From a virus (Duplodnaviria; Heunggongvirae; Uroviricota; Caudoviricetes), in IMG/VR virus record IMGVR_UViG_3300048587_000389, positions 64,001-94,156 of that record: a stretch of DNA of 30,156 nt, one strand, 5' to 3'. Shown here in pieces: positions 1 to 30,156 of the stretch (positions are counted from its first letter, which is position 1; each line of letters begins with the position of its first letter). A program made the position numbers and the translations under genes. The notes below the pieces were generated by a model that ran no database searches, was not told the origin of the DNA, and worked only from the letters and a program-made list of their open reading frames with translations.

Positions 1-774
1 GTTCAGGCAAGAGCAAGAGTCAAGAAATTAGCGCAGACAGTTACTACTACTGCGAGAGCAAGAGTCAAGAAATTAGCGCAGACAGTTACTACTACTGCGA
101 GAGCAAGAGTCAAAATATTGCAGACAGTAACAGTTACTGCTAAAGCTAGAGTCGAAAAGATTCAAACTCAAACTGTTACAGCAAGAGCAAGAGTTCGTAT
201 TCTTGGAAACACAAGAACTGTATCTGCGCGAGCAAGACTTAAGATTCTCCAAACATCAACAGTAACAGCTAAGGCAAGAGTAGAGCTTGTAACTTCAAAG
301 ACCGTAACTGCTCGAGCAAGAGTTAAGAAACTTGATCAGTCACAGACTGTTACAGCAAAAGCAAGAATCAAGGTCAATCAAATAGCTACTGTTACAGCAA
401 GAGCTCGTATTAAGAGTTCTGGAACTGTGCAAACAGTAACAGCTAAAGCGCGTGTACGCCACACAGATACAAGCGTAACTGTTCAAGCAAGAGCTAGAGT
501 TAAGCAGATGGCTGCAGTGACAATTACTGCAAAAGCGCGAGTAAAGAAAATATCATCAACAACAATTTCAGCTAGAGCAAGAGCTAAAGTAGCTCAAACA
601 GCTACTGTATCTGCAAGAGCATTTGTTCGTCTCACTAAACCACACGGCGTAGAAGTAGGGCACGGTGTTGGTGACGAAGGTCGAATATTTGATGTCGAAG
701 TTGCAGGAGAAGGGTATGTACAAATTAAGGCTATAACATCAGCCGGCTCGGTATTCAGTCTGAATGTGAATTAG
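1..774 (+). CDS. 5'-truncated basic repeat protein (about 15 T-V-T-A-R/K-A-R-V repeats); probable virion structural or fibre protein
   Basis: Frame 1 is open from base 1 (VQARARVKKLAQ...), so the start lies upstream of the window and the TTG at 118 is internal. Repeat period is 14-16 aa. It sits directly upstream of the neck genes. Confidence 0.6.
   Translation, partial: VQARARVKKLAQTVTTTARARVKKLAQTVTTTARARVKILQTVTVTAKARVEKIQTQTVTARARVRILGNTRTVSARARLKILQTSTVTAKARVELVTSKTVTARARVKKLDQSQTVTAKARIKVNQIATVTARARIKSSGTVQTVTAKARVRHTDTSVTVQARARVKQMAAVTITAKARVKKISSTTISARARAKVAQTATVSARAFVRLTKPHGVEVGHGVGDEGRIFDVEVAGEGYVQIKAITSAGSVFSLNVN
11..113 (+). repeat. exact 45-bp in-frame tandem duplication (about 2.3 copies)
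   Basis: 11-55 and 56-100 are identical (gagcaagagtcaagaaattagcgcagacagttactactactgcga); a partial third copy runs 101-113. Confidence 0.95.
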
Positions 775-804
775 ACGTAAAGCTGCAGTTTCTGAGCGGG
801 ATCA

Positions 805-813
805 TGGTACAAT
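805..813 (+). promoter_or_regulatory. candidate extended -10 promoter (TG-G-TACAAT)
   Basis: The motif lies in the intergenic gap 17 nt before the ATG at 831. No good -35 box is present. Confidence 0.3.
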
Positions 814-830
814 AAACATAGAGAAAAAGT

Positions 831-1997
831 ATGGCAAACGTAACCAAAACACTATCATGGCAGTCTACTGTCGGTGATACAGATCATTATCAGATCGGTA
901 TTGCAACTACATCATCTGGCACGCCAGTTGTTATATTTACAACTGACAATGCAGATACACAAGCAACAATTACGTATGATGCGGCGACGTATCCTACAGC
1001 ATGGTTGTTTGTTAGAGCTATAGCATCAGACAGTAGCGCAAGCGACTGGTCAGATCCTGTAGCAGCAGAGTCTTTAGTCCCACTAATTACTCCACCGCAA
1101 CCTATTCAGTATTGCTATGCGAATGACATCAGAGATTTGCTCATTGGAATGAGTTTCTCTGCTACATTCACAGATAGAGTTTTGAACAAAATAGCTTTAG
1201 GCGCATCAAGAGAAGTAGATAGACTAACAGATAGAAGATTCTCTCCTCAAACAGTGACTGAACGATACAGCGGTACAGGAACAAGCGAACTAACAATTAG
1301 CCATTATCCTATTCTCAAAGTAAATTATTGTCGCATTGAGAGTCCATCCGGACTCGAGATTATAAGAGAGTACAACCAATCAGATTTAGAGCTCAGTGAC
1401 TGGGAAACAGGCATGCTTGTTTTGAAGCCAGTCATTCTTGATAATCTCGATGAAGGATGGAACACCGCAGCATCTTTACTTTACGGTCACATTTTTGCTG
1501 AAGGTATACGGAACGTAGAAGTCAGTTACCAGTACGGTTACATGACTTACACAGAAGGTGAAGAATTACAGTATGTCCAATCTGAGACTAACAGTTCAAC
1601 TGGTGTAGTGTCACGAGTGTACAGAACAATTCACCACAATCTAAATACAAACAACATATCCGTATACAAGAATGGTACTTTGTTAACAAGTGGCTACTCA
1701 GTTGATTCAGCTGAAGGTCTTGTAACCATTGCAAATGGGCTTGAAGATGATACAGTGGTAATGAACTATTACTCAATGGTGCCTCATGATATTGAGGTAG
1801 CAACAGCAAAGCTTGCAGCAATCTCAGTTGTTGCTCAGCATGCAGCAAGTGTTACAGGCGGAGTATCATCATTTAAGAATATGAACTATCAAGAGGTGTA
1901 TGGCGCAAAACCATACTCTAGTACTCTTGATCAGCTCTCACGAGAGTATAGAGGAGTATTAGAAAGATACACCAGATTTGATATGCACGCTGCTTAG
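831..1997 (+). CDS. head-tail adaptor/connector (gp6/gp15-like) with an N-terminal Fn3/Ig-like domain and an internal inserted domain
   Basis: Connector-type segments YCYANDIRDLL, ASREVDRLTDRRF, YPILKV and VPHDIEVATAKLAA. It precedes the head-closure, gp10-like and terminator genes. The N-terminus has an Fn3-like W..Y.I..VRA..WS.P pattern. Confidence 0.7.
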   Translation: MANVTKTLSWQSTVGDTDHYQIGIATTSSGTPVVIFTTDNADTQATITYDAATYPTAWLFVRAIASDSSASDWSDPVAAESLVPLITPPQPIQYCYANDIRDLLIGMSFSATFTDRVLNKIALGASREVDRLTDRRFSPQTVTERYSGTGTSELTISHYPILKVNYCRIESPSGLEIIREYNQSDLELSDWETGMLVLKPVILDNLDEGWNTAASLLYGHIFAEGIRNVEVSYQYGYMTYTEGEELQYVQSETNSSTGVVSRVYRTIHHNLNTNNISVYKNGTLLTSGYSVDSAEGLVTIANGLEDDTVVMNYYSMVPHDIEVATAKLAAISVVAQHAASVTGGVSSFKNMNYQEVYGAKPYSSTLDQLSREYRGVLERYTRFDMHAA

Positions 1998-2010
1998 TGA
2001 GTGCATATAC

Positions 2011-2047
2011 CAGCCGTCAAGTTTTGTTGCTCCTTTCTTGGCGGCTG
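2011..2047 (+). other. 11-bp stem hairpin between adaptor and head-closure genes
   Basis: cagccgtcaag (2011-2021) pairs with cttggcggctg (2037-2047), with one G-U pair and a 15-nt loop. There is no U-tract. Confidence 0.55.
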
Positions 2048-2059
2048 ATACATGTACTT

Positions 2060-2407
2060 ATGATCAAAGGTAAAAACGACACTGCCATCATCAAAACAAG
2101 AACACACACATCTGATGGAAGAGGTGGGGTGACTACTGACTATGCTGTAAAAATTGCAGCTCTTAGTTGTTCATTCCAAGCTGTGCGCAGAGAAGAACTT
2201 CGAATGGATATGCAGGGTGAGTCAGTAACTGAACCATACATGATGATCTATGACAACATTACTTCAGGACCAGTCGTTGAAGCAGGAGATATAGCAGAAT
2301 TTGAAGGAGAAAAATACCTTGTAGTTGTGGTAGCTCATCTTACAGGAATAGGCGATCACACAGAAGCTGTTTTGAAGCGAGTTTCAGGTGATGCTATAGT
2401 AGCATAA
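2060..2407 (+). CDS. head-closure / head-tail joining protein (SPP1 gp16-like)
   Basis: D-G-R-G-G motif near the N-terminus and a small beta-rich protein (..AGDIAEFEGEKYLVV..) after the adaptor. Start moved from 1997 to the in-frame ATG at 2060, downstream of the hairpin. Confidence 0.65.
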   Translation: MIKGKNDTAIIKTRTHTSDGRGGVTTDYAVKIAALSCSFQAVRREELRMDMQGESVTEPYMMIYDNITSGPVVEAGDIAEFEGEKYLVVVVAHLTGIGDHTEAVLKRVSGDAIVA

Positions 2408-2408
2408 C

Positions 2409-2834
2409 ATGTCAGTCAAAATTACAGCAAATACAGCAGATGCACTCAATGCATTGACAAAACTGAAACAAGGAATTATGTGGGCTATTCCTGGCGCAAT
2501 CAATAATAGCACACGACAAATCAGAGACACTATCTATAATGATTACAGACGTTTTGGTCACTCTTCACCATCACATTTGAATCCATCAAGATCAGGAAAA
2601 GGTTTCACAGATAGAAGTGGAAGATTGCGAGCATCTATACGCCAAGATATAGACATAGGTTCAACAAAAGTTGTTGGATCAGTAGAAGCAACAATGAGTT
2701 ATGCGCAATATGTAGAGCTTCTATGGAATGGAAAATACGCTTATCTTGTACCAGCTCTAGTACAGAACTACAACTACATACAACAACAAGTTGAAGAAGC
2801 GGTAATCAGAGCAGTAATGAGACTAACAAAATGA
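2409..2834 (+). CDS. HK97 gp10-like neck/tail-completion protein
   Basis: SGRLRASI and YAQYVE motifs; typical position in the neck operon. Confidence 0.7.
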   Translation: MSVKITANTADALNALTKLKQGIMWAIPGAINNSTRQIRDTIYNDYRRFGHSSPSHLNPSRSGKGFTDRSGRLRASIRQDIDIGSTKVVGSVEATMSYAQYVELLWNGKYAYLVPALVQNYNYIQQQVEEAVIRAVMRLTK

Positions 2835-3283
2835 TAAAAGCAATAACACAAAAAGTCTACGAGATTCTTAGTCAAGATGCGACTCTTACAGCGTTGCTTC
2901 CTGATGTCAAAGACGGCAGCAATGTGTGGGAGATGCGAGTTCCAAAGGCAGTAGCTAATGGAAGCTTTCCTGTTATAACATTTAGAGTAACATCGGGTGC
3001 TCCGCTATTGAGCGTGAGATCACTCGAGGTACTCAGTTGGTACATTGAACTTGAAGTTATAGATAATAAGGCATCAACAGAAGATGTCTGGACAATATAC
3101 GAACGTGTATATGATCTTTTGCACAACAGAAACTTAACAGTTTCACCAGCAATTGCACTAAAATGCGAGATAGATTATGTCAACTCTGATTACGATTCTA
3201 ATACACTTGTTGAATTCGTAACAGCGCGTTTTCAAATATACTCTATGAAAGTTCCATCAACTAATGTTGGTGATTTAGAGTAA
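2831..3283 (+). CDS. tail terminator / tail-completion protein
   Basis: N-terminal 'KVYEILSQDATL', FPVITF motif, 150 aa, immediately before the tail tube gene. Confidence 0.65.
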   Translation: MIKAITQKVYEILSQDATLTALLPDVKDGSNVWEMRVPKAVANGSFPVITFRVTSGAPLLSVRSLEVLSWYIELEVIDNKASTEDVWTIYERVYDLLHNRNLTVSPAIALKCEIDYVNSDYDSNTLVEFVTARFQIYSMKVPSTNVGDLE

Positions 3284-3361
3284 AGCGGAAACAATTGTGA
3301 GAATATAATAAATTAGAAGGTTGCTTAATTGCAGCCCAAATAATATCAGGAGGAAAATAAC

Positions 3362-3886
3362 ATGCCAGTCCCAGAACAAGTTGTTTTTGGTATAGATACC
3401 ATAACACTTACACCATACAGTGGTGGAACTGCTGTTGTGCTTGATAACCCAGAAGACTTTTCAATCGACGTTGCATATTCTGTAGAAGAATTGTACGGCG
3501 GTAATAAGCCATGGATGATTGCAGCAGGCGTCAAAGATATTAAAGGTAAGATTACAGGTCAATCTGCTACTCTTTCACTTGATGCTTTGAAGTTGCTTTC
3601 AAACACTGGAGCTATCACCTCAGTCGGTACACCAGAAGAACATACCCTTAACTTTGCAAATACAGATGTTCCACAGTATTTCAAAGCAGAATGTCGTGTA
3701 CAAATGGCAGAAGGCCAAGTCATTAGATACGTGTTTAATCGTGTTTTAGTCACAGGTTACAAAATCGGTGCTAAGCGTGGTACATTCACACTTATGGACT
3801 TCTCAGCTGTCATTTTGACTGATCCAGCAACAGGTAATGTCGGATTCACAAAAGTCCAGACTACATCAGGTCAAGTAACACCATAA
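3362..3886 (+). CDS. major tail tube protein
   Basis: Strong RBS (aggagg) and a TATAAT at 3304-3309. A 174-aa beta-rich protein between the terminator and the chaperone; no sheath gene is present. Confidence 0.65.
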   Translation: MPVPEQVVFGIDTITLTPYSGGTAVVLDNPEDFSIDVAYSVEELYGGNKPWMIAAGVKDIKGKITGQSATLSLDALKLLSNTGAITSVGTPEEHTLNFANTDVPQYFKAECRVQMAEGQVIRYVFNRVLVTGYKIGAKRGTFTLMDFSAVILTDPATGNVGFTKVQTTSGQVTP

Positions 3887-3921
3887 TAGAAAATTAGGAA
3901 CTAAAAAAGGAGCACACGTTT

Positions 3922-4269
3922 ATGAACTATGTGTTGTATTCTACACCAGTAAAAGTACGCTCAGGACGTGAGTTGATGATACCGCCTATTAGCATGTATC
4001 ATCTACGAAAAATGTTAGAGCTTAAGGATCAAGGTGTAAATCTTGATGAACCAGACGCAGTAGGCATGGGTAAACTCATGTCTTTGTTTGTCGAAATCAT
4101 TCAAGAAAATCACCCAGACCTTACGCTAGAGCAATTTGAAAAAGAAGTCGATGCGCATATTTTGCAGGAAGTTGTAGCGGCTGTGCAAGGCACACCAAAA
4201 AATTCGATGCCTCAGATTGGGATGACGACACCGGTCGAAGAGGCTCCAACCGAGACAAAGATGAGTTAG
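3922..4269 (+). CDS. tail assembly chaperone (G-like)
   Basis: RBS aaggag; located between tail tube and tape measure; contains the slippery heptamer A AAA AAT at 4197-4203. Confidence 0.75.
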   Translation: MNYVLYSTPVKVRSGRELMIPPISMYHLRKMLELKDQGVNLDEPDAVGMGKLMSLFVEIIQENHPDLTLEQFEKEVDAHILQEVVAAVQGTPKNSMPQIGMTTPVEEAPTETKMS

Positions 4270-4475
4270 AGATTGAAAACGTAAATAACATTTACTTCAA
4301 TCTTTCGTCGACTTTACACTTCCCGCCAGATGTCATAGACAAAATGAAGTTGTATATGTGCATAGTCTATCTTAGACGTCTTAGAAAAGCGGGTTACTTT
4401 GGAGACAATAAGAAGTCAGATTATGGTACACCGCAAGACTTTGTAAAATTGTTCGGAAACGGTACAGGATCATAA
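4197..4475 (+). CDS. -1 frameshift extension of the tail chaperone (GT-like; fusion about 184 aa)
   Basis: The -1 frame from 4197 (KKFDASDWDDDTGRR...KLFGNGTGS) is open to TAA 4473-4475, one base before the tape-measure ATG. It is not in the supplied ORF track. Confidence 0.8.
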   Translation, partial: KKFDASDWDDDTGRRGSNRDKDELEIENVNNIYFNLSSTLHFPPDVIDKMKLYMCIVYLRRLRKAGYFGDNKKSDYGTPQDFVKLFGNGTGS

Positions 4476-4476
4476 A

Positions 4477-7083
4477 ATGGCTACACTATCTAATGTCAAC
4501 ATCACAATTACAGCTACTGACCAGACGGCCGGTGGCGTTAATTCTGCGCTTGGCAATGTTTCACGTTTAGGAAGCGGTTTTAGTAGCGTTGGTAGTATAG
4601 CAGCCGGAGTTTTCGGTGGCGTACTAGGAGCCAACGTGTTTTCTCGTGTCGTAAGCGGTATCGGAGGAGTAGTTTCTGGTGCAATGGGTCTTAACAGTAG
4701 AATGCAAGAATCAAGTCTTGTGGCTTCTGCTATGGTTAAGAGTATTGCTGCAACAGAACCTGAAGCTAATAGAGCATTCGGTGGAGCATCAAAAGCTGCT
4801 GAAGCATTCGCAAGAACAATGCGAGAAATAAGAGAGCGCGAAAGTGATGGTCTAGCAGATTATGCTGCTAAGATTGATGACATTAAAGCAAGAATTCAGG
4901 ATGCACAGCAAGATGCAAAGAATGCTGTATCTGAAAGAATTGCAAAAGAAAAGCAACAACTCCAGGATTTAGAATCTCAATACGCAGCAACATACAAGAG
5001 AATCAATGAGAATATCATTGACGAGAATCGTAATTTTGAAGAGCGCATGTATGACATGGCAAACTCAAAGCAAGATAAGCTTGATAACTTAGCTGAGCAA
5101 AGAGCTGATAAAGAAGAGGATATAGCTGGCAAGATTGCAGATCTTAATGAGGATCTTCTTGATGCTCAAACACAAGCAGAAGAAGATGCGATCCTTGCAA
5201 AAATTGCGCTTAGACAACAAGAGCTTACAGAGTTTATTGCAAAAAATGATGCAGAAAAAGCAAAGGTCATTGAAAGAGCTGATCACGAAATTGCATTTGC
5301 AACACAAACACACAACATCAAGATTCAAAGACTTCAGCAAGAGTTAACAGAAGAGCAAGCTGAATACAAAAAGCGTAGAGGCAGAATTGAAGAAGATGCT
5401 AAAGCTGATATTGAGAGAGCAAAGAAAACTTCTGATGAAAAAGTTGCTAACTTACAACAGCAATTAAAGAAAGAAGAAGAAAATCACAAGAGATTCTTAA
5501 GAGACATTCAACAGGCTTATGCAGATGCTGCCACAAAGATGGATTCAGCAGGAAGCTCAGGCGGTGGTGGAACTGTTAAGAGACTTCAATTTGACTTTGA
5601 GTTCAACAAAAATCTCAAAGGCATGGATGATTCTCAGATTAATGAGTTCTTAGATGGCATTCAGCAAAAGTATGTAGAGATCGGTGTCAAATCTCCATTC
5701 AACATCGGAGACATGCAAGAGTTTGGTAAGACAATGATCCGTTACACAGACGGTTCAGTCGATAACATGGAAACTCTGCTTAACATCGGTCAGATGCTTG
5801 CAACACTCGATCCAATGCAAGGTCTACACGGTGCTGCTCTTGGTTTGAACGAGTTGCTCTCAGGCGGTAACGCAAGAGCATTGGCAAGCCGTTTTGAGCT
5901 GCCACCTAACATTTTCGAAGGTCTAGACAAAGCTGCAAGCAATCCAACAGAGCTCTACGCTTTGATGGAAGAGCGTCTTGCTGGTGTCGGTTTGACTATG
6001 GAAGTTGTTGAGGCGCGAACTAAAGCTCTATCAGGTGCTTCAGATAACGTATCAGAAACATTTGCTATCTTGGCAGCTACACTAGCTAAGCCGTTCTATG
6101 ATATGCTTACCAATAGCTTAATTGGTGTCAACAAATTCTTAGCTGAGCACTACACTCAAATCAAAGGAGTAGCAGATCAGGTTGCTGGATTCATGGCCGG
6201 TGGAGGTCAACAGTTTATTGACTTCTTTATCTTCCTTGGCGAACAAATCGGTCTTTTCTGGGCAGAACACGGTGTCAAAATCATTCAATGGTTTACAGAC
6301 ATCTGGAACGGAATACAAATCAACGTTATTCCAGCTCTTGAGTTACTCAAAACAATTTGGACAACTGTACAAAAAGCTATTGAAGAAGTGATTCTTCCAA
6401 GTATGCAGCGTATCTTTGATCGTATTGCTATACTTTGGCAGAAGATTGCTCCTGAAGTAAAGGCTACTCTCGAATTCTTGAAGCAATGGTGGGATGAGCA
6501 TTCTAACCAGATCATGGGTATCATCAAGATAGCATGGGCAATCATCGAATTCGTAATCATGAGAGCAATTGAGGGTGTGGCTCTTGTTATAAGAGTCATC
6601 CTTGCTGCTATCAGAGGAGATTGGGAAGGCGCATGGAAGGCTATTAAAGATTACGTATCTGGTATGTGGGACGCTATCAAGAATCTTGCTAAAGGATTGT
6701 GGGATGGCATCGGTACATACTTCAAAGACGGTATCAACAGTATCATCGATAAAGTTAACGGATTCATCAACAGCATCAACAGACTTGGTGAGAAGAAGAT
6801 TAAGGTTGGGGATGTAGAAATTGGTGGCTTTAGCATTCCAAACATTCCAAGACTTGCTATGGGAGGTATCGTTACCAGCCCAACAATTGCTATGATCGGT
6901 GAAGCTGGCCCAGAAGCAGTTATTCCACTAAGCGGAAAGCAAAGAGGAATGGGTGCAGGCGGCGGTGTTAATGTTTATGTTACAGGCAACGAGATTATGG
7001 ACGATCAAACAGCAAGAAGATTAGCTGACATGATTGGAATTCAAGTTGCTGATAGTCTAAGATTACAAGGAAACTACTTATAA
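4477..7083 (+). CDS. tail tape measure protein
   Basis: 868 aa; N-terminal 'VNITITATD'; long helical/coiled-coil and periodic W/F regions; C-terminal IPRLAMGGIV..MIGEAGPEAVIPL motif. Confidence 0.92.
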   Translation: MATLSNVNITITATDQTAGGVNSALGNVSRLGSGFSSVGSIAAGVFGGVLGANVFSRVVSGIGGVVSGAMGLNSRMQESSLVASAMVKSIAATEPEANRAFGGASKAAEAFARTMREIRERESDGLADYAAKIDDIKARIQDAQQDAKNAVSERIAKEKQQLQDLESQYAATYKRINENIIDENRNFEERMYDMANSKQDKLDNLAEQRADKEEDIAGKIADLNEDLLDAQTQAEEDAILAKIALRQQELTEFIAKNDAEKAKVIERADHEIAFATQTHNIKIQRLQQELTEEQAEYKKRRGRIEEDAKADIERAKKTSDEKVANLQQQLKKEEENHKRFLRDIQQAYADAATKMDSAGSSGGGGTVKRLQFDFEFNKNLKGMDDSQINEFLDGIQQKYVEIGVKSPFNIGDMQEFGKTMIRYTDGSVDNMETLLNIGQMLATLDPMQGLHGAALGLNELLSGGNARALASRFELPPNIFEGLDKAASNPTELYALMEERLAGVGLTMEVVEARTKALSGASDNVSETFAILAATLAKPFYDMLTNSLIGVNKFLAEHYTQIKGVADQVAGFMAGGGQQFIDFFIFLGEQIGLFWAEHGVKIIQWFTDIWNGIQINVIPALELLKTIWTTVQKAIEEVILPSMQRIFDRIAILWQKIAPEVKATLEFLKQWWDEHSNQIMGIIKIAWAIIEFVIMRAIEGVALVIRVILAAIRGDWEGAWKAIKDYVSGMWDAIKNLAKGLWDGIGTYFKDGINSIIDKVNGFINSINRLGEKKIKVGDVEIGGFSIPNIPRLAMGGIVTSPTIAMIGEAGPEAVIPLSGKQRGMGAGGGVNVYVTGNEIMDDQTARRLADMIGIQVADSLRLQGNYL

Positions 7084-8573
7084 TGGCAAGCGTCAGAGTA
7101 ATGATCAGCGGAGTTGATAGAACAATCAACTATGTGAACAATTCACTTGGCATAACTGATGAGTTAGGCGCAAAGGTGAATACTTGTTCGTTTAAGACCT
7201 ATGCTGAGGATGTATCAGGATGGGTACCAGAGGCTGGAAATGAGCTTGAGATTTATGATGGTAGTGATAACATTATCTTTGGCGGCGTCATTACAAAAAT
7301 TGGTGAAAAGAGAGTAGGCTTAACACCAGGAACAACAAGCGAGTTGCTCACATATCAAGTTGATTGCCAAGACTGGACAAGACTTCTACAACGAAAGTTA
7401 GTTGTTGAAACATATCTCAATAAGACATGCAAAGAGATAATGCAGCTAATGATCAACAAGTACTTCCCGTTTGATGAGTTTACACTAGACAATTTTGCTG
7501 ATGGTCCTTTAGTAGCACAAATTGCATTCAACTACAAGACAGGTGATAAAGCGCTAGAAGAACTGGCTAAAGCAGTCGGTTATCAATGGTATGTAGACTA
7601 TAACAGAGATATTCACTTCTTTGCATCAGAAGATTCTGATGTTTTTACAACTATCACAGACGCAACAGACAACTGGAATGATTTAGAAATTACACCAGAC
7701 AGTACACAGCTTCGCAATCGTATTTTTGTGCGTGGAGGTATTTACTATTCTGATCCATTCTTACAGAGCAATGAGGCAGACGGCATTCAGGAAGCTTTTC
7801 TTTTGGCTTACACTCCATCATACGACGGATTCTCACTTACAATTGATGGTACTCCACGAACAGTAGGTATTGACAACGTTGATGAAGCAGCAGACTTTGA
7901 TTTCATGTTGAACAGAAAAGAGAAGACTCTTAAAATGGGTGACACTGAGTGGGCTACTGCAAATACTCCACTACCTGCAGGCACAATTGTTGCAGCAACA
8001 TACAACTATGAAATTCCTATTCTTATCACTCAGGAAGATTCTTCATCAATTACAGCACTTCGTGCAATTGAGGGTGGAGATGGAGTTTACGAATACTTGA
8101 TTAGTGATAAAAACATCACATCTATTTCAGCTGCTCGAGAAAGAGCATACGCTGAATTAAGAGACTATGCTAACCCGATTGTCAAAGGAAAGTACAGAAC
8201 ACATCAGGCAACAGGTGTTAAGGCTGGCAATCTCATTGCAATCAACTCAACAAGACGTGGTCTCAATGCAAACTACTTAATACAAACAGTAAGAATAAGT
8301 CAAATAACACAAGATCAATTACAGTATGACATCCAATTTTCTGGTCGTCTATACAGTCTTGTGGATATTCTTATTCGATTATTCAAAAATTCACAAGAGG
8401 TTGTTCTCGGATTAGACGAAGTTCTTGATGCATTCAACACTTTCTCAGATGCTTTGGACGGAATTGAAGACGGTACACCAACATTCGAAGAGAGTGCTCC
8501 GCCATTCAAGTGGAGCAATGATGCAGGTACAACACCAAACAAAATGCGTTGGAGTTTATTCGAATGGTCATAA
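7083..8573 (+). CDS. tail tip / baseplate hub-like minor tail protein
   Basis: Directly follows the tape measure gene. Hub-type segments ALEELAKAVGYQWYVDYNRDIHFF, LRNRIFVRGG and VKAGNLI. Confidence 0.65.
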   Translation: MASVRVMISGVDRTINYVNNSLGITDELGAKVNTCSFKTYAEDVSGWVPEAGNELEIYDGSDNIIFGGVITKIGEKRVGLTPGTTSELLTYQVDCQDWTRLLQRKLVVETYLNKTCKEIMQLMINKYFPFDEFTLDNFADGPLVAQIAFNYKTGDKALEELAKAVGYQWYVDYNRDIHFFASEDSDVFTTITDATDNWNDLEITPDSTQLRNRIFVRGGIYYSDPFLQSNEADGIQEAFLLAYTPSYDGFSLTIDGTPRTVGIDNVDEAADFDFMLNRKEKTLKMGDTEWATANTPLPAGTIVAATYNYEIPILITQEDSSSITALRAIEGGDGVYEYLISDKNITSISAARERAYAELRDYANPIVKGKYRTHQATGVKAGNLIAINSTRRGLNANYLIQTVRISQITQDQLQYDIQFSGRLYSLVDILIRLFKNSQEVVLGLDEVLDAFNTFSDALDGIEDGTPTFEESAPPFKWSNDAGTTPNKMRWSLFEWS

Positions 8574-8593
8574 AGACGAGGTATAATAGAACT

Positions 8594-9067
8594 ATGCAGA
8601 CTTTACATAAGAAAGACAGCAATACAGGCATAATAGGCGCAGTTAAATTGACTTTTCGTAACGTTAAAACGGGACAAGAAGATGTCATACATATTTTGAA
8701 TGTGTTTTGTGACCTTGGCAAAAACAGCATAGCTGAGAGACTTGCTTTCCAGCAGTCAGGTAAAGGAAAGATTACGTACTTTGCTACAGGTACGTCATCA
8801 GATGTTCCCAACAGATATGACCACATTCTTGGTCAAGAATTATTTCGTAAGCCAATTTCGGTGTTTGCGCATAATTCAAATGTAGCTACATTCACAACGT
8901 ATCTGTCAACTAGTGAATCAAACGGAACATTGACAGAAATTGGTCTCTTTGGTGATGACGCTTCAAGCACTCCAAACAGTGGTGAGCTATATGCACATAC
9001 AACTATCAACAAAGTAAAGACAGAAAATGACACACTCACAATTGAGTGGTCGATTACGGTAAACTAA
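8594..9067 (+). CDS. tail tip / fibre-attachment protein (tail-collar fibre N-terminal-like)
   Basis: YFATGT..ELFRKPI..NGTLTEIGLFG..LYAH..KTENDTLTIEWSITV pattern. Start at ATG 8594 is preferred because it avoids overlap with the upstream gene. Confidence 0.55.
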   Translation: MQTLHKKDSNTGIIGAVKLTFRNVKTGQEDVIHILNVFCDLGKNSIAERLAFQQSGKGKITYFATGTSSDVPNRYDHILGQELFRKPISVFAHNSNVATFTTYLSTSESNGTLTEIGLFGDDASSTPNSGELYAHTTINKVKTENDTLTIEWSITVN

Positions 9068-9068
9068 T

Positions 9069-9485
9069 ATGGCAAGTGTACGAACAGTCACAAACGTCGC
9101 TGCAGGTGATGATGGAACAGCAACTTGGGCAGACCAAGTGTATGATGACATCGGTAATTTGTTTGACGACAAAACAATGAATGCTGCCTCTGACGGAGCT
9201 ACAGTAACGTTCGACATGAACACATCATGTATTCATACAGTAACATTAGGAGGAAACAGAATTCTTGCTGTTACAAATGATATTGACAATAGATTGTTCA
9301 TGATTCGTTTAGTACAAGATGGTGCAGGCGGAAGAACAGTTACGTGGTGGTCAGGAATTAAGTGGCCGGGTGGAACTCCACCAGCGCTCTCTTCAGATCC
9401 AGGTGCAATTGATACATTTATTTTCTTGAGATCAGGATCAGGAGCGTACGACGGTTACTTCGGCGGCTTCCGTTTGACAACATAA
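9069..9485 (+). CDS. minor tail / fibre-associated protein
   Basis: TVTLGGNR..LVQDGAGGRTVTW..IKWPGGTPP..D.F motif, recognisable from phage fibre C-terminal domains. Confidence 0.55.
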   Translation: MASVRTVTNVAAGDDGTATWADQVYDDIGNLFDDKTMNAASDGATVTFDMNTSCIHTVTLGGNRILAVTNDIDNRLFMIRLVQDGAGGRTVTWWSGIKWPGGTPPALSSDPGAIDTFIFLRSGSGAYDGYFGGFRLTT

Positions 9486-9486
9486 T

Positions 9487-10752
9487 ATGATAGGACCAGG
9501 CGTTATTCTCATTTGGCCAGGAACGAACGCGTCAATCCCTTCCGGGTTTGTGCGCGAGACTACTCTAGACGCGCTTTTTGCAAAAGGCGCAGAAAATGGA
9601 GTAGACCCTGATACTACAGGTGGTGCAGCTACTCATACTCACACAAGCCCAACACACACACATAATATAGTAGATCACAACCATACAGGAACTACAACTG
9701 CTACAGGTCGTTATTCAGACAACACAAACGGCACAGCAGATGCTCAGGTTCTGCAGAATGATCACTACCACACATTTAATATAGGTGGCACATCAGGTGG
9801 ACAGCTTAGTGGTACAGTTACATACGGTGCTGTGTCAAATGAACCACCATACAGAAAAGTTATATTCATCAGATCTGTCGGATACAACGCAGTCCCAGAC
9901 GGTGCAGTCGTTTTCTTTGACTCATCAACATTACCATCATGGGCAACATTCTGTGATGGAACAGGCGGCATACCAGATTTTAGAAATAAGTATCTCAAAG
10001 GTGCTGCGGCAGCAGCAGACTCAGACCTTACTACTTCATTTGGCAGTCTAACAAATGTTCATGACATAACACACGGTCACACGGGCGTAACTCATACACA
10101 TAGCGGTACAACAAGCGGAGCAAGTGATAACAACAAGAAAGACAGACAAATTGCTCCTCCAAATGGCAGCGGTGTTTTGTGGCCTCATACTCATTCTATT
10201 ACTTTGAATGGTGGAACACAAAATGTCAATGACTATAGCGGAAGCTTAACAACAACAGAAACTGTAGAGCCAGCATACCGCAAACTTAATGCTGTCATTA
10301 ATAACACAGGCGCAAGAAGATTGACTAAAGGAATTGTATGTCTATGGCTTGGCAACTTGGCAGATATTCCTGTCGGTTGGAGACTAGTTGCTTCAATGGA
10401 AGGCAAACACCTTAAGTGTACTAACACTACATCAGAAGTTGGTAACACTGGTGGAAGTAATACACATACACATGGTTCACAATCACACAGTCACACATCA
10501 AATGGAACGCATACACATCCAAGTGCAAACATTTCTGCACACATTCCATCTGATCGTTTGATTGGTAATGGTACACCTATGGCGAGCCCTTATCAGAACC
10601 ACTCTCTTGCATCATGCTCTTCAGTAGCTGCAACATACAGTTCTGGAAGCACAACAGCAAATAGCTCAAGCAACGAACCAGAATATAGAACAGTAGCATT
10701 TATTGAATTTCAATTCAGTTTAGGTGGAGCACCTATGGGATTAATGCTCTAA
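9487..10752 (+). CDS. tail fibre / receptor-binding protein with three tandem collar plus HxH-needle modules
   Basis: Three modules (aa 1-135, 136-278, 279-421). Each starts with a G-x-hydrophobic..P-x-G/W collar motif, is rich in HxH, and ends in EPxYR. Confidence 0.7.
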   Translation: MIGPGVILIWPGTNASIPSGFVRETTLDALFAKGAENGVDPDTTGGAATHTHTSPTHTHNIVDHNHTGTTTATGRYSDNTNGTADAQVLQNDHYHTFNIGGTSGGQLSGTVTYGAVSNEPPYRKVIFIRSVGYNAVPDGAVVFFDSSTLPSWATFCDGTGGIPDFRNKYLKGAAAAADSDLTTSFGSLTNVHDITHGHTGVTHTHSGTTSGASDNNKKDRQIAPPNGSGVLWPHTHSITLNGGTQNVNDYSGSLTTTETVEPAYRKLNAVINNTGARRLTKGIVCLWLGNLADIPVGWRLVASMEGKHLKCTNTTSEVGNTGGSNTHTHGSQSHSHTSNGTHTHPSANISAHIPSDRLIGNGTPMASPYQNHSLASCSSVAATYSSGSTTANSSSNEPEYRTVAFIEFQFSLGGAPMGLML

Positions 10753-10763
10753 AGGAGATTATT

Positions 10764-11963
10764 ATGATTGGACAACGAGATACTAGATGGGCAAGTCAAT
10801 TGCTCGGACACGGAACAGGCACAATTGGTCAGTATGGTTGTGTCATCACTAGTGTCTGCGACGGATTAAACGAAGCAGGCTACACTGATGAGACTCCATC
10901 AACTGTGAACAACAAACTGAAAAACGTGCCGGGTGCTTTCATCGGAACAACAAAGAACCTTCTAGATTGGAACAAACTAAAAGAGGTATTTACAATTGAC
11001 TATAAAGGGAGTTATAATTACGATACAGTCCCAGCACCGATTGATAAACTTCGCGAATACCTTGACCAAGGTTTGGTCGTAATTTTAAGAGTTAGCGCAA
11101 AGAACATTGGCGGGACTGGAGATCACTTTGTCAGGGCTAAATCAGTTCAAGGCAGTACAGTAATTGTACGAGATCCTTGGTATGCTGAGGAAGCACCTAT
11201 CACAAAAAGATACACGAGTGGCAGCATTGATACTGCACAAGAAATAATTCTCGGTTTCAGAGTGATGAGTATTACTAAGAAGCAAGGAGAGAATATGCAA
11301 GAAGACGAAATGATTGTGAAGAAACAAGTATTCACAGACCTCGTCAACAATTCAAATCAACGCGACACTATCTTTGATGCGTTTAAAGTTGATAGAAAAA
11401 CAGGCACTGCACAACAGGTAGTTGAGATATACACAAAACTCAAAGAAGATAGAGATAATTTAGACAATGCGCTTAAAAAAGCACAAGAAGATGTAAAGGA
11501 ATGGAAAGGTCTTTATGAGACTGAGAAGATTACATCAGATGAGCGCAAAAAGAAATATGATTCATTCCTCGAATATGTATGCAACAAGCTCGGTTCTATT
11601 GTAGACGCCGAAGTTGTGAAAGGAAAAATCGATGAGTTGCTCCGTGTTGAAGGAGAACTCGATACAGCAAAGCGAGTCATGGAAGACATGAAGATTGCGC
11701 ATGCTAAAGAGAAGAAAGATCTTCAACAAGAGGTAGCAGATCTCACTGAGAAAGTAAGATTACAGAAACTTCAAATAGACAAGTTGGAAGTAGACCTCAA
11801 AACTTTGAGTGATAAGATAGATAATAGTAAAGAAGAAGAAGTCAAAAACAACAAGTTGCAGGATATCATAGCCGGTATTTTGCTCTTCTTCGAAAAACTA
11901 GGAGCAAATCGTAGAAATACACAGGCTAAGAAAGAGAGCGAAGATGAAAAGACTAAGTCCTGA
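10764..11963 (+). CDS. endolysin: peptidase C39-like N-terminal domain plus long coiled coil
   Basis: QRDTRW..TIGQYGCVITSV (catalytic Cys) and DHFV (His); heptad-rich charged C-terminal half; RBS aaggag; adjacent to a holin-like gene. Confidence 0.7.
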   Translation: MIGQRDTRWASQLLGHGTGTIGQYGCVITSVCDGLNEAGYTDETPSTVNNKLKNVPGAFIGTTKNLLDWNKLKEVFTIDYKGSYNYDTVPAPIDKLREYLDQGLVVILRVSAKNIGGTGDHFVRAKSVQGSTVIVRDPWYAEEAPITKRYTSGSIDTAQEIILGFRVMSITKKQGENMQEDEMIVKKQVFTDLVNNSNQRDTIFDAFKVDRKTGTAQQVVEIYTKLKEDRDNLDNALKKAQEDVKEWKGLYETEKITSDERKKKYDSFLEYVCNKLGSIVDAEVVKGKIDELLRVEGELDTAKRVMEDMKIAHAKEKKDLQQEVADLTEKVRLQKLQIDKLEVDLKTLSDKIDNSKEEEVKNNKLQDIIAGILLFFEKLGANRRNTQAKKESEDEKTKS

Positions 11964-11964
11964 A

Positions 11965-12228
11965 ATGCTATCTGCCGTACAAGAGTTTCTTAGAACTCTA
12001 GTTTTGGGTGAGATATTCACATTTCTCGCAGTAATTACAATTATTGCAGCAGGGATTAACAGAGAACTCGGAACATTCGTCATTGAATGGAACGTAGCTC
12101 TCGCAGTATTTGTGGCTGACACTCTTGTCAACCTCAAGACTTCAATCGCCAGTGCAGTTGATAAATATATGCACAAAAGTGGCGTAAAAACTGTTCTTGA
12201 CTTCAAAGGTCTTGATACCTTTAAGTAA
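11965..12228 (+). CDS. holin-like membrane protein
   Basis: Small protein with two hydrophobic segments, last gene before the terminator. An alternative in-frame start at 11944 adds MKRLSPE. Confidence 0.55.
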   Translation: MLSAVQEFLRTLVLGEIFTFLAVITIIAAGINRELGTFVIEWNVALAVFVADTLVNLKTSIASAVDKYMHKSGVKTVLDFKGLDTFK

Positions 12229-12264
12229 AATTGATATAGTTTGATTCCAAAAGATCCAGTTTAC

Positions 12265-12311
12265 ATCCTCCTTGTATTAGTATTCAATGACTAGTATAAG
12301 GAGGATTTTTT
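12265..12311 (+). terminator. intrinsic terminator ending the structural/lysis unit
   Basis: 17-bp stem atcctccttgtattagt / actagtataaggaggat (two G-U pairs), 8-nt loop, followed by a T run (12306-12311). Confidence 0.8.
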
Positions 12312-12358
12312 ATTCAGCAAACAATTATTAAAAACAGCCTGAATAAAGAACCAAAAAT

Positions 12359-12640
12359 ATGACAAACCCAATCAAGGGCTTCAACAAAGGAAAGGCAGTA
12401 AAATATACTGTCATCTTCCTGATCGTGGTCGCTCTACTTGCCCTGACCACGGTTAAAGTCGCAGGATTTTATAATAAGGTCAAATCTGCGTGGCCAGCAA
12501 TTGTATTTGCGTACAATAATCCAGAAATTGTGGATCCTGTACGAGATCAATACGATCTAGAGTATAATGCTCTCAAAGATTCAATTGTGAAACGACAGTC
12601 TATGATTCAGACTGGGGAGACAGAAAGCCCAAAAGAATAG
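12359..12640 (+). CDS. small single-pass membrane protein; probable N-terminal part of a frameshift fusion
   Basis: Hydrophobic stretch YTVIFLIVVALLALTTV after basic residues; ends in C CCA AAA GAA TAG. Confidence 0.7.
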   Translation: MTNPIKGFNKGKAVKYTVIFLIVVALLALTTVKVAGFYNKVKSAWPAIVFAYNNPEIVDPVRDQYDLEYNALKDSIVKRQSMIQTGETESPKE

Positions 12641-13110
12641 AGTCTGTCCTTGCCCCAAGCGCAGACCTTACGACTAAAGTAGGGGCCCCGAATGATAAGC
12701 TATATGATCAAGTGGTACTCGAAAGAGAGCTCAAAGGCACACCACTAGACGGACAAGCAGAACATTTTGTGGCAGCAGGTAAGAAATATGGAGTAGATGC
12801 ACTGTTTTTGGCTTCTATCCAGTTTCACGAAAGCCGATACTGTGGATCATACAGTAAAGATACCAACGATAAACGACACAACTGTGCTGGTATCATGGCT
12901 TGGAACAACGGTGAGAGATACATAAAGGAGTACGATTCATACGAGGCATTCATATATGATCATGCTCGTATAATCAAAGCAGTCTACCTTGATGATGGCA
13001 GAGAAACGATCCATGAGATCTGGGAACGGTATGCTCCATCTAACGAGAACATGAATAGCTCATGGGGTCCGGCGGTAGCTAAAAAGTATTTACAACTCAG
13101 ATCAAAATAA
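12628..13110 (+). CDS. glucosaminidase (GH73/PF01832-like) peptidoglycan hydrolase domain, probably reached by -1 frameshift
   Basis: YGVDALFLASIQFHES (catalytic Glu), HNCAGI, YDSYE and IWERYAP motifs. The frame is open from 12628; the GTG at 12712 has no RBS. Confidence 0.65.
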   Translation, partial: PKRIESVLAPSADLTTKVGAPNDKLYDQVVLERELKGTPLDGQAEHFVAAGKKYGVDALFLASIQFHESRYCGSYSKDTNDKRHNCAGIMAWNNGERYIKEYDSYEAFIYDHARIIKAVYLDDGRETIHEIWERYAPSNENMNSSWGPAVAKKYLQLRSK

Positions 13111-13120
13111 AGGAGGCAAA

Positions 13121-13315
13121 ATGCCACGAAAATACACGCAAATCGACTTCAACAAAATTGCTAATTTGCCTGAAGCATCATTCGGAGTGGACCTCTCTGA
13201 TGTGGACGAGGAGAATTTGGCTATTCAAGATTTCGAAGAAAATGATACAATGAGATTACAACGTGAAATTGAGGAAAACCTCGATCATAACGGATACATT
13301 AGAGTAGCTCAATAA
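13121..13315 (+). CDS. hypothetical acidic protein (64 aa)
   Basis: Strong RBS aaggagg before the ATG. Confidence 0.65.
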   Translation: MPRKYTQIDFNKIANLPEASFGVDLSDVDEENLAIQDFEENDTMRLQREIEENLDHNGYIRVAQ

Positions 13316-13329
13316 AGTAAAGGAACACT

Positions 13330-13755
13330 ATGCGAACCATACAAGTAATTATACAGCCGGTCCCTCAGATAGCCCAAGAAAGACCTGCAGTTGAAGAGAA
13401 GGTAGATACACCATACGTAAGCAGAGAAGCCTTCAAATTGTTTACAGATGAACTGAAGGAATCTATAGCATCATTCGTCCAAGGGATGAAGATCTTAAAT
13501 GCAAATCAAGTCGAGATGGCAAAGGGCATGGAAGCAGTTAACAGAAATGTTACACAACTCCAGAAAACTCTTGATGAGATCAACGAGTGTGACTGTGAAA
13601 ATTGTGAATGTGATTGCTGTTGTGAAGTAGAAGAACAACCTGCTTTACCAGCAATGACTCCACAACAGGAAGTGGTCAACCTGATTCAAAATGACCCATT
13701 CTTCAAATCATTCTTTGGCTTTGTCAATGAATTAGAGAAGACTCAAATCAAGTAA
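13330..13755 (+). CDS. hypothetical protein with coiled coil and Cys/acid-rich motif
   Basis: RBS aagga; contains ECDCENCECDCCCE. Confidence 0.65.
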   Translation: MRTIQVIIQPVPQIAQERPAVEEKVDTPYVSREAFKLFTDELKESIASFVQGMKILNANQVEMAKGMEAVNRNVTQLQKTLDEINECDCENCECDCCCEVEEQPALPAMTPQQEVVNLIQNDPFFKSFFGFVNELEKTQIK

Positions 13756-13757
13756 TT

Positions 13758-13791
13758 TGATGCTGAGGCCAGTTAAGCTGGCTTCTCATCA
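13758..13791 (+). terminator. hairpin before the helicase (possible weak terminator or processing site)
   Basis: gaggccag-ttaag-ctggcttc stem extended by tgatg/catca; no clear U-tract. Confidence 0.4.
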
Positions 13792-13823
13792 GGTTATTTG
13801 TAGGAACTAAATTAAGGAGCTGC

Positions 13824-15137
13824 ATGTCTGTCGAACTCAATACTTCTGAAGCGCAATTTCTCCATAAGATACTCATTGAGGCGAATCTTCAAAAGTATTT
13901 TGATGCGCAAACAAGAGGAATCACTCTTGAATCGTTTACAGAGAATATACCAAGACAAGTTTGGGAGTTTATCCAAGCTCACGTTGATCGGTATCACACA
14001 CTTCCAGCATTATCCACAGTACAGCAACAAATCCCAGAGTTTACACCAGGCAGAGTAGATGATCGTTTCGAGTTCTATCGAGACAAAGTCATTAGCTCAC
14101 ATCAAAGAAATGTCATTGCTGGATTTACACAAGAGTTGGCAACAAAGCTTGGCAGACATGATGACGACATTGTCGAGTTCATCGGAGCAAAATATCAAGA
14201 GTTAGTGCGTGGAGCTCGTATCAGTGACTTTGGTAGCTTTAGAGAAATGCTTGATCGTATCACACAATACAGACAAGCAGTTGCAGCAGGTGAGAGCCCA
14301 ATGGGTATCACAACTGGTATTCCAGAATTAGATGAACACTTCATGGGATATCGCCCAGGAGATTACGGAATCATATCAGGGCGTCCAGGAGAAGGTAAAA
14401 CAACTGTTGCTCTATTTCAAGCATTTAGTGCATTCATGTCAGGTAAGAAAGTCTCATACGTTACTTTGGAAATGCCACGTGAACAGCTTTTTGAGAAGTT
14501 AGATGCTTTGGCAACAGGAATTACTATCAACAAGATCAAGAGAATGAGTCTTACTGAACAAGAACTTGACATCTATCAAAGAAGAGCACAAGAAATTGGA
14601 AGATTAGAACAAGACTTTAGAATACATGACAGAACTGGTGATTGTACTCCAACAACATTAGAAGCAATTCTGACACAAGATGACCCAGATATTCTCTTTG
14701 TCGATCCTATCTACTTGATGAAGACAACAAAAAATGGATGGGAAGGTATCAAAGACAACTCAAACAGAATTAAAGCATTGGCAATGCAATATCGAAAGCC
14801 AATCATCATTCTGTCACAGATTGGACGAAGTGCAGAAGATATGATGCGCAACGGTGAAGAACTTACTGTAGCAGCACTATCATTTTCAGATTCACTCGGC
14901 CAAGATGCTGATCATGCATTTATCCTTACAGGAAATGGTAAGACTCGATATCACAAAGCAAAACGATTCACTTCAGTAAAGTTAAGAGGCGCAAGTCCAA
15001 AAGATATTGCTGTCAAATGGGATCCATCAACAAATCATATAGAATATCTGTGTGAGTATGCACAGCTTCCAACACCTACAGTTCAGGAACAACAAGTAGT
15101 TGCAATGCAAACTGCTACTGGAAACGGATTCGCATAA
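13824..15137 (+). CDS. dnaB: replicative DnaB-like (SF4) helicase
   Basis: ITTGIPELD, Walker A GRPGEGKT, LEM, Walker B LFVD, LSQ and DAD motifs. Confidence 0.92.
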   Translation: MSVELNTSEAQFLHKILIEANLQKYFDAQTRGITLESFTENIPRQVWEFIQAHVDRYHTLPALSTVQQQIPEFTPGRVDDRFEFYRDKVISSHQRNVIAGFTQELATKLGRHDDDIVEFIGAKYQELVRGARISDFGSFREMLDRITQYRQAVAAGESPMGITTGIPELDEHFMGYRPGDYGIISGRPGEGKTTVALFQAFSAFMSGKKVSYVTLEMPREQLFEKLDALATGITINKIKRMSLTEQELDIYQRRAQEIGRLEQDFRIHDRTGDCTPTTLEAILTQDDPDILFVDPIYLMKTTKNGWEGIKDNSNRIKALAMQYRKPIIILSQIGRSAEDMMRNGEELTVAALSFSDSLGQDADHAFILTGNGKTRYHKAKRFTSVKLRGASPKDIAVKWDPSTNHIEYLCEYAQLPTPTVQEQQVVAMQTATGNGFA

Positions 15138-15138
15138 T

Positions 15139-16080
15139 ATGCTCAAAGAATATGAATACGACCAGATCGATAATCTTGACGTCCTTGGAAGTTATGGGAT
15201 TGATTATGTTGTAGTTGGTGGTGACAATGCAATGTTTTGTTGTCCGTTTCATGGAGAGTCAAATCCTTCATGCGGAATGAGTGTCAAAACTGGTCTTTGG
15301 GGCTGCTTTGCCTGCGGTGAGAAGGGAAACATTCTTCAATTCGTTGCAAAGATGGATGGTCTTGAGTTAGTAGAAGCTGAAGATAAGATGCGCAAGATGT
15401 GGATCCAGAAAGCTGATCCAGATTCAATCGAAGAAAAAGTCAGACAAATCTTAGCAAGAAAAGATAAACCAAACAAACCAAGCAATGAGCCAGTACCAGA
15501 GTGGATGCTTAGCCAGTATGTTAAAGATTACACATACATGTATACAAGGGGCTTCACTGAGGAGGTATGTAACCATTTTAACGTTGTTTTCGATCCTAAA
15601 ACAGGCTATCAGGGAATCCCAATCTACGATGAACGAGGAAGATTGATAGGCTTGAGTGGCAGAAACACTAAAAATGAGGAGCCGCGGTATATAGCTCTCA
15701 TCAGATACCAGAAAGCACAAGTTGTTTTCAACCTCGATAAAATTGATAAAACACAACCTGTCATTGTTGTTGAGGGAGAAATAAATTGTATGTCGATGTA
15801 TCAACACGGATACACAAATACAGTAGCAGTTTTAGGCGCATCAATAGCTAACGACCAGATCGAGATATTAAGAAATGCGCAAATAAAAGAGCTCATCATA
15901 TTCTTTGACACTGATGCAGCAGGCAATCACGGTACAATTAAACTTATTCAGAGCCTGTGGAACTACATGCAAATTAAAGTTGTTGATGATCATGAAGGAG
16001 ATCCAAACACAATGACTAAAGAAGAGGTGGACAGACTCATATCAAACGCTGGTCCATATCAAATTACGGAGATACTATGA
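15139..16080 (+). CDS. dnaG: DNA primase (CHC2 zinc finger plus TOPRIM)
   Basis: CPFHGESNPS..WGCFACG zinc finger; VEGE..; FFDTDAAG. Start at ATG 15139, after the helicase stop. Confidence 0.92.
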   Translation: MLKEYEYDQIDNLDVLGSYGIDYVVVGGDNAMFCCPFHGESNPSCGMSVKTGLWGCFACGEKGNILQFVAKMDGLELVEAEDKMRKMWIQKADPDSIEEKVRQILARKDKPNKPSNEPVPEWMLSQYVKDYTYMYTRGFTEEVCNHFNVVFDPKTGYQGIPIYDERGRLIGLSGRNTKNEEPRYIALIRYQKAQVVFNLDKIDKTQPVIVVEGEINCMSMYQHGYTNTVAVLGASIANDQIEILRNAQIKELIIFFDTDAAGNHGTIKLIQSLWNYMQIKVVDDHEGDPNTMTKEEVDRLISNAGPYQITEIL

Positions 16081-16859
16081 AAACAAAATACCCAATTTTC
16101 ATCCTTAGCAAGGGAAGAGCTGATAAGAATCTCGCAAAGACATTCGGTTTACTGATGCAAGAGCCAGATTATGAGTTCACAATTGTTGTTGAGCCGCAAG
16201 ATCAAGAAGCATACACAAAAATGTTCTTTCCAAACGGGCAAATAAGCATCTTTGTTTTGAAGCAAAATGACATGGGAATTCCTTTTGCAAGACAGAGTCT
16301 GCTCGAATACTGCAGATCAGTCGGTATAGAGAAATACTGGCAGCTAGATGACAACATGACAGCATTTATTGAGCGCAAAGAAGATAAGACTAAAGTGAAA
16401 GTATCTCCTCAATATGCTCTGTCTAAGGTAGAAGAAATAGCAGACTCATACAAAGATATAAAAGTAGCAGGTCTTAACTATGAAGTAACAGCTCATTGGG
16501 CAACTGAACCATATACATTCAACAAGGGAGTATACTGCGCTGTTTTGACTTCAACAGACACCGGCATTGATTATGATCTTGACATCGAAATAGAAGATCT
16601 CAATTTTGTCTTGAAGCATCTCAAGGCTGGTTACAACACTTTGCTCTCAAACAATTATGTTATGGTTAAGCCAAAGACAGGCGCTACTCCAGGCGGCAAC
16701 AGGATGGGATTGTACTCTTCAAAAGAACACTACGAAAATGCTATCAAAATGTTGCATGAGAAGCATCCAGACTGTACTCGCTTTCACACAAGAAAAATTG
16801 GATGGATCGGTATTCGGACTTCATGGAAGAACTTTAAGCGCCAAATAGAAAAATGCTGA
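16077..16859 (+). CDS. GT-A fold DNA glycosyltransferase (T-even beta-glucosyl-HMC-alpha-glucosyltransferase / TET-associated GT-like)
   Basis: IFILSKGRA, GIPFARQ, YWQLDDN, EDLNF..LKAGY and K..TPGG motifs recalled from this family. Confidence 0.72.
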   Translation: MKTKYPIFILSKGRADKNLAKTFGLLMQEPDYEFTIVVEPQDQEAYTKMFFPNGQISIFVLKQNDMGIPFARQSLLEYCRSVGIEKYWQLDDNMTAFIERKEDKTKVKVSPQYALSKVEEIADSYKDIKVAGLNYEVTAHWATEPYTFNKGVYCAVLTSTDTGIDYDLDIEIEDLNFVLKHLKAGYNTLLSNNYVMVKPKTGATPGGNRMGLYSSKEHYENAIKMLHEKHPDCTRFHTRKIGWIGIRTSWKNFKRQIEKC

Positions 16860-16879
16860 TTTATCTTTGAACAATTACG

Positions 16880-16888
16880 TGATATAAT
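16880..16888 (+). promoter_or_regulatory. candidate extended -10 promoter (TG-A-TATAAT)
   Basis: Perfect extended -10 in the intergenic gap upstream of 16908. Confidence 0.45.
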
Positions 16889-16907
16889 AAGACTATCCAA
16901 AGCAAAT

Positions 16908-17933
16908 ATGGAAGAAAATATTGATGTATTCCACACAAAGATTGTTGGTGTTTCGTTTGAACAACGCCAATATGTCATTCAGACAATCGCAAGATTGGAA
17001 GAGTTTGACAAATCAAGAGTAGAACTCTTGCTTGTTCGTGAGCCAAACAACCAATACGATCCTTATGCAATAGCAGTATATGCACGATATGAAGATTCCA
17101 ATTTTCTTACGGAAGTAACTAAGCAAGTCGGTTACATCAAAAAAGACCTAGCACAAAAATTGTCCGAAGATATAGATACAGATTCGCCATACGATTATGT
17201 CATTACAGATTATGACACCACCGGCGGTAAAGGAAAATCACGAGGACTAAACATACAAATAGTACGAAAGGAAAAGACCATGGCAAAATTGTCAGTCAAA
17301 GACTTACTTAAACAACGTGGCGGAGCACGAAAAGACTTCGCAGATGTGTTCATCAAACCATCAGTAGACTTACCTCAACTTACAGTGCGTTTCTTAAAAC
17401 CACTTGAGGAAGCATACATTCAAGGCACTCACTTCATCGATATGCCAGCAGGTTGGCCAAAGCGAAAAGAAGTATTCGAGTGTTTGAAATACCTCAACAT
17501 GGACGATGAGGCTGAATGTCCAGCAGATCAGTTGGATCAACCAGCAGTATACTTCGTCCTACCAGTTATTGACCGAGCAGATGGAAAAGTCAAGCTCTTC
17601 AAGGATACACGAGCAGTGTTCCGTAACTTTGAAACATTCTCTGGTGAACCAGCTTCAGATGCTGAAAAAGCATTTAAGATTGGTGACCTCACAAGAGCAG
17701 ACATTCAAATTATTCAGACCGGTGAGAGAAAGACTAGAAAAGTTATGTGTTTCCCACATGCAGCTTCTATTAGAGATCTCAACGCAGAAGAATTGAAGTT
17801 ACTCGAAACTGCACCAAATCCACGTGATTTCGTATCAGTGAAGACTAAAGACGAGATTCAAGCAATCGTAGATACAGTGATTGCGGCTAAGAACGGTCAA
17901 ACGATAACTGCAAATAGCGGTTTCCAAGACTAA
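16908..17933 (+). CDS. HIRAN domain fused to a probable phage ssDNA-binding protein (gp32-like)
   Basis: HIRAN motifs TKIVGVSF, LVREPNNQYDPYAIAV and VGYI. The C-terminal part begins MAKLSV..FIKP..TVRFLKP and follows an internal RBS-like aagga plus ATG 17280. Confidence 0.6.
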   Translation: MEENIDVFHTKIVGVSFEQRQYVIQTIARLEEFDKSRVELLLVREPNNQYDPYAIAVYARYEDSNFLTEVTKQVGYIKKDLAQKLSEDIDTDSPYDYVITDYDTTGGKGKSRGLNIQIVRKEKTMAKLSVKDLLKQRGGARKDFADVFIKPSVDLPQLTVRFLKPLEEAYIQGTHFIDMPAGWPKRKEVFECLKYLNMDDEAECPADQLDQPAVYFVLPVIDRADGKVKLFKDTRAVFRNFETFSGEPASDAEKAFKIGDLTRADIQIIQTGERKTRKVMCFPHAASIRDLNAEELKLLETAPNPRDFVSVKTKDEIQAIVDTVIAAKNGQTITANSGFQD

Positions 17934-17951
17934 ATTTGAATAAGGAGCAAT

Positions 17952-18326
17952 ATGGTTGAAGCCCAACAGATAGGTACGCTATACCAAAAACTGGCTAAAG
18001 AGCATGATGAATATCGTACTCTGTTGGGCGCAACCCTTCATGGAAATGAACCTGCGAGTCTAACAGAAAGAATTGACAGACTTGCATTCCATGTCATTGA
18101 AGAGATTATAGAGATGCGAAGAACTTATCCTCATAAGTTTTGGCGCAAATCAGAAGAAGATGTGAAAGTTGAAGAAATGCTTGAAGAAGCAGCAGACATC
18201 TTCTTAATGATGAGATCAATGATTGCAGAAGTATGCACAGTTGCAGGAATAAATGAACAAGATTTCTTACAATGTGTGTTAGACAAAATTACAAAGAATA
18301 AAGGGAGGATTCAAAATGGATACTAA
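17952..18326 (+). CDS. all-alpha NTP pyrophosphatase (dimeric dUTPase / dCTPase-like)
   Basis: EEIIE..HKFW..EEAADI acidic motifs of the MazG/dUTPase-2/T4 gp56 superfamily. Confidence 0.7.
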   Translation: MVEAQQIGTLYQKLAKEHDEYRTLLGATLHGNEPASLTERIDRLAFHVIEEIIEMRRTYPHKFWRKSEEDVKVEEMLEEAADIFLMMRSMIAEVCTVAGINEQDFLQCVLDKITKNKGRIQNGY

Positions 18327-19008
18327 CATTGGTTTATTCAATAGACAAGACGGTATTATTCGTCCAGACGAATTACCCAAGCATGTAATGATTGTCGGCG
18401 CTGGAGGAATTGGTTCATGGACAGCACTAGCATTTGCAAAAATGGGTGCACAAAAGATTACGATTGTAGACTTTGACGATATAGAAGACGTTAATGTAGC
18501 ACCACAATTCTACAGACTTTCTGACATTGGCAAGAAAAAAGGAGAAGTCCTTAAGCAACGCATCAATGAAGAAATGGGCAAAGAGATTTGTGAATACATT
18601 GATGGAAGATGGGAGAATCTCGCGGTAGGAATGCCGGAGTATATAAGTGCCACAGATGTTGAGGTACTCGTAATGGCAGTTGATTCGATGGACATTCGCA
18701 TCAAGATATTCAATGACATAAAGTATGTCGGATTGAGTCTCATTATTGATGGCCGCATGGCTAAAGAACAACTCGAAATATTCGCTGTCAAAATGACAGA
18801 CCAAGAAGCAGTTCAGTATTATCAAAAGTATCTCTATCCTTCTTCGGAAGTAGAAGAGATAGCATGTACAGAACGCGCAGTGGCTTACAATCAGTTTGTC
18901 ATTGCAGGTTTAATTGGAGCTCTACTTAAACACTACGCTAAGGGAGAGCTTGAGACCAAACACTTGTTGTTTGATTTAGTCTCATTTATATGCGTAGAGA
19001 AAAATTAA
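18316..19008 (+). CDS. ThiF/E1-like ubiquitin-like-protein activating enzyme
   Basis: FNRQ, GAGGIGS, DFDDIEDVN..Q, KK, AVDS and DGRM motifs; candidate catalytic Cys in EIACTER; RBS ggagg. Confidence 0.88.
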   Translation: MDTNIGLFNRQDGIIRPDELPKHVMIVGAGGIGSWTALAFAKMGAQKITIVDFDDIEDVNVAPQFYRLSDIGKKKGEVLKQRINEEMGKEICEYIDGRWENLAVGMPEYISATDVEVLVMAVDSMDIRIKIFNDIKYVGLSLIIDGRMAKEQLEIFAVKMTDQEAVQYYQKYLYPSSEVEEIACTERAVAYNQFVIAGLIGALLKHYAKGELETKHLLFDLVSFICVEKN

Positions 19009-19022
19009 TGAAAGGAGGACCT

Positions 19023-19286
19023 ATGCGTCCAGGTGCCCGTCGCCGCTCTCAAGAAGAAGAGAGTACACTACTCCGCGTATCAGTGGTTCGGTTCGGAGGC
19101 CGCCCAGTAACAGTCGAGTTCGATGAAGACGAAGAGCTCACAGTTGAAGAGGCAGTCGAACAAGCAGGATTTACTATCAAAGAGCGTGATCACGTAACTG
19201 TAAACGGTCAAGAGGCAGAAGGTGATGACATCGTCGAAGACGGTGATCAAATCGTTCTCTCCTCACGTATGCAGGGTGGTCGATAA
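19023..19286 (+). CDS. ubiquitin-like beta-grasp protein (ThiS/MoaD-like) ending in GG-R
   Basis: RBS aaggagg before ATG 19023. Beta-grasp pattern LRVSVVRFG..TVEEAVEQAG..VTVNG..VEDGDQIVL; C-terminus MQGGR. Confidence 0.85.
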   Translation: MRPGARRRSQEEESTLLRVSVVRFGGRPVTVEFDEDEELTVEEAVEQAGFTIKERDHVTVNGQEAEGDDIVEDGDQIVLSSRMQGGR

Positions 19287-19307
19287 ATCATAAATAGGAG
19301 GGAGATC

Positions 19308-20204
19308 ATGTCACAAAGCATTTTAAGAACTACGAGAATGATACGACAGATTTTAGAAGACAAAGACGTACTACCAAAACGTGCTTGGTCTCCCTCCTTT
19401 GATTTTCGTTTTACAGCAAGAGAAGACTTTGCCAAGAAGATTATCAACACAGTAATTGCGGATGTCAGTATCCTTGAACACAGACGGAATGAGATCGGAA
19501 CGAGTGTTAATTTGTTACAAGATGAAGTACGTAGAAAGCGCAAAGAGCTAGAAGATACTGAGAAAAGATTAGAGGCGGTAAAGTCTTCTTTTTCTGTAGA
19601 AGGAAAGCAACAAGAAATAGACAGAATCATGAGCAACTTGCTCATTCAGGGTTACGAATTCAGAGACCCAGCAGTGACAATCTTTACCACTGAGTTTTTG
19701 CGTAAGGAGAACATTATATTAGGAGTCTTCCGTATATGGATAGACTGGTCAAAGCGTAACGCAAGTGAAGCATTGGCAATCATAAATGTGTATAAGGGAG
19801 CAGGTCACAATGATCATCCATGCTTGAGTAATGGAAGATTATGTCTTGGAAACTTCAGCACTCCGCTTGAAGCAGCATACAAAGAAAAGAATCTTTTCGT
19901 TCTTTTAGAAACGGTTATGGCTTTTCTTGCGCAAGAGAATCCCCCATCAGGTTACTACCATTCATGGGCAGAATGGAATAGAAGCACAGCAAAAAGAGAT
20001 AAAAACTTTGACTTCTCATCTTATGGCATTAGACCAGGAGATGTAGATAGAAGAGTACAAGAAAGACTGATGCAACAAACATGGTATCAGCATGCTAACA
20101 TACAAGCCTATGAAGGTGCAGCAACAACTGCGCCACAACGAGTGACATCATTCACATACACAACATCGTACGGTTCGGATGATGATAGTAACGTACCATT
20201 CTAA
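19308..20204 (+). CDS. prokaryotic E2-like conjugating enzyme with N-terminal coiled coil
   Basis: UBC-like HP..G..CLG motif (DHPCLSNGRLCLGN); lies between Ubl and JAB; RBS aggagg. Confidence 0.68.
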   Translation: MSQSILRTTRMIRQILEDKDVLPKRAWSPSFDFRFTAREDFAKKIINTVIADVSILEHRRNEIGTSVNLLQDEVRRKRKELEDTEKRLEAVKSSFSVEGKQQEIDRIMSNLLIQGYEFRDPAVTIFTTEFLRKENIILGVFRIWIDWSKRNASEALAIINVYKGAGHNDHPCLSNGRLCLGNFSTPLEAAYKEKNLFVLLETVMAFLAQENPPSGYYHSWAEWNRSTAKRDKNFDFSSYGIRPGDVDRRVQERLMQQTWYQHANIQAYEGAATTAPQRVTSFTYTTSYGSDDDSNVPF

Positions 20205-20213
20205 GGAGGACAC

Positions 20214-20939
20214 ATGAAAGTAATTCTTTCGCCATTAGCACATCTGAAAATGAAATACTACATAGACAACATAGGCTATGAGATTTCAGGAGTAGGTCTT
20301 GTTGAGAAACGACCAGGTGGAATTCTTTATGTGCCAGATCTCTTCTTAATCAAGCAAGAAGTAACAGGAGTAGAGACAACTTTAGATGAAAAATCACTCC
20401 ACGAATTCATGCTTGAGAAAATGCAAGACGAAAACTTTCCAGTAGAGAATCTTAAGTTGTGGTGGCACTCACATGTCAACATGGCAGTCTTCTGGTCCGG
20501 TGTAGATGTGGCCACAAGAAATACTTTAGACACAGATCAAGGTGAAGAAAACTGGTGGCTTTCTATTGTTGGCAACAAAAAGGGCGAGACAAAAGCTTGT
20601 CTTGATGTGTTCCAACCACACAGACTAATTATGGACGATATTCCAGTTGAAGTCGGTGGCATGTTTGAACTAGAAGATGCTATCAAGCTTGAAATTGAAG
20701 AAAAAGTCACTGTGAAGTATACACAGCCAGCAGACAAAACACCATCTATACCCCCATACAGCAATTCACAAGATTTTCACGGATTTAAGGGACAATCTCG
20801 AGACATTGATTTTGGTGATGAAGATTATGACATGCCACTTCATGACGTTGGAGATGCGGGTTTTAGAAGAACACAAAATGGTATATACTTACCTAAGAAG
20901 AATAAAAAGCTGAAAAAGCGCAACAATAGAGTTTTATAA
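20214..20939 (+). CDS. JAB/MPN+ metallopeptidase (Ubl-processing / deconjugating)
   Basis: Catalytic Glu in YEISG and WWHSHVNMAVFWSGVD (H-x-H-x7-S-x2-D); RBS aaggagg. Confidence 0.88.
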   Translation: MKVILSPLAHLKMKYYIDNIGYEISGVGLVEKRPGGILYVPDLFLIKQEVTGVETTLDEKSLHEFMLEKMQDENFPVENLKLWWHSHVNMAVFWSGVDVATRNTLDTDQGEENWWLSIVGNKKGETKACLDVFQPHRLIMDDIPVEVGGMFELEDAIKLEIEEKVTVKYTQPADKTPSIPPYSNSQDFHGFKGQSRDIDFGDEDYDMPLHDVGDAGFRRTQNGIYLPKKNKKLKKRNNRVL

Positions 20940-20948
20940 GGAGCATTC

Positions 20949-21875
20949 ATGAAAATACTCATAACAGGTGGAGCAGGTTTTTTAGGATCACTATTGGCAG
21001 AAGAACTTGCTGTCATGGACCACGATATTGTTGTGGTTGACAACTTAATGTATGGCGCAGAGGAGAACGTTCCAAAGATGTCGAATGTCATTTTCGTCAA
21101 GAAAGACATCAGACAACAGGACACATGGAACTATCTCAAAATGTATGGCAACTTTGATATTGTCTATCATTTTGCAGCACCATCATCAATCACACTCTTC
21201 AAACAAGATTTAGCAGGATGTTTAGATGACACAATCACTACATTTATTCATGCACTTAATTTCTGTGCAAAAACAGGAGCTCGTTTAGTGTATCCCTCAA
21301 CAGGAAGCTTATATGCTGGTGTTGATGGAGAGCAGACAGAAAATGCTGAAATTGATCTAAGCAGACTTAACGAATACGCCAAAGGAAAATGGGCACTAGA
21401 AAATATACAACTTGCTTATCAAGATGTAGTTGAAATTCTCGGTCTCAGAATCTTTGCAACATTTGGTGAAAGAGAAGAGCACAAAGGTGATTTTGCAAGT
21501 GTAGTATACATGTTTGCAAAGCAAATTCTTAATGGTGAGAAGCCTGTCATCTGGGGTGACGGTAAACAAAAAAGAGATTTCATCTATCAGGACGATGTGA
21601 TAAGCACGATCATTGATCTTTCAATGAGAGAGCACGAAGGTATCTACAATATCGGATCGGGCACGAATGTCTCATTTAATGATGTGATCAAAGCAATCAG
21701 TGATGTGTTGGAGAAAGAAGTAGAAGTAGAATATGTTGACAAACCACAGAACTACCTCGAAACTACAAAAGCAGACACTACACTTTTGCGTTATGCATTT
21801 GATAGTCATGATCTTGAATGGCAGGCGGGTAGTTTCAAAGATGGAGTTGCAAAAATGCTGGAGGCAATGAAATGA
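20949..21875 (+). CDS. NAD-dependent NDP-sugar epimerase/dehydratase (extended SDR, RfaD/HldD-like motifs)
   Basis: TGGAGFLGS, YAKGK (YxxxK), REEHKGDFASV, GDGKQKRDFIY and GIYNIGSG motifs. Confidence 0.88.
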   Translation: MKILITGGAGFLGSLLAEELAVMDHDIVVVDNLMYGAEENVPKMSNVIFVKKDIRQQDTWNYLKMYGNFDIVYHFAAPSSITLFKQDLAGCLDDTITTFIHALNFCAKTGARLVYPSTGSLYAGVDGEQTENAEIDLSRLNEYAKGKWALENIQLAYQDVVEILGLRIFATFGEREEHKGDFASVVYMFAKQILNGEKPVIWGDGKQKRDFIYQDDVISTIIDLSMREHEGIYNIGSGTNVSFNDVIKAISDVLEKEVEVEYVDKPQNYLETTKADTTLLRYAFDSHDLEWQAGSFKDGVAKMLEAMK

Positions 21876-22399
21876 GTAAACAACAAGTCATAATTATTGA
21901 GGGTATAGACATGGTCGGCAAAACGTCGATCATTAGAGAGCTCTCAAAAACGTTGAACATCCCAGCTTACAAAGAAATTCGTGAAGAAAAGTGGTATGAT
22001 CATAACATAGACTTGCTCTATGCAGAAGAGGCTCGCATCCAGATGCTTGAGCAAATTGGCTTTAGCATTATCTTTGACAGGTCTTATCCGAGTGAATGGG
22101 CTTATGCTCATGCTTATGAGCGCAAAACAATTCCTGAAAGAATTTTAGAGCTCGACAAAAGGTATGCTACATTAGGCACCAAGATAATCTACCTATACAA
22201 GTCACCAGAGTACTTTCAGCAAGATAAGACAAATCTCATAGATTTTAGTAAGTATTCGAGAATTGATGAGCGGTATAGAGAGTTCTTGCTCTTCAAAACT
22301 AAGTGTGACTACATGTTCTTAGATACATCTGATCAGAACATACACTCACAGGTAGAATCTATCTGTGACTTTCTTAATATCATAAAGGAGGAAGAATGA
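21872..22399 (+). CDS. deoxynucleoside monophosphate kinase (thymidylate kinase-like)
   Basis: IIEGIDMVGKTS P-loop and FDRS motif. Confidence 0.82.
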   Translation: MSKQQVIIIEGIDMVGKTSIIRELSKTLNIPAYKEIREEKWYDHNIDLLYAEEARIQMLEQIGFSIIFDRSYPSEWAYAHAYERKTIPERILELDKRYATLGTKIIYLYKSPEYFQQDKTNLIDFSKYSRIDERYREFLLFKTKCDYMFLDTSDQNIHSQVESICDFLNIIKEEE

Positions 22400-23361
22400 C
22401 AATAGGAATTTACAAACCATTCAAACCACTTTACTTTGTTGATGACACTTTAGATAATGCGGCATGGTCGTATGAGATCGTGCACATGTCTCAAATCTTA
22501 GCAGATCAAGGACATAGTGTCTACATTTTAAGTGAGAATGATTTGAATGATGACGAATCTGATTACTTCCAAGACAAAAACATCTTGGATGCATCAAAAA
22601 TGATATGGGATGACGAACAGTTTGTGTTTGACCGCATCATTATCTGGTGTGGCAGCTTTCAACTAGACAAGATTGGTGATGAAATTATCCCATTTTTCAA
22701 AGCACACACTCCACGACTAGATTTCTTTTTGACAGACAAAAAACTTATTCCTGAGACGATCGAGTATCTCTACATGTTTGACAACATCTATGTCCAGAGC
22801 ACTCTTCCGATCTACACACAAGATGATAAGTTTGGCGCATTAGGAGAGCTACTCCCTTACAAACATGAATGGACTAGAACAGTAGATGAAGCAATAGCAA
22901 GCAAGACGACTGAATTTTACTTTGGCGGCACAGAAAGAGATCGTTTAGACGACTTCTTAGAATATGTGTGGAGACCTGGACATCTAGTAACTACAAAGAG
23001 CCAGTTCCTTGGCATTGAGAATCGTATTGATCGCAACAAGTTCAAAGAAACTCTTGATACTGCAAAATACAGTGTAGTCATCACAGATGTGGTAAATAAT
23101 GAAGTTCACTTCATCTCACCTCGTCCTTACGAGCTCTACATGCATGACATTGTAGCTTTCTTTGATTACAAGTACGATGCTGATGAACACTTCTGCAGTA
23201 AAGATGATTGGCGAAGAGTACACAACTACAAAGAGTTGCGCACAAAGATGAATTATCTCAATGAAAATCCAGAATACTACAAGCAAATTCTTGAACATCA
23301 ACGAGCGCAGATTACACAAGATCTCATTGATGGCTCTTATGTGTACTCGATGACTAAATAG
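22396..23361 (+). CDS. GT-B fold DNA glycosyltransferase, T4 beta-glucosyltransferase-like
   Basis: Segments FLTDKKL, FYFGGTER and FISPRPYE..DIVAFFDYKYD..VHNYKEL..MNYL parallel remembered T4 BGT segments (LFTDIRL, IYGGSFR, FITLRVWE..IDEEFD..VNNRAEL..VNEL). Confidence 0.72.
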   Translation: MTIGIYKPFKPLYFVDDTLDNAAWSYEIVHMSQILADQGHSVYILSENDLNDDESDYFQDKNILDASKMIWDDEQFVFDRIIIWCGSFQLDKIGDEIIPFFKAHTPRLDFFLTDKKLIPETIEYLYMFDNIYVQSTLPIYTQDDKFGALGELLPYKHEWTRTVDEAIASKTTEFYFGGTERDRLDDFLEYVWRPGHLVTTKSQFLGIENRIDRNKFKETLDTAKYSVVITDVVNNEVHFISPRPYELYMHDIVAFFDYKYDADEHFCSKDDWRRVHNYKELRTKMNYLNENPEYYKQILEHQRAQITQDLIDGSYVYSMTK

Positions 23362-23372
23362 GATTGTACAAA

Positions 23373-23945
23373 ATGACACTTCAGGAATATAATAAACTCA
23401 TATTCAAAGAGTTAAAAGATAAATACGGGTACAATGTCGTAGGGTTCTTCAACGGCAACAAGATTTTTATTGTTGGCCAGAATCCAGGCAACCCAATGAC
23501 TGAAGAGCAGAAGGAAGAAACAAACTGGTTGATGTCTTTAGAAGATTTCGATGAAGTAGAAAGACACACTTCTGAGACATACAAGAGCACTTTATTCGGT
23601 AACTATGTGGATAAAGTAATAGGCGGTAGATGGGATATAGTATCCTTTAGCAACATAGTTAAAGTTCCTACAGCGGCCAACTCAGAGCCTACGAAAGAAC
23701 TCATAGATGAACAGTTTCCGATGCTTCTTAAACAAATAGAGTATGTTCAGCCTAGACTGATTCTCTTGTTTGGCAAGTTTGCAGGAAAAATGTTTGGAAT
23801 CAATAACTTTTACGGAGCAGGCATCTACAAAGGGAGTCACACTCTCTTATTGCCACACCCTTCATGGGTAATGCGCCAAGGAAAAGCTAAAGAAAAAGAA
23901 GAAATAGAAGCGGCCCAAAAGGTGCTTACTTATATAGAAGTATAG
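23373..23945 (+). CDS. uracil-DNA glycosylase superfamily protein (family-4-like motifs)
   Basis: IVGQNPG, SNIVK, LLFGKFA and LPHPS motifs; ATG 23373 with agga RBS. Confidence 0.75.
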   Translation: MTLQEYNKLIFKELKDKYGYNVVGFFNGNKIFIVGQNPGNPMTEEQKEETNWLMSLEDFDEVERHTSETYKSTLFGNYVDKVIGGRWDIVSFSNIVKVPTAANSEPTKELIDEQFPMLLKQIEYVQPRLILLFGKFAGKMFGINNFYGAGIYKGSHTLLLPHPSWVMRQGKAKEKEEIEAAQKVLTYIEV

Positions 23946-23952
23946 GAGGATT

Positions 23953-24942
23953 ATGTTGCATACGTATAGTGGTGTGAATCTTCAGGACATGTTCAAAACA
24001 GCTTTGTACGAACTTATGACTGAAGGAATGGTTGCATCTCCAAGAGGGATGGAAACAAAAGAGCTTACTCCAGTAGTTTTTGAAGTGAAGAACATTCTCT
24101 CTAGAATGATCTCATTAAAGAGCCGCAAAATGAATCCCTTCTACGGTATCATTGAAACTCTTTGGTACATGAATGGAGACAATGATGTTAAGCGCCTCAC
24201 TCCATACAACAAAGCTATGGCTAACTTCTCAGATGACGGCAATATCTTAGCTGGAGCATACGGAGAGCGATTAGTTGGCAAGAACAGAGAACTAGACAAA
24301 TCACAATTTGGTTTAGTGTACGACAAACTCACAAAAGATCCATCAAGTAGACAAGCAATTGCTATTATTTGGGATCCTTGGAGAGATTATGCCCCAACAA
24401 AAGATGTTCCATGTACAGTAGGATTCATGTTTACGATTCGTAATGAGAAATTGAACATGACTACAATAATGCGTTCCAACGATATTGTTCTCGGCACAAC
24501 TTATGATGTCTTTGCATTCACTATCTTTCAAGAGTTCTTGGCTCGTAAATTAGGTGTGGGACTCGGTACTTATACTCACTTAGCTAATTCATTCCACATT
24601 TATTCAAACCACTATGACAAAGCATGGGAAATGATCAAGGACAACACTCCTGCAGTACTCATGCCTGAGATGCCAGATACAAGTTGGAAAACATTCAATG
24701 AGCTTTATGACTTTGAGCGAAGACTCATCACTGACGAAATTGATTTGACTACAGCTCAGCAAGAAATAGAATTCATTGTTGATGCTCATGATGGCAATCA
24801 GTATTGGGCAGACTGGGCAAGAATGCTTGCGCTCCACAAAGCTATTAAGCTTGGTGATACAGAAAAAGTTGGCACATTCTACTCTGCACTACACAGTTCA
24901 TATCAAGCTATGACCCTTCCATGGGTAGAGAAACTCATCTAA
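23953..24942 (+). CDS. thymidylate-synthase-fold pyrimidine hydroxymethylase, probably dCMP hydroxymethylase
   Basis: YGERL, SSRQA, catalytic PC, RSNDIVLGTTYD (Asp at the substrate-specificity position) and SFHIY motifs. Confidence 0.78.
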   Translation: MLHTYSGVNLQDMFKTALYELMTEGMVASPRGMETKELTPVVFEVKNILSRMISLKSRKMNPFYGIIETLWYMNGDNDVKRLTPYNKAMANFSDDGNILAGAYGERLVGKNRELDKSQFGLVYDKLTKDPSSRQAIAIIWDPWRDYAPTKDVPCTVGFMFTIRNEKLNMTTIMRSNDIVLGTTYDVFAFTIFQEFLARKLGVGLGTYTHLANSFHIYSNHYDKAWEMIKDNTPAVLMPEMPDTSWKTFNELYDFERRLITDEIDLTTAQQEIEFIVDAHDGNQYWADWARMLALHKAIKLGDTEKVGTFYSALHSSYQAMTLPWVEKLI

Positions 24943-24943
24943 T

Positions 24944-27900
24944 ATGGAAAACAAATACGATTTTTGTCACTTACATCGTCACTGTGAAGCATCTGTTCAA
25001 GATGGCGCAGGGAAGATTGAAGATGGCATCAAATATGCGAAAGAAATGGGACACAAGGCTGTGGCTATTACAGATCACGGTAACTTGATCTCGTTTGTTC
25101 GTATGTTTAACCAGGCGCAAGACATAGACATCAAACACATCTTTGGTTTGGAAGCTTATGTTTGTGATGACATGAATCTAAAAGACAAGGATCACAGAAG
25201 CTACAATCACTGTACTATCCTTGTGAAAAATCAACAAGGTTTTCAAAATCTTCTTAAGTTGAATAACGCAGCACAAAAACATGGCTTCTACTACAGACCA
25301 AGAGTAGACTGGGATACACTGCTTAGACACAAAGAGGGACTTATCATCTTATCTGGTTGTGTTTTGGGTAAGACAGCGCAGCTTATTCTCAACGGTAAGT
25401 ATGAAGAGGCTGATGCTTGGACAAGAATGATGAAGGCTGAAATGGGTGATGATTACTACATCGAGCTCATGGCTTCTGATTATCCGGCACAAAAAGATGC
25501 TAACAAATATCTCCTTGAGTTGTCAGAAAAGTATCAGATTCCAGGTGTTTTAACTGGTGATGCTCATTATGTGCGCAAAGAAGACTATGAAGCACAGAAG
25601 ACTATGATGTTGATGTCAGCAAAAGCTACATTAGCAGATCTGGCAAAGCAAGAAGAAGAAAAGAAAACAGCTGAAGAGAGAGGTGAAACTTTCGATGAGA
25701 AAGACAAGATCTGGATTTTCTCTTCAGATCAGTATTGGATGAAGAATGAAAATGAGATGATCGAGTCATGGGATAAGTGGCACAAAGATTACTATCCATT
25801 CGAAAAGTTTGAACAGCATCTTAATGAATCAGGCAAGATTGCAGACAAGGTAGATGTAGTCAAACTAGACACTACGTACAAAGTTCCAAAAGCGATTGTT
25901 CCTGAAGGATATACACATGAAAACTACTTCATCAAACTTCTCAATGAGGCAATGATTGAAAAGGGATTAGATACAAAACAAGAGTATCAAGAGCGTTTAG
26001 CAACAGAAATTGAGATCATTAAAGAAAAGGGATTAGTCGATTACTTCCTTGTGAATGCAGACATCATAGGATGGGCAAAAAGAAATGACATCTTTGTTGG
26101 TCCTGCTAGAGGATCGGCTGGAGGCAGTTTAGTTTGTTGGCTTCTTAAGATTACAGAAATTGATCCACTTAAATATGATCTTCTGTTTGAGCGTTTCCTT
26201 GACTTAGGGCGCAAAGAGATGCCTGATATTGATACTGACTTTGAAATTGAAGAGAGAGATAGAGTCAAAGACTACATCTCAAGCAGATATGGTGAAGATC
26301 ACGTTGCAAACATTGCAGCATTAGGAAACTTTAGAGCTAAAAACATTATTCGAGATGTGTGTAGAGTGTACAACTACGATCCTCAAGAAGTCAATGCGAT
26401 TTCAAAAGAACTCGGTGAACATGCAACATTTGAGAATGGAAAGCTTTACGGCCCTGATGGTCAGGAAATTAGAAGTCAGATTCTAGATGAAGTGTTCACA
26501 AAGAATCCTGCAATCAAAAGAATCTCAGAAACATTGTATGGGCAGATCAGACACATCTCAAGACATGCTGCTGGTGTAGTTATTACAGACCGTCCATTGG
26601 ATGAGTGTATTGCTACTATTCGAGTAGGTGATGATGTTATGACAGCATGGACTGACGGCATATATAATAAGGAATTGAGCCAATTAAATGTCCTAAAACT
26701 TGACATACTGGGTCTCAAAACTCTATCAATGTTAAAGAAAGCATGTGCTTTTGCAGGATTCAGTTACAGAGACCTTCCAACAGAAGACTTAGAAGACAAA
26801 GAAGTATACGAAACAATCAATGATTTAGAGTTATTGAGTGGTGTATTCCAATTTGATTCTCATGCAGGATCGAGATGGTTTAAGAAAATGAAGCCGCAAT
26901 GCTTCAATGACATCGTTGCTTTGGCTGCTCTAGACCGTCCAGGTCCAATTGATTCTGGAAAGACAGAAGAGTACATCAAAGTAATGCATGGTGAGATTGA
27001 ACAAACTAAATTCAATCATCCAGCTGTGAGTGAGATTCTTGATCCAACATACGGTGCTATTGTGTATCAAGAGCAGCTTATGATTCTTGGAAAGAGATTT
27101 GCTGGCTTTACAGCAGCAGAAGCATCAACACTTCGTAAGAATCTTGTTAAGGGTACACACTCTGAGGCAGGAAAAACAAAGGAAGCACTTCAAAGAATAG
27201 AACTTCACAACAAATTCATTAGTGGAGCTGTGGCAAACGGATCTACTGAAGAAGATGCAGAAGCTATTTGGGATTTGATGGTCACATTTGCTAGATATGG
27301 TTTTAACAAAGCACACTCAGTTGCTTATGCGTTAGTATCATACTGGACTATGTGGATGAAAGTGCATTATCCAAGAGAATTCTATGCATCATTGCTCTCA
27401 TATTCACCAGAAGAAGATTTACATGCAATTGTCAAAGAGATGAAGAGAATCAATATTCAATTGGCAGCACCAGATGTGAACATTTCGAATTATGACTTTA
27501 CACCAAACAAAGAAGAAGCAAGTGTTCTCTTTGGATTAGGCAAGATCAAGTTCCTCGGCAACAAAGCAATTGAAAAGATTATTGAGCTTAGACCATTCAC
27601 TTCATTTGAAGAAATGTGTGAAAAGATAGAGAAACGAGTCCTCAACAAGAGAGGGAAAGAAGCACTCATCAGATCAAGTGCATTGCGTTCTCTTGAAAAA
27701 GATACAGGTCTTTTGCTTCAGCAATTGAATCAACAAGGCGCAAAGAAAAATGAGATCATTCGTTATGAAGAATATAGCGATGCAACTCGTTATGATGATG
27801 AGAGAACTTATCTTGGACTGTCAGTTAGTTTTGCTGATAGAGAAGAAGATAAGGGAAGCAAATTCAAGAGCTACAACAACATCACAATGCGAAAGCATCC

Positions 27901-28213
27901 ACTTTATGAGGAGCTCCTAGCTAAGTTTCAAAAGTGTGGTGGAAAAATGCCGCATGCAGTAACAGCAAGAGTGTATGACTATACAAGTGCTATCATTGCA
28001 GATATTGCAGTAACGAAAAATAGAAAGAACAAAGACCAGAAGATAGTGACATTACGCACGATAGATGATAAGACTATCAAATTTATTCTTCAAAACTGGG
28101 TTCTTCCGTTTCATGCATTTAACAAAGAAGTATTCAAGGGTGACTGCATTGAAATACTTTATGAGAAACAAGGGCAGTACTATCAACTTATCTCACTACG
28201 AAAGAGGGAATAA
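24944..28213 (+). CDS. dnaE: DNA polymerase III alpha subunit (family C) with PHP domain
   Basis: HLHRH, AITDHG, RGSAGGS, MPDIDTDF, SRHAAGV, KLDILGL and YGFNKAHS motifs. Confidence 0.95.
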   Translation: MENKYDFCHLHRHCEASVQDGAGKIEDGIKYAKEMGHKAVAITDHGNLISFVRMFNQAQDIDIKHIFGLEAYVCDDMNLKDKDHRSYNHCTILVKNQQGFQNLLKLNNAAQKHGFYYRPRVDWDTLLRHKEGLIILSGCVLGKTAQLILNGKYEEADAWTRMMKAEMGDDYYIELMASDYPAQKDANKYLLELSEKYQIPGVLTGDAHYVRKEDYEAQKTMMLMSAKATLADLAKQEEEKKTAEERGETFDEKDKIWIFSSDQYWMKNENEMIESWDKWHKDYYPFEKFEQHLNESGKIADKVDVVKLDTTYKVPKAIVPEGYTHENYFIKLLNEAMIEKGLDTKQEYQERLATEIEIIKEKGLVDYFLVNADIIGWAKRNDIFVGPARGSAGGSLVCWLLKITEIDPLKYDLLFERFLDLGRKEMPDIDTDFEIEERDRVKDYISSRYGEDHVANIAALGNFRAKNIIRDVCRVYNYDPQEVNAISKELGEHATFENGKLYGPDGQEIRSQILDEVFTKNPAIKRISETLYGQIRHISRHAAGVVITDRPLDECIATIRVGDDVMTAWTDGIYNKELSQLNVLKLDILGLKTLSMLKKACAFAGFSYRDLPTEDLEDKEVYETINDLELLSGVFQFDSHAGSRWFKKMKPQCFNDIVALAALDRPGPIDSGKTEEYIKVMHGEIEQTKFNHPAVSEILDPTYGAIVYQEQLMILGKRFAGFTAAEASTLRKNLVKGTHSEAGKTKEALQRIELHNKFISGAVANGSTEEDAEAIWDLMVTFARYGFNKAHSVAYALVSYWTMWMKVHYPREFYASLLSYSPEEDLHAIVKEMKRINIQLAAPDVNISNYDFTPNKEEASVLFGLGKIKFLGNKAIEKIIELRPFTSFEEMCEKIEKRVLNKRGKEALIRSSALRSLEKDTGLLLQQLNQQGAKKNEIIRYEEYSDATRYDDERTYLGLSVSFADREEDKGSKFKSYNNITMRKHPLYEELLAKFQKCGGKMPHAVTARVYDYTSAIIADIAVTKNRKNKDQKIVTLRTIDDKTIKFILQNWVLPFHAFNKEVFKGDCIEILYEKQGQYYQLISLRKRE

Positions 28214-28214
28214 T

Positions 28215-29030
28215 ATGAATCCAGAATTACAACAACAAGAAGGCTTGACTTTTGACTTATTTGTACAACATTTACCAGAACATTTTGATGGTCAAGTATT
28301 GAAAGACAGAAACTCAGGCACATATCTGCAATCTCGTTTTAGAGCTTCAGGTATTTCTTCACATCCAAGATCAGCAGTTCTTGATCTTTTGAATCTCCCA
28401 CCAGAGCAGTATCATTTTGCTGGATCAATGACAGCAAAATCTATCAAGCTTATGGAGAGAGGAACACAAATTCACAACTTCATTCAAGCAAAGTTCTTGA
28501 ATATGGGACTCATCAAAGAAGGAAACTTAGAGGCAGGATTACGTATCCAAGATGATGAGCTTCTCTTTAGCGGACATCCGGACGGTGTCATTTCATTCAA
28601 TGGTGAAGATGCTCTCTTAGAAATTAAGACAATCAACTCATTTGGTTTTAGAATTATTCGTGAACCAAAGCTTGAGCACTACCAGCAAGCACAAGCATAC
28701 ATGCACTTCTTAAAGAAATGCTACGGCTTAGATATTAAACGATGTTTGTTTGTATACGTTGACAGAGCAGATGATGACATGGCAATGAAAACATTTGTTG
28801 TTACAAAGGATGAGCAAACAATTGACATGATTCTGAACAAACTCAAGAAAATGAAAGAGTTCTTAGATGCAGGTCAAATCCCTCCAATGCAGCCTGGTGA
28901 AAAAGATATGGGAATGTATTCGCCATATAACACACCTGTTTTCTTGGATCCAAACAAAAATAGTATTGAGGACTTTCCAGGATACAGAATTAGCGCAAAT
29001 GTGGCTACTCGTAATGTCTTTAGTGAATAA
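28215..29030 (+). CDS. PD-(D/E)XK exonuclease (RecB/Cas4-like)
   Basis: RGTQIH, GHPDG, LEIKT and HYQQAQAY motifs; start at ATG 28215 with gaggg RBS. Confidence 0.82.
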   Translation: MNPELQQQEGLTFDLFVQHLPEHFDGQVLKDRNSGTYLQSRFRASGISSHPRSAVLDLLNLPPEQYHFAGSMTAKSIKLMERGTQIHNFIQAKFLNMGLIKEGNLEAGLRIQDDELLFSGHPDGVISFNGEDALLEIKTINSFGFRIIREPKLEHYQQAQAYMHFLKKCYGLDIKRCLFVYVDRADDDMAMKTFVVTKDEQTIDMILNKLKKMKEFLDAGQIPPMQPGEKDMGMYSPYNTPVFLDPNKNSIEDFPGYRISANVATRNVFSE

Positions 29031-29036
29031 AGACTG

Positions 29037-29065
29037 TATACAAGTAGGTCACTCTGGTTTATAAT
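29037..29065 (+). promoter_or_regulatory. candidate sigma70-type promoter for recA
   Basis: TATACA (4/6 match to -35), 17-bp spacer, TATAAT at 29060-29065, in the intergenic gap. Confidence 0.45.
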
Positions 29066-29083
29066 ATACTGAATAAGGGCAAT

Positions 29084-30052
29084 ATGGCAGACATCAACAA
29101 GATCATCATAGAATTGAACAAAGCGTATGGCAAAGACGTAGTAGGTTTTGCTAAAGACATGGAAGATGTCAAGCGAATTTCCTCTGGTTCTTCGTCATTT
29201 GATTGGGCAACAGGTGGAGGCTTTCCAATGGGACGCATCACCGAGCTGTATGGCCCTTATTCTTCAGGTAAAACTCTTATTGCTATGATGGCAATTGTAG
29301 AGGCACAAAAGAAAGATATTCCCTGTGTCTTTATCGATGCAGAGATGTCGTTTGAAAAGAAACATGCAGAGTCTGTAGGCATTGATTTAAGCAAGCTGAT
29401 TCTCATTCGCTCTTCAAGTGGTGAGAAGCTCTTTGATTTTATTCGCAAAATCATGACTGACATTCCTCAAGGGCTGCTTATCTTTGACTCTGTCGCAGCA
29501 ATAGTTCCAATGTATGAAGATGATAACGAAACTCAAAAACAAACAATGGGTTTAGCAGCTCGTCTCATGTCTAAAGGACTTCGCATTATCAACGCAACAA
29601 ATGAAGGATGGGCTGTAGTATTTATCAACCAAGTCCGTGAGAAAATCGGAGTAATGTTTGGCAACCCAGAGACTACAACCGGTGGTAGAGCACTTCCATT
29701 CTTTGCATCTCTTCGTGTAAATGTAAGAGGCGGAGAAAAATACGAAGAGAACAAGATTAAGGTTGGTCAGGAAGTTAAATTCCGTGTTGAAAAATCTAAA
29801 GTGTCTGCTCCAGGCAGAGACGGATCATTCAGATACATGTATGGAGAAGGAATAGATCTATATGAGGACATTATTTCACTTGCTCTCAGACTCCGTGTTT
29901 GCGATCAAGCGGGTGCTTGGTATACATTTAACGGCGAACGATTTCAGGGACGTACTGCTATTGAAGAAAGAGCAAAAGCAGATCCTGCATTTTTTGAATC
30001 ACTCAGAGCAGCTCTTCAAGAAAAGTGGAATAGCAAGGAGAATAGTGTATGA
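29084..30052 (+). CDS. recA: RecA recombinase
   Basis: GRITELYGPYSSGKT, IDAE, DSVAA and INQVREKIGVMFGNPETTTGGRAL motifs. Confidence 0.96.
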   Translation: MADINKIIIELNKAYGKDVVGFAKDMEDVKRISSGSSSFDWATGGGFPMGRITELYGPYSSGKTLIAMMAIVEAQKKDIPCVFIDAEMSFEKKHAESVGIDLSKLILIRSSSGEKLFDFIRKIMTDIPQGLLIFDSVAAIVPMYEDDNETQKQTMGLAARLMSKGLRIINATNEGWAVVFINQVREKIGVMFGNPETTTGGRALPFFASLRVNVRGGEKYEENKIKVGQEVKFRVEKSKVSAPGRDGSFRYMYGEGIDLYEDIISLALRLRVCDQAGAWYTFNGERFQGRTAIEERAKADPAFFESLRAALQEKWNSKENSV

Positions 30053-30156
30053 TGCCGTGGCAGAAGAAAGAGAAAAAGGATTCACTAGACTTTGGCGCAA
30101 AACGAGCTCCAAGATCTGGAGGTGGGTGGACAAACAAAGGTGACATGAAGACTTTG
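30049..30156 (+). CDS. 3'-truncated probable Holliday-junction resolvase (PD-(D/E)XK)
   Basis: MMPWQKKEKK..KRAPRSGGGWTNKGD motif; overlaps the recA stop (ATGA); open to the window edge. Confidence 0.6.
   Translation, partial: MMPWQKKEKKDSLDFGAKRAPRSGGGWTNKGDMKTL

Follow-up and report, generated by a model that had tools for sequence, protein, structure and literature searches.

The replacement of cytosine by glycosylated 5-hydroxymethylcytosine (hmC) is a known anti-restriction strategy, and pathways of this kind have been published for the T-even phages and by Pyle et al. 2023. The gentiobiosyl-hmC system of T2 and T6 comprises the dCTPase gp56, the dCMP hydroxymethylase gp42, the kinase gp1, an alpha-glucosyltransferase of the GT-B type, and the beta-glucosyl-HMC-alpha-glucosyltransferase. 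In the "subclass II" BGCs of Pyle et al., a glycosyltransferase needs a partner epimerase to install a hexose, HexNAc or hexuronic acid on 5hmC, and the general idea of such pairs acting on this base is therefore not new. The clusters tested in that work make 5hmC after replication by means of a C5-methyltransferase and TET, with the epimerase paired with a GT-A enzyme; BGT-like GT-B enzymes often adjoin thymidylate-synthase (TS) homologues (bioRxiv 10.1101/2023.12.21.572611). In phages RB69, DLP3 and RL38J1, the TS homologue carries D169N and hydroxylates dCMP with flavin, and several glycosyltransferases build mono- to trisaccharides on the C5 oxygen (Lee et al., NAR 2026, PMC13326640).

The locus described here belongs to an uncultured tailed phage with a 94-kb genome, which bears candidate genes for replacing cytosine with hmC and decorating it with one or two sugars. 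We consider it fairly probable that the gene block combines pre-replicative cytosine replacement with post-replicative glycosylation, giving DNA with hmC in place of cytosine that bears a probably non-glucose sugar and possibly a second one. If so, the DNA should be resistant to most restriction enzymes.

Layout of the locus and the proposed pathway

The six pathway genes listed in an earlier note on this DNA (NTPase, TS-fold enzyme, kinase, GT-B, GT-A, and epimerase) are all present in the window, i.e., the whole stretch of 30,156 nucleotides that was analysed, as intact and co-directional + strand ORFs with family matches. They form one tightly packed operon inside the replication module, with -19 to +48 nt between neighbours and, in several cases, a 4-nt overlap of a start with the stop before it. 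The designation of the phage as siphovirus-type in the same note fits the window, where a head-tail adaptor, an 868-aa tape measure, and a weak major-tail-protein match are found, and where no sheath match was obtained among the 10 proteins scanned. A gene for a DnaE-type DNA polymerase III alpha (24944..28213, + strand; Pfam DNA_pol3_alpha 2.6e-72, with PHP, finger and HHH_6 domains; best identity 33%) lies directly 3' of the hydroxymethylase gene, as in all relatives.

The locus was compared with those of six related uncultured phages, i.e., seven genomes in total. Three further elements in the block are separable from the modification pathway. The fusion of a HIRAN domain with a gp32-like ssDNA-binding fold (HIRAN-SSB; 16908..17933, + strand; Pfam HIRAN 2.5e-8) is a replication protein rather than a modification enzyme, and is kept in all six relatives; in a structure search of the Atlas, a HIRAN cluster aligns with residues 4-120 and gp32-like clusters align with residues 127-331 (TM by the hit, 0.85 and 0.60, respectively). 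The nested E1 (ThiF)-Ubl-E2-like-JAB cassette (18316..20939, + strand; ThiF 1e-21) encodes a Ubl that ends in QGGR, an E2-like protein with invariant HPC...CxGN, and a JAB protein with an invariant JAMM motif (E...HxHx7Sx2D). It is present in five of the six related loci, and the one that lacks it, L013, retains the rest of the pathway. The accessory gene for a divergent family-4-like protein of the UDG superfamily (23364..23945, + strand; Pfam UDG 5.8e-13), which matches family-4 UDGs weakly, occurs in 4/7 genomes of the family and is absent from L012 and L015.

The route proposed in the earlier note was T-even-like, i.e., dCTP -> dCMP -> hm-dCMP -> hm-dCTP -> hmC-DNA -> glycosyl-hmC, and all computational tests that were run agree with it (gp42 signature, SHMT, BGT-like GT-B, and T6-like GT-A). 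The small all-alpha NTP pyrophosphohydrolase would convert dCTP to dCMP, from which the TS homologue, judging by its residue signature, would form 5-hydroxymethyl-dCMP with methylene-THF, the folate being recharged by a phage SHMT. The P-loop kinase, together with host NDP kinase, would then supply hm-dCTP for incorporation by the phage DnaE polymerase. In the glycosylation stage, the BGT-like GT-B is predicted to flip out hmC and transfer a sugar to the hydroxymethyl group with Asp114 as base, the presumed donor being an NDP-sugar formed by the neighbouring SDR epimerase out of one that the host provides. The TAGT GT-A could add a second sugar onto the first, like the T2/T6 enzyme, or glycosylate hmC left free by GT-B.

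The phage genome contains no CATATG, for which 28 occurrences are expected. AT-only hexamer palindromes are avoided (mean O/E 0.59), as are AT-core palindromes, while palindromes with a central C/G are not (mean O/E 1.07). Enzymes reported still to cut glycosyl-cytosine phage DNA are NdeI, AseI, SwaI, and ApoI (PMC13326640). The avoidance of AT sites is only suggestive of a glycosyl-cytosine pathway; the pattern was sought in the related loci and not seen there, and it may simply reflect the restriction enzymes of the host.

The glycosyltransferases and the nature of the sugar

The GT-B enzyme (22396..23361, + strand), the probable source of the first sugar on hmC, resembles T4 BGT in fold, residues and profile (PHROG BGT, 4e-10; BLASTP to T4 BGT, 5e-4). 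A Foldseek search of the PDB with the AlphaFold2 model (pLDDT 94.7) places T4 BGT at each of ranks 1-5 (E 1.9e-9, TM 0.67-0.70), followed by T4 AGT. Asp114 aligns with the catalytic Asp100 of BGT, and Arg181/Arg183 and Arg243/Glu246 align with the UDP-binding residues Arg191/Arg195 and Arg269/Glu272, respectively; all are conserved across the family, a small one that accounts for just 113 cluster representatives in a set of 1.84 billion proteins.

Because the donor for GT-B would be made by the adjacent extended-SDR NDP-sugar epimerase (20949..21875, + strand; Pfam Epimerase 8e-39), the sugar on hmC is probably not glucose. None of the NCBIfam equivalogs passes its cut-off against this epimerase, the best being heptose 6-epimerase (172 bits) and GalE (90 bits), and its neighbours in the PDB and the Atlas are mixed, with epimerases for UDP-hexose, UDP-HexNAc and ADP-heptose as well as UXS. 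Across the seven genomes, the epimerase, the kinase and this GT-B (~320 aa) co-vary as one module. The epimerase accompanies the ~320-aa GT-B in 4/4 genomes and is missing from the 3/3 that carry another GT-B type, where the kinase is also different. The earlier argument from a phage-encoded epimerase to a sugar other than glucose is strengthened by this restriction of the epimerase to genomes with one GT-B type.

The GT-A enzyme (16077..16859, + strand) belongs to the TAGT family (Pfam TAGT 5.4e-25) and probably provides a second sugar or a parallel glycosylation. Its PHROG match (PHROG 842, 2.6e-32) is "beta-glucosyl-HMC-alpha-glucosyltransferase", the motifs SKGR, DDN, ED, and GGN are intact, and the model (pLDDT 86) shows a GT-A fold. 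We infer that this enzyme acts on DNA. An unlikely, but not negligible, alternative is that hmC is glycosylated by GT-B alone, so that the DNA carries a single sugar, possibly glucose, while TAGT, and perhaps the epimerase as well, works on a target other than DNA, for example proteins of the virion or a polymer of the host envelope. This would agree with the distribution of the TAGT gene, which none of the six related loci contains and which is thus unique to this phage among the seven genomes, and with its nearest relatives (at most 34% identity), which adjoin terminase and radical-SAM genes with no base-modification enzyme visible there. The structure search points the same way, with TarP (teichoic acid) among the top PDB matches and the TAGT domain of GREB1 first in Swiss-Prot. 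The TAGT fold also occurs in GREB1, a protein glycosyltransferase. Furthermore, the genome has only one epimerase. The position of the TAGT gene nevertheless argues for a role at the DNA, since the insertion falls between the genes for primase and SSB, and the TAGT gene is translationally coupled to the former, with its start overlapping the primase stop by 4 nt. The enzyme is also homologous to the second glucosyltransferase of T6 (BLASTP, 7e-8), which acts on glucosyl-hmC DNA, and phage GT-A enzymes of TAGT type have been shown to glycosylate 5hmC in DNA (bioRxiv 10.1101/2023.12.21.572611). As for the epimerase, its co-variation with the BGT-like GT-B speaks against a separate function.

The putative hydroxymethylase and the proposed supply of hm-dCTP

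The genome has a single TS homologue (23953..24942, + strand; Pfam PF00303 2.7e-26), which is, on the evidence of its residues, a putative dCMP hydroxymethylase with a T4 gp42-type active site. The overall identity to gp42 is only 23%, and the best PDB relative is the CMP hydroxymethylase MilA (8e-38 over the whole length, with the C-terminal extension included). Seven active-site positions (R133, D151, C154, T155, S175, D177, and D185) are identical to T4 and T6 gp42, differ from RB69 gp48 and from the SPO1 and SP10 dUMP hydroxymethylases, and recur in 118 of the 120 closest homologues in the database. An Asp at the N177 position is an established determinant of cytosine specificity (PMC5175136). 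An acidic residue at the L143 position indicates a hydroxymethyl product, an Asp kept at D169 speaks against a 5-hydroxy-dCMP synthase, and Arg and Ser at the MilA K133 and A176 positions indicate a deoxyribo substrate (PMC13326640, PMC5175136). The sequence thus supports a hydroxymethylase of the T4/T6 gp42 signature, without the signature of 5-hydroxycytosine or hmU enzymes. An SHMT encoded in the same genome, and also in relatives L003 and L015, can supply methylene-THF.

It is very improbable that the TS homologue is instead a flavin-dependent 5-hydroxy-dCMP synthase of the RB69/DLP3/RL38J1 type, with sugars attached directly to the C5 hydroxyl as glycosyl-5-hydroxycytosine. DLP3 (gp78-80), RB69 (gp45-48), and RL38J1 (gp214-216) share with this phage the order kinase, GT-B, TS homologue, and their enzymes likewise match MilA best among solved structures (PMC13326640), but the diagnostic D169N is absent here, with Asp177 as in T4/T6 gp42 where RB69 gp48 has Asn, and the SHMT of the phage and its relatives fits folate-dependent chemistry. 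Equally hard to sustain is a dUMP hydroxymethylase that would lead to replacement of thymine by hmU, subsequently glycosylated in a base-J-like manner or otherwise hypermodified: the closest named phage matches in tblastn are the dUMP hydroxymethylases of SP-10, SPO1, and CP-51 (39-43% identity, residues 1-221; 43% over two thirds of the protein for SP-10), the UDG-superfamily gene is adjacent, and T4 AGT and BGT structures were solved with hmU-containing DNA (PDB entry titles), but Asp185 stands where all uracil-specific enzymes have Asn, an Asp at this position being an established cytosine determinant (PMC5175136), and the catalytic Cys is followed by Thr in place of the Asn of SPO1 and SP10. 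Because its nearest named phage relatives in tblastn are dUMP hydroxymethylases, the assignment to cytosine depends on few residues.

For the remaining steps to hm-dCTP, the candidate dCTPase is an all-alpha NTP pyrophosphohydrolase of the MazG/dimeric-dUTPase/T4 gp56 superfamily (17952..18326, + strand). It matches Pfam dUTPase_2 (7.5e-5; 23.5 bits, barely over the cut-off of 22.9) and the PHROG nucleotide pyrophosphohydrolase (9e-6), while its profile matches dimeric dUTPases and the MazG-like 5ie9 weakly (E 0.014-0.8). Seven orthologues carry the EExxE...ExxD motif without change, and the C-terminus of the candidate matches T4 gp56 weakly, both proteins ending in NGY. Specificity for dCTP is suggested only by the genomic context, as it cannot be read from sequence. 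The candidate hm-dCMP kinase is a thymidylate-kinase-like P-loop enzyme (21872..22399, + strand; PHROG thymidylate kinase 3e-15; Pfam AAA_28 1e-7) with a weak BLASTP match to RB69 gp45, and its orthologues are confined to relatives that share the epimerase and this GT-B.

Comparison with known systems

MilA of the Streptomyces mildiomycin pathway, the nearest solved structure by sequence, shares with the enzyme here an Asp at the L143 position and another at N177. In MilA, Lys133 and Ala176 select ribo-CMP, whereas the enzyme here has Arg and Ser, like deoxyribo-specific enzymes (PMC5175136). The RB69, DLP3 and RL38J1 systems share with our locus the local order of TMK-like kinase, GT-B and TS homologue, a MazG-like dCTPase, and the use of more than one glycosyltransferase (PMC13326640), but the window contains no arabinose or galactofuranose donor genes, and the TS homologue keeps its Asp and the hydroxymethylase signature.

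T4 BGT is the closest structural counterpart of GT-B, with its key active-site residues kept. The identity is, however, ~25% (14-16% in structural alignments), and GT-B is 30 residues shorter, forms a small separate family with its relatives, and is paired with an epimerase. The probable dependence on a partner epimerase, and the presumed action of a TAGT-type enzyme on DNA, are features in common with the clusters of Pyle et al. (bioRxiv 10.1101/2023.12.21.572611). Here, however, hmC would be made before replication by the TS homologue, the epimerase travels with GT-B, and a search for a C5-methyltransferase and Tet_JBP found neither.

The same pathway logic is seen in T2 and T6, with the pathway genes among replication genes, an identical seven-residue signature in the hydroxymethylase, and one GT-B combined with one GT-A of the TAGT/Ggt family. 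The differences are that GT-B resembles BGT and not AGT, that the kinase is thymidylate-kinase-like and not gp1-like, that a dedicated NDP-sugar epimerase is tied to GT-B and the sugar is probably not glucose, and that the ~94-kb siphovirus-type phage, with its DnaE polymerase, is unrelated to Straboviridae. In this locus, a T4-like sugar transferase is paired with its own sugar epimerase, and a T6-like transferase is present in addition.

The replication operon and its counterparts in related phages

The source record is a complete genome of 94,156 bp with direct terminal repeats, of which the window is the final 30 kb, and every gene of the window lies on the + strand. The region from 13.8 to 30 kb forms a single, tightly packed replication and nucleotide-metabolism operon where, one listed ORF start excepted, the gaps between genes range from -38 to +53 nt. 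Start and stop codons overlap by 4 nt in several gene pairs, including those of the primase and the TAGT-family glycosyltransferase, the epimerase and the kinase, and the kinase and the GT-B. As listed, the ORF of a Cas4/RecB-like nuclease (28065–29030) and the DnaE gene share 149 nt; the true start of the nuclease ORF is more likely an ATG near 28215, which has a GAGGG ribosome-binding site and follows directly on the DnaE stop codon.

No nucleotide match to the block was obtained by megablast in 50,697 phage records, and no phage protein of that collection shares more than 33% identity with the DnaE polymerase, so the lineage is both uncultured and undescribed. The structural genes upstream comprise a head-tail adaptor, an 868-residue tape measure and a weak match to a major tail protein, and no match to a sheath was obtained among the ten proteins scanned, in keeping with the siphovirus-type tail that the earlier note had assigned. 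The six genes on which that note had built a glycosyl-hydroxymethylcytosine pathway are all present, i.e., an NTPase, a thymidylate synthase (TS)-fold enzyme, a kinase, a GT-B, a GT-A and an epimerase. The same stretch (16077–24942) also encloses genes that had gone unmentioned, for a HIRAN-SSB protein, a ThiF-type E1, a ubiquitin-like protein (Ubl), an E2-like protein, a JAMM peptidase and a UDG-like protein.

Six related loci of about 20 kb from other uncultured phages (L001, L003, L004, L012, L013 and L015) were compared with the window phage in a tblastn matrix. The common gene order is DnaB, primase, HIRAN-SSB, NTPase, (E1, Ubl, E2, JAB), (epimerase), kinase, GT-B, (UDG), hydroxymethylase, DnaE, nuclease and RecA, where parentheses mark genes found in only some of the genomes. 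The epimerase (43–54% identity), the window-type kinase (56–68%) and the window-type GT-B (60–64%) occur together in L012, L013 and L015, and are jointly missing from L001, L003 and L004. The latter three carry a different kinase and a BGT-like GT-B of 367–402 residues, which is 12–15% identical to the window GT-B and keeps the same catalytic residues. The epimerase is accordingly found in all four genomes with the window-type GT-B and in none of the three without it. Within the syntenic block of the 20-kb loci compared, the TAGT gene is confined to the window phage, where it forms an insertion between the genes for primase and SSB.

The E1 (ThiF)–Ubl–E2-like–JAB cassette (18316–20939, + strand) is encoded in overlapping frames between the NTPase and the epimerase; the Ubl ends in GG-R, the E2-like protein has an invariant HPC...CxGN motif, and the JAMM motif of the JAB protein is intact. 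A role of ThiF and Ubl as sulfur carriers for a thiosugar, or as another part of the pathway, can be rejected given their E2-like and intact JAB neighbours and the absence of the cassette from L013. Because L013 retains the whole pathway, the cassette, which is kept in five of the six related loci, is separable from the base-modification chemistry. PADLOC matched only the E1 part of CBASS-type E1–E2 models, and for the E2-like protein a profile search of the PDB returned coiled-coil noise only, while the Atlas gave a weak structural lead to CBASS E2. In place of the cassette, L013 (6469–8140) has genes for a SAM synthetase and a SAM-dependent methyltransferase, a hint that this phage may have a further modification or one of another kind. 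The HIRAN-SSB protein (16908–17933, + strand) combines in one polypeptide an N-terminal HIRAN domain (residues 1–120) and an ssDNA-binding fold like that of gp32 (residues 127–331). Its gene adjoins that of the primase in all six relatives, and the protein probably acts as the SSB of the phage and carries an extra module for binding 3' DNA ends. The gene at 23364–23945 (+ strand), between the GT-B and the hydroxymethylase, encodes a divergent family-4-like member of the UDG superfamily with the motifs GQNPG and HPS; it is present in four of the seven genomes and might excise uracil or deaminated hmC. A Ro60/TROVE and vWA protein is encoded a few genes downstream of RecA in a related phage (L001, 17530–19158; L002, 8793–10421).

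The glycosyltransferases and the donor sugar

The family to which the GT-B (22396–23361, + strand) belongs is small, comprising 113 cluster representatives in a collection of 1.84 billion proteins. The relation of the GT-B to T4 β-glucosyltransferase (BGT) is visible through pairwise BLASTP (5e-4), family alignment and fold search only, and phmmer gave no match among PDB sequences. The AlphaFold2 model calculated from 48 family members (pLDDT 94.7) has a GT-B fold with two Rossmann domains, and a Foldseek search against PDB chains places T4 BGT at ranks 1–5 (E 1.9e-9 to 3.3e-7, TM 0.66–0.70), followed by T4 α-glucosyltransferase. The catalytic Asp100 of BGT and its UDP-binding residues Arg191, Arg195, Arg269 and Glu272 correspond to Asp114, Arg181, Arg183, Arg243 and Glu246, which are invariant or near-invariant among the 48 family members. 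The description of this enzyme as BGT-like thus stands on both fold and active site. From these features, and from the position of the gene between those of the kinase and the hydroxymethylase, we infer that the GT-B places a sugar on 5-hmC in duplex DNA.

As for the donor, the gene at 20949–21875 (+ strand) encodes an NDP-sugar epimerase of the extended short-chain dehydrogenase/reductase (SDR) type (PF01370, 8.4e-39), with GGAGFLG as the Rossmann GxxGxxG motif and YAKGK as the YxxxK motif characteristic of SDR members. No NCBIfam equivalog reaches its cut-off, the highest being heptose 6-epimerase (172 of 275 bits), and GalE scores 90 of 262 bits; the structural neighbours in the PDB and the Atlas are likewise mixed in substrate type. 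In experimentally characterized pairs of glycosyltransferase and epimerase, the epimerase makes the donor of the transferase (Pyle et al., bioRxiv 10.1101/2023.12.21.572611), and the linkage of epimerase and GT-B in the relatives, 4/4 against 0/3, supports a similar role as putative donor maker here. A sugar nucleotide made entirely by the phage can be rejected. No sugar-1-phosphate nucleotidyltransferase (NTP_transferase) was found in the genome, and the donor must therefore derive from an NDP-sugar of the host.

The GT-A (16077–16859, + strand) is a member of the TAGT family (PF20691), which owes its name to genomic association with TET/JBP dioxygenases. It scores 89 bits against the family profile (curated cut-off 27.5), also matches the PHROG family named after the second glucosyltransferase of T2/T6, and conserves the TAGT motifs SKGR, DDN, ED and GGN. 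BLASTP aligns it to the T6 β-glucosyl-HMC-α-glucosyltransferase at 7e-8, with 22% identity over 226 residues; the profile–sequence comparison with the T6 enzyme by hhalign is weak (E 0.004), and phmmer found no match among PDB sequences. Taken together, the T6 alignment, the family profile and the intact motifs bear out the resemblance to the second glucosyltransferase of T2/T6 that the earlier note had pointed to. The association with TET/JBP, a matter of genomic context and not of structure, is not seen here, as there is neither a C5-methyltransferase nor a Tet_JBP match (control genomes were blank as well); in T6, as in the window phage, the partner of the TAGT enzyme is a TS-type hydroxymethylase.

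The TAGT protein is modelled with a GT-A fold; its top PDB matches include TarP, and its first match in Swiss-Prot is the TAGT domain of GREB1. The same structural neighbours have been reported for DNA-modifying phage GT-As (bioRxiv 10.1101/2023.12.21.572611). Because this fold family takes in transferases that act on proteins and on teichoic acid, and because the nearest homologues of the TAGT gene adjoin terminase and radical-SAM genes, the most serious alternative is that the TAGT enzyme serves a substrate other than DNA. Against this stand its homology to the T6 enzyme and the insertion of its gene within the replication operon. A non-DNA role for the epimerase as well is less likely, since epimerase and GT-B co-vary.

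The hydroxymethylase and its predicted product

The NTPase (17952–18326, + strand) is a 124-residue, all-α NTP pyrophosphohydrolase of the type that includes MazG, dimeric dUTPase and T4 gp56. It matches PF08761 (dUTPase_2) at 23.5 bits (cut-off 22.9) and a PHROG nucleotide pyrophosphohydrolase at 9e-6, and the metal-binding motif EExxE...ExxD of MazG-type enzymes (Glu50, Glu51, Glu54, Glu79 and Asp82) is invariant in the seven orthologues. The matches from PDB profile searches are all weak and confined to dimeric dUTPases and a MazG-like enzyme, and the C-terminus weakly resembles that of T4 gp56, both proteins ending in NGY. From the pathway context, dCTP (dCDP) is the presumed preferred substrate. 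The kinase (21872–22399, + strand) is a thymidylate-kinase-like P-loop enzyme.

Phage homologues of TS yield hm-dCMP, hm-dUMP or 5-hydroxy-dCMP. The window enzyme (23953–24942, + strand; PF00303, 2.7e-26) has 17 close homologues with 53–69% identity; a single-sequence scan of viral_contigs gave no relative. By tblastn, its nearest named phage matches are the dUMP hydroxymethylases of SP-10 and SPO1, and among solved structures the CMP hydroxymethylase MilA is nearest (8e-38). The residues that discriminate between these products are known. Replacement of Asn177 in E. coli ThyA by aspartate denotes cytosine rather than uracil (Zhao et al., PMC5175136; Lee et al., PMC13326640), and an acidic residue in place of Leu143 provides water access and hence a hydroxymethyl product (PMC13326640). 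Exchange of Asp169 for asparagine marks the flavin-dependent 5-hydroxy-dCMP synthases (PMC13326640), while arginine and serine at the positions of MilA Lys133 and Ala176 signify a deoxyribose substrate (PMC5175136).

When the window protein is aligned with gp42 of T4 and T6, RB69 gp48, SPO1 gp29 and the SP10 enzyme, the catalytic Cys154 is invariant across the window protein, T4, RB69, SPO1 and SP10. The position of Asn177 is occupied by Asp185, as in T4/T6 gp42 and MilA, that of Leu143 by Asp151, and those of MilA Lys133 and Ala176 by Arg133 and Ser175. Over seven positions, the signature R-D-C-T-S-D-D is identical to that of T4 and T6 gp42, and differs from R-E-C-T-S-N-D in RB69 gp48 and R-D-C-N-S-D-N in SPO1 and SP10; the gp42 pattern recurs in 118 of the 120 nearest database homologues. 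The assignment as a TS-fold hydroxymethylase is thereby upheld, with residues of the deoxycytosine type, and hm-dCMP is very probably the product.

Glycosylated 5-hydroxycytosine in place of glycosyl-hmC, with chemistry of the RB69 gp48 and DLP3 gp80 type, is disfavored, because Asp177 is retained where RB69 gp48 has asparagine (ThyA Asp169) and because the phage has a gene for serine hydroxymethyltransferase. The latter (Pfam SHMT, 1.8e-163) lies beyond the window, shortly after the point where the end and the start of the genome meet (positions 1064–2194 of the whole genome); homologues are found downstream of RecA in L003 and L015, and a phage SHMT would suit a hydroxymethylase that depends on folate and runs at high flux. 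Hydroxymethyluracil, as made by SPO1 gp29, is disfavored by Asp185 at the Asn177 position, occupied by asparagine in SPO1 and SP10. A TET route is rejected, since neither a C5-methyltransferase nor Tet_JBP was found in the genome, which is also devoid of a second TS homologue.

Palindrome counts for the whole genome, relative to Markov expectation, offer an indirect view of a possible base modification. Hexamer palindromes composed of A and T only are strongly and selectively avoided, with a mean observed/expected ratio of 0.59 compared with 0.99 ± 0.19 for non-palindromic AT-only hexamers, and low counts are found for CATATG (0 observed, 28 expected), GATATC (9, 29), AATATT (15, 45) and TTTAAA (10, 30). 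There is no such avoidance of hexamer palindromes whose central pair is C/G (mean ratio 1.07). The tetramer GCGC is over-represented (220 observed, 136 expected). NdeI, AseI, SwaI and ApoI still cut phage DNA that carries glycosyl-cytosine, and among 16 enzymes NdeI alone cut DLP1 and DLP2 DNA (PMC13326640), so the avoided sites are those that a bulky cytosine modification would leave unprotected. As a sign of cytosine modification this is suggestive only; the related loci do not show the avoidance, which may simply reflect the host of this phage.

Proposed pathway and comparison with known systems

Given the folds, family memberships, active-site residues, gene linkage and lack of alternative routes established here, a pathway to hmC in DNA can be outlined. 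The NTPase would hydrolyze dCTP to dCMP, which the TS homologue would convert to hydroxymethylated dCMP; the kinase, acting on this presumed substrate, and the host NDP kinase would then yield hm-dCTP for incorporation into DNA by DnaE. The BGT-like enzyme would move the epimerase-derived sugar onto hmC, after which the TAGT enzyme may either extend this by another sugar, as its T2/T6 counterpart does, or modify leftover hmC. A further, tentative proposal, which we regard as somewhat improbable, is that the virion DNA carries an hmC glycan of a new type, with a first sugar other than glucose contributed by the epimerase and the BGT-like GT-B and a second sugar from the newly acquired TAGT enzyme; the epimerase–kinase–GT-B unit would be an exchangeable cassette within this one lineage, so that the DNA coats of sister phages would differ in their chemistry.

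Glycosylated hmC guards phage DNA from restriction enzymes and some CRISPR effectors, and is itself targeted by type IV restriction systems. Because it both shields the DNA and draws such attack, the identity of the sugar would help to predict the host range of a phage and its sensitivity to defence systems. The seven genomes constitute a natural experiment, with a common hydroxymethylase, two alternative kinase/GT-B modules of which one is always accompanied by the epimerase, and one genome with an added TAGT gene. This comparison provides a practical handle for matching orphan sugar epimerases to DNA glycosyltransferases, and the small enzyme set is worth trying as DNA-labelling tools.

The T-even hmC pathway is textbook knowledge, and with the concept established, the value added here is incremental: the set of phages for which the T-even strategy is predicted gains a DnaE-polymerase, siphovirus-type lineage. 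Pairs of glycosyltransferase and epimerase that yield hexose, HexNAc, hexuronate or heptose on 5hmC have already been described, and BGT-like GT-Bs are often associated with TS homologues in viral contigs (bioRxiv 10.1101/2023.12.21.572611). What is specific to the present system is the combination of an epimerase-linked BGT-like GT-B, an added GT-A of the T6 type, and a kinase/GT-B module that has visibly been exchanged among sister phages, all from a new siphovirus lineage with a DnaE polymerase.

Follow-up and report, generated by a model that had tools for sequence, protein, structure and literature searches.

The window that we analysed is a stretch of 30,156 nucleotides from a 94-kb freshwater phage, the genome of which is complete with terminal repeats. 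Between 18316 and 20939 it carries four co-directional open reading frames on the + strand, in the order E1, ubiquitin-like protein (Ubl), E2-like protein and JAMM peptidase, with products of 230, 87, ~155 (the E2-like core) and 241 aa and no room for another gene (Table 1). A first-pass annotation had described these four adjacent genes as a full phage-borne E1-Ubl-E2-JAB set, and both the layout and the set are borne out by the domain identities, motifs and predicted UBC fold reported below. Across four orthologous phage loci, whose proteins are 41-54% identical, the catalytic motifs do not vary, a degree of conservation far beyond chance. The same annotation gave each gene a strong RBS, and this holds only if the Ubl starts at 19023; the longest reading frame, which starts at 18990 and would encode 98 aa, has no RBS. 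The ATG at 19023 is most likely the true start, because it lies 4 nt downstream of the RBS AAAGGAGGA and the 87-aa product that it gives fits the 83-89 aa of the orthologues.

Table 1. Features of the conjugation cassette, with positions counted from the first letter of the window
Feature	Position	Strand	Basis or remark
Minimal E1, 230 aa	18316..19008	+	Pfam ThiF; start overlaps upstream MazG-like gene by 11 nt
E1 Cys184 codon, candidate thioester site	18865..18867	+	Only invariant Cys of E1 in the five-phage alignment
Ubl pro-form, 87 aa	19023..19286	+	RBS-backed start; Ub-Mut7C; C-terminus QGG-R
Gly-Gly-Arg codons (invariant GG and putatively removable residue)	19275..19283	+	GG invariant in five phages
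E2-like protein, 298 aa	19308..20204	+	144 relatives by exhaustive HMM search
Predicted UBC-fold core, aa 95-250	19590..20057	+	AF2 and structure searches
E2-like Cys179 codon, predicted thioester site	19842..19844	+	Invariant Cys of 134 sequences
JAMM/MPN+ metallopeptidase, 241 aa, conserved basic C-terminal tail	20214..20939	+	phmmer against the PDB
JAMM zinc-site motif HSHVNMAVFWSGVD (HxHx7Sx2D)	20466..20507	+	Invariant in five phages

The cassette sits in a co-directional block of replication and nucleotide-metabolism genes, as the first-pass annotation had placed it, with a MazG-like gene on one side and a kinase/glycosyltransferase/ThyA block on the other. No integrase or resolvase was found in the complete genome, and the phage is apparently virulent. 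The concern that the cassette could be misassembled host DNA is ruled out by a complete genome with terminal repeats, by the synteny of the cassette across four related phage contigs (41-54% protein identity) and by a uniform GC content. Five diverged phages carry the cassette in the same genomic slot. Two genes upstream lies a gene for a HIRAN-gp32 SSB fusion, reminiscent of the HIRAN-containing proteins Rad5/HLTF, which are ubiquitin ligases at eukaryotic replication forks. Scans for promoters (32 found against 33.6 expected) and terminators (8 against 8.5) returned counts at chance level, so we make no claim about operon boundaries.

The first gene, which has a strong RBS (GGGAGGA), encodes a minimal E1 with a single domain at aa 23-203 that matches Pfam ThiF with an E-value of 1e-21 (77.7 bits against a cut-off of 28.1). 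The motif GAGGIGS occupies aa 28-34 and Cys184 lies within IACTERAV, confirming the ThiF/E1 with a Cys in ACT that had been proposed. Four blocks, FxRQ, GAGGIGSW, MAVD and CTERAVAYNQF, are invariant in the five phages, and CxxC zinc sites are absent from E1 in the same alignment. The elements of the ATP site, a GxGxxG motif, an Arg finger and a Mg-binding Asp, are present and invariant in FNRQ, GAGGIGS and AVDS. The protein deviates in one respect, as NVAPQ with an invariant Pro replaces the canonical N-x-x-R-Q, so that the canonical Arg is missing, and it lacks a separate Cys domain. PADLOC matched it to CBASS E1-E2 models only, over their E1 half (profile positions ~310-470, best 9.6e-13). 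The best NCBIfam matches are ThiF and MoeB models, both below the equivalog cut-offs (63.8 bits against 159 for ThiF, 39 against 266 for MoeB).

The Ubl consists of a basic N-terminal extension, one beta-grasp domain and the QGG-R end. It matches Pfam Ub-Mut7C at 25.5 bits against a cut-off of 23, with ThiS below threshold, and a profile search found PF1061, SAMP2 and TtuB, in alignments that stop at the GG. A beta-grasp fold with an accessible Gly-Gly end is the hallmark of the ThiS/MoaD/SAMP branch, and the earlier description of a beta-grasp Ubl ending in GG-R is upheld by the above-threshold Pfam match and the invariant GG. What follows the GG varies, being R, NK, SK, K or KK in the five phages and RA in locus L006.

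Structure prediction of the E1:Ubl pair, which the first-pass annotation had suggested, was carried out with two copies of E1 and gave a score of 0.88, against 0.01 for the best control; 51 of 78 solved complexes attain the score mark, as do 2 of 108 mismatched pairs. At least 97% of contacts are shared between runs, and the Ubl partner has a pLDDT of 91. In the model the Ubl tail (residues 91-97) contacts residues 28-33, 121-125 and 174-188 of E1, the last of these segments containing Cys184, and the GG tail is thus predicted to lie in the adenylation site. The pose may be a recall of the solved ThiF-ThiS and MoeB-MoaD complexes.

The fourth gene encodes a JAMM/MPN+ protein in which E23 lies in YEISG and H85-S-H87-x7-S95-x2-D98 forms the exact JAMM motif. 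Although Pfam returned no match for this protein, phmmer against the PDB identified CSN5 (2.2e-6), RPN11 (3e-4) and an archaeal Rpn11-like protein (0.007). The catalytic residues align residue for residue with CSN5/Rpn11, the motif HSHVNMAVFWSGVD aligning to HSHPGYGCWLSGID of CSN5, and the JAB peptidase assigned in the first pass is therefore sound. The protein has 76 homologues.

The product of the third gene has no match in Pfam, PHROG, PADLOC or NCBIfam. The E2-like protein starts with a long helix or coiled coil at ~aa 29-94, drawn from a single-sequence AF2 model of the full protein with an overall pLDDT of only 45.7, followed by the core and a low-complexity tail ending DDDSNVPF. For the core, AF2 with a 134-sequence alignment gave a pLDDT of 89.1 and a pTM of 0.84. 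A Foldseek search of the PDB returned E2s for all 50 of the top 50 matches, with probabilities up to 0.99 and TM ~0.5 at a weak E-value of ~0.02. The top match in VIA-align was UBE2S, with a Z of 7.8 that the tool terms 'middling' (126 aa, rmsd 3.6), and the Cap2 E2 domain matched at Z 5.6. Among AFDB clusters the core matched with an E-value of 7.6e-7 and a TM of 0.69, to neighbours whose annotations name a UBC core or a RING-type protein. With UBC E2s the best structural matches of this well-predicted model in two independent searches, we are confident that the core has a UBC fold, as the first-pass annotation had supposed.

Only three columns of the 134-sequence alignment, G139, C179 and G181, are invariant, and identity within the family is otherwise ~20%. 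The segment HPCLSNGRLCLGN spans aa 170-182, and Cys179 sits 9 residues past H170-P171, as in the HPN...C of canonical E2s. The E2 motif originally put forward, HP..G..CLG, survives in its second Cys (C179) and in G181, but its His is often Ser and its first Gly is unconserved. The ranges that align with UBE2S would be compatible with Cys179 lying at its catalytic Cys, a putative correspondence drawn from these ranges and from motif spacing. Pfam UQ_con is reached by two of the 134 family members (best 1.2e-5), and the protein of the window matches no curated E2 sequence model (UQ_con, Prok-E2 families). The family profile found no match among PDB sequences, and the two most E2-like members, P0168 and P0208, gave chance matches only in the PDB. 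The extensions around the core vary, from the coiled coil seen here to 200-500 extra residues in other phages. Judged by its sequences, this is an E2-like family without prior description.

It could be argued that no transfer cascade operates here, with the E2-like protein serving as a non-catalytic UBC/RWD/UEV scaffold and the Ubl only processed or bound, as proposed for the tail assembly proteins I and K of lambda, or with the E1 adenylating another substrate. Non-catalytic domains of the RWD, UEV and FANCL types do occur among the VIA-align matches, the E2-like protein of the window matches no curated E2 model, and phage tail modules with a Ubl and a JAB but no E1 or E2 are known (PMC1779556). 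We nevertheless consider this explanation very improbable. A Cys and a Gly two residues on that are invariant in 134 sequences at ~20% identity would be hard to explain for a scaffold, and all top-ranked structural matches are catalytic E2s. The E1 moreover keeps its ATP-site residues, and the GG tail of the Ubl is predicted in that site.

A survey for the same gene order, also proposed in the first pass, covered 18 IMG/VR loci retrieved by way of their JAMM gene, and collapsing near-identical loci by identical scores and termini left ~14 lineages. The E1 adjoins the JAMM gene in all 18 loci (14 of ~14 lineages) and the E2-like gene adjoins in 16 (13 of ~14), so that linkage of the trio extends across unrelated phages, but the order of the three genes is shuffled. 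A GG-ended Ubl frame was detected in 8 of the 18 loci (6 of ~14 lineages), using a five-sequence HMM that small divergent Ubls can escape; the candidate Ubls of L022 and L023, which end in KGA and are non-adjacent, were excluded from this count. Distant members of the E2-like family also adjoin ThiF, ThiS-like or JAB genes. No separate E3 was found, and none of the ten neighbouring proteins has a RING or zinc-finger match in Pfam.

Outside these loci, searches of 50,697 GenBank phage records with the region 16000-24000 (megablast) and with the E2-like protein (tblastn) found no match, and the JAMM protein gave one marginal match at 25% identity; this near-empty result indicates that the phage has no cultured relative. 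A look-up of sequencing runs located small DNA shares of the phage in drinking-water and aquaculture metagenomes and found no RNA runs with the phage DNA. BLAST of the neighbouring genes of the window against the other viral loci recovered homologues in the same clade only. The neighbours of the cassette in other phages are entirely different, with locus L027 placing it beside replication genes of a different type, and a link to DNA modification is therefore lineage-specific. We had considered a functional tie to the DNA-hypermodification genes and dropped it, the homologues of the neighbouring genes being confined to one clade.

The classic role of minimal ThiF-type E1s is sulfur transfer, and sulfur carriers trimmed by a JAMM protein are established. 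The Ubl might accordingly be a ThiS/MoaD-type carrier that, once trimmed by the JAMM protein and adenylated by the E1, receives a C-terminal thiocarboxylate like CysO/Mec+ or QbsE/QbsD and passes its sulfur on to a nucleotide or small molecule, with a possible link to the nearby DNA-modification genes. The nearest solved relatives of the Ubl are indeed ThiS/MoaD-like proteins, TtuB and SAMPs, the single-domain E1 finds its best NCBIfam matches in ThiF and MoeB, and the cassette is nested between the MazG-like gene and the kinase/glycosyltransferase/ThyA block. The systems CysO/Mec+, QbsE/QbsD, TtuB/TtuC and SAMPs/UbaA likewise pair a minimal E1 with a ThiS/MoaD-like protein ending in GG, and have a JAMM protein that exposes or releases the GG. 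However, they have no E2 and depend on a rhodanese or desulfurase, and the phage encodes neither partner; rhodanese and cysteine desulfurase (Aminotran_5) were not found in the complete genome, the E1 has no rhodanese domain and the cassette contains no sulfur-acceptor enzyme. Every ThiF/MoeB equivalog cut-off is missed by a wide margin, the neighbours on which a DNA-modification link would depend differ in other phages, and 13 of ~14 lineages show tight linkage to a UBC-fold protein that carries an invariant Cys. We know of no role for UBC-fold proteins in sulfur relays, and regard a sulfur carrier as unlikely.

Closer parallels come from conjugation systems. In the bacterial Bil operon (BilABCD), the E1, the UBC-fold E2, the JAB/JAMM peptidase and a Ubl with Gly at its C-terminus each have a gene of their own (PMC11601596). 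Separate genes for the four functions are common to Bil types I and II and to the phage cassette, and the conjugation chemistry is presumably the same, by analogy. The phage E1, however, has 230 aa and one ThiF domain whereas BilD is multi-domain, Bil Ubls are ISG15-like whereas the phage Ubl is one beta-grasp domain of the ThiS/SAMP branch, and the E2-like protein of the phage falls into another sequence family, which is undescribed. Bil also forms a bacterial defence locus, in contrast to a cassette set among the replication genes of a virulent-looking phage. In type II CBASS, Cap2/Cap3 resemble the cassette in the E1 adenylation domain, the structure of the Cap2 E2 domain and the JAB partner, but Cap2 fuses E2 and E1 in one protein and conjugates a CD-NTase rather than a free Ubl, where the phage has a separate E1, a separate E2-like protein and a free Ubl. 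PADLOC matched no CBASS component among the four cassette proteins beyond the E1 part. The comparison with Bil and CBASS made in the first pass thus holds as an analogy of function and fails as membership, given the single-domain E1 against a multi-domain BilD or a Cap2 fusion.

Iyer, Burroughs and Aravind described in 2006 neighbourhoods of minimal ThiF-type E1, E2-like, JAB and small Ub-like genes with predicted conjugation (PMC1779556). Such operons were found in bacteria, and phages contributed only a Ubl and a JAB (TAPI/TAPK) in tail-assembly modules (PMC1779556). These neighbourhoods, which include the plasmid PRTRC cassettes, share the linkage to a minimal ThiF-type E1. Against the PRTRC models (TIGR03734-03742) the E1 scored 42 bits with PRTRC_ThiF (cut-off 144.75), and the E2-like, JAMM and Ubl proteins had no match. 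Membership of Bil, CBASS and PRTRC was rejected on E1 architecture and family cut-offs.

In Caldiarchaeum subterraneum, an operon of E1, E2 and RING genes lies adjacent to a Rpn11-like JAMM gene, and the residues past the GG of the pro-Ubl are removed by this Rpn11/CSN5-like JAMM before E1 activation, the same enzyme acting in deconjugation (PMC5654768). The phage cassette is alike in its pro-form Ubl, its E2 as a separate protein and a JAMM protein whose best matches are CSN5, Rpn11 and archaeal Rpn11-like proteins. It differs in that the Caldiarchaeum E1 is eukaryote-like, with active and inactive Rossmann, Cys and UBL domains, an architecture that the phage E1 does not have, in a pro-peptide of 1-2 residues rather than 9, and in the small RING E3, for which Pfam found no counterpart in the cassette or its ten neighbouring proteins.

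Defence genes often ride on mobile elements, which raises the question of whether the cassette, by the conjugation chemistry proposed below, is a Bil-like exclusion weapon that tags structural proteins of competing phages, rather than serving the phage's own infection cycle. Extensions as variable as those of the E2-like proteins would fit a diversifying arms race. Yet the phage, with no integrase or resolvase in its complete genome, has no lysogen to protect. A place in a core replication block, conservation of this slot across five diverged phages and the position beside replication genes of a different type in L027 are unlike accessory moron loci, and the PADLOC matches are limited to a generic E1. 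We think such a weapon quite unlikely.

Our preferred reading, to which we give a probability of roughly 70%, is that the cassette is a self-contained phage-encoded module for conjugating a ubiquitin-like protein; the observations that bear on it are the four domain identities, the UBC fold of the model, the conserved catalytic residues, the linkage across unrelated phages and the controlled E1:Ubl model. What we infer is each chemical step, which way the transfer runs, that the JAMM protein has two roles, and the targets. The JAMM protein would trim the 87-aa pro-Ubl by removing the residue after the C-terminal Gly-Gly, and a ThiF-type E1 dimer would hold the Ubl and use ATP to adenylate its terminal glycine. 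Once activated, the Ubl would form a thioester on Cys179 of the E2-like protein, possibly through Cys184 of the E1, and be handed to a lysine of a target protein, a modification that the JAMM protein could also undo. With no separate E3 found, the E2-like extensions probably choose the target. Because the cassette lies in a replication and nucleotide-metabolism block and no integrase is present, the system is most likely active in lytic infection, on host or phage proteins. The first-pass annotation offered as possible roles the tagging of host defence proteins, decoying or reversing host Ubl conjugation, interference with competing phages and regulation of the phage's own proteins, and our results favour none of these over the others.

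Recent work on Bil and type II CBASS has established that Ubl conjugation serves bacteria against phages, and to our knowledge bacterial machinery for ubiquitin-style tagging is characterised to date in this defensive role alone. Our literature searches found no published description of a phage-encoded E1-Ubl-E2-JAB cassette, in agreement with the first-pass annotation. We tentatively suggest, as a wider possibility that we hold with much less confidence, that phages of many unrelated lineages may run their own Ubl modification in lytic infection, using an undescribed E2 family whose extensions act as built-in E3s, and so rewire host proteins, such as those of immunity, or the phage replication machinery, to which the HIRAN-gp32 SSB fusion belongs in this lineage. 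The compact cassette would offer an unusually small system for studying the hand-over of a Ubl from a single-domain E1 to an E2, a step relevant to the evolution of eukaryotic ubiquitination. If phages do carry complete and conserved conjugation cassettes, virus-directed post-translational tagging would not be confined to eukaryotic viruses. Ubl conjugation would then be a weapon on both sides of the conflict between phages and bacteria, opening a search for targets among host defence proteins, replisome parts and competing phages.

All four genes proposed in the first-pass annotation, encoding an E1, a Ubl, an E2-like protein and a JAB (JAMM) peptidase, are present on the plus strand. A strong ribosome-binding site, claimed for each, precedes the E1, E2-like and JAMM genes; for the Ubl the claim holds from one start codon and fails from another. 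No Shine-Dalgarno sequence precedes the ATG at 18990; the ATG at 19023 sits 4 nt after AAAGGAGGA and gives a product of 87 aa, in agreement with orthologues of 83-89 aa. We therefore corrected the Ubl start to 19023.

Coordinates of the cassette genes and associated features (in the window unless a relative or other locus is named)
Feature	Coordinates	Strand	Description
Tape measure protein	4477-7083		among tail genes upstream of cassette
Hypermodification-like gene set	16077-16859 and 17952-24942	+	
HIRAN fusion	16908-17933	+	
E1, ThiF-family	18316-19008	+	230 aa; Pfam ThiF match
E1 NVAPQ motif	18493-18507	+	
Ubl	18990-19286	+	98 aa as longest ORF; Ub-Mut7C match; C-terminus QGG-R
E2-like protein	19308-20204	+	298 aa
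E2-like C-terminus	20178-20201	+	DDDSNVPF
JAMM peptidase	20214-20939	+	241 aa; exact JAMM motif
JAMM basic C-terminal tail	20880-20936	+	GIYLPKKNKKLKKRNNR
Cysteine-rich ORF, relative L002	10896-11072	+	58 aa; CxxC ... CxCC, zinc-ribbon-like
Paired E2-like family members, locus L007	6001-9112	+	684 and 347 aa; 120-kb contig

The cassette is phage DNA. The IMG/VR record of 94,156 bp, of which the window is the final 30 kb, has direct terminal repeats and is rated 100% complete, and GC content is even (0.37-0.44). Four related contigs of 50-94 kb share the order DnaB, primase, HIRAN protein, MazG-like, ThiF, Ubl, E2-like, JAMM, kinase ... ThyA, Pol III alpha, with protein identities to the nearest relative of 54% for E1, 41% for Ubl, 42% for E2-like and 53% for JAMM. 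Taken together, the repeats, completeness, uniform GC and synteny exclude misassembly with host DNA, a concern raised in the first-pass annotation. Its placement of the cassette inside a replication region was borne out by the surrounding DnaB, primase, Pol III alpha and RecA/UvsX genes, alongside a Cas4-like exonuclease and the HIRAN protein. The other neighbours, a TET-associated glycosyltransferase (TAGT), MazG-like dNTP pyrophosphohydrolase, NAD epimerase, P-loop (d)NMP kinase, second glycosyltransferase, UDG-superfamily protein and ThyA homologue, resemble a toolkit for DNA hypermodification of the hydroxymethyl-pyrimidine glycosylation type, and the Ubl cassette interrupts this set. The TAGT and epimerase genes are absent from relatives L002-L004. 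The HIRAN protein is a fusion, kept in all five related phages, of a HIRAN domain at the N-terminus (Pfam 2.5e-8) and a C-terminal two-thirds resembling T4 gp32, which matches the gp32 ssDNA-binding fold (ESM Atlas, TM 0.69, residues 127-331); it is probably a phage SSB with a 3'-end-binding HIRAN module.

No integrase or resolvase was found in the complete genome, and the phage thus gives no indication of being temperate. The cassette might use the same conjugation chemistry as a Bil-like weapon against competing phages, but we consider this quite unlikely, as it fits poorly with a genome without an integrase and with the fixed place of the cassette in the core replication block.

The E1 matches Pfam ThiF (1e-21, 77.7 bits against a cut-off of 28.1) and carries FNRQ (aa 8-11), AVDS (121-124) and the two motifs noted at first reading, GAGGIGS (28-34) and the ACT cysteine, Cys184 in IACTERAV. 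It is a minimal, single-domain protein of ThiF/MoeB type in which CxxC zinc sites are absent, and it falls under every NCBIfam equivalog cut-off (ThiF 63.8 versus 159; PRTRC_ThiF 42 bits versus 144.75); membership of PRTRC was rejected on the latter score. The ATP-site residues and Cys184 are invariant across the five phages. At the position of the N-x-x-R-Q motif of ThiF, MoeB and Uba enzymes the phage protein reads NVAPQ, and the proline replacing the ATP-contacting arginine is likewise invariant (5/5) in an otherwise intact active site.

The Ubl, described at first reading as a beta-grasp protein ending GG-R, scores 25.5 bits in Pfam for the Ub-Mut7C beta-grasp family, whose cut-off is 23 bits. 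Its GG is invariant and is followed by R, NK, SK, K, KK or RA, and these extra residues mark it as a pro-form. The Ubl profile aligns to PF1061 (0.0017), SAMP2 (0.005) and TtuB (0.015), each alignment stopping at the GG, and by sequence we assign the protein to the ThiS/MoaD/SAMP branch, some members of which double as sulfur carriers and protein modifiers. Complex prediction with two E1 copies and Ubl residues 25-97 scored 0.88 against 0.01 for the best control. Among reference cases, 51 of 78 solved complexes and 2 of 108 mismatched pairs attain the mark. At least 97% of contacts are shared between runs, and the partner pLDDT is 91. Ubl tail residues 91-97 touch three E1 segments in the model: the nucleotide loop (28-33), the Mg-Asp segment (121-125) and the stretch around Cys184 (174-188). 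ThiF-ThiS and MoeB-MoaD adopt this pose for adenylation; the predictor may have reproduced it from those complexes, so that the prediction indicates likeness, not binding.

The E2-like protein has no match in Pfam, PADLOC, PHROGs or NCBIfam. A word-indexed search returned one relative, and an exhaustive HMM search, run with a core profile built from two sequences against 1.84 billion representatives, returned 144 proteins at E <= 1e-3, many of 400-800 aa. Ten diverse full-length members are all labelled hypothetical in their source databases, and none has a Pfam or PHROG match. Family members share the signature D-[HS]-P-x-[IV]-x4-5-C-x-G-[ND], the window protein reading HPCLSNGRLCLGN at aa 170-182, and the only invariant columns of a 134-sequence domain alignment are, numbered as in the window protein, G139, C179 and G181. 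The cysteine and final glycine of the HP..G..CLG motif read earlier therefore stand; its histidine alternates with serine, and its first glycine is variable. AlphaFold2 with this alignment gave a pLDDT of 89.1 and pTM of 0.84 (without it, 45.7 and an unusable model). Each of the top 50 Foldseek rows against the PDB was a UBC E2 enzyme (probability up to 0.99, TM about 0.5), with weak E-values of about 0.02. An independent aligner placed UBE2S first (Z 7.8, 126 residues, rmsd 3.6 A) in a list of mostly E2s that included the CBASS Cap2 E2 domain (Z 5.6). As this aligner grades Z below 8 as "middling", we put weight on the agreement of the two methods and the homogeneous match list. AFDB clusters gave stronger matches to prokaryotic proteins (E=7.6e-7, TM 0.69), some labelled "UBC core" or "RING-type", and two family members match Pfam UQ_con directly (best 1.2e-5). 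We conclude that the protein has a predicted UBC fold, on which the first-pass annotation had staked its reading, and a conserved candidate catalytic cysteine. From the spacing after H170-P171 and the aligned ranges, Cys179 would lie at the E2 active-site position. A non-catalytic scaffold is highly improbable, since it leaves unexplained an invariant cysteine among sequences otherwise about 20% identical. The C-terminus resembles the acidic DDDIPF tip through which bacterial SSB recruits partner proteins. The L003 orthologue ends NDDVPF, such a tail is missing from L002, L004 and L005, and the resemblance may be chance.

The JAMM protein has no Pfam match. Its residues E23 and H85-x-H87-x7-S95-x2-D98 confirm the JAB motif, and plain phmmer aligned these catalytic residues with those of CSN5 (2.2e-6), RPN11 (3e-4) and an archaeal Rpn11-like protein (0.007). 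A variable linker separates the catalytic domain from a basic tail conserved in four of the five phages.

Starting from the JAMM alignment of the five phages, we gathered 18 IMG/VR loci and scored them with purpose-built HMMs. E1 adjoins JAMM in all 18 and an E2-like family member is adjacent in 16; eight have a small ORF whose product carries GG terminally or no more than two residues from the end. The small ORFs of L022 and L023 end KGA, their matches are weak and non-adjacent, and they were left out of this count. Not all loci are independent: scores and termini coincide among L010-L012 and again between L022 and L023, they almost coincide between L024 and L026, and L009 and L002 are one contig. 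Collapsing these leaves about 14 distinct lineages, all 14 with E1, 13 with E2-like and at least 6 with a GG-ended Ubl, a lower bound owing to the small HMM. Gene order differs by lineage (Ubl-E2-JAMM-E1, E2-E1-JAMM, E1-Ubl-E2-JAMM), a pattern indicative of functional linkage rather than inherited synteny, and distant E2-like members are likewise linked to ThiF, ThiS-like or JAB genes. Elsewhere the cassette neighbours a D5-type primase-helicase, SNF2 helicase and Pol A (L027), early small ORFs (L028) or a Pnkp/Hen1-type RNA-repair gene (L029), and among viral loci homologues of the window's neighbour genes are confined to its own clade. The cassette is therefore a portable module, often in early or replication regions, and its nesting among DNA-modification genes is specific to the window's lineage.

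Several variants were also observed. In the 90-kb phage L002 the cysteine-rich ORF separates the gene for the E2-like protein from that for JAMM; the window carries no equivalent, and the product could serve as an accessory adaptor or E3-like factor. A 55-kb contig of a more distant phage, that of protein P0036, encodes ThiF, three small ORFs, a 554-aa protein and JAMM, adjoining a TROVE (Ro60-like) gene and ribonucleotide reductase; P0090, an E2-like family protein, has that length too. In L007 the two E2-like members are adjacent, ThiF lies downstream at a distance of about 2 kb, and the 14 kb examined yielded no JAMM.

A sulfur-carrier pathway is an unlikely account of the cassette: neither a rhodanese nor a cysteine desulfurase is encoded in the complete genome, linkage between the cassette and a UBC-fold gene is tight, and cassette neighbourhoods vary from phage to phage. 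The best-supported reading, to which we give a probability of roughly 70%, is a Ubl protein-conjugation cascade, every chemical step of which we infer. JAMM would trim the pro-Ubl, E1 would adenylate it, a thioester would form on Cys179 of the E2-like protein, Ubl would pass to lysines of targets, and JAMM would reverse the modification.

Bil operons, named at first reading together with CBASS, are a functional parallel. Membership did not hold: Bil E1 has tandem adenylation domains and a Cys domain (PMC11601596), an architecture that the phage E1 lacks, the phage Ubl is not ISG15-like, and a CBASS Cap2 fusion was rejected. The Caldiarchaeum operon, in which an Rpn11-like JAMM trims pro-Ubl and deconjugates it (PMC5654768), is paralleled in pro-Ubl and JAMM, but its multi-domain E1 and RING E3 are absent from the phage cassette. 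A 2006 survey of prokaryotic Ub-like systems found in phages just Ubl and JAB, in tail-assembly modules (PMC1779556), and for Asgard viruses a preprint describes E1-like genes alone (10.1101/2021.07.29.454249). In agreement with the earlier statement that no characterised case was known, the literature searched, whose coverage leaves out most subscription journals, contained no account of a complete cassette encoded by a phage. The original observation is thus confirmed and its interpretation as a complete E1-Ubl-E2-JAB set supported: the proposed chemistry is known, and its setting here is a phage that pairs a minimal E1 with an undescribed E2 family.
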